From: Candidatus Eiseniibacteriota bacterium
GTDB taxonomy: Bacteria > Eisenbacteria > RBG-16-71-46 > CAIMUX01 > VGJL01
Length of the DNA: 53,821 nucleotides
Assembly: GCA_041946735.1 (NCBI GenBank)
Contig: JBHGAY010000032.1
Location: forward strand, 1-53,821
Reading direction: 5' to 3'
The notes beneath the pieces are model-generated. The model ran no database searches. It saw nothing but the letters and a program-made list of their open reading frames with translations, and was not told the DNA's origin. Both the position numbers and the translations under genes were made by a program. Positions 1 through 53,821 of the stretch are shown here, piece by piece (positions within the stretch are counted from its first letter, which is position 1; the number at the start of each line of letters is the position of its first letter).

Positions 1-38
1 CGATTCTCACCGTGGACGGCGGGCGCTCCCTGCGATGA
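1..38 (+). CDS. 3' end of a short-chain dehydrogenase/reductase (possibly pteridine reductase-like), partial
   Basis: Frame from nt 3 reads ILTVDGGRSLR-stop (TGA 36-38); xxxVDGG is the typical SDR C-terminus. Only 11 codons visible. Confidence 0.5.
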   Translation, partial: ILTVDGGRSLR

Positions 39-45
39 CGAGGGG

Positions 46-2013
46 TTAGCTGGCGAGCTTCCGGCCTGCCTCGTGCACGCGCCGTTGCCAGTCCCCGCGT
101 TGGATCGAATCGAGCGGGATCAGCGAGGGCTGACCCATCGAGCCGCGGAGGCCGAAGTCGAGCGAGGAGCCTTCTCCTCCGAGCAGTCGCAGCAGCGAGG
201 CGACTCGGCGATCGTCCTTCGAGGAGAGCGACAGCAGGCCGAGAAGAGAGTCCGGGGCGAAGTACAGGACCGTTCCGCTCAAGCGCAGGGTCCGGCCCTC
301 CATCGAGAGGCTGTCCGCGCGCAAGCTGCCCGCCGCGTAGGTCCAGCTCGTTTGCACATGATCGAAGCGAAGCTCGCGGTCGGAACGTCCCGAGACCGAC
401 GCGATTTCGGCGAGCAGGGGCAGCTCCCGCACCCCGCCTTCCTCGAGCGCGGCCGTGCCGCTCGCGCGCCATCCCTCCGGCCCTCGCTCGACGGCGGCGA
501 CCGCCTCGAGCCGGCCCGACCAGGTGCCGGGGAGAGAGAAGGGCAGCCAGGGAACGAGCAGCGGCATCGGGATCGCGTGGCCGCGTAGCATGGCCGGCTC
601 GGCCTCGGTGCCGCGCCCCCCTTCGAAGCGGATCCATCCCGGGCCGATCTGCACGTTCGCCCGCACCTTGCCGCCCAGCAGAGCGCCGATCCCCTCGACC
701 GGCCCGTTCCCGCCGAGGAGGATCTCCGACGGGCCGGCGATCGCCTCGCCTCTGCGGATCGAGGGGAAGCGCACGACCCAGCCGGAGCCGTTGCGCTCGA
801 TCGTCCCGTTTGCCTCCACGGCGGTTCCGTCCCACTCCCCTTCGATCTCGCATGCCCCCGCGCCGCCGGCGATCGCCAATGGGGCGTCGAGATCGACCGT
901 GAGCGAAAGCGATCGCCCGAGCACGAGCAGATCCTGCGCCGAGGCGACCGAGTCGTCGAGGCAGAGAAGGCCGTGAAGGGTCAGGGGCGGATCGGAGCCA
1001 TGGCGGACCTCGAGCCCGCCGAGGTTGGCCTCGACCTGGGCGGGGCGGCCCGAAGCTCCGGAGGCGGTGACGTCGATCGGACCGTGGAACGCCCAGGCGC
1101 CGCCGGTCGAAGCGGCGCCGGCCGGAGGGTCGGCCGGAGGGTCGGTCGGAGGATCGGCCAGGAGCGAGGTGAGGAGCGTCCCGTCGTCGCGGGCGGTCAG
1201 ATCCCAGGACCACCGTTTGTCGCCGACGACTTGGTCGCCGGTGGCCTGGTCGCCCGTGGCTTGGTCGCCGGTGGCATGGTCGCCCGTGGCTTCGGCGTCC
1301 GAGGCTGCAGCATCCGAGGCGGTCGCAACGCCGGTGCGGGCGAGTCCGATCTGGAGCGAGCGATCGGGACCGAGGACCGTCTCGAGCGTCAGGTTCGCCT
1401 CTCCGCGATACCCGCTTCCCATCCCACGGATCGACCAGCCGCGTCCCTCGGGGGTCGACCCTCGCGCGCGCAGGCTCCACGAACCCCGGCGCGGCGATGC
1501 CGCCCATCCTTCCAGGCTCCCGATTTCGAGCGGACCCGGGGCGATGCGGAAGCCGTCGATCGAGAAGCGGATCGCGCGCGGCGGTGGATCTTCCAGGCCG
1601 GGCGGCTCCTGGCTCGGCAACGAGGCGAGAAACGGAGAGATCCATCGGGACCGGGGAGGGCTGGTCTCCCACTCGAGTTGGGAGACGGAGATCGCTCGGA
1701 GACGGAGCGAGCGGCCGAACAGGCGGGAAGGCTCGATCTCGAGCACGAGGTGGTCGCAGCGGAGCGTCGCTCCACCCGAGTCGGTCCAGGTGACGTCGTC
1801 CCATCGAAGGCGCGGGGGCCAGATCCCGACGAGGCGGGGGCCGTCCCCGCGAGGCGCGCTCCCCGGTAACCCGGCATCCTGCCAGCCTGCGAGGACCCGC
1901 GCGGCCCGGTCGAGGACGAGGTGGCGAGTGAAGGCAGCGCCGCCCGCTACGGCGGCGAGGAGGGCGAGGGCGAGGACCAGACCTCGCACGAGCCTCGTCC
2001 TATCGGAGAGCAT
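46..2013 (-). CDS. AsmA-like envelope protein (N-terminal membrane anchor, beta-rich body, AsmA-like C-terminus)
   Basis: 655-aa ORF with N-terminal hydrophobic helix, Gly/beta-strand-rich body and AsmA-like C-terminal pattern (FDHVQTSW...LSGTV...LRGSMGQP). Overlaps the upstream gene by 14 nt. Confidence 0.55.
   Translation of the reverse strand: MLSDRTRLVRGLVLALALLAAVAGGAAFTRHLVLDRAARVLAGWQDAGLPGSAPRGDGPRLVGIWPPRLRWDDVTWTDSGGATLRCDHLVLEIEPSRLFGRSLRLRAISVSQLEWETSPPRSRWISPFLASLPSQEPPGLEDPPPRAIRFSIDGFRIAPGPLEIGSLEGWAASPRRGSWSLRARGSTPEGRGWSIRGMGSGYRGEANLTLETVLGPDRSLQIGLARTGVATASDAAASDAEATGDHATGDQATGDQATGDQVVGDKRWSWDLTARDDGTLLTSLLADPPTDPPADPPAGAASTGGAWAFHGPIDVTASGASGRPAQVEANLGGLEVRHGSDPPLTLHGLLCLDDSVASAQDLLVLGRSLSLTVDLDAPLAIAGGAGACEIEGEWDGTAVEANGTIERNGSGWVVRFPSIRRGEAIAGPSEILLGGNGPVEGIGALLGGKVRANVQIGPGWIRFEGGRGTEAEPAMLRGHAIPMPLLVPWLPFSLPGTWSGRLEAVAAVERGPEGWRASGTAALEEGGVRELPLLAEIASVSGRSDRELRFDHVQTSWTYAAGSLRADSLSMEGRTLRLSGTVLYFAPDSLLGLLSLSSKDDRRVASLLRLLGGEGSSLDFGLRGSMGQPSLIPLDSIQRGDWQRRVHEAGRKLAS
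1121..1156. repeat. 12-nt tandem repeat x3 (encodes DPPT/DPPA)
   Basis: gccggagggtcg, gccggagggtcg, gtcggaggatcg. Confidence 0.85.
1231..1290. repeat. 15-nt tandem repeat x4 (encodes ATGD[H/Q])
   Basis: ttggtcgccggtggc, ctggtcgcccgtggc, ttggtcgccggtggc, atggtcgcccgtggc. Confidence 0.9.
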
Positions 2014-2281
2014 CGAGGCTCCGCGCGAGATCGAGATCCTTCGCGGTCACGCCGCCCGCCGAGTGGGTCCAGAGGCGCAGGCGGACGCGCGTATAGCGGA
2101 CGTCGATGTCCGGGTGATGATTCGAGCGCTCCGCGACGGCCGCCACATCGAGGACGAAGCGAATGGCGCCGGCGAAATTGGGGAACTCCCACTCCCCCAC
2201 GAGCGCTTCGCCGTCGAAGCGGAAACGGGGCAAGGAGGCGAGCGCCTCGCCGACCTGCTCTGGAGTCCACTTCTCGCTCAT
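2000..2281 (-). CDS. phhB: Pterin-4-alpha-carbinolamine dehydratase
   Basis: 93 aa from ATG 2281 (MSEKW...), with signature AERSNHHPDI...LWTHSAGGVTAKD. Confidence 0.9.
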   Translation of the reverse strand: MSEKWTPEQVGEALASLPRFRFDGEALVGEWEFPNFAGAIRFVLDVAAVAERSNHHPDIDVRYTRVRLRLWTHSAGGVTAKDLDLARSLDALR

Positions 2282-2351
2282 CCGTCTCCCATCCTTCGCG
2301 GCCCGGGTCGTGTCGCCCCGCACGTCAGCCTCCAACCGCGGAGCGGGCGAG

Positions 2352-2711
2352 TCAGGTCCCGGTTTCTCCTTCTCCTTCGGGACGGGGGGAGGGCTTTTCC
2401 GTACGCGAGGCGTGAAGCCAATAGGCGGGCGTCTCGCCCCGAGCCTGGATGGAGAACGGGACACCGGGAGGCACGTGCGCCCGGCCGCCCGGGCCCAGCA
2501 CTCGTGTCTCCCCGTCCCTCTCGAGGACGAGGAAGCCCCAGAGCACGAGGATCTCCACCTCCTCCTCGTAGCGCTGCCCGGCGAGCGTTGCGCCGGGATG
2601 GGTGACCACGCGCTCGACCGAATAGCCGAGAGCGCGGAGATCCTTCTCCGCGCTCTCCAGTGCCGACCTCAGATCCCTGAGACGCTCGCCGTCGCCGTCC
2701 TTCGAACTCAA
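2352..2711 (-). CDS. Small cupin-fold protein
   Basis: TTG start at 2711 overlaps the upstream TGA (TTGA). Cupin-like spacing PG...E...VLWG...LGPGG...VPPGVPFS; metal-binding His residues absent. Confidence 0.6.
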   Translation of the reverse strand: MSSKDGDGERLRDLRSALESAEKDLRALGYSVERVVTHPGATLAGQRYEEEVEILVLWGFLVLERDGETRVLGPGGRAHVPPGVPFSIQARGETPAYWLHASRTEKPSPRPEGEGETGT

Positions 2712-3847
2712 CGTTCCGCCGTCGACAGCGCGCGCGACAGCCAGGCGGGCTGCTCCCAGCAGCCGATGATGGTCACGGGCGTCCCGGTGGCGAGCTTCGG
2801 GAAGATCGCGTCGATGTCCCGGTTGCGGAGGCTGATGCAACCGAACGTCCAGTCCTCGCCCTTCCCGCCCTCGCCGTGGATCTCGATGAGCCCGCCGATC
2901 CTCGCGCCACGGTGCAGCTGGTTGCGCATCCGCTGGAAGCGCACTCGATCTTCCTGATTCGGGTAGTCGATCAGAAGCGCCTTGTGGTACCGGGAGGCGG
3001 TCTTCTTCGCCGAGATGCGATAGCGGCCCTCGGGGGTGGCGCGGTCCCCTTCACGAATCTTCCGGTCGAGCCAGCCCGGGCCGAACTCCGCGGGATACGT
3101 CTCGACCGAGCGTCCCCCGCGAACGAGGTGGGCCTCGTGGTTGAGCTTGTCGATGACGATCGCGCTGCCGCCGGTCGAGCGCGACCAGGCGAGCGTCTCC
3201 CGCAGATCCTCGTTCCACTCCGGCTGCCTCTGGAGGAAGGCGAGGAGCAGGGAACGAACGTCACGGAGCGCGAGAGTGACCTCGCCGCGCGCAATCTGCA
3301 TCTCCTCGAGGGCCTGCCGGCTCTCCTTCGCCGAGAGCTTCCTCTCCGCTCCCGTCATCCGGCTCTCGGCCGAGACGACGTGGCGGAGCGCGCGTTGATA
3401 GCGCGGCGGGAGCCGGAGAAGAAGCTGCCGCACCTCCTGCGCCTCCTCGCGGATCTGGCCGATCGACTGCTCGAGCGTGGCGAGGCGATCGGTCGACGTT
3501 CGCCTCCCCTCCTCGATCGCCTGCGATGTGAGCTGCCGCGTCTCGAGCAGCAGTCGCCTGGTCTCGCCGTAGCTGCGCAGGAAGGCGGGACGCCCGTACT
3601 GGCGGAGCATTGCGGAGCGGGTGAGCTGCAGCTTCTGCTTCGCCTGCTCGTAGGTCTGCGGGGCGTCGAGATCCGCCTCGCTCTCGTCCGCGAGATTCAG
3701 GTATTGCTGGGCCGCCAGGAGCTGGGCGGTCGGCTCCGGATCCCGCTGGACTGTGAAAAGGACGGCAAGGAGGACGGCGGTGGTCAGGCCGAGGACCCCG
3801 TAGAGCTTCGCGTGGGATCCTCTCGTACGGCGTCGGCTTCGAAACAT
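2708..3847 (-). CDS. L,D-transpeptidase (YkuD family) with membrane anchor and long helical/coiled-coil N-terminus
   Basis: IVIDK...K.REGDRATPEGRY...YPN...IEIHG...WTFGCISL (catalytic His/Cys); N-terminal TM helix. Confidence 0.9.
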   Translation of the reverse strand: MFRSRRRTRGSHAKLYGVLGLTTAVLLAVLFTVQRDPEPTAQLLAAQQYLNLADESEADLDAPQTYEQAKQKLQLTRSAMLRQYGRPAFLRSYGETRRLLLETRQLTSQAIEEGRRTSTDRLATLEQSIGQIREEAQEVRQLLLRLPPRYQRALRHVVSAESRMTGAERKLSAKESRQALEEMQIARGEVTLALRDVRSLLLAFLQRQPEWNEDLRETLAWSRSTGGSAIVIDKLNHEAHLVRGGRSVETYPAEFGPGWLDRKIREGDRATPEGRYRISAKKTASRYHKALLIDYPNQEDRVRFQRMRNQLHRGARIGGLIEIHGEGGKGEDWTFGCISLRNRDIDAIFPKLATGTPVTIIGCWEQPAWLSRALSTAER

Positions 3848-4148
3848 CGTGTCGGTCGATTCTCCTCTGGCACCATGCCAAAGCGAAGGTAAGGATGGAA
3901 ATCCGCTACGTCAAGGGGTCGACCACCTTACCGGCTCGCCGGCCCATTCCTGGCCCCATGCTCCTCGTGGATTATCGTCCCTCTGCCTCGGGCGCCCCAG
4001 CCTTTGGCGTCTGGCGACCCCAGGGCCCGGTCCGGGCCCCGCGCTGCTTCCTTCGATTCCATCATCAACCGAGGCCGCGAACCAGCCGATAACACGCGCG
4101 TAGCGATGGAGATCCCGCGCGAACGCGAGAACCAGGGGGGCTGTCGAG

Positions 4149-5711
4149 GTGACGCACGGCGAAGGCCGAGCGACGATCCGAACCAAGCTTCTTCTCGCCA
4201 CCTCCGGGCTCGCCGTCGCGGCCTGCCTGCTGACCGGCCTTCTCACGAGCGTCGCCCTGCGCGGGATCGCCCTACGCCAGGCCAAGGACGGCCTCCGAGC
4301 GCTCGCGGATCTCACCGACACGCACCTCTCGGCGAGCCTGGACTCGGGGAGCGAAGTCTCGGTCCGCGAGACGCTGTCGGGCTTGTTCGGAGTGCGGGAT
4401 GTTCAATTCGCCCGGATCCTCACAGTGCAGGGAGAGACGTTCGTCCAGCTCGGAGACCCGCCGGCGATCGAGCTTCCCAAGGTGGACGGCAGGATGCGCG
4501 GGACGCAGATCGTCGAAGCGGAGCCGGTCCTGATCTCCGTCACTCCCCTGCGCAACGCGCAGGACGAGTGGATCGGCACTCTCTACCTCGGCTACTCGCT
4601 CCAGCAGACGACCCGGCTATTGCGCGCCAACGTCTCGTGGCTGCTGGCGGGGATGCTGGCGATCGTGATCGTGAGCAGCCTCGTGGGTCTCGATCTCGCG
4701 CGACGGCTGACGATCCCGTTGCGCCTGCTGACCGAGGCGAGCCGAAAGCGCGCCCTCGGGCGGTTCGACGAGCCGATCGACATCGGCTCCAACGACGAGG
4801 TGGGAGAGCTCGCGCGAAGCTTCGAGACGATGTGCTCCTACCTCGCCGCGTCGCGTGAGGAGGTCGAGCGGACGAACCAGAGACTCGAGGCGAAGGTGCG
4901 CGAGAGGACCGAGGAGCTGCGACAGAAAAACCTCGCGCTGGAGATGCAGAACGAACGGGTGATCGAGGCGAGCCGGCTGAAGAGCGAGTTCCTCGCAAGC
5001 GTCTCGCACGAGTTGCGCACGCCGTTGAACGCGATCCTCGCCCTGTCGGAGCTGCTCGAAGATGGGATGTGCGGCGAACTGTCGCTCGAGCAGAAGACCC
5101 ATATCGCGATGATCCATCGAAGCGGCGGAGGGTTGCTGCGGCTCATCAACGACATTCTCGATCTCTCGAAGATCGAGGCGGGGAAGCTGGAGTTCCGCTT
5201 CGCCGCCTGTGACATCGGTGCGAACCTTGCGCGGCGGGCGCGGGAGATGGCGCCGCTCGCCGCCGAGCGCGGAATCGAGCTACGGCTCGCGATCGCCCCG
5301 GGTCCGCGCGTCCTGGTCGATTCCGGCAGGATCTGCCAGATCCTGCTGAACCTCCTCGGCAATGCGATCAAGTTCACGGAGATGGGATACGTCGAGGTGT
5401 CCTCGCGCGTCGATCGGCAAGCGCATCAGCTTCGTGTGGCCGTTCGGGACACCGGCATCGGAATCCCGCCGGAGCATCTCGAGGCGATCTTCCAGCAGTT
5501 CCGGCAGGTGGACGGCTCCCCTTCCCGGAGGTTCGGGGGAACCGGCCTGGGACTGACGATCTCGAGGCGGCTGGCCGAAAAGATGGGGGGAACGATCGAA
5601 GTCGAAAGCGGGGTCGGGCGCGGATCGACCTTCACGCTGACGCTCCCCGCCGTACCGGCGGACGACGACGAGGACGACGAATCGGGCGAAGCGCCCTCGA
5701 TGGCAGCATGA
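4149..5711 (+). CDS. Membrane sensor histidine kinase (2 TM, HAMP, HisKA, HATPase)
   Basis: H-box SHELRTPLN, N-box NLLGNAIKFT, G1 DTGIGI, G2 GGTGLGL; HAMP signature DEVGELARSF. Confidence 0.95.
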   Translation: MTHGEGRATIRTKLLLATSGLAVAACLLTGLLTSVALRGIALRQAKDGLRALADLTDTHLSASLDSGSEVSVRETLSGLFGVRDVQFARILTVQGETFVQLGDPPAIELPKVDGRMRGTQIVEAEPVLISVTPLRNAQDEWIGTLYLGYSLQQTTRLLRANVSWLLAGMLAIVIVSSLVGLDLARRLTIPLRLLTEASRKRALGRFDEPIDIGSNDEVGELARSFETMCSYLAASREEVERTNQRLEAKVRERTEELRQKNLALEMQNERVIEASRLKSEFLASVSHELRTPLNAILALSELLEDGMCGELSLEQKTHIAMIHRSGGGLLRLINDILDLSKIEAGKLEFRFAACDIGANLARRAREMAPLAAERGIELRLAIAPGPRVLVDSGRICQILLNLLGNAIKFTEMGYVEVSSRVDRQAHQLRVAVRDTGIGIPPEHLEAIFQQFRQVDGSPSRRFGGTGLGLTISRRLAEKMGGTIEVESGVGRGSTFTLTLPAVPADDDEDDESGEAPSMAA

Positions 5712-5765
5712 GCCGGCGTGACCGCCGAGGGCGGCGCGAACCGGCGCAACGAGAGAGGTGACCAG

Positions 5766-6209
5766 ATGGAACTCGATCCCTCGGCCGTGCGCATCCTGTT
5801 GGCGGAGGACGACCCGACGAACCAGTACGTGTTCACGGCGATCCTGCACACCGCCGGCTTCGAGCCGATCCTCGCGGAGAACGGGCTGCAAGCGCTCGAG
5901 CGGGCGCGCGCGCAGCGCCCGCATCTCTTCCTGCTCGACATGATGATGCCGGTCATGGACGGCTACGAGACCGCCTGGCGGATCGTGCAGGACCCGGAGT
6001 TCGACGGTGTGCCGATCCTCGCCCTGACCGCGCGCGCGATGCAGGGGGACGAGGAGAGGACGCTGCAAGCCGGGTGCGACGACTACCTCTCGAAGCCGGT
6101 CCGGCGCCAGGAATTCCTGGCGAAGGTCCACGCCTGGCTGCGTCGCGATCCGTCGGAATGGATGCCCCGGCGGCTCGCCATGCGCGTCCCGCAGCGAGAC
6201 AGCGCCTGA
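5766..6209 (+). CDS. Single-domain response regulator (DivK/CheY-like)
   Basis: ILLAEDD...LLDMMMPVMDG...LTA...YLSKP; ATG 5766 preceded by GAGGTG. Confidence 0.9.
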   Translation: MELDPSAVRILLAEDDPTNQYVFTAILHTAGFEPILAENGLQALERARAQRPHLFLLDMMMPVMDGYETAWRIVQDPEFDGVPILALTARAMQGDEERTLQAGCDDYLSKPVRRQEFLAKVHAWLRRDPSEWMPRRLAMRVPQRDSA

Positions 6210-6341
6210 CAGAGACGGTGGCGGGGGGCGGCGCGCGAGTCGCCGCCCCCGACCTTCCCCCGGCTCCCCCTCCTCGCTTTGCCTCGCTTTGCCTCTTGAT
6301 TTCTGATACTTGGCTCTCCAGAATATCCGTCATCCTTATAA

Positions 6342-7730
<1,389 letters not shown>

Positions 7731-7754
7731 GCGAGACGCCGAGCGCGTGAGGAG

Positions 7755-7794
7755 GGACCGGAGCGGGCGGAAGCCGCTCCGGTCCTGTTTTTTT
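7755..7794 (+). terminator. Rho-independent terminator after gdhA
   Basis: 12-bp stem ggaccggagcgg/ccgctccggtcc, 7-nt loop, followed by tgttttttt. Confidence 0.9.
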
Positions 7795-7805
7795 CCGTCG
7801 GACTA

Positions 7806-7865
7806 CGCCGCCCGTTTCGCCGCTGCCAGCTTCCCCCCTGCCGGTTTCCCCGCTGCCGGTTTCTC
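7806..7865. repeat. Degenerate intergenic 15-nt tandem repeat x4
   Basis: cgccgcccgtttcgc, cgctgccagcttccc, ccctgccggtttccc, cgctgccggtttctc. Confidence 0.7.
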
Positions 7866-7959
7866 TCCTTTTCGCCGTTCCCGCCCGGACGGTACAATTG
7901 CCTTGCTGGAAACCAGGGGGCCCCGACTCCCCCGATCCGTTTTCTCACGGAGGTGTGCG

Positions 7960-8835
7960 ATGAGACCGCAGTCGCTCCTTCCTTATGTTCTATTGTTGCT
8001 CTTGCTCCTCGTCTCCAGCGTCCCTGCCTTCGCCGAAGGTCCCTTCTTCCTGGACTTCGACGACGATGAGGATCCCTACACACTCCGGACCGAGGTGCCG
8101 GCCTACGTGACCGAGGCGGAGTTCCGTTTCGTCCTGGAGGTGCCGGCGGAACCGATCTGGGGATGCCTCGTCTGGGGAAGCGTCACGCAAGGCTGCTGCA
8201 ACTTCCCGGAGTACGACGCCAACTATGGCGTTCGGATCGACTATGAGTCCCTCGAGTTCGACCCGACCGTCGTCGCCTCGCACGACGTCGCGATCCCGAC
8301 CTGCACTTACTGCTGCAGCGACATCCTGACGATGCAGCTCGTCGAGAACGGCCCGTACCCGCCCGGGACGCGGATCTTCTTCGGCAGCGGCATCGCGCAT
8401 GCGATTTGTCCGGTCGACCCGCCGTGCGACGTTCCCCATGACTTCCGGATCGTCTTCGGGGCGCCGGAATGCCCGGACGTCGAACCCAGCGACCGGCTCA
8501 TGGTGATGGACTGCCTCGACCCGGCCGCGGTCGGTGAAGATCTCGCGACCTCCGGTTCCGCGTTCCGGCTCGGTGGGATCTTCCCGAATCCGGTCCGCGA
8601 TCGGACGGAGATCGTCGTAGAGGCGCTCCGGAGCGGGGTGACGTCGCTCGGTCTCTATGCGCCGGACGGGCGCCGCGTGGCGACGATCCAGGAAGGGGCC
8701 GTCGAGCCCGGCTCGCGCCGGATCCTCTGGAGAGCAGTCGACGGCGCGGGCCGCCCCCTTCCCTCCGGCGTCTACTTCCTGAGGCTCGTGGCACCCGGCG
8801 TGGACAGCGCCCGGCTGCTGATCGTCTCGAGGTAG
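7960..8835 (+). CDS. Secreted Cys-rich protein with C-terminal FlgD-Ig/T9SS-like domain
   Basis: GGAGG then ATG 7960; signal peptide ending PAFA; C-terminus FPNPVR...LYAPDGRRV...W...GRPLPSGVYFLRL. Confidence 0.8.
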   Translation: MRPQSLLPYVLLLLLLLVSSVPAFAEGPFFLDFDDDEDPYTLRTEVPAYVTEAEFRFVLEVPAEPIWGCLVWGSVTQGCCNFPEYDANYGVRIDYESLEFDPTVVASHDVAIPTCTYCCSDILTMQLVENGPYPPGTRIFFGSGIAHAICPVDPPCDVPHDFRIVFGAPECPDVEPSDRLMVMDCLDPAAVGEDLATSGSAFRLGGIFPNPVRDRTEIVVEALRSGVTSLGLYAPDGRRVATIQEGAVEPGSRRILWRAVDGAGRPLPSGVYFLRLVAPGVDSARLLIVSR

Positions 8836-8935
8836 GGCCGGCCGGGCTCTGGCGCATCGCTGCTTGGCCGCCCCACGGCGGCCCTGCGAGGGGAGGCCGG
8901 GTCTTCGCTCGTCTCCCCTCGTTGCTGCCCGCTCC

Positions 8936-11900
8936 TCAGGACTCGAGCTCCGACTTCAGGATCACCCCCCGGCGGGATCGTCCGTCGATCCAGAGATCGA
9001 GGGGCTGCGGCAGCCGCACGTGGCGTACGCAGCCGGCCTCCCGGCGCCAAGGCAGCGAGGCAAGCCAGTGCAGGTCGAGGAAGTCGGCCGGCTCGCGCGA
9101 GGCGACGTTCAGGTAGGCGATTCCGAACGAGGTCATGTTCTGGAAGAAGTGCGTCCCCTCGGACGGGGCGACCGGGACGTCGAGCAGATCGGTCTCGAGG
9201 ATCGCGCGGACGCCGGAGATCTGATGCCACGCCACCGGGATTCCCAGCCATGGATCCGACGTCCCCCACCGTCCGGGACCGATCAAGAGATACTCCCTCC
9301 CCTCGGCCCGAAGCGCCTCGTCGAGCGAGCCGACGTCGGAGGCGATCGCCGGCGTGCGGCTGCGGTCGAACCGGTCGGGGTGGACGAAGACGACGTCGGA
9401 AATCCCTCGGATCCTCCCCTGCCCGATCGCGCGCGTGCTCACGCAGAGCCTGCGACCCGGCGGCGTTCGGTCGAGGATCTCGTCGAGATCGGTCGATCCT
9501 GCCTCGATCGAGACCGGCCGGATCTGCAGAACGCCGAACTCCGCCGTCGCGGCCGGCTCGGCGGGCAGCTCCGCCGCGAACTCGATCTCGATCGGCCCGC
9601 TCATTGCGCGCGCGCCCATCTGCAACAGGCGCTCGAGGATCGGCGCGAGCGGGAAGGTCTCGCGCTTCAAGATCGAGGCGAAGGTGACGATGCGGATTCC
9701 CTGCCGCGAGATCCCGTCGTGGATCGTGTCGTCGTCGGGAGAGTAGACCGAGCCGACATGCCGGAGCGCGCCGTCCTCCTCCGCCGCCTCGAGGTCGAGC
9801 CTCTCGAGCCACTCCTCCCCGGTCCGGACGTGCGCCGGGCCGCCAGAGCCGCACCGCAGCGCGTAAAACGTCCGTTGGGCGTTCTCGAGCGTCTCCTCCG
9901 CGCTGCCGAACTGCGGCAGGCAGCGCGGACTCCCGGGCGAGAAACGGATCGACCGCTCCCCGTCCACGACCGTCTTGCCGAAGCCAAGAGCCACGAGCGC
10001 GACGCCATCCTCCGCGCGGCCGCCAAGGACGGGATAGGAGTTCGTCGAACGGGCCACGCCGGCGAGGGACGGATAGAAGCGCGGGCCGCCGCGCCGCCGC
10101 CGTCCGATCAGCCGCTGCAGGACGACCCCCATCTTCTCCTCCTCCATCCGGTGCTGCGTCTGGCGGATATACGACTTCGCCTCGCGCGAGTAGGTGGAGG
10201 CATAGACCGCTCGGATCGCGCGCATCAGATTCGCCAGCCGCTCTTCTTCGCTCGCCTCGTCGTTGGGAAGCATGATGGTGCGGTAGATCCCGGCGAACGG
10301 CTGGTCCGGGGAGTCCTCGAGCAGGCTCGAGGAGCGGACGGCGATCGGGCAGCGGAAGCGGCGCAGGAAGGCGCGGAGGTCCTCCTCGATCGGAACGCGG
10401 AACTTCCCGCTCTCGAACGCGCTCGCGATCGCCTCGTCGTCCTCCTCGTCGAGGGCGAGGGCGCGCAGGCCGTTGTCGAGCAGGAAGTCGTCGAACACGT
10501 CCGTGCCGATCGCGACGGCCGCCGGCACCTGGATCCGGACGCCAGGGAACTGCCGTGGGAGGTCGGATCGCGCGAGGAGCGCGTCGAGGAATCCGAGACC
10601 GCGCCCCTTGCCGCCGAGCGAGCCGGAGCCGATCCGGGCGAATCCGGTCGCTTCCTCTCCGTCGCTTCGCGAGAAGTCGGAGATCACGCCGCGGCGCGCG
10701 TCGGTCCGCAGCCGCTCGAACGCGTCGATCAGGTAGCGGCGAAGATCGGCGATCGACTCGAACTGCGACACCTTGACCGGCCGAATGCGCGCGGCGAGGT
10801 CGAACTCGGTGCGGGCCATGCACCAGTTCGAGAAGTGGTTGCGCGAAGCGTGATAGCGGAGCGCCTCCTCCGGCACGCCGCGTAGCACGCGCCCCATCTC
10901 CTGCAGATCGCGCGCGCGCGCGACCTCGGTCCCGTCGGGAAGCTGGAAGACGAAGTCGCCGAAGCCCAGGCTGCGCCGCATGAAGCTCCGCAGCTCCTCG
11001 AGCAGGTAGGGGGATTCCTTGTCGAGGAAGTCGGCGTCGAGCGCGCGGGCGAGAGGCGCGTTCGCGATCTCCGAGGACTGCATCAGCACCGGCATATCCG
11101 GCTCGGCCTGCTTCACGCGCCGCAGGAACTCGAGCCCCGCGTCCGGATCCTCCTTGCCATCCTTGCAGAAGCCGCAGTCGAGGAGGATCCCCAGGAGGGT
11201 GTCGCGGTAGCGCTCGAAGAGCGCCCAGCCCTCCTCGAACGTCTCGGCGAGCAGGATCTTCGGGCGCGCCTTCATGCGGCGGAGGCGCTGGCGCGCGTTG
11301 ACCCCGTCGGCCATCAGCCGCTGGTTCTGCTTCACCAGCTCGGTGTAGAGCAGTGGCAGGTACGACGAGACGAAGCGGACGGAGTTCTCGACGAGCAGGA
11401 TGGCGCGGACGCCGGCGAGCTCCGTGTCCCGTTCGACGTTCCGCTGATCCTCGAAGTGCTTGACGATCGCGAGAAGGATCCGGACGTCGCCGTGCCAGAT
11501 GAAGACCTGGTCGACCGGCGGCGGGTCCTCGCCGCGGGCGCGCGTGGAAGCGATCATCTCCTTCACGCGGGCCGCCTCGGTCGGGTTGTAGGCGAGCAGG
11601 ACGACGGCGAGATCGGGGCGGGTCCGCTTCACGGCGCGGCCGAAGGCGCGCAGATCCATCCCGCCCAGGCGGGCGGTCGTGATCACGAGGTCGAAGGGGA
11701 TCCGCTCCAACGCTTCCAGCGCCTCGCCGCCCGTCGAGACCTGCGTGATCCGCGGCGCGGCGCTCAGGCGCAGCTCGTGATACTCCGCGTCCAGGCTCTC
11801 GCTGAGCATGCCGTCCTGCTCGAGCGTGTAGGAGTCGTAGGGGCTCGAGACGAGCAGGATCTCGCGGATGTGGTGGCGCATGAGGTCCCGGAAGCGCTCG

Positions 11901-11956
11901 TACTGGCGGTCCTCGTCGAAACGCTCCCTCTCGTGCTGCTCGCCCGCTCCCGTCAT
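8936..11956 (-). CDS. Receiver-like domains fused to a PEP/pyruvate-binding (PPDK-N, ATP-grasp) domain
   Basis: GSLGGKGRGL, AVRSSSLLEDS..QPFAG.Y, EEEKMGVVLQ, GPGRWGTSDPWLGIPV, SEGTHFFQN; receiver-like N-terminal segments. Confidence 0.88.
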   Translation of the reverse strand: MTGAGEQHERERFDEDRQYERFRDLMRHHIREILLVSSPYDSYTLEQDGMLSESLDAEYHELRLSAAPRITQVSTGGEALEALERIPFDLVITTARLGGMDLRAFGRAVKRTRPDLAVVLLAYNPTEAARVKEMIASTRARGEDPPPVDQVFIWHGDVRILLAIVKHFEDQRNVERDTELAGVRAILLVENSVRFVSSYLPLLYTELVKQNQRLMADGVNARQRLRRMKARPKILLAETFEEGWALFERYRDTLLGILLDCGFCKDGKEDPDAGLEFLRRVKQAEPDMPVLMQSSEIANAPLARALDADFLDKESPYLLEELRSFMRRSLGFGDFVFQLPDGTEVARARDLQEMGRVLRGVPEEALRYHASRNHFSNWCMARTEFDLAARIRPVKVSQFESIADLRRYLIDAFERLRTDARRGVISDFSRSDGEEATGFARIGSGSLGGKGRGLGFLDALLARSDLPRQFPGVRIQVPAAVAIGTDVFDDFLLDNGLRALALDEEDDEAIASAFESGKFRVPIEEDLRAFLRRFRCPIAVRSSSLLEDSPDQPFAGIYRTIMLPNDEASEEERLANLMRAIRAVYASTYSREAKSYIRQTQHRMEEEKMGVVLQRLIGRRRRGGPRFYPSLAGVARSTNSYPVLGGRAEDGVALVALGFGKTVVDGERSIRFSPGSPRCLPQFGSAEETLENAQRTFYALRCGSGGPAHVRTGEEWLERLDLEAAEEDGALRHVGSVYSPDDDTIHDGISRQGIRIVTFASILKRETFPLAPILERLLQMGARAMSGPIEIEFAAELPAEPAATAEFGVLQIRPVSIEAGSTDLDEILDRTPPGRRLCVSTRAIGQGRIRGISDVVFVHPDRFDRSRTPAIASDVGSLDEALRAEGREYLLIGPGRWGTSDPWLGIPVAWHQISGVRAILETDLLDVPVAPSEGTHFFQNMTSFGIAYLNVASREPADFLDLHWLASLPWRREAGCVRHVRLPQPLDLWIDGRSRRGVILKSELES

Positions 11957-12159
11957 CCCCGCTTCCTCCCGAGGCTTCTCTGTCCGGCTTGCCCAACCAA
12001 GGCTGCCGGCGACGCCGGCGGTCCCGCGGGACGGTCGGACCGGATGGTCAATCCGGCCGCTCGGTCCAACCCGCTCGACGATTCTACCGGATCGGCCGGG
12101 AGCCGCGCCGTACGATCCTCGCCTCTGCTACGATCCGGGAGGTCGCGCGTCCGACGGCC

Positions 12160-12242
12160 GCGATCGGCGCGAGGCGCGCGATCGGGGCGAGGCGCGCGAT
12201 CGGCGCAAGGAAGTAGAGGAAGGGGAGGAAGGGGAGGAAGGG
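12160..12242. repeat. 18-nt repeat x~2.7 followed by gaggaaggg x3 directly before the start codon
   Basis: gcgatcgg[c/g]gcgaggcgc-type units at 12160, 12178, 12196; gaggaaggg at 12216, 12225, 12234. Confidence 0.85.
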
Positions 12243-12247
12243 AAACA

Positions 12248-14944
12248 GTGGACGTCCACGGGCTCGACACGATCTTCCGGCCGCAACGGATCGCCGTATT
12301 CGGCGCGAGCGAGAACCCCAAGGGAGTGGGCACCACCGTCCTGCGCAATCTCGTGAGCGGAGGGTTCCGCGGCGTCGTCTACCCGGTCCACAAGACGATG
12401 GAAGCGGCGCTCGGCATCCCGTGCTTCCCGGAGGTGAAGGGGCTCCCGAAGGTCCCGGACCTCGCGGTGATCTGCACCGCTGCGACCGCCGTACCCGGGA
12501 TCGTCGCGGAATGCGGCGAGGCGGGAATCCGAGGGGTCGTGATCCTCTCGGCCGGCTTCAAGGAGGTCGGCCCCGAGGGAAAGGCGCTCGAGGATGCGGT
12601 CCGCGCCGAGCAGAGCCGGTTCGACGGAATGCGGATCATCGGACCCAACTGCCTCGGCATCATCGTCCCGGGCCTCGCGCTCAACGCAAGCTTCGCGACC
12701 GAGATGCCGAAGGCCGGGCATGTCGCGTTCCTCTCGCAATCCGGCGCGCTGTGCACGTCGGTGCTCGACTGGGCGGCGGAGGAAAACGTCGGCTTCTCCT
12801 ACTTCGTCTCGATCGGCAACATGCTCGACGTCGACTTCGGCGATCTCATCGACTACTTCGGCGCGGACGAGAAGACGAAGTCGGTCATCCTCTACGTCGA
12901 GTCGCTGAAGAACCCGCGGAAGTTCATGACCGCGACCCGCGCCTTCGCCCGCGTGAAGCCGATCCTCGCCTACAAGGCGGGACGGTTCGCGGAGTCGGCG
13001 AAGGCGGCCGCGTCGCACACCGGCGCCCTCGCCGGCGAGGACTCGGTCTATGACGCAGCCTTCGAGCGGTCCGGTATCGCGCGTGTCTTCGAGATCGGCG
13101 ACGTCTTCGACTGCGCCGAGCTGGTGGCGCGCTATCAGCAGCCGCGCGGCGCGCGCCTCGCGATCGTCACCAACGCCGGCGGTCCCGGCGTGATGGCGAC
13201 CGACGCTCTGATTGCCCGCAAGGGGGTGCTGGCGGAGTTGTCGGAGGAGACGATCCGCCAGCTCGACGAGACGATGCCCCCGTTCTGGTCGCACGGCAAC
13301 CCGGTCGACGTGCTCGGAGACGCGCGCCCGAAGCGGGTCGCGCGCGCCACGGAGATCGTCCTCGCCGACCCGGGAGTCGACGCGGCGCTGGTGATCCTGA
13401 CGCCGCAAGCGATGACGAACCCGAGCTCGACCGCCCGGGCGATCGGCGAGCTGGCGGCAAACGCTTCGAAGCCGATCCTCTGCGCATGGCTTGGCGGCAA
13501 GAGCATGCGCGAGGGGATCGCGATCCTGAATCAGGCGGGGATCGCGACCTACACGACGCCGGAGCAGGCGGTACGAGCGTTCATGACCCTCGTCGCGTAC
13601 GCGCGCAACCTGGATATCCTCTTCGAGACGCCACGCGACATCTCGATCACCTTTCCCAGGGAGCGATGGGACCTGCGCCGCTCCTTCCGTGAGTTGGTGG
13701 AGAAGGACGGCGAGATCCTCAGCGAGGAGTCGTCCAAGCGGCTCCTGGAGGCCTACGCGATCCCGACGACTCGTCCGATTCCCGCGGCGACCGAGGAGCA
13801 GGCGGTCGCGGCCGCGGAGGCGATCCGCTACCCGGTCGTGCTCAAGGTCCTCTCCCCCGACATCACCCACAAGACGGATGTGGGCGGCGTCGTCCTTGAC
13901 CTCGACGGCCCCGCCGACGTCCGGGCCGCGTTCGCGCGGATCGTCGCCTCCGTCCGCCGGCGAGCGCCTCAGGCGCGAATCGATGGGGTGACGGTCCAGC
14001 GGATGATCCGTACGAAGGACAGCTTCGAGATGATCCTGGGGATGAAGCGGGATCCGACCTTCGGGTCGGTGATCCTCGTCGGCGCGGGAGGGGTCACGGC
14101 CGAGGTGCTGCGGGATCGCGCGCTCGGATTCCCGCCGCTCAACGAACGGCTCGCCCGGAGGATGCTCGAGTCCCTGGGCTCGTGGCCGCTCCTGCAAGGC
14201 TACCGCGGGCGACCCGGCGTCGACGTCGACAGCCTGATCACGATCCTGATGCGCTTCTCCTACCTCGTGGCCGACTACCCGGAGATCCGCGAGCTCGACA
14301 TCAACCCGCTCCTCGTGAGCCCCGACGAAGCGGTGGCTCTCGATGCTCGCGTCGTCGTCGACAGCGGCCGGGTCGGGGAGGGTCCCGGCTCCTACGAGCA
14401 CCTCGCGCTGCGACCGTACCCCGAGGAGTACGTCACCGAGAAGACGCTCAAGGACGGCACGCGTGTGTTGCTTCGCCCCATCCGGCCCGAGGACGAGCCG
14501 ATGTGGAAGGATCTGCTGAGCCGGTGCTCGGCCGAAACGATCTACGCGCGCTTCCGGTCCGCCTTCCAATGGCGCCCGCACGAGATCGCGACGCGCTACT
14601 GCTTCATCGACTACGATCGGGAGATCGCGCTCGTGGCCGAGACGGACGAGGGGGACCAGCGCCGGCTTGCCGGAGTCGGACGGCTGATCGCCGATCCGAT
14701 GCACGAGACGGTCGAGTACGCGGTCCTCGTCGCCGACGCATGGCAGAACCGCGGGCTGGGCGGCGTGCTGACCGACGCCTGCTTCGAGATCGCGAAGCAT
14801 TGGGGCCTGAAGAGGATCGTGGCGGAGACCGCCCCGGACAACACACGGATGATCAGCCTCTTCCGCAGCCGGGGATTCCATCTCGTCCACGACGTCGAAG
14901 GAGAGGTCGTCGAGGTTTTCAAGGAGCTGCCCGGCTCCCGGTGA
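12248..14944 (+). CDS. Bifunctional acetate-CoA ligase-like/GNAT protein (Pat/YfiQ-type lysine acetyltransferase)
   Basis: GTG 12248; IAVFGAS, IIGPNCLG, LSQSGA, SHTGALAG, NPVDVLGDA, ELDINP, then C-terminal GNAT (LRPIRPED...WQNRGLG). Confidence 0.9.
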   Translation: MDVHGLDTIFRPQRIAVFGASENPKGVGTTVLRNLVSGGFRGVVYPVHKTMEAALGIPCFPEVKGLPKVPDLAVICTAATAVPGIVAECGEAGIRGVVILSAGFKEVGPEGKALEDAVRAEQSRFDGMRIIGPNCLGIIVPGLALNASFATEMPKAGHVAFLSQSGALCTSVLDWAAEENVGFSYFVSIGNMLDVDFGDLIDYFGADEKTKSVILYVESLKNPRKFMTATRAFARVKPILAYKAGRFAESAKAAASHTGALAGEDSVYDAAFERSGIARVFEIGDVFDCAELVARYQQPRGARLAIVTNAGGPGVMATDALIARKGVLAELSEETIRQLDETMPPFWSHGNPVDVLGDARPKRVARATEIVLADPGVDAALVILTPQAMTNPSSTARAIGELAANASKPILCAWLGGKSMREGIAILNQAGIATYTTPEQAVRAFMTLVAYARNLDILFETPRDISITFPRERWDLRRSFRELVEKDGEILSEESSKRLLEAYAIPTTRPIPAATEEQAVAAAEAIRYPVVLKVLSPDITHKTDVGGVVLDLDGPADVRAAFARIVASVRRRAPQARIDGVTVQRMIRTKDSFEMILGMKRDPTFGSVILVGAGGVTAEVLRDRALGFPPLNERLARRMLESLGSWPLLQGYRGRPGVDVDSLITILMRFSYLVADYPEIRELDINPLLVSPDEAVALDARVVVDSGRVGEGPGSYEHLALRPYPEEYVTEKTLKDGTRVLLRPIRPEDEPMWKDLLSRCSAETIYARFRSAFQWRPHEIATRYCFIDYDREIALVAETDEGDQRRLAGVGRLIADPMHETVEYAVLVADAWQNRGLGGVLTDACFEIAKHWGLKRIVAETAPDNTRMISLFRSRGFHLVHDVEGEVVEVFKELPGSR

Positions 14945-14996
14945 GCGGCGCGCCGAGCCGCCGCCCGGAGCGCAGGGTAGCGGCGGGAGGCTCGCC

Positions 14997-15392
14997 ATGG
15001 GAAGGATCGAGGAGTTCGAGGCGTTCCGCGCGAGGATGAACGAGAAGATCCTCGCGGCCGACAACCGCGCGATCAAGCGGTTCTACGGCGTCGACACGCT
15101 GGCCTACGAGACCGGCGTCCTCGACCGGCGGACGAAGGAGATGCTCGGGCTCTGCGCGTCGCTCGTCCTGCGGTGCGACGACTGCGTCACCTACCACCTG
15201 CTCGAGTGCAAGAAGCTGGGCGTCGGCGACGCGGAGATCTTCGACGTTTGCAGCGTCTCGCTGGTCGTCGGCGGCAGCATCGTGGTCCCCCACCTGCGCC
15301 GGGCGGTCGCCGTTCTCGAGGAGTGGAACGAGAGGGAGCGGGCTGCCGGCTCGACCGGTGCTTCGTCCTCGCCGGGGATTGACGAAACGTGA
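14997..15392 (+). CDS. Carboxymuconolactone decarboxylase/AhpD-family protein
   Basis: LDRRTKEMLGL...LRCDDCVTYH...VVGGSIVVPH; GGAGG upstream. Confidence 0.88.
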   Translation: MGRIEEFEAFRARMNEKILAADNRAIKRFYGVDTLAYETGVLDRRTKEMLGLCASLVLRCDDCVTYHLLECKKLGVGDAEIFDVCSVSLVVGGSIVVPHLRRAVAVLEEWNERERAAGSTGASSSPGIDET

Positions 15393-15436
15393 GAACGTCC
15401 GGGCCGTCGGCGCGAAGCCGTCCTGCCCGGACGTTC
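15393..15436. terminator. Hairpin between convergent genes (possible terminator)
   Basis: 12-bp stem gaacgtccgggc/gcccggacgttc; no clear U-tract. Confidence 0.4.
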
Positions 15437-15509
15437 GATTCTCGGATCCGATCCGATGGAGGACTGCCCGCAGCTCCTCGCGCGGGGCTCGAGACGTCCT
15501 CCCCCTCTC

Positions 15510-18500
15510 TCACTTCAGAAGCGTGATCTGGCGCACCTCCATCCGGTCGGCCGCGTCGAGACGGACGAAGTAGATCCCCGAAGGAAGCGAGCGCCCCGCT
15601 TCGTCCCGCCCATCGAAGACCGCGACGTGGACGCCGGACGCGACGGGCCCCTTCACCAGGCTCCGCACCATACGTCCGCCGACGTCGAAGATCGCGAGGT
15701 CGACAGGCCCGGGGTGGGCGCTGCGGAAGAGGATCGACAGGCGCGGATTGAACGGGTTCGGAGAGAGCGACACGATCTCCGAGCGGCCGATCGTCGCCGA
15801 ATCCTCCGCTCCGGTCACCGGGCTGCGCGTCGCGCTCAATGAGAAGTCATCGACGGCCGCCTCGATCAAGGAGCCCGGCGAGACGTCCTCGGCCACGAAA
15901 CGCAACTGGACGTGCGAGGTGAGCGGCACATAGGCGCCGAGATCGAACTGATAGGAGTTCCAGCTGTTCGCGCTCGCCTGCGTGTGCTCGAGATGCACCC
16001 AGTTCGTCCCGTCGGACGTCACGTCGACGTCCCACCAGTCCAGCCCCGGGCTGTTGCCCAGATCGTTGGTGTACCAGCGCCAGTATCCGATGCTCGCCGA
16101 GACGGCGTTGCCCAGATCGAAGACCGGGGTCAGGAGCGTCGTCTTCCCCCCGTCCAGGTCGGCCTCCCCCGCGGCGCCGCCGACCGAGCCTTGGCCGGTG
16201 ACGAAGCAGAGCGTCCCGGCCGCTGTGTGATCGTCCTCCGCCTGTGCCGGCTGGCCGTTGTAGGTCGTGCCGTTCGGATCGACGCGGACCCACTGCCCGG
16301 TGGTCGCGTTGTCTCCCGCCGCGCCGAGCGCCCATCCGCGATCGGTCTCCACGTCATCCACCCAGTCGCCGACCTGCACCTCGTAGGCGAGGGTCGCGGC
16401 GAAGCCGGCCTCGTTCGTCACGTCGATCCGAAGCGGAACGACGGCGGGAGACGGGCAGCCCGGCAGGACGCGGATCGCGAACGCGGAGAGCAGGCCATTG
16501 GAGCCGACCGGAACGCGAACGCTCGCCCCCTCCGGGTCCTCGATGACGACGTGAGGACTCGTCGAGCTGAGCATGCCGATGAGCGACCGGGCATCGGAAT
16601 GTCCGGTGTTCGAGAGCCAGGCCTGCAGGAAGAACGTTTCTCCCGGCTCCACGACTCCATCGCCGTCTCCACCCGGGGCCGAGTCGTCGATCACGAGGTT
16701 GCCCGGGACGAGGACCGGCGCCTGGACGCGAAGCGCGAAGCCGCCGTTCCACTCCCCTTCGTTCGCACGCGCGGTAACGGTGAAGCCGACCGTGTGCTGG
16801 TCGGGAGCCGTTCCGAGGAGATGGATGCGGTAGGGCTGGCTGCAATGTTCGATGCCGCCGGCCGGAATGTTCGGGAATTCGTTCTCGTTCGTCAGGATCT
16901 CGACCAGCGGGTCTTCGCTCGCGATGACCGCCGAGACCCCCGTCGTCCCTTCGATTCCGACGTTCTCGAGCGCGAGGCGCAGGCCGGTCGCCTCCCCGGC
17001 GTCCACCTCGCCGTCCTGATCGCCCGCAGCGTCGAGGACCGAGCAGGAATCGAAGACGAGGTACGGACCCGACGGCGGGATCACCGGGATCGAGACGTCG
17101 TAGCGGACGCGGTTCGCCTTGGTGACCGTGACGCGCAGCTCGCCCGGCTGCTCCTGCGGCACGATCGGGACCTCCTGCGGGAATCCGGTCGCGATCGCTG
17201 TTCCCACGATCTCCCCGTCCACGGTGAGCCCGATCATCGCTCCCGCCTCGGCCTGGATCTGCAGCGAGCCGACGCCGAGCAGGCAGACGTCGTCGTGGGT
17301 GACCGCCATCGCCGTCGGCACCTCGCTGTTCATCGTCAGGAAGGCGTCGCCGTGATGATGGAACAGGTGGTAGGTGACCTCCTTGTCGCCCGGGTTGTAC
17401 GGCCAGTTGCTCGAGCGCAGGAAGTACTTGCCGCTGGCCATTCCGAACGCCGGCTTCAGGTCGGTCACGAAGCCGGTCTCGGGCGGGTAGGGACCGTAGT
17501 CCGGCATGAAGCCGGGCCACATCGTGTCGAAGAGGCCGAAGATGTAGGCGTCGTTGACGAACGAGTAGGAAATCTCGGAGGCGGCGACCAGGCCGAGAGC
17601 GCCCTGCGCCATCCGATGGAACGCCTCCGTGAAGGACTCGCTGCTCCAGTTATACTTTCCCGTCAGGCAGTTCATGCTGAAGACGAACGGCGCCTTGCTC
17701 CCCATGTGAAGGCCGGTCAGGTTCGAGTTCGTGTAGCGCGGTTCTCCCCAGCCGATCTCTTCGCCGTGATCACGATGCAGCAGGAAGTAGCTGCCGGCAT
17801 TCAGATCGTTGTTGATCCTCGTCGCGTTGCCGCTCCAGTCGGTGAGGTGCTGCGGCGTCAGAGGGATGTAGCCGAGACCGTTCGGTCCGAAGTAGTTCAC
17901 GAGCATGTTCGTGTTCGGGTTGGACGACCAGATCGAACCGGGCACGCCATCGTAAATGGCGTATTCGCGGACCGGATGCTTGCCGAGGACGTTCGCCTGA
18001 TGTCCGAGCACGATCTCGCAGCAGAGGATGAACCAGCGTTCCGTCTGCCATCCCCCGGCGATGAGCGGACGATCGTAGAAGCCTGCGTCGGTGACCGGCG
18101 TCCTTTCGTATTCGAGCATCCGTCCGATCATCTTCTGCAACTCGTCGGCGTTCCGCGCCGTGATCCGGGCGTGGATCATGTCGGGCATGTCGTCGTCGTC
18201 GACGTCCGCATAGATGTTGTCCGAGACGCAGTAGCTGTTCCACACGGGGGCGGTGATGCCGGTGTCCATGAGCCCGCTGCCCGGATAGTCTCCAAGGATC
18301 AGGAACGCCGCCGGAGCCGGGTCCCACGTCTGGTACGCATTGTTCAACCACGCCTCGATGATCGGGGCGGTCGTTCCTCCGATCTGCGTCGTGGTGAACA
18401 CTTCGGTCGAGATTCCCTGGAGCTTCCGCCAGGTCTTCAGCGTGTCGGCCCAGGCGCGGAAATCGGGATTGTCCGGCGTGATGATGACGTACTCGAAGCC

Positions 18501-19235
18501 GTTGCGGCCGCCGCGCGGAGAGTCGAGGTCCAGCGCGGGAAGGCTGGCGTAGTTGATCAAATGCTCTTCGAGGATCGGCTCCCAGAACCGGTTGCGCAGG
18601 CGATCCTCGCCGAAGCGTCCGGCCCCGCCTTCGAAGTCGATTCGCACCTCGATCTCGGTGTACGCCAGCAGCTCACGCGTCACCGGATTGTACTGAAACG
18701 GCGTAATGCCGACGGTGACGACATCCACGCCGCGCATTTGTCCCTTAGGGGAGAGCAGCACCGGGCTCGCCGGATAGAAGGCGTCCCGCTGAAAGATCGC
18801 GGGGTTCGCCTGGTAGACGAGCGGTCCGTCCTCGGTCTCCTTCGGGATGACCGGAGCAGGCGCGATCCGCATCCCCGGATAGCTTTGCGTCCGCACGGAG
18901 ACGATCTCGAGGCGCGGCGTGGCCCCCTCGGGGAGCGCCACGAGACGGCCGAGCCCGGGAAGATCGGGAGCGCCGGAGTCATTGGGAAGGAAGACTCCGG
19001 AGAGAGCGATTCGTTCAAGGGTTTCGCTCCCGACGCGCACATCCTCGGTCTCGAATCGATCCATCTCGAAGCGGATCGTGACCCCGTTCGGGTCCTGCCT
19101 CGTCAGCGAGATGCCTGGATCGCCGGCGCCGCCTGAGATCTCGTAGGACTTGGCGGGGACCGAGTGGAAGGGGATCGAGAGGGCGAGAAGAAGAGCGGCC
19201 AGGCAAGCTGCGACCTGGGTTGTCTTGCGGCGCAT
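15510..19235 (-). CDS. Gingipain-like cysteine peptidase (C25) with propeptide, Ig-like domains and FlgD-Ig/T9SS-like C-terminal domain
   Basis: ATG 19235 with signal peptide; propeptide GAPDLP...PFQYNPV; catalytic HRDHG and FSMNCLTG; C-terminus PNPFNP...IFDVGGR...SGIYFVRL...ITLLK. Confidence 0.9.
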   Translation of the reverse strand: MRRKTTQVAACLAALLLALSIPFHSVPAKSYEISGGAGDPGISLTRQDPNGVTIRFEMDRFETEDVRVGSETLERIALSGVFLPNDSGAPDLPGLGRLVALPEGATPRLEIVSVRTQSYPGMRIAPAPVIPKETEDGPLVYQANPAIFQRDAFYPASPVLLSPKGQMRGVDVVTVGITPFQYNPVTRELLAYTEIEVRIDFEGGAGRFGEDRLRNRFWEPILEEHLINYASLPALDLDSPRGGRNGFEYVIITPDNPDFRAWADTLKTWRKLQGISTEVFTTTQIGGTTAPIIEAWLNNAYQTWDPAPAAFLILGDYPGSGLMDTGITAPVWNSYCVSDNIYADVDDDDMPDMIHARITARNADELQKMIGRMLEYERTPVTDAGFYDRPLIAGGWQTERWFILCCEIVLGHQANVLGKHPVREYAIYDGVPGSIWSSNPNTNMLVNYFGPNGLGYIPLTPQHLTDWSGNATRINNDLNAGSYFLLHRDHGEEIGWGEPRYTNSNLTGLHMGSKAPFVFSMNCLTGKYNWSSESFTEAFHRMAQGALGLVAASEISYSFVNDAYIFGLFDTMWPGFMPDYGPYPPETGFVTDLKPAFGMASGKYFLRSSNWPYNPGDKEVTYHLFHHHGDAFLTMNSEVPTAMAVTHDDVCLLGVGSLQIQAEAGAMIGLTVDGEIVGTAIATGFPQEVPIVPQEQPGELRVTVTKANRVRYDVSIPVIPPSGPYLVFDSCSVLDAAGDQDGEVDAGEATGLRLALENVGIEGTTGVSAVIASEDPLVEILTNENEFPNIPAGGIEHCSQPYRIHLLGTAPDQHTVGFTVTARANEGEWNGGFALRVQAPVLVPGNLVIDDSAPGGDGDGVVEPGETFFLQAWLSNTGHSDARSLIGMLSSTSPHVVIEDPEGASVRVPVGSNGLLSAFAIRVLPGCPSPAVVPLRIDVTNEAGFAATLAYEVQVGDWVDDVETDRGWALGAAGDNATTGQWVRVDPNGTTYNGQPAQAEDDHTAAGTLCFVTGQGSVGGAAGEADLDGGKTTLLTPVFDLGNAVSASIGYWRWYTNDLGNSPGLDWWDVDVTSDGTNWVHLEHTQASANSWNSYQFDLGAYVPLTSHVQLRFVAEDVSPGSLIEAAVDDFSLSATRSPVTGAEDSATIGRSEIVSLSPNPFNPRLSILFRSAHPGPVDLAIFDVGGRMVRSLVKGPVASGVHVAVFDGRDEAGRSLPSGIYFVRLDAADRMEVRQITLLK

Positions 19236-19538
19236 GAGGCTTCTACCTCCCATCCGGAGGGTCGTCGGCCGCTCGTCGATGACCGAGCCTCGCGATTCCA
19301 GGCTCGGGCCGGGCCTCGCGACCGTAGGCGGGACCCCGGAGATCCCGGTGAATCGAATGCCGTATAAGGGTAACACGCGCCCGTAAGTCGTTTCCATGAG
19401 GGAATCGAAAGGATCGAACGAACGGACGGAGGGCGGGAAGGACGGACGGGGACCGACCTGCCGGCGCCTGCGACTTCGAGCCCGCGCAAGGAGCGGCTCA
19501 CCGAGAAGGGACGAGAAGAACGGAAGACTGCGAGGCTG

Positions 19539-19613
19539 TGTCCCCAACGGGATTCGAACCCGTGTTGCCACCTTGAAAGGGTGGAGTCCTAGGCCGGGCT
19601 AGACGATGGGGAC
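19539..19613 (-). tRNA. tRNA-Glu (UUC); CCA not encoded
   Basis: GTCCCCA/TGGGGAC acceptor stem, CCACC-CTTTCAA-GGTGG anticodon arm, ACGGG-TTCGAAT-CCCGT T arm. Confidence 0.97.
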
Positions 19614-19637
19614 GCGCGTCCGACGCGCAGATACGGC

Positions 19638-19666
19638 ATCCTACTCGGAGGACTCGCGACGCGCAA
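19638..19666 (-). promoter_or_regulatory. Putative sigma70 promoter of tRNA-Glu
   Basis: TTGCGC-N17-TAGGAT on the minus strand, 24 nt upstream of the tRNA. Confidence 0.5.
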
Positions 19667-19713
19667 CCCCTCGGGGCCCCGGCTCCTCGAGACGCCGGCG
19701 GGATCCGCGCGAG

Positions 19714-21219
19714 CTACTCCGCCGCTTCGTCCGCGGCTTCGGGGGACTCCCCCGCCGCCGGCGGCGGTCCATCCACCGCGGGCCGCTCGGCCCCGCCTGC
19801 CGGCTCGCTCGCTTCCGGGCCCTCCGAAGCTTCCGCACCTGTCAGAGTCCCCTCGTAGAAGCCGCGAGTCCTTTTGCGGTGCGACTCGACGAGATCGGCC
19901 TCCCTTCCCTGCCGGCTCGACCGATAAAGAATGCGATCGCTCTCGGGGATTCCATCCGGGAGGTACGACTCCGGGATCCAGTGGCCGGGGGATTCGTGCG
20001 GGTAGCGGTATCCGGCGCCGTATCCGAGTCCTTCCATCAGCCGGGTCGGAGCGTTGCGAATGCGGAGCGGAACGGGGAGAGGACCCCGGTCGGCGACGAG
20101 AGAGGCCGCTCGCCCGTACGACATGTAGACGCTGTTCGATTTCGGGCAGAGCGCGAGGTGCAGCACGAGCTGCGCGATCGCGAGATGCCCTTCCGGCGAG
20201 CCCACCCATTGATAAGCGGCCGCGGCGGCCGTCGCGTGATGGAGAGCCGAAGGATCGGCGAGCCCCACGTCCTCCGACGCGAAGCGGAGAAGCCGCCGGA
20301 GGACGTAGCGCGGATCCTCCCCGCCTTCGAGCAGGCGCGCGAGCCAGTAGAGCGAGGCGTGCGGATCGCTTCCCCGCAGGCTCTTGTGCAGCGCCGAGAT
20401 CAGATCGAAGTGCTCTTCCGGACCGACGGGCGATCGCCCCTGCCGCTCGCAAACGCGCGCGACCCACTCCGCCGTGGGGCGTCGAGCGCCGGAGGCATCC
20501 GGACGGGTCGCGGAGGCGAGCATCTCGAGCGTGTTGAGGAGCCGGCGGGCGTCGAGGGCGGCATGCCGCAGGAGGACCGACCATCCTGCCTCGTCGAGCG
20601 CAAGCTGCGCAGCTCCGAGCCCGCGCTCGCCGTCCTGCAGCGCCCGCTCCCCCAGCTCCCTCAGGTGACGCTCCTCGAGAGGCCGCAATACATAGACGGT
20701 GCAGCGGGAGAGCAGGGCGGCGATGACCTCGAACGAAGGGTTCTCCGTCGTTGCGCCGATCAGGATGATCCGGCCGCTCTCGACGTGCGGCAGGAAGGCG
20801 TCCTGCTGCGCCCGATTGAAGCGATGGATTTCGTCGACGAACAGGACGGTGCGGATGCCGTCGCGCGCCCAACGCCGGTCGGCGCGCGCCACGACCTCGC
20901 GCACCTCCTTCACTCCCGAGAGGACGGCGCTGAATCGCTCCCCGGCGTGGCCGGGAATCTCGGCGAGCAAATGCGCGAGGGTCGTCTTTCCCGATCCGGG
21001 CGGGCCCCAAAGGATGAGCGAGGAAAGTTTCCCCTCGTCGTGAAGGCGGCGCAGCGGGGCGCCGGGGGCGGTCAGGTGCTCCTGGCCGAGGATCTCCTCC
21101 CAGGTACGCGGTCGCATCCGGTCGGCGAGAGGCGCGGGCGGCGGATCGGAACGACGGGACGGGCGCAGCGAATCCCCGAAGAGATCGGCCTCGTCGTCCT
21201 CGTCACCTCTCTTCGGCAT
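19714..21219 (-). CDS. rarA: Replication-associated recombination protein A (MgsA/RarA AAA+ ATPase)
   Basis: PLADRMRP, GPPGSGKTT, FVDEIHRFN, GATTENPSF, ISALHKSLRGSD, SEDVGLAD. Confidence 0.96.
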   Translation of the reverse strand: MPKRGDEDDEADLFGDSLRPSRRSDPPPAPLADRMRPRTWEEILGQEHLTAPGAPLRRLHDEGKLSSLILWGPPGSGKTTLAHLLAEIPGHAGERFSAVLSGVKEVREVVARADRRWARDGIRTVLFVDEIHRFNRAQQDAFLPHVESGRIILIGATTENPSFEVIAALLSRCTVYVLRPLEERHLRELGERALQDGERGLGAAQLALDEAGWSVLLRHAALDARRLLNTLEMLASATRPDASGARRPTAEWVARVCERQGRSPVGPEEHFDLISALHKSLRGSDPHASLYWLARLLEGGEDPRYVLRRLLRFASEDVGLADPSALHHATAAAAAYQWVGSPEGHLAIAQLVLHLALCPKSNSVYMSYGRAASLVADRGPLPVPLRIRNAPTRLMEGLGYGAGYRYPHESPGHWIPESYLPDGIPESDRILYRSSRQGREADLVESHRKRTRGFYEGTLTGAEASEGPEASEPAGGAERPAVDGPPPAAGESPEAADEAAE

Positions 21220-22195
21220 CTCCGTAGCCGTTCGGATGGCGCTCCATCCACGCGAGCGCAGTGCCGACGATCGCGTCGATCGATGCGTAGCGCGGCACCC
21301 ACCCGAGCTGGGAACGAGCCTTCTCGCTCGACGCCACCAGCCGGGGGGGATCGCCGGGCCGTCGCGGGGAGGCGCTCCACGGCACCTTGCAGCCCGTGAC
21401 CCTCTCGATGGCGGCCACCACCTCGAGAACCGAAAAGCCTTCCCCGTTGCCCAGGTTGAGGATCAGCCGATCGGCATCGCGCAGCCGGTCGAGAGCGCGC
21501 ACATGCGCGTCGGCAAGATCGAGCACGTGGATGTAGTCCCGCACGCAGGTCCCGTCCGGCGTCGGGTAATCGGTGCCGAAGACAGCGAGCGGCGGCCCTG
21601 CCCCGAGCGCGGCCTGCAATGCGAGAGGAATCAGGTGCGTCTCCGGCTCGTGATCCTCGCCCCGCTCCTCGCTGGCTCCCGCCGCGTTGAAGTACCGGAG
21701 CGACCCGAACCGCAGGCCGTGCACCGCCCGGTACCACTCGAGCATCTGCTCGCAGATCCTCTTGCTCTCGCCATAGGGGTTCGTAGGCCGGGTTGGCGCC
21801 TCCTCCGGGATCGGGATCGTCTCGGGATCGCCGTACGTCGCCGCCGAGGAGGAGAAGAGGAAGATCCGGCAATCGTGGGCCACGCAGGCCTCGAGCAGCG
21901 AGAGGATCCCCGCCACGTTGTTGCGGAAGTAGAGCCCCGGATCCCGCATCGACTCGCCCACCTGGCTCGAGGCCGCAAAGTGCAGTACCGCCTCCGGGCG
22001 GTCCCGTCCGAAGATCCGGGAGACCAGGGAGCCGTCGAGCGTGGACCCAACCTCGAGATCGGCCCCCGGGGGCACCGCCCCGCGATGGCCGCGGCTCAGG
22101 TCGTCGAGGATGGTGAGGCGGTCCCCCCGCCCGGCGAGGATCTCGCTCGTGACGCTGCCGATGTAGCCTGCTCCGCCGGTTACGAGGATGCGCAT
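21203..22195 (-). CDS. galE: UDP-glucose 4-epimerase
   Basis: TGGAGYIGS, HFAA, YGESK, LRYFNAAG, DGTCVRDYIHV. Confidence 0.95.
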   Translation of the reverse strand: MRILVTGGAGYIGSVTSEILAGRGDRLTILDDLSRGHRGAVPPGADLEVGSTLDGSLVSRIFGRDRPEAVLHFAASSQVGESMRDPGLYFRNNVAGILSLLEACVAHDCRIFLFSSSAATYGDPETIPIPEEAPTRPTNPYGESKRICEQMLEWYRAVHGLRFGSLRYFNAAGASEERGEDHEPETHLIPLALQAALGAGPPLAVFGTDYPTPDGTCVRDYIHVLDLADAHVRALDRLRDADRLILNLGNGEGFSVLEVVAAIERVTGCKVPWSASPRRPGDPPRLVASSEKARSQLGWVPRYASIDAIVGTALAWMERHPNGYGDAEER

Positions 22196-22276
22196 GGACG
22201 GACATTACCAGACGATTCGGGGCGTCGAAAGGGCGAGCCCGGGGCTACACCGGGCGGATCTCGGAGAGGAAACGGA

Positions 22277-22306
22277 TTGACACCGAAACGGGCAGCGGGG
22301 TAGCTT
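22277..22306 (+). promoter_or_regulatory. sigma70-type promoter upstream of the candidate ncRNA
   Basis: TTGACA (22277-22282)-N18-TAGCTT (22301-22306). Confidence 0.7.
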
Positions 22307-22312
22307 CCTTCG

Positions 22313-22439
22313 CAGCGAAGACGTTCCCTGCCTCTACGATCGTCACTGGCGCACGTAACCTGATTTGAAGAAGCGGGCTATCTTCCTTCAGAGGTTCGGC
22401 GGCCCGGTGATCCGTACGCGGCGGGGAACTCCTTTTTTT
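22313..22439 (+). ncRNA. Candidate stand-alone structured RNA (long bulged hairpin; possibly a compact 6S-like RNA, family unassigned)
   Basis: Nested stems gttccctgcc/ggcggggaac, tacg/cgta, tcactgg/ccggtga, aacct/aggtt, tgaag/cttca; promoter upstream, T7 tract immediately downstream, no ORF. Confidence 0.6.
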
Positions 22440-22536
22440 GCCTCCGCATCTCGGGATGCTTCCGGTTCGGCAGAAGTATGGGGGCCAGGAGTGATCTCTC
22501 GCCGGCCCCCCCCTTGAAGCGTGCTTTCGCCGTCCT

Positions 22537-22809
22537 CTAGAGGGGCGGCAGGGAAGGCGGCATCACCGGGGACTTCTTGCCCCGCTTCTTGGCCGTCTTC
22601 TTCTTGGCGGTCTTCTTCTTCGCCGTCTTCTTCTTCGCGGTCTTCTTCTTCGCAGTCTTCTTCTTCGTAGTCTTCTTCTTGGTCGTCTTCTTCTTCGCAG
22701 TCTTCTTCTTGGTAGTCTTCTTCTTCGCGGTCTTCTTGGCGGTCTTCTTCTTGGCCGTCTTCTTCTTCGCCGTCTTCTTCTTCGCGACCTTCTTCTTCTT
22801 GGCCACCAT
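22537..22809 (-). CDS. Histone H1-like/Hc2-like lysine-rich repeat protein
   Basis: 90 aa, 46 Lys, twelve KKKT[A/T] pentapeptides, no acidic residue; purine-rich GGAAGGGGGTG upstream; variation between units is mostly synonymous. Confidence 0.85.
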   Translation of the reverse strand: MVAKKKKVAKKKTAKKKTAKKKTAKKTAKKKTTKKKTAKKKTTKKKTTKKKTAKKKTAKKKTAKKKTAKKKTAKKRGKKSPVMPPSLPPL

Positions 22810-22836
22810 CGCGAGGTCACCCCCTTCCGTGGGTTC

Positions 22837-23256
22837 CTATGAGGTGCTGCTCTCCGATTGCGTGGTCGGGTCTCCAGCACCACCGGCAAGACCGCGGACC
22901 ACTCCCAACATCCGTTCCAGGTCGAAGGGCTTCCTCATGTAGTGATCGACCGCGAGGGCTCGACAGACCCGTTCGGTGTCGGGACTGTCGAATGCGGTCA
23001 TCACCACCGCACGACCCCGGAATCCCGCGTCTCGTCGTTCCCGAAGGAGATCCAGGCCGGACTTCCCCGGGAGCTTCACGTCCAGAACGAGAAGGTCCAC
23101 ACCCCCCGCCTCCCCAAGCTGCCGCTCGGCGTCCTCGGCGCTGGAAGCAGCCAGCACATCGAAGCCGTCCTCACGTAAAGCGCTGGACAGAGTCCGGAGA
23201 AGCAGCACCTCGTCATCGACGAGAAGGATTCGTGGAGCCAATTCAGGAAGCCTCAT
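22837..23256 (-). CDS. Single-domain response regulator
   Basis: RILLVDDE...LVLDVKLPGKSG...VMTA...MRKPF. Start is ATG 23256 or TTG 23241 (GAGG 9 nt upstream of the TTG). Confidence 0.9.
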   Translation of the reverse strand: MRLPELAPRILLVDDEVLLLRTLSSALREDGFDVLAASSAEDAERQLGEAGGVDLLVLDVKLPGKSGLDLLRERRDAGFRGRAVVMTAFDSPDTERVCRALAVDHYMRKPFDLERMLGVVRGLAGGAGDPTTQSESSTS

Positions 23257-23270
23257 CGCCATCGTCATAT

Positions 23271-23285
23271 ACCAGGACCGTGCCA
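23271..23285 (-). promoter_or_regulatory. Possible sigma54 (-24/-12) promoter
   Basis: TGGCACG-GTCC-TGGT: perfect -24 box, but the -12 box deviates from TTGC (GT instead of GC). Confidence 0.35.
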
Positions 23286-23471
23286 AATTCGTTCACACGA
23301 CGGCTTGGAGCATAAGTGCTTCTATTGCATGGCGTTCAATCCAAGGTGGGGATTTTTGCCCGGACGTGGAAAAGGGCGGCGAGGATGAGGCAAGTGCAAA
23401 GAATTAGGACAGTTACCGCGCACGATCCTCTATGTCATATTGCGCCATATACTTACGGGTACGAATCAGCA

Positions 23472-23507
23472 GTGTCAAATCTCTGGACATGTCCACGAAG
23501 TTGACAC
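23472..23507. promoter_or_regulatory. 36-bp dyad of two abutting TGTC-N9-GACA sites; candidate enhancer (UAS) for a sigma54 activator
   Basis: TGTCaaatctctgGACA (23473-23489) plus TGTCcacgaagttGACA (23490-23506); outer gtgtcaa/ttgacac and a perfect central palindrome tggacatgtcca. Confidence 0.55.
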
Positions 23508-24878
23508 GCGCTCGAGAAGCGCGGACCGCTTGAGCCTCTCGATCAGCCCTTGCCGCGAGAGTCCGAGCACGCGAGCCGCCTGGCTCTTGTTGCCGTTGCA
23601 GTGCTTCAGCACGCGCAGGATGTGCTCGTCCTCGACTTCCTGCAGCGAGCGGAGCGTTTCCTTCTCGTCTGCCGGGCCACGCGCAGGCTGCGTGCCGCGA
23701 ATGCGATCGAGGAACTCGCCCGGAAGGTGCCGCGTCTCGAGCTGATCGCCATCCTCCAGCAGCACGATCCGCTCGAGGAGGTTCCGAAGCTCCCGGACGT
23801 TGCCCGGCCAATGGTGTTGGAGGAACAGCTCCTCGACTTCGGGAGAGAGGCGCTGAAATCCCTTCTTGAATTCGAAGGAGAAGCGCTTGAGGAAGTGCTC
23901 GGCGAGGAGGTTGACGTCGTTGCCGCGTTCCCGAAGCGGGGGCATCTCGATCTGCACCACCTGGAGCCGCCAGAACAGGTCATTGCGGAAGGCGCCGGCC
24001 AGCACGGCCGCCTCGAGGTCGACGTGCGTGGCAGCCACGATGCGGATGTCGACCGAGATGTCGACGTTGCCGCCCACGCGCTTGAACGTCCGGTGCTCGA
24101 TGAACCGGAGCAGCTTCGCCTGCGTCGAGCTGGGGAGCTCTCCGATCTCGTCGAGGAACAACGTCCCTCCATCCGACAGCTCGACGAGCCCACGCTTCAA
24201 TCCGGTGGCCCCCGTGTACGCCCCGCGCTCATGGCCGAAAAGCTCGTTCTCGAGGAGGTTCTCCTGGAGCGTGGAGCAGTTCAGCTCCATGAACGGGGCG
24301 TGCCGCCGCTCGCTCTCGAAGTGCACCGCGCGCGCAGCCAGCTCTTTGCCGGTGCCGCTCTCCCCGAGGACCAGCACGCTCATCGCGTCGGAGCGGGCGA
24401 CCCGGCGGACGAGGTCGATCGTCTGACGGACCTGGGGGCACTCGCCGATCATCTGCTCGCGGGCGTAGCGTCCCTGCTCCCGGCGCCGGTAGACCGTCAG
24501 ATAGCCGTCGCGCTCGATCGTCTTGCGCGCGGTCTGGACGGCGAGGACGACCTCCTCCATGTCGTACGGCTTCTTCAGAAAGTCCTGCGCGCCCTGCTTG
24601 ATGGCGGCGACCGCGGCTCGGGCGTCGGCGTAGGCGGTCAGCACGATCACCTGCGCCGCCGACTCGATCTGCCGGATCTTCGGCAGCAGCTCGAGGCCGT
24701 TGCCGTCGGGCAGCCGCAGATCGAGCAGGACGACGTGGGGGCGGGAGATCTCCACGAGGGAGAGGCACTGCTCCCCCGTTCCCGCGCACTCGACCTGGCA
24801 GCCGCGGTCCTCCAGCACCTGCTTCAGGGAGCGGGTGATGGAGGGTTCGTCGTCAACGATCAGGACCTTGGTCTTCAC
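23475..24878 (-). CDS. sigma54-dependent response regulator (NtrC/AtoC family: REC, AAA+, Fis-HTH)
   Basis: VLIVDDE, GESGTGKE, ELFGHERGAYTGA, LFLDEIGE, WPGNVREL, GNKSQAARVLGLSR. Confidence 0.95.
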   Translation of the reverse strand: MKTKVLIVDDEPSITRSLKQVLEDRGCQVECAGTGEQCLSLVEISRPHVVLLDLRLPDGNGLELLPKIRQIESAAQVIVLTAYADARAAVAAIKQGAQDFLKKPYDMEEVVLAVQTARKTIERDGYLTVYRRREQGRYAREQMIGECPQVRQTIDLVRRVARSDAMSVLVLGESGTGKELAARAVHFESERRHAPFMELNCSTLQENLLENELFGHERGAYTGATGLKRGLVELSDGGTLFLDEIGELPSSTQAKLLRFIEHRTFKRVGGNVDISVDIRIVAATHVDLEAAVLAGAFRNDLFWRLQVVQIEMPPLRERGNDVNLLAEHFLKRFSFEFKKGFQRLSPEVEELFLQHHWPGNVRELRNLLERIVLLEDGDQLETRHLPGEFLDRIRGTQPARGPADEKETLRSLQEVEDEHILRVLKHCNGNKSQAARVLGLSRQGLIERLKRSALLERVSTSWTCPEI

Positions 24879-25959
24879 GAGGGGCCTCCGCGGGAACCGG
24901 GAACGAGAGCCGGAACGTCACTCCTCCCTGCGAGCGGTTCCGCACCGTGATTCTCCCTCCTTGTTCCTGCACCAACTGGAGAGAGATCGCAAGACCCAAT
25001 CCCGTCCCGGACGGCTTCGTGGTGAAGAAAGGATCGAAGATCCGGTCGAGATCCTCTTCGGGGATGCCGCAGCCGGTGTCGCTCGCCGCGATCTCGACCG
25101 CCGTCCGCGAGCGATAGCGGCGGCTGGACGTGACGACCCGGAGGGATCCGCCCTCGGGCATCGACTCGATCGCGTTGCGGATGATGTTGAGCAGGACCTG
25201 GTGCATCGCGTCGGGGTCCATCGGGATTCGGGGAAGCTCGGGGGTCAGGTCCTTTTTCACCTGGATCTCGGAGCTCGCGAGCTGTGCGGAGAGGGTGTCG
25301 AGGACCTTCTCGATCACCTGGTTCACGTCCCCCGGCACGCGCTCGAGCGACTTGGGGCGGGCGAACTGGAGCAGGTCGGTGGTGAACTGCTCGATCCGGT
25401 CCAGCTCCGTGATCACGTCCTCCAACTCCCTCCGGAGCGGATCGGCCATCTTCGACCCGACGAACTGGATCGTCGTGCGCACCCCGGTCAAGGGATTGCG
25501 GATCTCGTGCGCGATCACCGCGGAGAGGTTGCCGATCGAGGCGAAGCGGTCGAGCCGGCGCTGGAACTCCAGCTCCCCGACCGAGTCGGTGATGTCTTCG
25601 AAGGAGAGGATGCCGCCCAGGCCGCTTTCGTCCCTCTGGACCGGAAGCCAGCGCGCTTCGACCGTCAACTCGCGGTCGGCCGTGCAGACGACCATCTCGC
25701 GGCCCAGAGACTCCGCCGTCTCGGGGGGCCAGAGGCCACCGGACCGGGCCGGGAAGCGCACCTGCACGACCTCCCCGATCGGCTTCTCCCGCACCTTCTC
25801 GAGGTTCAGGCCGAGCAGCTCCTGCGCGCGGCGGTTCACGAAGAGGAGCTTGCCGGCGGTGTCGACGGCGAGGATTCCCGAGTCGAGGGCATCGAGGAGC
25901 AGGCGCGGAAACTCGCGCTCGGATTCGAGCAACAGCTGAGGGGTCATCCGGCGGATCAT
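24853..25959 (-). CDS. Cytoplasmic PAS sensor histidine kinase (NtrB/AtoS family)
   Basis: PAS (LDSGILAVD...NRRAQELLG), H-box AHEIRNPL, NIIRNAIES, DTGCGI, PFFTTK..GTGLGL; no TM helix. Confidence 0.93.
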   Translation of the reverse strand: MIRRMTPQLLLESEREFPRLLLDALDSGILAVDTAGKLLFVNRRAQELLGLNLEKVREKPIGEVVQVRFPARSGGLWPPETAESLGREMVVCTADRELTVEARWLPVQRDESGLGGILSFEDITDSVGELEFQRRLDRFASIGNLSAVIAHEIRNPLTGVRTTIQFVGSKMADPLRRELEDVITELDRIEQFTTDLLQFARPKSLERVPGDVNQVIEKVLDTLSAQLASSEIQVKKDLTPELPRIPMDPDAMHQVLLNIIRNAIESMPEGGSLRVVTSSRRYRSRTAVEIAASDTGCGIPEEDLDRIFDPFFTTKPSGTGLGLAISLQLVQEQGGRITVRNRSQGGVTFRLSFPVPAEAPREDQGPDR

Positions 25960-26120
25960 CCTCCGATGCCCGACCCCGCTTCTCTCGATCCGGAGAGAAG
26001 CGCGGATCGCGGCGGATCCGAAACCTCGCCCCCTCGCCCTCGCCCTCCCCTCCCTCGCTCCCGCGGAGCGCGCGTGCTAGTCTCGCGACCGGCGGCGGAA
26101 GAAGCCGAGGAGGTCGACGC

Positions 26121-26690
26121 GTGGAGCCTCTCTGGACACCCTGGCGAATGCCATACATCCAGGGGATCAAGAGCGCAAGCGGATGCGTGTTCTGCGACGA
26201 GGTGCTGGCAGATGGAAAGGAGTCGGACCTCCTCCTGCACCGCGGCCGCTTCGCCTTCGTCGTCCTGAATCTCTATCCCTACACGACCGGTCACCTGATG
26301 GTCGTCCCGTACCGTCACGTCGCGCGATTCCAGGATCTCGAGGCGGCAGAGATCGAAGAATGCGCGGCGCTCCTCGCCGATTGCGAGCGGGCGACGGCGC
26401 GCGCGCTCGGCACGACCCGCCAGACGCTCGGCATCAACGTAGGGCGATGCGCCGGCGCCGGCGTCGAAGGACACCTGCACGTCCACCTCGTCCCGCAGCC
26501 GGCCGGACGCCTTCGGCCGTCTGAACCCTCTCCACCGTCCCCACTCGAGCCGTCCCAACCGCCCGAGCCGTCTCCGCCGCCCGAGCCGTCTCCGCCGCCC
26601 GAGCCGCTCGAGGTGACCCGCGACCGGCTGGCCGGCGCATGGCGCGAGCTCCGCGATCCCGGCACGGCGGCTCACAGATCGAACTCCTGA
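26121..26690 (+). CDS. HIT-family nucleotide hydrolase with Pro-rich insertion
   Basis: LWTPWR..YI, CVFC, NLYPYTTGH, histidine triad HLHVHLVP. Confidence 0.9.
   Translation: MEPLWTPWRMPYIQGIKSASGCVFCDEVLADGKESDLLLHRGRFAFVVLNLYPYTTGHLMVVPYRHVARFQDLEAAEIEECAALLADCERATARALGTTRQTLGINVGRCAGAGVEGHLHVHLVPQPAGRLRPSEPSPPSPLEPSQPPEPSPPPEPSPPPEPLEVTRDRLAGAWRELRDPGTAAHRSNS
26544..26606. repeat. 18-nt tandem repeat x3.5 (PEPSPP) inside the HIT gene
   Basis: cccgagccgtctccgccg at 26562 and 26580, plus degenerate flanking copies. Confidence 0.85.
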
Positions 26691-28066
26691 CCGATCTGCG
26701 GCACCTGCACCTGCCCGAAGCCCCGCTCTCTCAAGCGCCCGGCAAGCGCCTCGCTCTGCTCGGGGGCACCATGGATCACGAAGGTGAGCCGCGGCCGCTC
26801 CCGGATCGCGCCGGCCCATGCGAGGAGCTCCTCCCGGTCGGCGTGCGCGCTGAAGGCGTTCATCACGACGACCTCCGCCTTCCTCTCGAACTCCTCCCCG
26901 AAGATGCGGACCCGCTCGCGCTTCTCGACGAGCCTCTTCCCGAGGGTGTCCTCGGCCTGGAAGCCGACGATCAGGACGAGGTTGGCGGGATCGCCGATGT
27001 TGTTGCGGAGGTGGTGGAGGATGCGGCCGGCTTCGCACATCCCGGAAGGGGAGATCACGATGCAGCTTCCCGGCCGGCCGTTGAGCGCCTTCGACTCCTC
27101 GACGTCGGTGATGTAGCGCACGAGACGGAAGCCGAGAGGATCGCCGTCGTGGCGCAGGCTCGCTCGCGCCTCCCCGTCGTAGCACTCCGGATGCCGGGCG
27201 AAAATCTCCGTGGCGTCGACCGCGAGGGGGCTGTCGACGTAGATCGGGATCGGCGCGATCCGTCCCGCCTCGATCAGCCGCTTCAGGATCCAGACCACCT
27301 CCTGGACCCTGCCGACGGCGAACGCCGGGATCAGGATCTTGCCGCCGCGGGCGCGGACCCGGTCGACCAGCCCGGCGAGCATCTCGGGGATCTCCTCGGG
27401 AGACGGATGGGCCCGGTCGCCGTAGGTGCTCTCGATGATCAGGACGTCGCAGCCTTCGATCGTCGCCGGATCGCGGAGGATCGGCAGGTGCCGGCGCCCG
27501 AGATCGCCGGTGAAGACAACGCGGCGCCGCGTCGCCCCCTCGTGCAGATCCAGGTCGACGATCGCGCTGCCGAGGATATGGCCGGCATCCCGGAACCGCA
27601 CTTCGACGCCGTCCGCCACGCGGAACGGCCGGTCGTAGTCCTCACCTTGGAAGAGAGGCAGGCAGGCGCGCGCCTCCTCCTCGGTGTAGAGCGGCTCCCG
27701 CGGCCGCCCGCCGTGGCGGCGCGCCGCCCGCTTGTTGACGAACTCGACGTCGCGCTCCTGGATGTGCCCGCTGTCGGGGAGCATGACGCTGCACAGATCG
27801 GCGGTGGCCCGGGTCGCGTGGATCGCGCCGGCGAAGCCTCCCTTCGCGAGGACGGGAAGGTTGCCGCTGTGGTCGATGTGGGCGTGGGAGAGGACCACGG
27901 CATCGACGGAGTCCGCCGGGAATGGCAGATCGCGGTTGCGCGCCTCGCTCTCCTCGCGGCGTCCCTGGAACAGGCCGCAGTCGAGAAGGACGCGGCGCCG
28001 GCCGATGCGGAGCAGATGCCGGGATCCCGTCACCGTCCCGACTCCTCCCCAGAAGGAGATCTTCAA
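26672..28066 (-). CDS. MBL-fold beta-CASP ribonuclease (YSH1/TTHA0252-like)
   Basis: VTGSRH, DCGLFQG, SHAHIDHSG, AGHILGS, ESTYG, PAFAVGR, FSAHAD. Confidence 0.93.
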   Translation of the reverse strand: MKISFWGGVGTVTGSRHLLRIGRRRVLLDCGLFQGRREESEARNRDLPFPADSVDAVVLSHAHIDHSGNLPVLAKGGFAGAIHATRATADLCSVMLPDSGHIQERDVEFVNKRAARRHGGRPREPLYTEEEARACLPLFQGEDYDRPFRVADGVEVRFRDAGHILGSAIVDLDLHEGATRRRVVFTGDLGRRHLPILRDPATIEGCDVLIIESTYGDRAHPSPEEIPEMLAGLVDRVRARGGKILIPAFAVGRVQEVVWILKRLIEAGRIAPIPIYVDSPLAVDATEIFARHPECYDGEARASLRHDGDPLGFRLVRYITDVEESKALNGRPGSCIVISPSGMCEAGRILHHLRNNIGDPANLVLIVGFQAEDTLGKRLVEKRERVRIFGEEFERKAEVVVMNAFSAHADREELLAWAGAIRERPRLTFVIHGAPEQSEALAGRLRERGFGQVQVPQIGQEFDL

Positions 28067-28108
28067 TGTGCGGACCTTCCTGTGATCACCGTCGCAAGCA
28101 TCAGGTCA

Positions 28109-28137
28109 TCTATAATGACGGTCCGTACGGGTGTCAA
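28109..28137 (-). promoter_or_regulatory. Possible sigma70 promoter of the beta-CASP gene
   Basis: TTGACA-N17-TATAGA on the minus strand; a TATAAT also lies on the plus strand at 28111. Confidence 0.4.
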
Positions 28138-28332
28138 TCGAATGCGCGATCCGTCGCGCATCTCCTCGCGCTTCTCGACCGTCGTCGGTCGATGGCGACC
28201 CGAGGATCCCGAGCAAGGGACGATCGCGACGGCGATCTCCAGGAGGACGGCGAGGAGGATCGCGAGGAGGACCGCGGCTCGGGCGGCGGCGGGCGGACGC
28301 GAGAGACAGGCATGGCGAGGGAGGGGAGGAGC

Positions 28333-29469
28333 GTGACGGACGATCGAGCGCGGATCGTGTGCGTGGCGGGCGCGCGGCCGAACTTCATGAAGGTGGCGCC
28401 GATTCTCGAGGCGCTGCGCAGCCGGCCGCGTCTCCGCGGCATTCTCGTCCACACGGGGCAGCACTACGACCGGTCGATGTCGGAAGCGTTCTTCCGCGAC
28501 CTGCGCCTCCCGGAGCCCGACCTGCACCTCGGCGTCCCGCCGGAGGACGAGAGCCCGGCGCGATTCCTCGCCCGGGTCATCGAGCGGTTCGACGACGAGC
28601 TGCCGCGCCTCCGTCCTGCCTGCGTGGTCGTCGTCGGGGACGTCAACTCCACCCTCGCCTGCGCCCTGGTGGCGCTGAAGCGCGCCGTCCCGCTCGCGCA
28701 TGTCGAGGCGGGACTGCGCAGCCGCGACTGGACGATGCCGGAGGAGGGCAACCGGGTCTTGACCGACGCAGCCTCCGATCTGCTTTTCACCACCTCCCCC
28801 GACGCCGACGAGAACCTGAGAGCGGAGGGAGTCGCGCCGGAGCGGATCCATCACGTGGGCAACGTGATGATCGATACCCTGCGGCGTTTCGAGGAGCGAT
28901 CGAGGCGCTCGACCGTCCTTGCCGACGCCGGCCTGGAGGAGAGGCGCTTCGCCCTTTTCACCCTCCACCGTCCCTCGAACGTCGACCGCCCGGAAGACCT
29001 CCGCAGGATGGTCGCGATCCTCGAAGGCTCCGCGGCCCGCATCCCGTCGGTGATCCCGCTGCACCCGCGAACGCGCGCCCGCCTCGAGCAGGAGGGGATG
29101 CTCGACCGGCTGCGCTCCGTCGCCGGCCTCCGCATCCGAGAGCCGGAGGGATACCTCGACTTCCTCCGGCTCCTCTCGGCGGCGCGGGTCGTGCTGACCG
29201 ACTCGGGAGGGATCCAGGAGGAGACGACCGTCCTCGGGATCCCCTGCCTGACGCTGCGAGCGAACACGGAGCGGCCGATCACGATCGCGCAGGGGACGAA
29301 CCGGCTGGTCGGCTCCGAGCCGGGGAGGGTGCTGCAAGCGCTCGACGAGGAGCTGGCGCGTCCCGAGGCCGAGCTGGGGGCTCCGCGAATTCCCGATCTG
29401 TGGGATGGACAGGCCGCCGAAAGGATCGCGGCGATCCTGGAGGAGAGGTTCGGGGGCGCGGCGGCGTGA
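28333..29469 (+). CDS. wecB: UDP-N-acetylglucosamine 2-epimerase (non-hydrolysing; WecB/WbpI family)
   Basis: GTG 28333 after GGAGG; GARPNFMK, HTGQHYD, VGDVNST, HVEAGLRS, TDSGGIQEE, TERP. Confidence 0.9.
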   Translation: MTDDRARIVCVAGARPNFMKVAPILEALRSRPRLRGILVHTGQHYDRSMSEAFFRDLRLPEPDLHLGVPPEDESPARFLARVIERFDDELPRLRPACVVVVGDVNSTLACALVALKRAVPLAHVEAGLRSRDWTMPEEGNRVLTDAASDLLFTTSPDADENLRAEGVAPERIHHVGNVMIDTLRRFEERSRRSTVLADAGLEERRFALFTLHRPSNVDRPEDLRRMVAILEGSAARIPSVIPLHPRTRARLEQEGMLDRLRSVAGLRIREPEGYLDFLRLLSAARVVLTDSGGIQEETTVLGIPCLTLRANTERPITIAQGTNRLVGSEPGRVLQALDEELARPEAELGAPRIPDLWDGQAAERIAAILEERFGGAAA

Positions 29470-30698
29470 AGCGCTTGCGCATCGGGATGCTTCTCGACCG
29501 GACCTTCCCGCCGGATCCCCGGGTCGCGAACGAGGCCCGCTCCCTCGTCGCCGCCGGCCACGAGGTGCATGTCCTCTGCCTGCGCCACGACGACCGCCAG
29601 CCGGAGGAGGAGACGTGGCAGGGAATCCATCTCCGCCGGCTCGCGATTCCGCGGTGGTTCTACCGCAAAGCCTCGGCGGTGAGCCTCGACTTCCCCGCCT
29701 ACCGTTGGTATCTGCGCGCGCCGCTCGCCCGCTTCCTCGCGAACCGGCGGATCGAAGCGCTCCACACGCACGACCTTCCGATGGTCGCCGAGGGGCTGCG
29801 CGCCGCCCGGCGCAGGCGCATCCCGCTCGTGGCCGACCTGCACGAGAACTGGCCGGCCGCGCTGCGGACGTACGGCTACGCCCAGCGGCTGCCGGGGCGC
29901 GTGCTCATCTCCCCCAGCCGATGGGAACGGCACGAGCGGAAGATCCTGCCGCGTGCCGACCGGGTGATCGTCGTCATCGAGGAGGCGCGGGAGAGACTGC
30001 TACGGCTCGGGATCGATCCCGAGCGGATCGTGGTCGTCCGCAACACGGTGGAGGTGGACGAGTTTCGAGGCTTCGGCCTCGACGAGGAGATCGTGGGGCG
30101 ATTCCGCGGCCGCTTCGTCCTCTCTTACCTGGGTGGCTTCGAGAGGCACCGCGGCATCGAGACGGCCATCGCGGCGATGCCGGCGATCCTCGAGAAGATC
30201 CCCGGCACGGTCCTCCTCCTCGTCGGAACCGGCTCGACGGAGCCTTCGCTTCGGGCGCAAGCGGCTCGTCTCTCGCTCGGCGACCGGGTCGTCTTCGAGG
30301 GATGGCGGTCCTTCCGCAGCTTCCCGAGCTACATCGCCGCCTCGAGCGTCTGCTTGATCCCGCACGTGAAGAACGACCACACCGACACGACGATCCCGCA
30401 CAAGCTCTTCCACTACATGCTGCTCGAGCGGCCGGTGCTCGCGACCGACTGCCGGCCGATCGCCCGCATCCTCTCCGAGACCGGATGCGGCGTCACCGTC
30501 CCTTCCGGGGATGCGGAGGCGATGGCGCGCGCGGCGATCTCGCTCGCCGATCCGTCCACGCGCGAGAGGATGGGAGCGGCCGGACGCCGCGCCGTCCTCG
30601 ATCGCTACAACTGGGAGCGGGACGCCGCGACGCTGCGCGCGACCTACGAGGGACTCGCCTCGGGCGTCTCGACCCTGGGCACCTCCCAGGCTTCCTAG
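29466..30698 (+). CDS. Glycosyltransferase family 4
   Basis: GTGA overlap with wecB; DPRV..EA, HTHD, DLHE, PHKLFHYM...PVLATD. Confidence 0.9.
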   Translation: MKRLRIGMLLDRTFPPDPRVANEARSLVAAGHEVHVLCLRHDDRQPEEETWQGIHLRRLAIPRWFYRKASAVSLDFPAYRWYLRAPLARFLANRRIEALHTHDLPMVAEGLRAARRRRIPLVADLHENWPAALRTYGYAQRLPGRVLISPSRWERHERKILPRADRVIVVIEEARERLLRLGIDPERIVVVRNTVEVDEFRGFGLDEEIVGRFRGRFVLSYLGGFERHRGIETAIAAMPAILEKIPGTVLLLVGTGSTEPSLRAQAARLSLGDRVVFEGWRSFRSFPSYIAASSVCLIPHVKNDHTDTTIPHKLFHYMLLERPVLATDCRPIARILSETGCGVTVPSGDAEAMARAAISLADPSTRERMGAAGRRAVLDRYNWERDAATLRATYEGLASGVSTLGTSQAS

Positions 30699-33160
30699 GC
30701 GGACGGCGCAGGCTCCTCCGGCACGATCCCCCTGCGCCGCAGAATCACCCCGGCAATCACGAGCAGGACGATCAGCGCCGCCCCGATGCGGTTCATCCGG
30801 ATCCCCGCCTCGTACGCGGTCGATCGGAACGCCATCTCGATCGTGTGGGGACCGGCCGGCACGACCACCGCGCGCAGGACATGGTTCGCCTTCAGAATCT
30901 CGGCCGGCGCGCCGTCGATCGTCGCCCTCCATCCGGGCGCGTAGTAGATCTCGCTGACGACGAGGAGCCCGGGACCGTCCCCGTCGCCGACCGTGATCCG
31001 GACATGATGCGCATCGATCCCCTCGAAGTTCGCCGAGCGTGCCGGCAGCCCGGTCTCCGGGAGGCCCTGGGGAGCTCCGGCCCGCTCGAACAGCGCAATC
31101 GACGCGGGATCGAACTGCTCGTCGGAGAGCCCGCGGACCACCGCCGGGCCATCGGCGAGCGCCCGCCAGCCGGACACGAACCAGGCGCGAGGGAGCGTGT
31201 CGCGATACTCGTAGACGCCATCGGCGACCTGTGTGAAGGCGGGATGCTGGATCGGGTTCCTGGTCAGCAGGTAGCGGACGTTGAGCATCGAGAGGATCCG
31301 CGGGTCCGTCAGGAGCTGCTCGTCGATCAGATCCTGATAGAGGCGGAGCTTCGCGGGCTGGTAGCCGCCGATCGTCCCGATGTCGAACGCGACGAAACGG
31401 TTCGAGCCGAACTCGTCGATCGGCAGGATCCGGAACGGCTTCGGTTGCTGCCTCAGGTACTCGATCTCCGGGGTCGTCTGCGTCCACGACGCGACCTGCT
31501 CGCGCGGACCGAGGTTCTCGAACTTCGCGCCGACGATCCAGACGTCGGCGATCAGCAGCAGCCCGAGAAGCGAGGCGCCGAGCGCGGGGCGCATGCGCCG
31601 CGCGATCGGCACCGCGGCGAGGAAGAGCCCGACGAGCAGCAGCGAGCGCGCGATGCCATCGACCCGCATGGTCCAGCGCTCGCGCGCGATCTGCTGGAGC
31701 TGCTGCCCGGGGATCCTCGTCTCCTCCCCCGGGCGGATCGGTCCGGCTCCGCTGCCCAGCAGGCCGACGAGAAGCACGATGAGCCCGATCGCGACGAGGA
31801 CAGCGCCCGCCAGCAACCAGTTGCGCCGCGCCTGCTCCGCCTCGCTCCTCGCCATCCGCGGCTGCGCCGGGCCGGCCGCCTTCGCGCCCCCGCGGGCGGC
31901 CGCCGGGGCGGCGGGCTTTCCGCTTCTCGCTGCCGGCGCGCTCCTTGCCGCCGGCCCGGGACGGATCAGCGCGTCGATCCCCACGGCGGCGAGGTAGCCG
32001 AGCGTGAGCGGCAACAGGGAGTAGAACATCGACGGCACGCGGAACCGATTGAAGTACGGCAGCAACTTGTAGAACGGCCCATAGAGGATCGGGAGGTAGC
32101 GGCCGAAGCCGACGAAGAGGATCACGAGCGAGATGACGAGCCAGATCCAGCTGCGCGGCGTGCGCGCGCGCGCGAGCCCGAACACCACGGCGAGAAGCAT
32201 CAGGATCCCGAAGTAGTGCGTGCTCTGCGTGAACGGGAGCGGCCCGAAGTAGGTCTCCCCCTGCAGCCCATAGAACTCTGGAAAGAGGAAGCTGATCGTC
32301 TCGCGCGGCGCGAACGACCAGTCGGTGGCGTAGCGCCACTCCGCTCCGCCTTCTTCCGTCGCCCCGCGGACCGAGTACGGCGCGTATTCGCGCACGGCGA
32401 GCGTCGGCTCGGCGATCAGGAGGAACGCGACGAAGAGCCCCACGATCCCCCAGATGGCGGCGAGGAGCAGGCGCCCCCCCGTCCAGACGGCGCGCTCCGC
32501 GAGGATCCGTCCGATCGCGTAGAGGACGGCGATGATCGCCGCGTAGTAGAGGATCTGCGGGTGGTTCGCCCAGCCGAGCATCGCGACCGAGAGCGCGAGG
32601 AACGCGGTGGCGAGAGGGCCGGGGCGGTCGAGGAAGACGTCGAGGGCGAGCAGCACGAGCGGGACGTGCATCAGCGCCTTGAGCTTCGTGCTATGCCCCG
32701 CCCCGATCACGCCGGGGATGTACGGCGTCATCACGAACGCGAGAGCGACCGCCGCCGAAGCAGGGATGCTCCTTCCCTGCCGGCGAAAGAACGCGAAGGC
32801 GGCGAGGCCGCCGAGGAGCATGTAGGCGTAGTAGCGCAGCCCGCGTTCTCCGGAGAGGGGACGCGTCACCCAGTCGAGCGGGGAGAACGGGCTGGCCGGC
32901 GTATAGATGTAGCTCCCGTAGGACGGCATGCCGCTGAAGAGGTACGGGATCCAGAGCGGAACTCGCCCCATCTCGTGCTGCGTCTCGGTCGCCCAGACGC
33001 CGAGCGGCCGCACCGCCTGCGTGTCGGGGGCGAGCGGCTCGCGGCCGCCCAGAATCATTCCGGCGTGGAAAAGAAGCGGAAGCAGAACGATCGCGGCGAG
33101 GGCGCCCCAGAGAACGCGCCGCGTATCCGAGCCGATCGCCATCGCCCCCGGACCCTTCAT
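30695..33160 (-). CDS. YfhO-family polytopic membrane protein (GT-C-like)
   Basis: ATG 33160 after GGAGG; PLWIPYLFSGMP, many TM helices, FRVP, PRAWFV, SEIYYAPGWRATIDG...VPAGPH. Confidence 0.85.
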   Translation of the reverse strand: MKGPGAMAIGSDTRRVLWGALAAIVLLPLLFHAGMILGGREPLAPDTQAVRPLGVWATETQHEMGRVPLWIPYLFSGMPSYGSYIYTPASPFSPLDWVTRPLSGERGLRYYAYMLLGGLAAFAFFRRQGRSIPASAAVALAFVMTPYIPGVIGAGHSTKLKALMHVPLVLLALDVFLDRPGPLATAFLALSVAMLGWANHPQILYYAAIIAVLYAIGRILAERAVWTGGRLLLAAIWGIVGLFVAFLLIAEPTLAVREYAPYSVRGATEEGGAEWRYATDWSFAPRETISFLFPEFYGLQGETYFGPLPFTQSTHYFGILMLLAVVFGLARARTPRSWIWLVISLVILFVGFGRYLPILYGPFYKLLPYFNRFRVPSMFYSLLPLTLGYLAAVGIDALIRPGPAARSAPAARSGKPAAPAAARGGAKAAGPAQPRMARSEAEQARRNWLLAGAVLVAIGLIVLLVGLLGSGAGPIRPGEETRIPGQQLQQIARERWTMRVDGIARSLLLVGLFLAAVPIARRMRPALGASLLGLLLIADVWIVGAKFENLGPREQVASWTQTTPEIEYLRQQPKPFRILPIDEFGSNRFVAFDIGTIGGYQPAKLRLYQDLIDEQLLTDPRILSMLNVRYLLTRNPIQHPAFTQVADGVYEYRDTLPRAWFVSGWRALADGPAVVRGLSDEQFDPASIALFERAGAPQGLPETGLPARSANFEGIDAHHVRITVGDGDGPGLLVVSEIYYAPGWRATIDGAPAEILKANHVLRAVVVPAGPHTIEMAFRSTAYEAGIRMNRIGAALIVLLVIAGVILRRRGIVPEEPAPSA

Positions 33161-33176
33161 GGCAACCTCCCTCACG

Positions 33177-33205
33177 TTGACCGTCCGCTCCCGCGCGGCT
33201 AGAAT
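33177..33205 (+). promoter_or_regulatory. sigma70-type promoter for the GT4 gene and downstream sugar genes
   Basis: TTGACC-N17-TAGAAT. Confidence 0.65.
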
Positions 33206-33282
33206 CCGCCGGACGTTCGCGTTCGCGGTCCGTGGCCGCGATCGAACGGCAGGATAGGGGCGGATCGGTGAGCGGTCAAACG

Positions 33283-34800
33283 ATGTCCTCCCGCGCGCCG
33301 GCCGGACTCCGGGCGGCGGCGCCATCCACCGGCGGCGACGCGCCGCGCACCGTGCTGCTCGTCACCTATTACTTCCCTCCCTCCGGCGGCTCCGGCGTCC
33401 AGCGGATGCTGAAGTTCACGAAGTACCTCCCGCACTTCGGATGGAGACCGGTCGTGCTGACCGTCCGCGAGGACGCCGCCTACCCGGTCCGCGACGCATC
33501 GCTTTGGGCCGACGTGCCGGAAGGCACCAGGGTGATCCGCACCCCGATCACCGAGTTCTACGGAGCCTACCGGGCGCTGGCGGGCCAAGCGGGGGGCGAC
33601 GCGCGCCGCGCCGCGGCCGCCGGCTCGCAGCAGCGCGGCGCCCGCGGCGCGGCGCGCGGCGCCGACGACGCAGCTCCGATCGATCTCGCCTCGAGGCGCA
33701 TGGACGTCGGCGGCAGCAGAGGAGGAGGAGGAGGCGGCGGCGGCGGCGGGCGTATGGAGCGGTTGCTCCGGTGGGTGCGTGCCGGCCTCTTCGTCCCCGA
33801 CGGACGCGTCGGATGGATTCCGCACGCGCTCGGCCCGGGCGCGCGGGCGATCCGCGAGGAGCGGGCGAGCGTGCTGCTCTCCTCCGGCCCTCCCTTCACG
33901 GCGAACGTGATCGGCGGCCTCCTGAACCGGCGCACCGGCGTCCCCTGGGTGCAGGACTATCGCGATCCCTGGACCGACGCGACGTTCTATCCCGACCGCC
34001 CGCGCCTCGCCCGCGCGCTCGACCGGTCGATCGAGCGGTGGACGGTCCGGCGAGCGGCGCGAACGATCGCCGTGAACGAGGAGATCCTCGCCGACCTGGG
34101 GCGGCTCGTGCCGTCGATCGATCCGGCGCGATGCTTCGCCGTCCTGCCCAACGGCTTCGACGAGGAGGACTTCGCGCTCGTCCCGCGTATCGAGCCCGAG
34201 AAGCTCACCCTCGTCCACACCGGCACCCTCTGGAAGAGCCGCGATCCGGTCATCCTGCGCGAGGCGCTCGCCTCGCTCGCGCGCGAGGAGCCGGACATCG
34301 CCTCGACGACCGAGGTCCTTCTGGCGGGACGGATCGATCCCGAGGTGCTCGCCGCCTTCGCCGTCCCGCCGCTCGATCGCATCGTGCGCCCCTGCGGGTA
34401 TCTCGAGCACGCCGCGAGTCTTCGCCTGCTCCGCTCGGGCCACCTCTGCCTCCTCTTCGTGGGCGAGGACCGGGAGGCGCGCGGCATGCTGACCGGCAAG
34501 GTCTTCGAGTATCTCGGCTCCGGCACGCCGATCCTCGCGATCGCCCCACCTGAAGAGAGCGCAGCGCGGCTGATCCGCGACTGCCGCGCGGGCTTCGTCG
34601 TCGCTCCGTCCGACGGCGCCGGAATTCGCGAGATCCTCCGCTCGCTCTGGACCCGCTGGAGGGACGGAGAACGCCACTTCGCCGATCCCGACGCCGAGCG
34701 GATCGCGCAGTACGGACGCAAGCGCCTGACCGGGCGTCTCTCCGAGATCCTCTCCGAGGTCGTCGCCGAGGTGGTCGAGCGCGGGAACCGGCCGGGCTGA
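33283..34800 (+). CDS. Glycosyltransferase family 4 with Gly/Ala-rich insertion
   Basis: TYYFPPSGGSGVQR..KF.KYL, PDGRVGW, SGPP, DYRDPW, PNGFD, GKVFEYL. Start may be GTG 33268. Confidence 0.9.
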   Translation: MSSRAPAGLRAAAPSTGGDAPRTVLLVTYYFPPSGGSGVQRMLKFTKYLPHFGWRPVVLTVREDAAYPVRDASLWADVPEGTRVIRTPITEFYGAYRALAGQAGGDARRAAAAGSQQRGARGAARGADDAAPIDLASRRMDVGGSRGGGGGGGGGGRMERLLRWVRAGLFVPDGRVGWIPHALGPGARAIREERASVLLSSGPPFTANVIGGLLNRRTGVPWVQDYRDPWTDATFYPDRPRLARALDRSIERWTVRRAARTIAVNEEILADLGRLVPSIDPARCFAVLPNGFDEEDFALVPRIEPEKLTLVHTGTLWKSRDPVILREALASLAREEPDIASTTEVLLAGRIDPEVLAAFAVPPLDRIVRPCGYLEHAASLRLLRSGHLCLLFVGEDREARGMLTGKVFEYLGSGTPILAIAPPEESAARLIRDCRAGFVVAPSDGAGIREILRSLWTRWRDGERHFADPDAERIAQYGRKRLTGRLSEILSEVVAEVVERGNRPG

Positions 34801-34937
34801 TCCCCCTCCATTCGCGGCGCCCGCGACGCCGAGCGCGAGGCGTACCGGAACCGGGCGCGGGCTGATACGATCCCCGGGAACGAGGTTCGGCGCGGCCCGG
34901 CCGGACGGCCGCATCGGGAGGGGAAGGAGGGGACGAC

Positions 34938-36011
34938 GTGGAGCCGCGAGGATTCGCACTGATCGGGTGCGGGAAGATCGCTCACAAGCACGCCCGGGTG
35001 CTGGCCGGGATTCCGCAGATCCGCCTCGTCGCCGCCTGCGACACGCAAGCCGAGCGCGCGGAAGAAGTCGCTTCGCTTGCGCCGGGCGCGGCCGCCGTGA
35101 CCGACGTCGCCCGGGTGCTCGAAGATCCGGCCGTCGAGGTCGTTTCGATCTGCACGCCCAGCGGCTCGCACGCCTCGCTCGGGATCCAGGCGGCGCGCGC
35201 GGGCAAGCACGTCATCATCGAGAAGCCGCTCGCGCTGCGCCTCGACGAGGCGGACCGCCTGATCGAGACGTGCGACCGGCGCGGCGTGAAGCTCTTCGTC
35301 GTCCAGCAGAACCGCTACAACCGTCCGGTGCAGGCGGCGCGGCGCGCGCTCGAGTCCGACCGGCTCGGCCATCTGTTTCTCGGATCGGTCCGCGTGCTGT
35401 GGAACCGCTCCCAGGACTACTACAACGAGGAAGCCTGGCGCGGCACCTGGGCACAGGACGGCGGCGTGCTGACCAACCAGGCGAGCCATCACATCGACCT
35501 CTTGATCTGGATGATGGGCGAGGTGGAGTCGGTCTTCGCGCGGAGCCGCACGGTCCTCCATCGGATCGAGACCGAGGACCTCGGGGTCGTGATGCTGAAG
35601 TTCCGCGGCGGGGGCCTCGGGATGGTCGAGGCGACGACCTGCGCACAGCCGAAGGACCTCGAGGGGTCGCTCTCGCTCTTCGGCGAGGGAGGGACGGTCG
35701 AGATCGGAGGCTTCGCGGCGAACGAGCTGAAGACCTGGGCGTTCTGCGACCCGAAGCCCGACGACGGGCGGATCTTCGAGGAGTGGGGCAAGAACCCGCC
35801 GGAGTTCGGCTACAACCACAAGATGTTCTACCTCGACGCGCTCGACACCCTCGACTCCCCGCGGCGCGGCCTGCTCGACGGGCTCGAGGGACGCAAGAGC
35901 CTCGAGGTGATCCACGCGATCTACGAGTCGATCGAGACCGGACAGGAAGTGTTCCTGCGCTTCGAGCCGAAGCGGTGCCGGCTGGGCGCTCCGGATGGAC
36001 GTCGGGGCTGA
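34938..36011 (+). CDS. Gfo/Idh/MocA oxidoreductase (WbpB/WlbA-like UDP-sugar 3-dehydrogenase)
   Basis: IGCGKIA, CTPSGSH, IEKP, QNRYN, WRGTWAQDGGVLTNQASHHIDLL. Confidence 0.88.
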   Translation: MEPRGFALIGCGKIAHKHARVLAGIPQIRLVAACDTQAERAEEVASLAPGAAAVTDVARVLEDPAVEVVSICTPSGSHASLGIQAARAGKHVIIEKPLALRLDEADRLIETCDRRGVKLFVVQQNRYNRPVQAARRALESDRLGHLFLGSVRVLWNRSQDYYNEEAWRGTWAQDGGVLTNQASHHIDLLIWMMGEVESVFARSRTVLHRIETEDLGVVMLKFRGGGLGMVEATTCAQPKDLEGSLSLFGEGGTVEIGGFAANELKTWAFCDPKPDDGRIFEEWGKNPPEFGYNHKMFYLDALDTLDSPRRGLLDGLEGRKSLEVIHAIYESIETGQEVFLRFEPKRCRLGAPDGRRG

Positions 36012-36039
36012 CACGGGAAGAAGAGGGGAGGAAGCGGCC

Positions 36040-37194
36040 ATGGCGGCGGAGAAGACAGCGGCCGAGAAAGCGGCGGGGCAGAAGAAGGTCCCGCTGGTCG
36101 ACCTGAAGGCGCAGTACGCGGCGATCCGGCCGGAGATCGACGAGGCGATCCAGAAGGTCCTCGACACGACCGGATTCGTCGGCGGCCCCGAGCTGCGCGC
36201 CTTCGAGGAGGAGTTCGCCCGCTTCTGCGGCGCGAACCGGGCGGTCGGCGTCTCCTCGGGGACCTCGGCGCTGCACCTCGCGCTCGTCGCTGCGGGCGTC
36301 GGCGAGGGGGACGAGGTGGTGACGGTCGCGCATACGTTCATCGCCACCGCCGAGATGATCGTCCGCTGCGGCGCGAAGGTCGTCTTCTGCGACATCGATC
36401 CCGAGACGGCGACGATGTCACCCGCGGACCTCGAGCGGAGGATCACGCCGCGCACGAAGGCGATCCTGCCCGTCCATCTCTACGGCTGCCCGGCGGACAT
36501 GGACCCGATCCTCGAGATCGCGAGGCGGCGCCGGATCCCCGTCATCGAGGACGCCGCCCAGGCGCACGGAGCGCGCTACCGCGGGCGGACGGCCGGCTCG
36601 ATCGCCGGGATCGCCTGCTTCAGCTTCTATCCCGGGAAGAACCTGGGCGCCTACGGAGACGGCGGCGCGATCACGTGCGAGAGCGCGGAGGTCGCCGAGC
36701 GGCTGCAGAGCCTCGCAAACCACGGGCGTCGCGACAAGTACGTGCACGACGAGGAGGGCTGGAACTACCGGCTCGACGCAATGCAGGCCGCGATCCTGCG
36801 CGTGAAGCTGCGCCATCTCGACGCATGGAACGAGGCGCGGCGCGCCGCGGCGGCGCGCTACGACGCGCTCCTCGACTCCTCGGTGCCGGGCGTCCGGATC
36901 TACCGCTACCCGGACGACCGGACGCCGGTCTACCACCTCTACGTGATCCGCGTCCCGGGGGATCGAGACGCGGTGGTCGCTCGGCTGAAGGAGAGGGGGA
37001 TCGACGCGGGCGTCCACTATCCGGTGCCGCTGCATCTGCAGCCCGCCTATGCCCATCTCGGCGTTGCGAAGGGATCGCTGCCGGCGACCGAGGAGGCGGC
37101 GGCGAGCTGCCTGTCGCTGCCGATCTACCCGGAGATCACCGAGGAGCAGATCGGCCGCGTCGTCGTGGGGCTGCGCGAGGCGCTCGCCGGGTAG
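36040..37194 (+). CDS. DegT/DnrJ/EryC1/StrS PLP aminotransferase (WbpE/WlbC-like)
   Basis: VDLKAQY, SGTSAL, PVHLYG, IEDAAQAHG, SFYPGKNLGAYGDGG. Confidence 0.92.
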   Translation: MAAEKTAAEKAAGQKKVPLVDLKAQYAAIRPEIDEAIQKVLDTTGFVGGPELRAFEEEFARFCGANRAVGVSSGTSALHLALVAAGVGEGDEVVTVAHTFIATAEMIVRCGAKVVFCDIDPETATMSPADLERRITPRTKAILPVHLYGCPADMDPILEIARRRRIPVIEDAAQAHGARYRGRTAGSIAGIACFSFYPGKNLGAYGDGGAITCESAEVAERLQSLANHGRRDKYVHDEEGWNYRLDAMQAAILRVKLRHLDAWNEARRAAAARYDALLDSSVPGVRIYRYPDDRTPVYHLYVIRVPGDRDAVVARLKERGIDAGVHYPVPLHLQPAYAHLGVAKGSLPATEEAAASCLSLPIYPEITEEQIGRVVVGLREALAG

Positions 37195-37221
37195 CGAACA
37201 AGCTCGCCGGGTAGCGAACAA
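37182..37221. repeat. Perfect 20-nt tandem duplication spanning the aminotransferase stop codon
   Basis: gctcgccgggtagcgaacaa x2. Confidence 0.9.
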
Positions 37222-37319
37222 CGCGGCGCGAAGCCGGCCGGCCCGCCCGGTCGGCTTCCCCTTCCGTCTCGCCGCTTACCGCTCGCCCCCCTGCGGCTCG
37301 CCCCGCAGCGGCGCCCCCC

Positions 37320-38078
37320 CTACCGGAACGACGATCGCACCTTCCCCCAGCTCGCCTCCCCCGCATCGGTGGGCAGCGACGACGGCGAGAAGTTGTCGAA
37401 GGCGAGCCCCACGGCATGGTCGTGGTCGCCGATGTATTCCAGCTCGATCGAATGGATCTCCGACGGGCCGAGATCGAACTGCCAGGGAGTCGCGACCCCA
37501 TCGCCCGTCCCGGGATCGCCGGAGGAGAGAACCTGCTCGGCCAGCACCTCGCCGGAGCCGCCGAGCGCGCGGATCCGCCAGCTCTCGCAGCAGGGCTGAA
37601 TGTCGATCAGATCCCCCGACGCCTGATGGACCGGCGTGTCGTAGAGAATGCGCAAGCCGAACGTGTCCGGACTGTTCACCCCGTCATCGGTCAGGAAGAA
37701 GCAGCCGACGCCCTCGTCCTCGGACGCAGGCATGTCTTCCGTGCTCCGTTCGCCGATGCAGGGGCTCGTCGTGCTCGGGCCCTCGAACGCGGTTTCCGGA
37801 GAGCCGACCGCCGCGATCCGCGGCCCGGTCGCCGGGTCTCCCCCGATCAGCTCGAAACGGACTCCGAATGGCGCCACGTCGTACTGGTCGCCGATGAGCA
37901 TGCCTTCGGTCGGCGCTTCGCCGTTCGGGAGCGTCTCGAAGTCGATCGTCTGCGCCAGCGCGAGCTCCGGCACCACGAGCAGGAGCGACGGGGATAGCGC
38001 GAGCATCAGCAAAGGCAGCAGGCGCGCAAGCGGGGACGGCGCCGGAACGGCGCCGCGGCGAGAGACTGTGCCGGTCAT
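37320..38078 (-). CDS. Secreted hypothetical protein with C-terminal SWGKVRSSFR motif
   Basis: GGAGG upstream; signal peptide ending ALA-QTIDFE; acidic beta-rich body ending AFDNF; basic amphipathic tail. Confidence 0.75.
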   Translation of the reverse strand: MTGTVSRRGAVPAPSPLARLLPLLMLALSPSLLLVVPELALAQTIDFETLPNGEAPTEGMLIGDQYDVAPFGVRFELIGGDPATGPRIAAVGSPETAFEGPSTTSPCIGERSTEDMPASEDEGVGCFFLTDDGVNSPDTFGLRILYDTPVHQASGDLIDIQPCCESWRIRALGGSGEVLAEQVLSSGDPGTGDGVATPWQFDLGPSEIHSIELEYIGDHDHAVGLAFDNFSPSSLPTDAGEASWGKVRSSFR

Positions 38079-38312
38079 AGGGGGCCTCCTGTGTCGTCGA
38101 ATGCGGTGGATTCGCTATGCGGTCTTGACGCCGAAACCTAGCAGCCCGCTCGCAGCCGCGAAAGACGGCAACCGCGCTGCGCTCGACTGCGGCCGGGTCA
38201 CGAAGACGGGGGTGCTGGAGACCTGGCCGTCCCTACGGTATCTTCTTCGGCGGCACGACGGGCGTCAGGCGCGCCCGCACGGATCGAAACGCAGAGGAGG
38301 CGGAGGAGTCCC

Positions 38313-38981
38313 ATGGCCCAATCGAAGATCGGCGTCGTTCTCTCGGGTTGCGGCGCCAACGATGGCAGCGAGATCCACGAGGCGGTCGCCACCTTGCTGG
38401 CGATCTCGCGAGCGGGAGCGACGGCGGTCTGCCTGGCTCCCGACGCCCCGCAGTCCGATACGATCGATCATCTCCACCGAAAGCCGAGCGGCGAGGCGCG
38501 CAACATGCTGATCGAGGCGGCGCGGGTCTGCCGCGGAGCGATCCGTGACATCGCGTCGATCGATCCGCGGGAATTGGACGCCGTCATCCTGCCGGGCGGA
38601 TTCGGGGCGGCGAAGAACCTATCGACCTTCGCGCAGGACGGAGCTTCTTGCACCGTGCGCCCGGACGTCGAGCAGCTGCTCGTCGAGATGCACCATGCGA
38701 AGAAGCCGATCGGAGCGATCTGCATCGCGCCGGCGCTCGTGGCCCGCGTGTTCAGCTCGCGCGGCATCCCGGTCGAGGTCACGATCGGCAACGACGCCGA
38801 GGCGGCGGAGCAGATCCGCCGCATGGGGGCGCGCCACTCGGTCCGCAAGACGACGGAGATCTGCGTCGACGAGGAGAACCGGATCGTCACGACCCCCGCG
38901 TACATGACGGCGGAGACGATCGCCGAGGTCTTCGAAGGGATCGAGAAGGCGGTCGGCAAGGTCCTCCGGATGATTCCCTGA
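38313..38981 (+). CDS. elbB: ElbB/ES1 glyoxalase (DJ-1/PfpI superfamily)
   Basis: VLSGCG..DGSEIHE, PGGFGAAKNL, ICIAP, TTPAYM. Confidence 0.93.
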   Translation: MAQSKIGVVLSGCGANDGSEIHEAVATLLAISRAGATAVCLAPDAPQSDTIDHLHRKPSGEARNMLIEAARVCRGAIRDIASIDPRELDAVILPGGFGAAKNLSTFAQDGASCTVRPDVEQLLVEMHHAKKPIGAICIAPALVARVFSSRGIPVEVTIGNDAEAAEQIRRMGARHSVRKTTEICVDEENRIVTTPAYMTAETIAEVFEGIEKAVGKVLRMIP

Positions 38982-39081
38982 TCCGCGTGCCGGCCGGTCC
39001 CGGGATCCGTGAGAAGGAGCGACGGCGGTAAGGAGCGACAGCGGCGAGGAACGGCTGCGCGGCTGTCGCTCCGCGGGTTCC

Positions 39082-39567
39082 TCACTTCTTCCGCCGGTAG
39101 CGCGCCTCCATGAACTGCACCCACTTCCCGTCGTTCCCAAACGCCCGCGAGCGGAGGATCCGCTCGTCCGGGCCGACGATCTCGATGATGTCCTGGAACT
39201 TCATCATCTTGTTGCCGGGCTCCATCATGTTCGGCCCTGTGGTATCGAGCGTGAGCGTCCGCTTCTCCGCGTCGAGCGAGCCTTCGTAGACCCAGAGGAA
39301 CGTCATGATCGAGGCGACGAAAGTGCCGACGAAGCGCTGCTTCTGCGGGTCGTAGCCGAGCGTCATGAGGTTTGTCGCGGTGCCCCCGCCCGGAGCGTCC
39401 ATCGTCCCTTCGCCGACGGTCCAAAGGCCGCCGAGCGACCGCACACTCTCGGTGCCCCAGGTCTTTTCGGTCGGCTTGTCGGGCCCCATCATCATCTCGA
39501 CCTCGACGGTCCATTCGCCCACCAGGGCATCGAGCCACTCGTGTTCGGCCTGCCGTGCGTTCGTCAT
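39082..39567 (-). CDS. DUF1579-family protein
   Basis: ATG 39567 after AAGGAGGAGG; EHEWL..LVGEW, LGGLW, LGYDP.K.RFVGTF..S.M. Confidence 0.85.
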   Translation of the reverse strand: MTNARQAEHEWLDALVGEWTVEVEMMMGPDKPTEKTWGTESVRSLGGLWTVGEGTMDAPGGGTATNLMTLGYDPQKQRFVGTFVASIMTFLWVYEGSLDAEKRTLTLDTTGPNMMEPGNKMMKFQDIIEIVGPDERILRSRAFGNDGKWVQFMEARYRRKK

Positions 39568-39802
39568 CGGATCCTCCTCCTTGTCAGGTTGGGTACCGGA
39601 GTCTGAGAGGAACCGGGGAGGATAACGGTGAGGCGGACCGAGCGCCAGATCGAACGGATACCCCGCCGGTCCCCCCGCGCCGAAGCGCGGGGTGGGCAAC
39701 ATGCAATAAGTCGACGGCCGATTGAGCGACCGCGACGCAGTGCGATAAGGTGTCCGTGTAACTAAAGATCGATGCAGGAGAGACCGCGAGGACGGGGGGA
39801 AG

Positions 39803-41473
39803 GTGGAGCTGACGAGGCGACAGGTAGCGGACGCGCTCGAGGAGATCGGTATGCTGCTCGAGCTTTCCGGCGAGAATCCGTTCAAGTGCAACGCCTACGC
39901 CGTCGCCGCCCGGGCCGTCGCGCGCGACCACTCGGACCTCGAGCAGCTCGTCGCCGAAGGCAAGCTCACCAGGATCGAAGGGATCGGCAAGTCGACGGCG
40001 GTACAGATCACGCACCTGGTCCGCGAGGGGCGCTCCCCGACTCTCGACGACCTGCGCGCCCGCTTTCCCGAGTCGCTCCGCGCGATGCTCGGCGCGATCC
40101 CCGGCCTCGGTCCCAAGCGGCTCCGGGTGATCCATCAGAAGCTGGGCGTCGCCTCGATCGCCGACCTCGAGGAGGCGATCCACGAGAATCAGCTCCTCGA
40201 CCTCGAGGGGTTCGGCGCGAAGTCGCAGGAGAACCTCCTCGCCGCCATCACGGCCCTGCGCCTGACGCGCGGACTCTTCCTCCTCGACCGCGCGCGCCTG
40301 GTGACGGAGCGGCTGCTGCCGATCCTCCGGGAGGGATACGGCCCGCGCGTCGAGCCGGCCGGGCCCTACCGCCGCCGTTGCGAGGTGCTCGACGAGCTGG
40401 TCTTCGTGATCGAGACGCCCGGCGGGCAGCCGCCGAGCGAGGAGGAGGCCGGGGCGGAGGAGGGGATGCGGACGCGGCTCGTCCTGCGCTCCCCCGCCGC
40501 GTTCGGCGCGGCGCTCCTCTGGGAGAGCTCGAGCGAAGCGCACCGGGAGTCGCTGGCCCGGCGCGCGCTCAAGCGCGGCTTCGCGTTCGACTCGCTCGGC
40601 CTTCGCGACGCGCACGGCGCGGTCCGTCCTCTCGACGAGACGGAGATCTACCGCGCCCTCGGCCTCGATCCGATTCCGCCCGTGCTGCGCGAGGCGCCGG
40701 CCGAGGAGGTCGAGGTCCCGTCCGGCGAACTCGCCGGTCCCCACTCGATCCGCGGCATCTTCCACGTCCACACGAGGGACAGCGACGGGACGGCCACGCT
40801 CGAGGAGGTGCTACACGAGGCGGAGCGCCTTGGCCTCGAGTGGATCGGCATCTCCGACCACTCGCAGACGCCGATCTACGCGAACGGCCTCACCCCCGAG
40901 CGGCTCCTCGCCCAGAAGCGAGCGATCGAGGAGGCGCGCGAGCGGCACCCGGCCCTCACGATCTTCCACGGCGTCGAGTCGGACATCCTCGGCGACGGCG
41001 AGCTCGACTACGACGACGACCTCCTCGCCCAGCTCGACTTCGTCGTCGCCTCGATCCACAGCCGCTTCCGCATGCCGGAGGACGAGATGACGCGGCGGAT
41101 CGAGCGGGCGCTGCGCCATCCCGCCACGACCCACTGGGGACATCCGACCGGCCGGATCCTGCTCGGGCGCGAAGGCTACCGCTGCGACGTCGATCATCTG
41201 CTGCGCGTCTGCGCCGAGACCGGCGTCTCGGTCGAGTTCAACGCGCATCCGAACCGGCTCGATCTCGACTGGCGCAAGATCCCGCTCGCGCGCTCGCTCT
41301 CCGTCCCGATCTCCGTCAACCCGGACGCGCACGGCCTCGGCGGGCTCTCCGACTCCTTCCGTGGGGTCGAGACCGCCGCGAAGGGGGGCGCGACCGGAGA
41401 GGATCTGCTGAACTCCCGCTCCGCGGAGGAGGTCGCCGCATGGCTCGCGTCCAGAAAGCAGCGGACCCGCTGA
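39803..41473 (+). CDS. polX: Family X DNA polymerase-PHP protein, non-canonical (polymerase site degenerate)
   Basis: LELSGENPFK..AY, HhH motifs IEGIGK and IPGLGPK; PHP motifs HVHT.DSDG, SDHS, GVESD, GHPTGR, NPDAH. Confidence 0.9.
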   Translation: MELTRRQVADALEEIGMLLELSGENPFKCNAYAVAARAVARDHSDLEQLVAEGKLTRIEGIGKSTAVQITHLVREGRSPTLDDLRARFPESLRAMLGAIPGLGPKRLRVIHQKLGVASIADLEEAIHENQLLDLEGFGAKSQENLLAAITALRLTRGLFLLDRARLVTERLLPILREGYGPRVEPAGPYRRRCEVLDELVFVIETPGGQPPSEEEAGAEEGMRTRLVLRSPAAFGAALLWESSSEAHRESLARRALKRGFAFDSLGLRDAHGAVRPLDETEIYRALGLDPIPPVLREAPAEEVEVPSGELAGPHSIRGIFHVHTRDSDGTATLEEVLHEAERLGLEWIGISDHSQTPIYANGLTPERLLAQKRAIEEARERHPALTIFHGVESDILGDGELDYDDDLLAQLDFVVASIHSRFRMPEDEMTRRIERALRHPATTHWGHPTGRILLGREGYRCDVDHLLRVCAETGVSVEFNAHPNRLDLDWRKIPLARSLSVPISVNPDAHGLGGLSDSFRGVETAAKGGATGEDLLNSRSAEEVAAWLASRKQRTR

Positions 41474-42417
41474 AGGAGAAGAGGGCGCTCGCCGCCTGGG
41501 TCGGCGCGCGGCTCGCCGAGACGTATCCCGGCGCCCACTGCACGCTCGACTTCTCGAACCCGCTCGAGCTGTACGTCGCGACCGTCCTCTCGGCGCAATG
41601 CACCGACGCGCGCGTGAATCAGGTGACGCCGGGCCTCTTCGCCGAGCTTCGCCGCCCGGAAGACTGGCTCGCGCTCGGGCAGAGCGAGCTGGAGAGGCGG
41701 ATCCAGTCGACCGGCTTCTTCCGCAACAAGACGAAGTCGATCCTCTCGGGGATGGCGCGGATCGCCGGCGACTACGGCGGGCGCATGCCGGACAGGATGG
41801 AGGATCTGCTCACGATCCCGGGGATCGGGCGCAAGACGGCGAACGTGATCCTCGGCAACGCCTTCGGAAAGGCGGAGGGGATCGTGGTCGACACGCACGT
41901 CGCGCGCGTGTCGCAGCGGCTCGGCCTCACCCGGCAGAAGGATCCGGTCAAGATCGAGCAGGATCTGATGCAGCTCTTCCCGCGCAAGGAGTGGACGGTG
42001 CTTTCCCACCGGATGATCCTGCACGGGAGGCAGATCTGCATCGCGCGCGCACCGCGCTGCCCGGTCTGCCCGCTGCGCGCTCGCTGCGCGTATGCGGCCG
42101 CCGCCGGACTGCAGGGGAAGGTGGGAGCCTCGGGGAAGACGGCCGGAGCGAAGACGGTCGCAGCGAAGAAGCGCGCAGCCAAGAAGCCCGCGGCCAAGAA
42201 GCAGGTGGCGAAGGAGTCCCCGGTCAAGAAGAAGGCCCCGGCGAAGAAGAAGGCGCGCGCGAAGCCGCCCGCCTCTATCTCGCGCCGCCCGGCTCCCTCC
42301 GCGCGTGGGCGGAATCGGGCGGACGCCTCCGCGGGATCCGCAGATGGAAGACCGAGCCCCGCCCCTCCTCGCTTTCGACTCCGGCCTCGCCGCCGTGGAC
42401 CAGGGCGATGTGCTTGA
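41440..42417 (+). CDS. nth: Endonuclease III with Lys/Ala-rich C-terminal tail
   Basis: ATG 41440 after GGAGG; LSAQCTD, PGIGRKTANV, VDTHV, 4Fe-4S motif C-X6-C-X2-C-X5-C. Confidence 0.95.
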   Translation: MARVQKAADPLKEKRALAAWVGARLAETYPGAHCTLDFSNPLELYVATVLSAQCTDARVNQVTPGLFAELRRPEDWLALGQSELERRIQSTGFFRNKTKSILSGMARIAGDYGGRMPDRMEDLLTIPGIGRKTANVILGNAFGKAEGIVVDTHVARVSQRLGLTRQKDPVKIEQDLMQLFPRKEWTVLSHRMILHGRQICIARAPRCPVCPLRARCAYAAAAGLQGKVGASGKTAGAKTVAAKKRAAKKPAAKKQVAKESPVKKKAPAKKKARAKPPASISRRPAPSARGRNRADASAGSADGRPSPAPPRFRLRPRRRGPGRCA

Positions 42418-44177
42418 CGATCGCGAGGCCGAGGCCGGTCCCTCCCAGCTCCCGCGACCTCCCCTTGTCGACGCGATAGAACCGCTCGAAGAGGCGGTGC
42501 AGATGTTCCGCCGGAATGCCGGGCCCTTCATCGGCAACCGAGAAACGGACGCCGCCTCCCCCGGCGCCGTCCACGTCCTCCTCGACCGCGACGCGCACCG
42601 TCCCGTCGCGGGCTCCGTACTTCAGCGCGTTGTCGATCAGATTGCCGAGCGCTCGCTCGAGAAGCGCCTCGTTCGCCCACAGGGGCGCCAGCGGCCCAGG
42701 CTTCGCCGGAGTCTGCAAATCGATCCGCACCCCGCGCCGCGCCGCCTCCCCCTCCGCGTCGCGGACCGCCCGCTCGGCGAGAGCGCGCGGATCGAAGCAG
42801 GACCGTTCGATCGTCCCGCCGGTCGATTCGAGCCGTGAGAGGGCGAGAAGGTCCTCGATGATCCGGTTCATCCGGCTCGCCTGCTTCTCGAGGATGCCGA
42901 GGAAGCGGCGCCTCGTCTCCGAATCGGCGTCCTCCACGTCCTCGAGGAGGGTCTCCGCGTAACCGCGGATCGCGGTGATCGGCGTCTTCAGCTCGTGCGA
43001 GACGTTCGCGACGAAGTCCCGCCGGATCCTTTCGAGCCGCCGGATCTCCGTCACGTCCGCCAGAACGAGCACGGCGCCGCTCGGGGTCCCGTCGTCGCCG
43101 CGCAGCGCGTCGCCGCGCACACGCAACCGCGAGCGCGTCCCCGTCGCCGTTCCCGCTCCCGTCGCCGTCGCCGCTTCCGTCACCGTCCCGGTCGCGGTCT
43201 CCATCTCCATCTCCATCTCGATCGCCGTCCCGCCCGCCGGCTCCCCGCGCAGGGCCCGCTCGACGAGCGACAGGAACGCGCCGTTGCGGACCACCTCGCT
43301 GATCGGCCGTCCGGCGGCGCGGTGGCGCGGCACCCCGAGGATCCTCTCGGCCGCCTCGTTCAGCAGGATCACGCGGCGCGAGAGGTCGACGGCTACGACG
43401 CCTTCGGCCATCCCGTGGAGGACCGCGTCGCGCTCGCGCCGCTCCTCGCGAAGCTGGTCGCGCTCCTCGCCCACACGCCGCGCCGTCTCGCGCAGCGCGC
43501 CGTCGAGATCGAGCAGCCGCTCGCGTCCGGATAGGGGAGCGGGCAATGGGCCGGGCATCTCGCCTAGCCCGCGGGCGAGATCCTCGCGCTCCGCGCGCAG
43601 CTCGCGAAGCGCTCGCAGGACCCAGAAGGCGAAGGCGGCCGACCCGGCGAGCCAGAGCAGGACGGCCCCGACCACGGCGCGCCGCAGCGACCGGTCGAGC
43701 GGCTCGAGCGAGCGGAGCAGGACGACGCTCCCCCCTCCGGCCGCGCTTCCCCAGCGTGCCTCCGCCACGATCTCCCGTCCGCCGCCCGGCGCAGCGGCGA
43801 TGCGCGGTGGCGCGAACTCGACCGCCTCCTTGGGCCTCGGCCCACGCCACGCGGCCTCCCCCTCCTCGTGCCGCTGCGCGCTGTCGAACACGATGTGCCC
43901 CGCTCCGTCCTTCAACAGAAGCCGCTCCGTCGCGGTCGCCTTCCCTTCGCCCATCGCGCCTTCGCCCTTCGTGACTCTCCCCCCGATCCAGCGCTCGCTC
44001 CCCTCGAACGCCGCGGCGACCGCACGCACCCGTTCTCCGGCCGCGCGCGCCTCTGCCTTCTCGGCCATTCCGCGGACCGGATTCTCGATCGCCCACAGGA
44101 CGAACAGCAGCGGGACGATGGAAAGCGCGAGCGGCGTGAAGAGAAAGCGCCGAAGAAGTCCCAGGAGCGGCTGCCGC

Positions 44178-44185
<8 letters not shown>
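42275..44185 (-). CDS. PhoR-like sensor histidine kinase
   Basis: 2 TM, PAS, RRDFVANVSHELKTPIT, FERFYRVDKGRSRELGGTGLGLAIVKH. Confidence 0.9.
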
Positions 44186-44900
<715 letters not shown>

Positions 44901-44970
44901 CGGCACCTCGATGCGGAAGCCGGCAACCGTGCGCGGCCGCGCCGCTGCGCTCTCGCAGCCGCTGGCCGGA

Positions 44971-45606
44971 TCAGAGCCGGACCGAAACCGTCACTCCGTC
45001 CCGCAGCGGAACGAGCGTCGTGCGCAGCCCCGGATGCGAGGCGAGCATCCGGTTCGCGCGCCGCACCCCTTCGGTCGCCGCGTCCCCCGGCCCCGCCTCC
45101 GGCAGGACCTTCCCCGACCGGAGCATGTTGTCGAAGATCAGCAATCCGCCGGCGCGCAGCCGCTCGGCCGCCGGCGCGATCACCTCCGGATACGCCGCCT
45201 TGTCGACGTCGCAGAAGACGATGTCCCACGTCTCCTCGCTCCGCGCGAGACGGTCGAGCGCGTCGCCGACCGCGAACTCGTAGGCGTGGGGAAATCCGGC
45301 CCGTTCGAGATTGCGGCGCGCCTGCTCGAGGTTTTCGCTCTTGCGGTCGGTCAGGACGATCCGCCCCGGATTCGCGACCCCTCTCGAGAACCAGAACGCC
45401 GAGTAGCCGTAGCCGGAGCCCAGCTCGAGGATCGACCGCGCGTCGATCGCTCGGGACAGCACCTCGAGGAGCGCCCCGACGAGCGGGCCCACGATCGGGA
45501 AGTCGCGCCGCTGCGCCTCTTCCTCCATCTCTCGCAGGATCGGGTCGGGGGAAGGGAAAAGGCCGGCGAGATACTCCTGCACGCCGGGGATCGTCAGAGG
45601 GGTCAT
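44971..45606 (-). CDS. SAM-dependent O-methyltransferase (caffeoyl-CoA OMT-like)
   Basis: FPIVGP, ILELGSGYGYS, FCDVDK..Y, GGLLIFDN. Confidence 0.9.
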   Translation of the reverse strand: MTPLTIPGVQEYLAGLFPSPDPILREMEEEAQRRDFPIVGPLVGALLEVLSRAIDARSILELGSGYGYSAFWFSRGVANPGRIVLTDRKSENLEQARRNLERAGFPHAYEFAVGDALDRLARSEETWDIVFCDVDKAAYPEVIAPAAERLRAGGLLIFDNMLRSGKVLPEAGPGDAATEGVRRANRMLASHPGLRTTLVPLRDGVTVSVRL

Positions 45607-45636
45607 CGTTTCTGCTCTCCTCTTCGATTCGCCGAC

Positions 45637-45666
45637 AGGCTATCGGCGGCCTCGAACGTCTGTCAA
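45637..45666 (-). promoter_or_regulatory. sigma70-type promoter for the methyltransferase and two-component genes
   Basis: TTGACA-N18-TAGCCT on the minus strand. Confidence 0.6.
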
Positions 45667-45724
45667 GCGAGGGCCCATGTCTTCATCGTCTCTTCACGTT
45701 TGCTTTGGCTCGAGCGACCCGCTG

Positions 45725-48040
45725 TCATCGGTTTTGGTTTTGGCCGAAATGTTCGGCGAGGAACGACTCGGTCGCGTCGATCGCTTCGGCGAGCGGCGCC
45801 GGCACCCCCGCGAATGGATGCGCCGCGCCGAAGGTATGGCCACCGCCCGCGATGCGCAGCAGCCGCGCGTGGCCGCGCGACGCCTCGTGCAGCCTCTCCG
45901 CCTCCGCGATCGGCACCGTCTCGTCCTGCTCCCCGTGCACGAGCAACCAGGGGACGGCGACGCGCCCCGCCTGCGCGGGAAGGTCGAAGAGGTCCGCGTG
46001 CGCGAGGATGTCGTCGTAGTAGTCTCGCCGCAGGCGGAAGACCTGGTTCGTGCGCGTGTTGACGATGGGCACCGTGCCGCCGGCGAGCCAGGCGGCTTCG
46101 GCCTCAGCGCCGAAGCGGTTCACGAACGAGATCGCCGACCAGGTGACGAGCGCGCGCACGCGCGGATCGCGCGCGGCCTGCACGATCGCGATGCCGCCGC
46201 CGCGGCTGTGCCCGAGCAGCGCGATCGGCGTTCCGGGCGGCGCGGCCGTCTCGAGGAAGTCCAGCGCCGCGGCCACGTCCGCCAGCTCCTTCGAAAGCGT
46301 GTTCGACTCGAGCCCCTCCGGATCGTCGAAGCGGTCGCCGTCCCCTTCGCCTCGGATCCCGCAGCCGCTCAAGTTGCACCGGAGCGTGGCGAATCCGCGC
46401 GATGCGAGGCGCGCGGCGAGATGCGGAAAGAAGCCCCAGTCCTTGAATCCCTTCCACCCATGGACGATCAGCACCGCGCCGCGCGCGACACCGAGCTGAG
46501 CCGCGCCCTCCGCTCCCGCCATTGCCGCCGCCGGCCGGTGCAGGTCGCCCGCCAGCGTCGCGCGATTGATTGGAGAAGCGATCGCCACCTTCTCGACCGC
46601 GCCCGCGCCGCTCCCCGCCGGACGGTCGGGCGGGCGGTCGGGCGGGCGGTCCCGCAGCTCCGGCACCTCGGCGGCCGGGATTCCCAGGCGCTCGGCCGTC
46701 TCGCGGAACAGAAAGCCGCGGTCGCGCGCGCTCGCGCGGAACCACTCGCCATCGATCCGCAGCACCGGGAGGCTCTGCGTTCCCGCTCCTTCCTGCACTC
46801 GCGCCTTTACGTCCCCCTCGACCTCGATCCACCGGTAGGCGACGCCGTGCTGCTCGAGGAACCGGCGGGCCACGCGTGATTCAGGGGACCAAGCGGCCCC
46901 GTACAGCTCGACCTCCCGCCCTGCGCTCATCGAAGCCTCCCTTGTCGGACCCGCTCTCGCGAGAGCCTCCGTCGCCGAAGCGCCCGTCGCGCGCCGCGCG
47001 TCCGCCGCGTTCGCCGCCGCGATCGCGATGTTCCGGACCATCCCGTCGAAGCGGGCGCGCTTGACCGCGCTGCGGCGGAAGCGTTCCCGGTAGCCATCGA
47101 CGTCGAGGCTCTCCCACTCCTCGACCGGCCGCCCGAGATTGCCTTCGCGAGGACGGAACAGGAGATCGCCCGCCGGACCGCCGGGCGCCTCACGATTCCA
47201 CGGGCAGACCTCCTGGCAGAGGTCGCACCCGAAGATCCAGTTGCCGATCCCCGCATGGTAGCCGGGATCGATCGGGCCGCGATGCTCGATCGTCAGGTAG
47301 GAGATGCACCGCCGGGCATCCAGCACGTACGGCTCGGGGAAGGCGCCCGTCGGGCAGACCTCGAGGCATCGCCGGCACGTCCCGCAATGGTCCGCCACCG
47401 GCTCGTCGGGAGGGAGCGCGAGGGTGGTGAACAGCTCGCCGAGGAAGAAGTAGCTGCCGCGCTCGGGCGAGATCAGGTTCGTGTGCTTGCCCGGCCAGCC
47501 GAGGCCGGCGCGCGCGGCGAACGCCCTTTCGAGGACGGGCGAGGTGTCGACCGCGACGCGCGTCCGCGTCCCCGGCCACGCCGCCTCGATCCGCGCGGCC
47601 AGATCGCGGAGCTTCGCCTTCAGCAGGTCGTGATAGTCGTCCCCCCAGGCGTAGCGGGCGATCCGCGCGATCGAGGGATCGCACTCGCCCGGATCGCGGC
47701 CGGAGGGATAGTCGAGCGCCACGCAGATCACGCTCGCGCACCCGTCGAGGAGACGGCGCGGGTCGGTGCGCAGGGCGGGATCGCGAGCGAGGTAGTGCAT
47801 CGAAGCGTGGTAGCCGCGGCGCAGCCACTCGAGCAGGAAGCCGGAACGGAGCGGTGGTTCCGGCGGCGCGACGCCCGCTTGCGAGAGGCCGAGCTCGGCG
47901 ACCCACCGGAGGATCCGCTCCTTCGCCTCGCCCGGATTCGGCGCAGCGGCGGCGGCCCCTTCCTCGGTCGGACTCGCCCCGGCGGCCCCTTCCTCGCTCG
48001 GATTGCCCCCGGCGGCCCCCTCCTCCCGCTCCGCCGTCAT
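45725..48040 (-). CDS. queG: Epoxyqueuosine reductase QueG fused in frame to a glutaredoxin-like domain and an alpha/beta hydrolase
   Basis: ARYAWGDDYH, VDTSPVLER, CGTCRRCLEVCP, CISYLTIE, GCDLCQEVCP; then YGAAWSPES...LPVL.IDG; then HGWKGFKDWGFF, GHSRGG, HGEQD, GHTF. No internal stop; internal GGAGG-N5-ATG at 46930. Confidence 0.85.
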   Translation of the reverse strand: MTAEREEGAAGGNPSEEGAAGASPTEEGAAAAAPNPGEAKERILRWVAELGLSQAGVAPPEPPLRSGFLLEWLRRGYHASMHYLARDPALRTDPRRLLDGCASVICVALDYPSGRDPGECDPSIARIARYAWGDDYHDLLKAKLRDLAARIEAAWPGTRTRVAVDTSPVLERAFAARAGLGWPGKHTNLISPERGSYFFLGELFTTLALPPDEPVADHCGTCRRCLEVCPTGAFPEPYVLDARRCISYLTIEHRGPIDPGYHAGIGNWIFGCDLCQEVCPWNREAPGGPAGDLLFRPREGNLGRPVEEWESLDVDGYRERFRRSAVKRARFDGMVRNIAIAAANAADARRATGASATEALARAGPTREASMSAGREVELYGAAWSPESRVARRFLEQHGVAYRWIEVEGDVKARVQEGAGTQSLPVLRIDGEWFRASARDRGFLFRETAERLGIPAAEVPELRDRPPDRPPDRPAGSGAGAVEKVAIASPINRATLAGDLHRPAAAMAGAEGAAQLGVARGAVLIVHGWKGFKDWGFFPHLAARLASRGFATLRCNLSGCGIRGEGDGDRFDDPEGLESNTLSKELADVAAALDFLETAAPPGTPIALLGHSRGGGIAIVQAARDPRVRALVTWSAISFVNRFGAEAEAAWLAGGTVPIVNTRTNQVFRLRRDYYDDILAHADLFDLPAQAGRVAVPWLLVHGEQDETVPIAEAERLHEASRGHARLLRIAGGGHTFGAAHPFAGVPAPLAEAIDATESFLAEHFGQNQNR
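47951..48025. repeat. 30-nt tandem repeat x2.5 (EEGAAG) at the queG N-terminus
   Basis: ggcggcccc[t/c]tcctc at 47951, 47981, 48011. Confidence 0.85.
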
Positions 48041-49203
48041 CCCGCCACGAGGGCGGCCGTCCGCTCGACCGCCCGCCGTGTGAGGCGCGCGGCTCCGCGC
48101 GGGTCGAGGAGATGCGCCCCCCAGCGGGCGCCGTTGGCGGCGAGCAGCGCGCGCGCATCGCCGCGGGCAAGGGCGCCGGCCGTCCCTTGGGCGATCCAGC
48201 GGTACAGAGGATCGACATCCGCGAGACGGCCCGCCTGCTCCCCCGCTTCGTCGGCCATGTCAGAGGAACCGGCGGCGATCCTCTCCGCGAGGCGCGAACC
48301 GAAACCCTCCGGGAGCTGCGGGAGGCTCTCGGCCTCCGGGTCGGCCTTCGGCCGCCGCGGCCCCAGCGCCTCCTCGGCCGCGTCCATGCCGGCAGGATCG
48401 CCGGCGAAGAGGCGCTCCGCGATCCATTCGCGCAGCCCCCACCGGACCCCCTTCTTGCGCAGCTCCGCGTAGCGCTCCGCCTGGAAGGCGTGAGCGAGGT
48501 AGAGCCAGAACGCCTCCGGCTCCCGCCCGACCTCGATCGCGCGCAGGTAGGCCGCGCGGCACGGCACGGGCGGAGGGACATGGGAGATGGCGAGGCCGGG
48601 GGCGACCGGGGAGCGGGAGACCGCTTCGATCATCCGCCAGACCAGCGGCCGGCTGGGCTCCCAGTCGACGTCGTGCAGGAGTTTCACGGTCGCTCCCGCC
48701 TGGGTCAGGAGGCGGCCGTCGGCAGTCCTCTCGGCCGCGATCGTCTCGAGGAGCAGCTCGAGGAAGTACTCGCGGGTGCGGATCACCCGCACCAGGGTCG
48801 CGATCACGCGGGCCGTCTTCTCGGCATCGCCTTCCGAGAGGGCATCCTCGAGGGAGGAGATCGGGATGACGTCGGGCGCGTTCGATCCGGGGTCGAAGAG
48901 GTCGACGCGCGGGTGGGAGACCGGGAGGCGGACCAGGTAGAGGGCGGCCGCGTGGATCAGCTCGAAGGCGGCCGGTCCCTCGAAGGTCGGGACCAGGTCG
49001 GAGAGGGCGTCCAGGACGACCGAGGCGTGGACCTCTCCTTCCGCCGGCTCGTGAAGCCCCACGTACCGGCGCATTCCGGCGCGCAGATGCTTCCACGACT
49101 CCGGGCGGCCACGGGCGGACTCGAGGATCCGGATCGCTCCGGTAGCATCCCGTTCCTCGAGCTGGCGATATAGAAGGTCCGGCAGCAGGGGTCGAATCTC
49201 CAC
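48037..49203 (-). CDS. Hypothetical all-alpha protein, translationally coupled to queG
   Basis: GTG 49203 after GGAGG; ATGA overlap with queG; protein-like composition, no recognised motif. Confidence 0.7.
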   Translation of the reverse strand: MEIRPLLPDLLYRQLEERDATGAIRILESARGRPESWKHLRAGMRRYVGLHEPAEGEVHASVVLDALSDLVPTFEGPAAFELIHAAALYLVRLPVSHPRVDLFDPGSNAPDVIPISSLEDALSEGDAEKTARVIATLVRVIRTREYFLELLLETIAAERTADGRLLTQAGATVKLLHDVDWEPSRPLVWRMIEAVSRSPVAPGLAISHVPPPVPCRAAYLRAIEVGREPEAFWLYLAHAFQAERYAELRKKGVRWGLREWIAERLFAGDPAGMDAAEEALGPRRPKADPEAESLPQLPEGFGSRLAERIAAGSSDMADEAGEQAGRLADVDPLYRWIAQGTAGALARGDARALLAANGARWGAHLLDPRGAARLTRRAVERTAALVAG

Positions 49204-49212
49204 CGCTTCATC

Positions 49213-49245
49213 CTCCCCGCGGGCTCCCCGCGGGCTCCCCGCGGG
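49213..49245. repeat. Perfect 11-nt tandem repeat x3 with palindromic core
   Basis: ctccccgcggg x3, each containing the palindrome cccgcggg. Confidence 0.9.
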
Positions 49246-49289
49246 CATCCGTGTCCGCGTGCGGCGAGGATAGCAGGGGGGGCGAAGCG

Positions 49290-49317
49290 TTGACAGTCCT
49301 GCCGGTCCAAGTACAAT
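49290..49317 (+). promoter_or_regulatory. sigma70-type promoter of the TlpA operon
   Basis: TTGACA-N16-TACAAT. Confidence 0.7.
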
Positions 49318-49397
49318 GGTTTCGGCTGCCATGGAGATCCTGCCGGGTCCGCGCATCGGCCGCCGCATCATTCGTCGCCTATCGGAAGGAGCGTTCC

Positions 49398-49958
49398 GTG
49401 AGACTGCTTTCCTCCGTCCTCGCGATCCTGATCTGCGCCTGCACGTGTCTCGCCTTCTCCCCTGATCCGGGCCAGGCGGAGGAGACGTCCGCTTCCAAGG
49501 CCCCGGATTTCACCGCGAAGAATCTGCAAGGGGAGGCGGTGAGCCTCTCCGAGGCCCTGAAGAAGGGGCCTGTCCTGATCGACTTCTGGACGACCTGGTG
49601 CAAGCCGTGCCAGATCGAGCTTCCCGAGCTGGATCGCCTCCATCGCGAGTTCCAGGACAAGGGATTCCAGGTCTTCGCGATCGCGCAGGACGATCCGAAG
49701 ACGATCGCGAAGGTGAAGCCGCTCGTCGATCAGAAGGACTGGAAGATGACCGTGCTGGTCGATCCGGAGCGCAAGGTCGGCAACGCGTTCCACGTGCGGA
49801 ACTACCCGACCTCCTTCCTGATCGCGCAGGACGGGACGATCGTGCACAACGCCCAGGGGTACATGCGTGGGGATGAGAAAGTGCTGGAGGAGAAGGTGCG
49901 GGGGTTGCTGGGGATGGGTGGGGGGACGGAGCACACGAACTCCGGCGCGGATAAATGA
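49398..49958 (+). CDS. Exported TlpA-family thiol-disulfide reductase
   Basis: GTG after AAGGAG; signal peptide; APDF, DFWTTWCKPC..ELP, YPTSFLI. Confidence 0.92.
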   Translation: MRLLSSVLAILICACTCLAFSPDPGQAEETSASKAPDFTAKNLQGEAVSLSEALKKGPVLIDFWTTWCKPCQIELPELDRLHREFQDKGFQVFAIAQDDPKTIAKVKPLVDQKDWKMTVLVDPERKVGNAFHVRNYPTSFLIAQDGTIVHNAQGYMRGDEKVLEEKVRGLLGMGGGTEHTNSGADK

Positions 49959-51559
49959 TCCCATGGCCTCACCGTCCGACATTCGCCGAACCGAACCCTA
50001 GCTCGAAACGCTCCGTCGCACGATTCCCAGCAGCGCTCCTCGCGCGCACCGCGACCTTGGCGGTTCACGCGCGCACGGCCACCTTGGCGCTCCTCGCGGC
50101 CGCCCCCATCCTGATCGTCCCGGCGTCCCAGGAGGCCCTCGCCCAGGACGCCGGCATCGACGTCCGGGCCGCCAACCAGCTCGAGGTCTACTACGACACG
50201 GAGCTGAAGGAGAGCCTGCTCGACGACCGGCTCGACGTCGATCTCTCGTACAAGATGTTCTCGGCCGGCGTCGTCTTCCTCTCGCACACCCCTTCCGACC
50301 CGCTGCGGCTCGATCCCAACGACTACGGGGCGCAGCAGCAGGGGGTTCGCAAGCGCTGGGTGACCGGGCAGCGCGGTCCGCTCGAGCTGCGACTCGGCGA
50401 CAGCTACGCGACCTTCGGCAACGGGCTCGTCCTGCGGATCTTCGAGGACCAGGCGGTCGACTTCGACAACGCGGTCGACGGCGTGCACGGAACGGCCAGC
50501 CTGGGCAGCTTCACGATCGAGGCGATCGCCGGGACGAACAGCTTCGGTGAGGAGGAGACGAACGTCGCGGGGGTGAGCGGGTCGTTCACGGCGGGCGGCT
50601 GGCTGATGAGCTTGAACGGCGCGCGCGTCGACTCGGTCGCGGGCAAGGCGACCCGGCCGGGCAAGGACTGGCTGGGCAGCGTTCAGGCGAGCGGCAATCT
50701 GCTCGGCCGCTTCGATCTGGCGGGCGAGTACGCGATCCGGCGGCACGGCTTCGACGATCCCGCGAAGCGCGACCTGCCGGAGGGGCACGGAGCGTACGCC
50801 TCGTTCCACACCTCTGCCGGGCCGGTATCGCTCCTGCTGGAGGGAAAGGATCTGCTGCGCTTCGACCATCCCTACACGACGCCGCCGACCGCGGTACGCC
50901 AGCACACGAGCACGCTGCTCAACCGCGGCTCGCACGTGCCGAACATCCGCCTGGACGATGAACGGGGATACCAGATCGAGGGGTTGGTGACGCCCGACGA
51001 GGTCTGGACTCTGACCGGCAACTACAGCCGCTCGGAGGCGCGGCACGCGGACCTTCCCGCCTGGGAGGCCTTCGGGCAGGCGGAGGCCGCCTACCCCGCG
51101 ACCCACCTGCTCGCCTACGGGGCCGAGGCGGAGGAAACGATCCGGGAGGGAGAGGACCGCGTCTTCTTCGAGCGGATCACCTTCGGCGGCGACGTCCTGC
51201 AGTCGATCACCGACCTCTGGAGCTTCGAGGTCGGCTACGAGACGCAGGGAATCCAGGAGCGGGACTACTCGAACGACGACTACACCTTCCCGCGGAAGTA
51301 TCGCGACCATCTGGTGTCGCTCACTGTCTCCCGCGCACCGATCCACTCCTGGGCTGCTACCATCGAGTACACCGTGGACAACCCCCGGGAGACGAAGGAC
51401 ACCTGGGTCTGGCTCGAGTGGAACATCCGCCTCGGGACGTTCGGCCAGCTGACCGTCGCTGGCGGTTCGCTCCGCGGAGGCCAGGTCTGCTCCGGCGGCG
51501 TGTGCAAGATCGTCGACCCGTTCGAAGGAGGACGCCTTGAGATGCTCACCTACTTCTAG
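49955..51559 (+). CDS. DUF6029-like putative outer-membrane beta-barrel protein
   Basis: LGDSYATFGNGLVLR..ED..VDFDNAVDG, C-terminal GGQVCSGGVCK, terminal Phe; ATGA overlap with tlpA. Confidence 0.7.
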   Translation: MIPWPHRPTFAEPNPSSKRSVARFPAALLARTATLAVHARTATLALLAAAPILIVPASQEALAQDAGIDVRAANQLEVYYDTELKESLLDDRLDVDLSYKMFSAGVVFLSHTPSDPLRLDPNDYGAQQQGVRKRWVTGQRGPLELRLGDSYATFGNGLVLRIFEDQAVDFDNAVDGVHGTASLGSFTIEAIAGTNSFGEEETNVAGVSGSFTAGGWLMSLNGARVDSVAGKATRPGKDWLGSVQASGNLLGRFDLAGEYAIRRHGFDDPAKRDLPEGHGAYASFHTSAGPVSLLLEGKDLLRFDHPYTTPPTAVRQHTSTLLNRGSHVPNIRLDDERGYQIEGLVTPDEVWTLTGNYSRSEARHADLPAWEAFGQAEAAYPATHLLAYGAEAEETIREGEDRVFFERITFGGDVLQSITDLWSFEVGYETQGIQERDYSNDDYTFPRKYRDHLVSLTVSRAPIHSWAATIEYTVDNPRETKDTWVWLEWNIRLGTFGQLTVAGGSLRGGQVCSGGVCKIVDPFEGGRLEMLTYF

Positions 51560-52862
51560 GGACAGGCAGCGCGCGTTCGCCGCCGCAGGGCTCGCCGTCC
51601 TCACGATCCTCGCCGCCGCCGTCGCCGGCGTCGCCATTGTCGGCTGCGAGGACGATCTCCCCGATCCGACCATGGGACGCCTCACGCTCACCGTCCGCTC
51701 CGACGTTCCCGGGCTCGCCGCCGGCACGCGGATCCTGCTCGACGGCGAGGTCTACGTCGACTCGCTCGCGGCCGACCGGATGGAGATGTTCCTCGAAGCC
51801 GGCCCGCACTCGCTGCAGTTCTTCAAGGACTGCGTGCGGATCGAGCCATCTGAGACGATGCAGTTCGACCTGCGCGCCGGGGCGGAGGAGAAGGTCGAGG
51901 TGCGCCTCGTGCAGGAGTCGGCAATGCTCTCGGTCACTTCCGAGCCGAGCGGCCTCGAAGTCTGGCTCGACGGCGAGGGGACCGGGAAGCGGACTCCGGC
52001 GGCGTTCCCCTGCATCGCGTCCGGCTCGCACGAAGTCGGCGTGCGGCCAGGCTCGGTTTCGCAGGTCGGCTTCACCGTCGAGGGCGACTCGGTCAAGTCG
52101 GTCGACGTGGGCGGCTCCGGGACGACCAGCGTCGACTTCCCCTTCGAGGTCGAGCCGGTCGCGCAGCCCCGCGGCGTGCTCATGGAGATCTTCACCGCCA
52201 CCTATTGCCCGAACTGTCCGGTCGCGGACGAGGCGGGGGTGGAGCTGAACCGTGATGCTTCGCTCGATCCCGCGCAGTTTTGCGCTACGCAGGTGCACGT
52301 CTACTGGGGCGGCACCGATCCGATGCACAACGCGGAGCTGGCAAGCCGGGTGCTCGTCTATTACGAGCGGGACCCCGGCAACGCGCCGTTCGCCTTCTTC
52401 AACGGCGCCAACCAGATCGTCGGCAGCGCGTACGAGAACCTGACGGAGCTGTACCGCAGCAAGATCCTGCTGACCTACGGCCAGGCGTCCCCTGCTGCGC
52501 TCTACTGGAATCGCGTGCGGACCGAGGGGGACCTGTTGCGCGCGGACCTGCGCTTCGTTGCGGTCGGCGCGCTTGCGGGAATGCCGCAGCTCCACGCCTT
52601 CTACGCAAAGGACTCGCTGCAGGCGCAGAATCCCTTCGGCGTCGAGTACTTCGATGCCGTCGCGCGGCACTACATGCCGGCGATCGATCTGGCCGGAGAG
52701 GGAGCGACGACGCGCGGCGCCTACGTCGACGTGCCGGTGGAGTTCGATCTCTCTCAGGACACCCGCTGGGACTCGAAGGAGATCCGGCTCGTCGCCTTCG
52801 TGCAGGACGCGGTGACGGACGAGGTCCTTCAGATGCGGCAGGCGAAACTGCGCCTGCCGTAG
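51537..52862 (+). CDS. Lipoprotein with PEGA domain and Omp28-like thioredoxin (CPNC) domain
   Basis: TTG after AAGGAGG; lipobox IVGC; PEGA VTSEPSG.EVWLDG...TP; VLMEIFTATYCPNCP; C-terminal LVAFVQD...EVLQ. Confidence 0.8.
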   Translation: MRCSPTSRDRQRAFAAAGLAVLTILAAAVAGVAIVGCEDDLPDPTMGRLTLTVRSDVPGLAAGTRILLDGEVYVDSLAADRMEMFLEAGPHSLQFFKDCVRIEPSETMQFDLRAGAEEKVEVRLVQESAMLSVTSEPSGLEVWLDGEGTGKRTPAAFPCIASGSHEVGVRPGSVSQVGFTVEGDSVKSVDVGGSGTTSVDFPFEVEPVAQPRGVLMEIFTATYCPNCPVADEAGVELNRDASLDPAQFCATQVHVYWGGTDPMHNAELASRVLVYYERDPGNAPFAFFNGANQIVGSAYENLTELYRSKILLTYGQASPAALYWNRVRTEGDLLRADLRFVAVGALAGMPQLHAFYAKDSLQAQNPFGVEYFDAVARHYMPAIDLAGEGATTRGAYVDVPVEFDLSQDTRWDSKEIRLVAFVQDAVTDEVLQMRQAKLRLP

Positions 52863-52923
52863 GGCGCGAGATCGTCGAGGCAAGCAGGAGCATCGGCCGC
52901 GGTGGAGCGGGAGGCCGGCTCGC

Positions 52924-53821
52924 TTACCCGATCTGCTCGTGCAGGAAGTCGATCGTCCGCTTCCAGGCGAGCTTCGCCGCCTTCTCGTCGTAGCGAGCGG
53001 CGTTGGTGTCGTTGTGGAAGGCGTGCTGGACTCCGGGATAGCGATAGATCGTGAACTTCTTCCCCGCCGCGCGCAGCGCCGCCTCGTAGGCAGGGACGGT
53101 CGCATTGATCCGTTCGTCCCGCTCCGCGTAGTGCATGAGCAGCGGCGCGTGGATCCTCGGGACGTCGGCCGGATCGGGCGACACGCCGTAGAAGACGACG
53201 CCGGCGTCGAGCTTCGGCTCGGCGACCGCCAGACGATTCACCATCCCGCCACCCCAGCAGAAGCCCACCGCGCCGACCTTGCCGGTCGTCCCCGGATCCT
53301 GCTGTGGGAAGGCGACCGCGCTGCGCAGCTCGGCAACGGCGGCCGCCGGGTCGAGCTGGGCGATCTTCTCCCGCGCCTGGTCTTCGTCGGCCGGCGTCCC
53401 CCCCTGCGAAGAGAGGAGATCGGGAGCAAGGGCGACGAAGCCGGCGACCGCGACACGGCGCGCGACGTCCTCGATGTGCGCGTTCAGTCCGCGGTTCTCG
53501 TGGATCACGATCACCGCCGGCGCGCGGCGCTGGGGCGGAGGCGCCGTTCCCTGCTTCGCCGGCTGCCCGGAGGGACGGACGAGGTATGCGGTGACCGGCC
53601 CGGAGTCGCTGGGGTAGGCGATCCTCTCGGCGAGCAGCCCGGCCTCCAGCGGGTCGACGCTCTGCGCGCGGGCGTAGTCGTTCTCGAGGAGGGCGAGCAT
53701 CGCGTTCGCGGACGCGACGCCGCCGGCGAGGGTCGCGAGCCGCTCGAGGAAGACGCGGCGGTCGAGCGGGCGGTGGGTGTACTCGTCATAGAGCTTCAAG
53801 ATCCGCGGGTCGAGTTCGCGC
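52924..53821 (-). CDS. Dienelactone hydrolase family protein (YghX-like), 5' end beyond the window
   Basis: LYDEYTH..LDRR.F, IHENRGL, GFCWGG, HAFHND; the frame stays open to the window edge. Confidence 0.92.
   Translation of the reverse strand, partial: RELDPRILKLYDEYTHRPLDRRVFLERLATLAGGVASANAMLALLENDYARAQSVDPLEAGLLAERIAYPSDSGPVTAYLVRPSGQPAKQGTAPPPQRRAPAVIVIHENRGLNAHIEDVARRVAVAGFVALAPDLLSSQGGTPADEDQAREKIAQLDPAAAVAELRSAVAFPQQDPGTTGKVGAVGFCWGGGMVNRLAVAEPKLDAGVVFYGVSPDPADVPRIHAPLLMHYAERDERINATVPAYEAALRAAGKKFTIYRYPGVQHAFHNDTNAARYDEKAAKLAWKRTIDFLHEQIG

Follow-up and report, generated by a model that had tools for sequence, protein, structure and literature searches.

Within the window (the whole stretch of DNA that was analysed, 53,821 nucleotides long), positions 22277-22439 of the plus strand are predicted to be a stand-alone non-coding RNA gene with a transcript of ~115-125 nt. 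The sequence reads as TTGACA-N18-TAGCTT followed by a 107-nt rod, the bases UCC, and a tract of seven T residues. To the left and divergent from it is a gene for an NAD-dependent epimerase, named galE here (21203-22195, minus strand), behind which lies rarA (19714-21219, minus strand); its product has an MgsA_C domain and it is the second gene from the RNA, two genes away as originally proposed. To the right a lysine-rich ORF of 90 aa (22537-22809, minus strand), belonging to no Pfam family, is the converging neighbor that had been described, and beyond it are genes for a response regulator, a sigma-54 activator and a histidine kinase.

The putative -35 hexamer TTGACA (22277-22282, plus strand) is invariant in an alignment of seven genomes, and the -10 hexamer TAGCTT (22301-22306, plus strand), separated from it by an 18-nt spacer and ending 16 nt ahead of the closing helix of the rod, has a conserved TA...T in a seven-sequence alignment. 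The architecture resembles that at 45637-45666 as had been noted, where the minus strand reads TTGACA-N18-TAGCCT. Counting from the -10 hexamer, we place the transcription start at ~22313 (± 2), which gives a predicted 5' leader at 22313-22322 (plus strand); the leader approximates AGCGAAGCGGAG in most other families but has diverged in the window's own family. At the other end the closing helix and the T7 tract (22433-22439, plus strand) make up a 3' end that resembles an intrinsic terminator, although the tract begins three bases beyond the helix and not directly after it as first described. Among 32 distinct loci, TTGACN-N17/18-TAnnnT is upstream of the RNA in 30, with a TG extension in 14, and a run of at least four T residues occurs no more than 12 nt from the helix in 20. 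A scan for consensus promoters and terminators called neither element of the RNA gene: the promoter because its -10 hexamer agrees with TATAAT at only three of six positions, and the terminator because its stem exceeds the length that the rule allows. Support for both is therefore taken from conservation instead. Two 'terminators' that the scanner did report are located in lysine-codon repeats and were set aside as artefacts. The statement that the region contains no ORF is nearly right, except that a mechanically called 50-aa ORF with a TTG start (22365-22517) begins within the RNA and overlaps it; no sign of its being a genuine gene was seen.

The rod itself (22323-22429, 107 nt) folds as a single bulged hairpin on the plus strand, which bears out the original description of one long bulged hairpin of that length. 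The minimum free energy (MFE) of 22308-22440 is -55.8 kcal/mol, compared with a mean of -41.96 (sd 3.76) for shuffled sequences (z -3.68), and a fold as stable arises in one of 200 shuffles. For the reverse strand the fold is weaker, at -48.4 kcal/mol (z -2.52).

The predicted RNA is conserved, structured, single-copy and found across the phylum of the window, which is Candidatus Eisenbacteria by record titles. A DNA search finds homologues in seven of 40 related genomes. A covariance model built from those homologues (R1) reports the RNA in 21 of the 35 genomes of the order, G000 included, and a further model (R2) matches 69 of 151 genomes of the phylum, a count that includes cross-hits to sibling rods (see below). 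The window's own genome has one copy. A weak 86-nt match of R1 in another genome (G001) is doubtful. The window's RNA scores 133.2 bits against R1 and 114.3 bits against R2, values that are true by construction because its sequence helped to build both models; independent members of the family score 36-137 bits. All of the traits of the rod family are present in the window's RNA: the closing helix GUUCCCUGC/GCGGGGAAC, the CC/GG helix, the loop GCGGG(C/U)U and the sigma-70-type promoter. In a broader pattern scan using one genome per species, at least 120 loci matched, and among those listed 30 have a model match. The titles of these 30 are Candidatus Eisenbacteria or Eiseniibacteriota (21), 'uncultured bacterium' (seven), Binatia (one) and Dormiibacterota (one). 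The 90 other listed loci, in Streptomyces and other GC-rich genomes, have no significant model match and were discarded as chance.

Covariation was measured in two alignments, both of them fitted to a covariance model, which favours structure. In alignment A5 (19 sequences) 86.9% of the cells are paired, compared with 43.9-48.4% when the partners are slid, changes on both sides are seen at 23 of 38 pairs, and none of 500 shuffles reaches any of these measures. In alignment A6 (20 distinct sequences, covering a wider range of families) the corresponding values are 84.9% and 39.3-49.1%, with compensatory changes at 26 of 38 pairs. The original prediction was to be abandoned if there were no transcript and no covarying homologues; the covariation half of this was run, and because covarying homologues exist the prediction is retained. 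A search of sequencing runs listed 23, of which 19 contain the stretch or part of it, none of them an RNA run by its record.

Conservation is distributed unevenly along the rod. The closing helix, a 6S-type terminal stem, has its 5' strand GUUCCCUGCC at 22323-22332 (plus strand; invariant in 19-21 aligned homologues) and its 3' strand GGCGGGGAAC at 22420-22429 (plus strand; likewise invariant in the aligned homologues), and over 8-10 bp it does not vary, its U-G pair included. The middle helices, whose 5' strands (UACG, GUCACUGGCGC and CG) occupy 22334-22356 (plus strand) in the MFE fold, covary instead; the middle helix is free to vary, with all 11 pairs changed on both sides in A5. Above them AACCU (22357-22361, plus strand) pairs with AGGUU (22392-22396) as the 5' strand of a helix of the P2 type, the helix that precedes the bubble in 6S RNA; its CC/GG core is nearly invariant and its third pair covaries. 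The 3' strands of this helix and of the middle helices together fill 22392-22419 (plus strand) according to both the MFE fold and the alignments. The rod is capped by an apical hairpin (22362-22391, plus strand) with an A/U-rich stem and an 8-nt loop, CGGGCUAU, at 22374-22381. The conserved apical motif is GCGGGCU at 22373-22379, or GCGGG(C/U)U across the family, and the apical stem has 69.9% of its cells paired and compensatory change at five of its seven pairs in A6. Both the MFE and the consensus folds of the RNA contain small internal loops only, and the RNA is shorter than canonical 6S RNA and has no open central bubble.

Gene order is well preserved within the order, running rarA, galE, RNA, response regulator and sigma-54 activator, with galE present at all 20 loci, the response regulator at 19 and rarA at 17, the length of the flanks being limiting. 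One other family retains galE, and the single longer locus studied there also has uvrA and rarA; a further family has the RNA beside ffh at all six loci examined, and in one genome rarA adjoins the RNA directly. A functional tie to the operon of the response regulator and sigma-54 activator was considered and dropped because its synteny holds within the order only. Linkage to rarA is retained in most of the lineages examined, and proximity to rarA is a feature shared with the 6S RNAs of Firmicutes. The available text of PMC8414754 places rarA beside 6S in nearly all species of lactic acid bacteria and near B. subtilis 6S-1, which supports the earlier remark that rarA is a 6S neighbor in some Firmicutes.

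Comparison with known RNA classes yields no assignment. Rfam 15 at gathering scores has no match in the window, and at E<=10 across 22150-22600 nothing lies over the RNA, 6S and SRP RNA included. Weak matches nearby (mir-337, sul1, SNORD23 and others, at 13-17 bits) are regarded as chance. The RNA is not a canonical 6S RNA: it does not reach the gathering score of RF00013 (46.4 bits) and has neither an apical arm nor an open bubble, and the genome has a true 6S elsewhere (C25:40516-40694, 70.9 bits). This canonical copy is just downstream of zapA and upstream of the RNase Y gene, and the zapA-6S arrangement is also that of E. coli. Of 61 genomes sampled from the phylum, 54 have a canonical 6S RNA, which scores above the cut-off in 51.

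The bacterial small SRP RNA (4.5S; RF00169) is also a single-hairpin rod of ~100 nt with a gene of its own, and ffh is the neighbor of the rod in one family. The rod differs in having no Rfam match, and the SRP RNA of the same genome is a separate gene (C15:47867-47967, 65.8 bits), in line with the original view that the RNA is not of the SRP type; all six rod-bearing genomes checked (the window's own and five others) have a canonical SRP RNA elsewhere. Model R2 matches neither the 6S nor the SRP RNA locus of the same genome at E<=1. A Y RNA was rejected, with neither an Rfam match nor a Ro/TROVE gene (PF05731) found in this 94.8%-complete genome; Y RNA genes are usually adjacent to that of Ro. 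An Hfq-dependent sRNA was set aside as Hfq (PF17209) was likewise not found in the 94.8%-complete genome. CsrB/RsmZ-type sponges carry many GGA motifs in hairpin loops, and although CsrA is present, the RNA lacks repeated GGA loops; its sole GGA sits in the closing helix, within GGGGAAC. Finally, a search for complementarity between the RNA and the rest of the genome (blastn-short) gives a best match of 16 nt with E 0.11, which is at chance level.

A connection to 6S RNA (SsrS; RF00013) is evident in the ends of the molecules. The 6S RNAs of the phylum start with UCCCUGCC..CGUG and finish with CACGG..GGCGGGGA, which is the closing helix of the rods; the shared closing motif, CCCUGCC..CGUG / CACGG..GGCGGGG, also resembles the Rfam consensus. 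Both RNAs are rods with paired 5' and 3' ends, and relatives of the window's rod retain a pre-bubble helix of the GAGCC/GGUUC type and an A/U-rich stretch of the 5' bubble strand. They differ in that the rod is 107 nt long as against about 180 nt, has no internal stem, terminal loop or open bubble, falls below every Rfam threshold, and coexists with the canonical 6S beside zapA.

A model (R3) made from 23 of the phylum's 6S RNAs was applied to 40 rod loci (68 kb) with the filters switched off. It reports 33 matches at E<=0.05, all of them on rods, of which 14 are homologues of the window's RNA; seven loci have no match. The best of these homologues (L158) scores 34.8 bits with E 6.4e-7, and its alignment spans the closing stem, the bubble-bordering helix UUGAGCC/GGUU, the A/U-rich 5' bubble strand and the 3' AGGUU, with 67 model positions deleted that correspond to the apical arm, i.e. 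the internal stem and terminal loop. In the R3 alignment the P2-type helix of the relatives is matched with UUGAGCC/GGUUCAA of the 6S model, and the apical hairpin stands where 6S has its 5' bubble strand and internal stem. When R3 is run over the whole genome of G098 the same rod is second-best after the canonical 6S, with E 2.3e-5, and when the 6S and the rod of one genome are paired and simply aligned, over several genomes, the result agrees with the R3 picture. The Rfam 6S model gives sub-threshold matches to sibling rods, one at 30.1 bits in which the two model ends align and the middle is deleted, and one at 34.1 bits with E 4.1e-5 genome-wide.

It is the copy in the window that has diverged most. 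With filters off R3 gives it 11.5 bits and E 0.12, aligning the outer 7 bp alone, and it ranks second of 133 weak R3 matches in the window, the top one being a chance match at 11.7 bits. Whole-genome R3 searches at E<=1 do not report the RNA in G000, G019, G055 and G109, four of the five genomes searched, and sequence-only profiles of the 5' and 3' ends of 6S (nhmmer) find the canonical 6S alone in the whole genome, with the rod absent even at E<=100. The tie between the window's RNA and 6S is thus drawn through its family, because the better-preserved members are significantly 6S-like and the closing helix is identical. On balance we consider the RNA somewhat more probably than otherwise a real non-coding RNA gene derived from 6S, i.e. 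a truncated paralogue. Of the two identities first offered, a compact 6S-like RNA holds as kinship at the family level, as seen in the closing helix and the R3 matches, but not as a canonical 6S, given the Rfam result and the lack of apical arm and bubble; a new sRNA class holds in that the RNA is absent from Rfam 15, but its relatives do match the phylum's 6S model.

The closing helix also leads to a wider set of rods. A pattern consisting of GTTCCCTG, 70-100 nt, and CGGGGAAC was searched in 206 genomes of the phylum, a tally that includes one genome flagged as unpublished (G052) on which no claim depends. It matches in 140 of the 206 genomes, often two to four times per genome, whereas a reversed control pattern has about six matches in all. 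The extra matches are rods with an identical closing helix and other heads. Type-B rods have a conserved GCUGAUCCCC head, and upstream of them a TGGCAC-N5-TTGC-type motif, which we take to be a sigma-54-type promoter, is present at seven of 16 loci; these are all seven of the loci outside family f11, while within f11 the motif occurs at none of nine loci and the U-tract is also absent. Type-C rods have GGAACTT-N16-TCTAA upstream at five of five loci, presumably a promoter of the ECF/sigma-E type. In the window's genome no rod of the sibling types turned up in motif searches, and a fuzzy search there for further rods returned 218 noisy matches, none convincing.

The RNA is best read as a natural, conserved, truncated 6S paralogue and one member of a wider group of rods with the 6S closing arm. 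In such a scheme the sigma-70-type promoter TTGACA-N18-TAGCTT would drive the RNA, and its closing helix and U-tract would serve as terminator. From 6S it would have retained the terminal arm, the bubble-bordering helix and the A/U-rich stretch of the 5' bubble strand, and lost the apical arm, with its internal stem, terminal loop and '-35-like' region; a short covarying hairpin with a conserved 8-nt loop, CGGGYUNN, would have taken its place. Such an RNA should be unable to serve as a standard open-promoter mimic, because the apical arm is missing and the former bubble strands form a covarying hairpin. The retained arm, whose place in 6S is the downstream-DNA channel of the polymerase, would still dock on RNA polymerase, and the docked RNA would modulate or compete with canonical 6S and not act by open-promoter mimicry. 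We put this mode of action forward tentatively, as our best guess and still a rather doubtful one.

What is described for 6S in the available text of PMC8876501 bears on this proposal in both directions. There 6S is a rod of ~150-200 nt with a large central bubble between the terminal (closing) and internal (apical) arms, the '-35-like' region sits in the apical arm, and the P2 region beside the bubble contacts beta and beta'. Polymerase binding is reported not to require the outermost terminal stem (PMC8876501), and for this reason conservation of the closing stem is by itself no argument for binding. In the same available text two variants of B. subtilis 6S-1 of 78-82 nt, 6S78 and 6S82cp, bind RNA polymerase ~10-fold more weakly and template product RNA (PMC8876501), so that activity can survive in a small derivative of 6S. 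Like the natural rod these are reduced forms of 6S, of ~80 nt and without the '-35-like' region, but as described there they have an open bubble with two short arms, whereas the rod has a long terminal arm and a closed apical hairpin.

An additional 6S-related RNA, beside the canonical one or replacing it, is a feature that the rods share with Bacillus 6S-2 and the Ms1 RNA, as far as the available accounts of these go. Bacillus 6S-2 is a second 6S copy. It and Ms1 are full-size or larger, and we know of no RNA of the 6S-2 or Ms1 type that has been described as an apical-arm deletion. Ms1 of actinobacteria binds the polymerase core and not the holoenzyme, according to the available text of PMC9130861.

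Four other explanations were weighed against a polymerase-docking 6S paralogue. Whatever its ancestry, the RNA could act as a trans-acting base-pairing sRNA, with the apical loop GCGGGCU or the leader (approximately AGCGAAGCGGAG in most families) as the seed for mRNA targets. Its loop and leader are conserved and single-stranded, it has a promoter of its own and a U-tailed terminator hairpin, and its siblings lie behind sigma-54-type (seven of 16 type-B loci) and ECF-type (five of five type-C loci) motifs; alternative-sigma promoters are the usual wiring of stress-regulon sRNAs. We nonetheless consider this unlikely, with no Hfq gene found in the 94.8%-complete genome and complementarity elsewhere in the genome of at most 16 nt (best E 0.11). 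The leader, moreover, has diverged in the window's own family though the RNA is kept, and a covarying rod of ~45 bp with an invariant helix sequence is unusual for a pure base-pairing sRNA.

The invariance of the closing helix is the main attraction of a second alternative, a scaffold or decoy for a protein other than polymerase, in which the helix would anchor a phylum-specific protein and the head would give each sibling its specificity in the manner of Y RNAs. The 8-10 bp never vary, U-G pair included, while the middle helices covary, and the helix is common to rods with unrelated heads, the pattern being present in 140 of 206 genomes. The identical helix is, however, part of the phylum's canonical 6S, and the sharing needs no new partner because common descent from 6S explains it. 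Candidate partners do not commend themselves either: no Ro/TROVE gene was found in the genome, the RNA lacks repeated GGA loops even though CsrA is present, and there is no recurrent neighbor gene, with galE and rarA, ffh or uvrA differing by family. We regard a scaffold of this kind as decidedly unlikely.

The RNA could also be a fully functional second 6S like Bacillus 6S-2, one that would mimic an open promoter to bind the sigma-70 holoenzyme and would template product RNAs, and the family-level homology of the terminal arm, pre-bubble helix and 5' bubble strand is compatible with such a role. The A/U-rich apical stem could conceivably melt on the enzyme, and the 78-82-nt variants of 6S-1 work in vitro in the available text of PMC8876501. 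We find this very improbable all the same: there is no Rfam 6S match, the apical arm and unpaired bubble are missing with the apical pairing backed by covariation, and the working truncated variants, as described in that text, keep both arms around an open bubble (PMC8876501). That there is no RNA gene here, and the locus is a long inverted repeat acting as DNA or merely an oversized terminator, is scarcely credible, since although the closing-helix arms do not vary at the DNA level either, 23-26 of 38 pairs show compensatory changes, the plus strand folds more stably than the minus strand, a conserved promoter lies at a fixed distance, and there is no same-strand upstream gene to terminate.

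If the reading as a truncated 6S paralogue is extended to the siblings, one arrives at a phylum-wide, multi-member 'mini-6S' system of truncated paralogues, each with a polymerase-docking arm and each under a different sigma factor, the window's type under sigma-70 and siblings elsewhere under sigma-54 or an ECF sigma. We think it quite improbable that such a system exists in full, but if it does each 'mini-6S' would exert feedback on RNA polymerase, or on one particular holoenzyme, and the set of RNAs would tune sigma-factor competition.

6S is among the few near-universal regulatory RNAs of bacteria, and an open bubble between two arms is considered necessary for its activity. A phylum-wide family with the terminal arm only and a closed bubble, conserved with covariation and preceded by a strong-looking promoter of its own, would indicate that duplicated 6S genes can be reshaped into new RNAs, and the siblings behind sigma-54-type and ECF-type motifs suggest that the scaffold may be wired into several regulons. 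The rods could thereby offer a testable entry into RNA-based transcription control in Candidatus Eisenbacteria, a soil phylum that has, to our knowledge, no cultured member. They form a family that is absent from Rfam 15 and is thus new to Rfam-style annotation, with at least one rod with the closing helix in 140 of the 206 genomes of the phylum. In the literature records available to our searches none pairs Eisenbacteria with non-coding RNA, the terms co-occurring only in a soil co-assembly study, and none was found that deals with truncated paralogues of 6S under sigma-54 or ECF promoters. In another phylum (201 genomes, reached through a record with a Gemmatimonadaceae title) the closing-helix pattern occurs in 13 genomes, mostly in a chance-like manner, and two 86-nt look-alikes there share the handle and the CGUG/CACG elements.

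The genome from which the window derives (G000) encodes a canonical 6S RNA on the minus strand (contig C25, 40516-40694; 1501-1679 of locus L002), lying between a zapA-domain gene, immediately upstream of it, and a gene for RNase Y on its downstream side.

Several groups of shorter rod-shaped RNAs with the 6S-type closing helix are present in the phylum, and these are preceded by different upstream sequences. Seven loci in other genomes (L169-L171 and L198-L201) contain rods of ~100 nt that have the same closing helix as the window's RNA together with a GCUGAUCCCC head. These score 18-41 bits with the phylum 6S model, and a TGGCA(C/T)-N5-TTGC motif, which we take to be of the sigma-54 type, lies 15-55 nt upstream of them. 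Rods with the GCUGAUCCCC type of head also occur in family f11 (L189-L197). There, the 90 nt of upstream sequence contain no sigma-54 motif, and a GGGCC..GGCCC hairpin comes after the rod in place of a U-tract; such rods may belong to a longer transcript. A third type of rod is found in family f13 (L202-L206), and all five loci have the sequence GGAACTT-N16-TCTAA, presumably an ECF/sigma-E-like promoter, 22-23 nt upstream of the rod. For a fourth type (L207 and L208), we recognised no promoter of an assignable class.

Family f13 also has a homologue of the window's RNA that is divergent from ffh (SRP54), the two being ~170-180 nt apart (L177, L178, L164 and L166-L168); in both f13 genomes checked, the canonical SRP RNA is located elsewhere in the genome. 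At L182 (G035, contig C1) a sibling-type rod precedes a gene for HU (Bac_DNA_binding) by ~530 nt, and a gene for RNase R/II (RNB) comes after the HU gene on the same strand. Beyond the phylum, among genomes sampled around a record titled Gemmatimonadaceae, 86-nt matches in G215 (C6, 60249-60334) and G224 (C12, 15873-15958) combine the closing helix of the rods with CGUG/CACG elements, and may represent mini-6S-like RNAs outside the window's phylum.

Within the window, the 90-aa open reading frame at 22537-22809 (minus strand) consists almost wholly of KKKTA-type repeats, within which a simple terminator scan fires. Its product matches no Pfam family, and a weak relative was detected in only one (L024) of the other 19 syntenic loci. 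The window's only Rfam match at gathering score is a tRNA gene (58.5 bits) at 19539-19613 on the minus strand, just beyond rarA. The sequence TTGACA-N18-TAGCCT at 45637-45666, also on the minus strand, precedes a GAGGAG..ATG start region on that strand. It resembles the promoter of a protein gene, and its layout is that of the promoter of the window's RNA.
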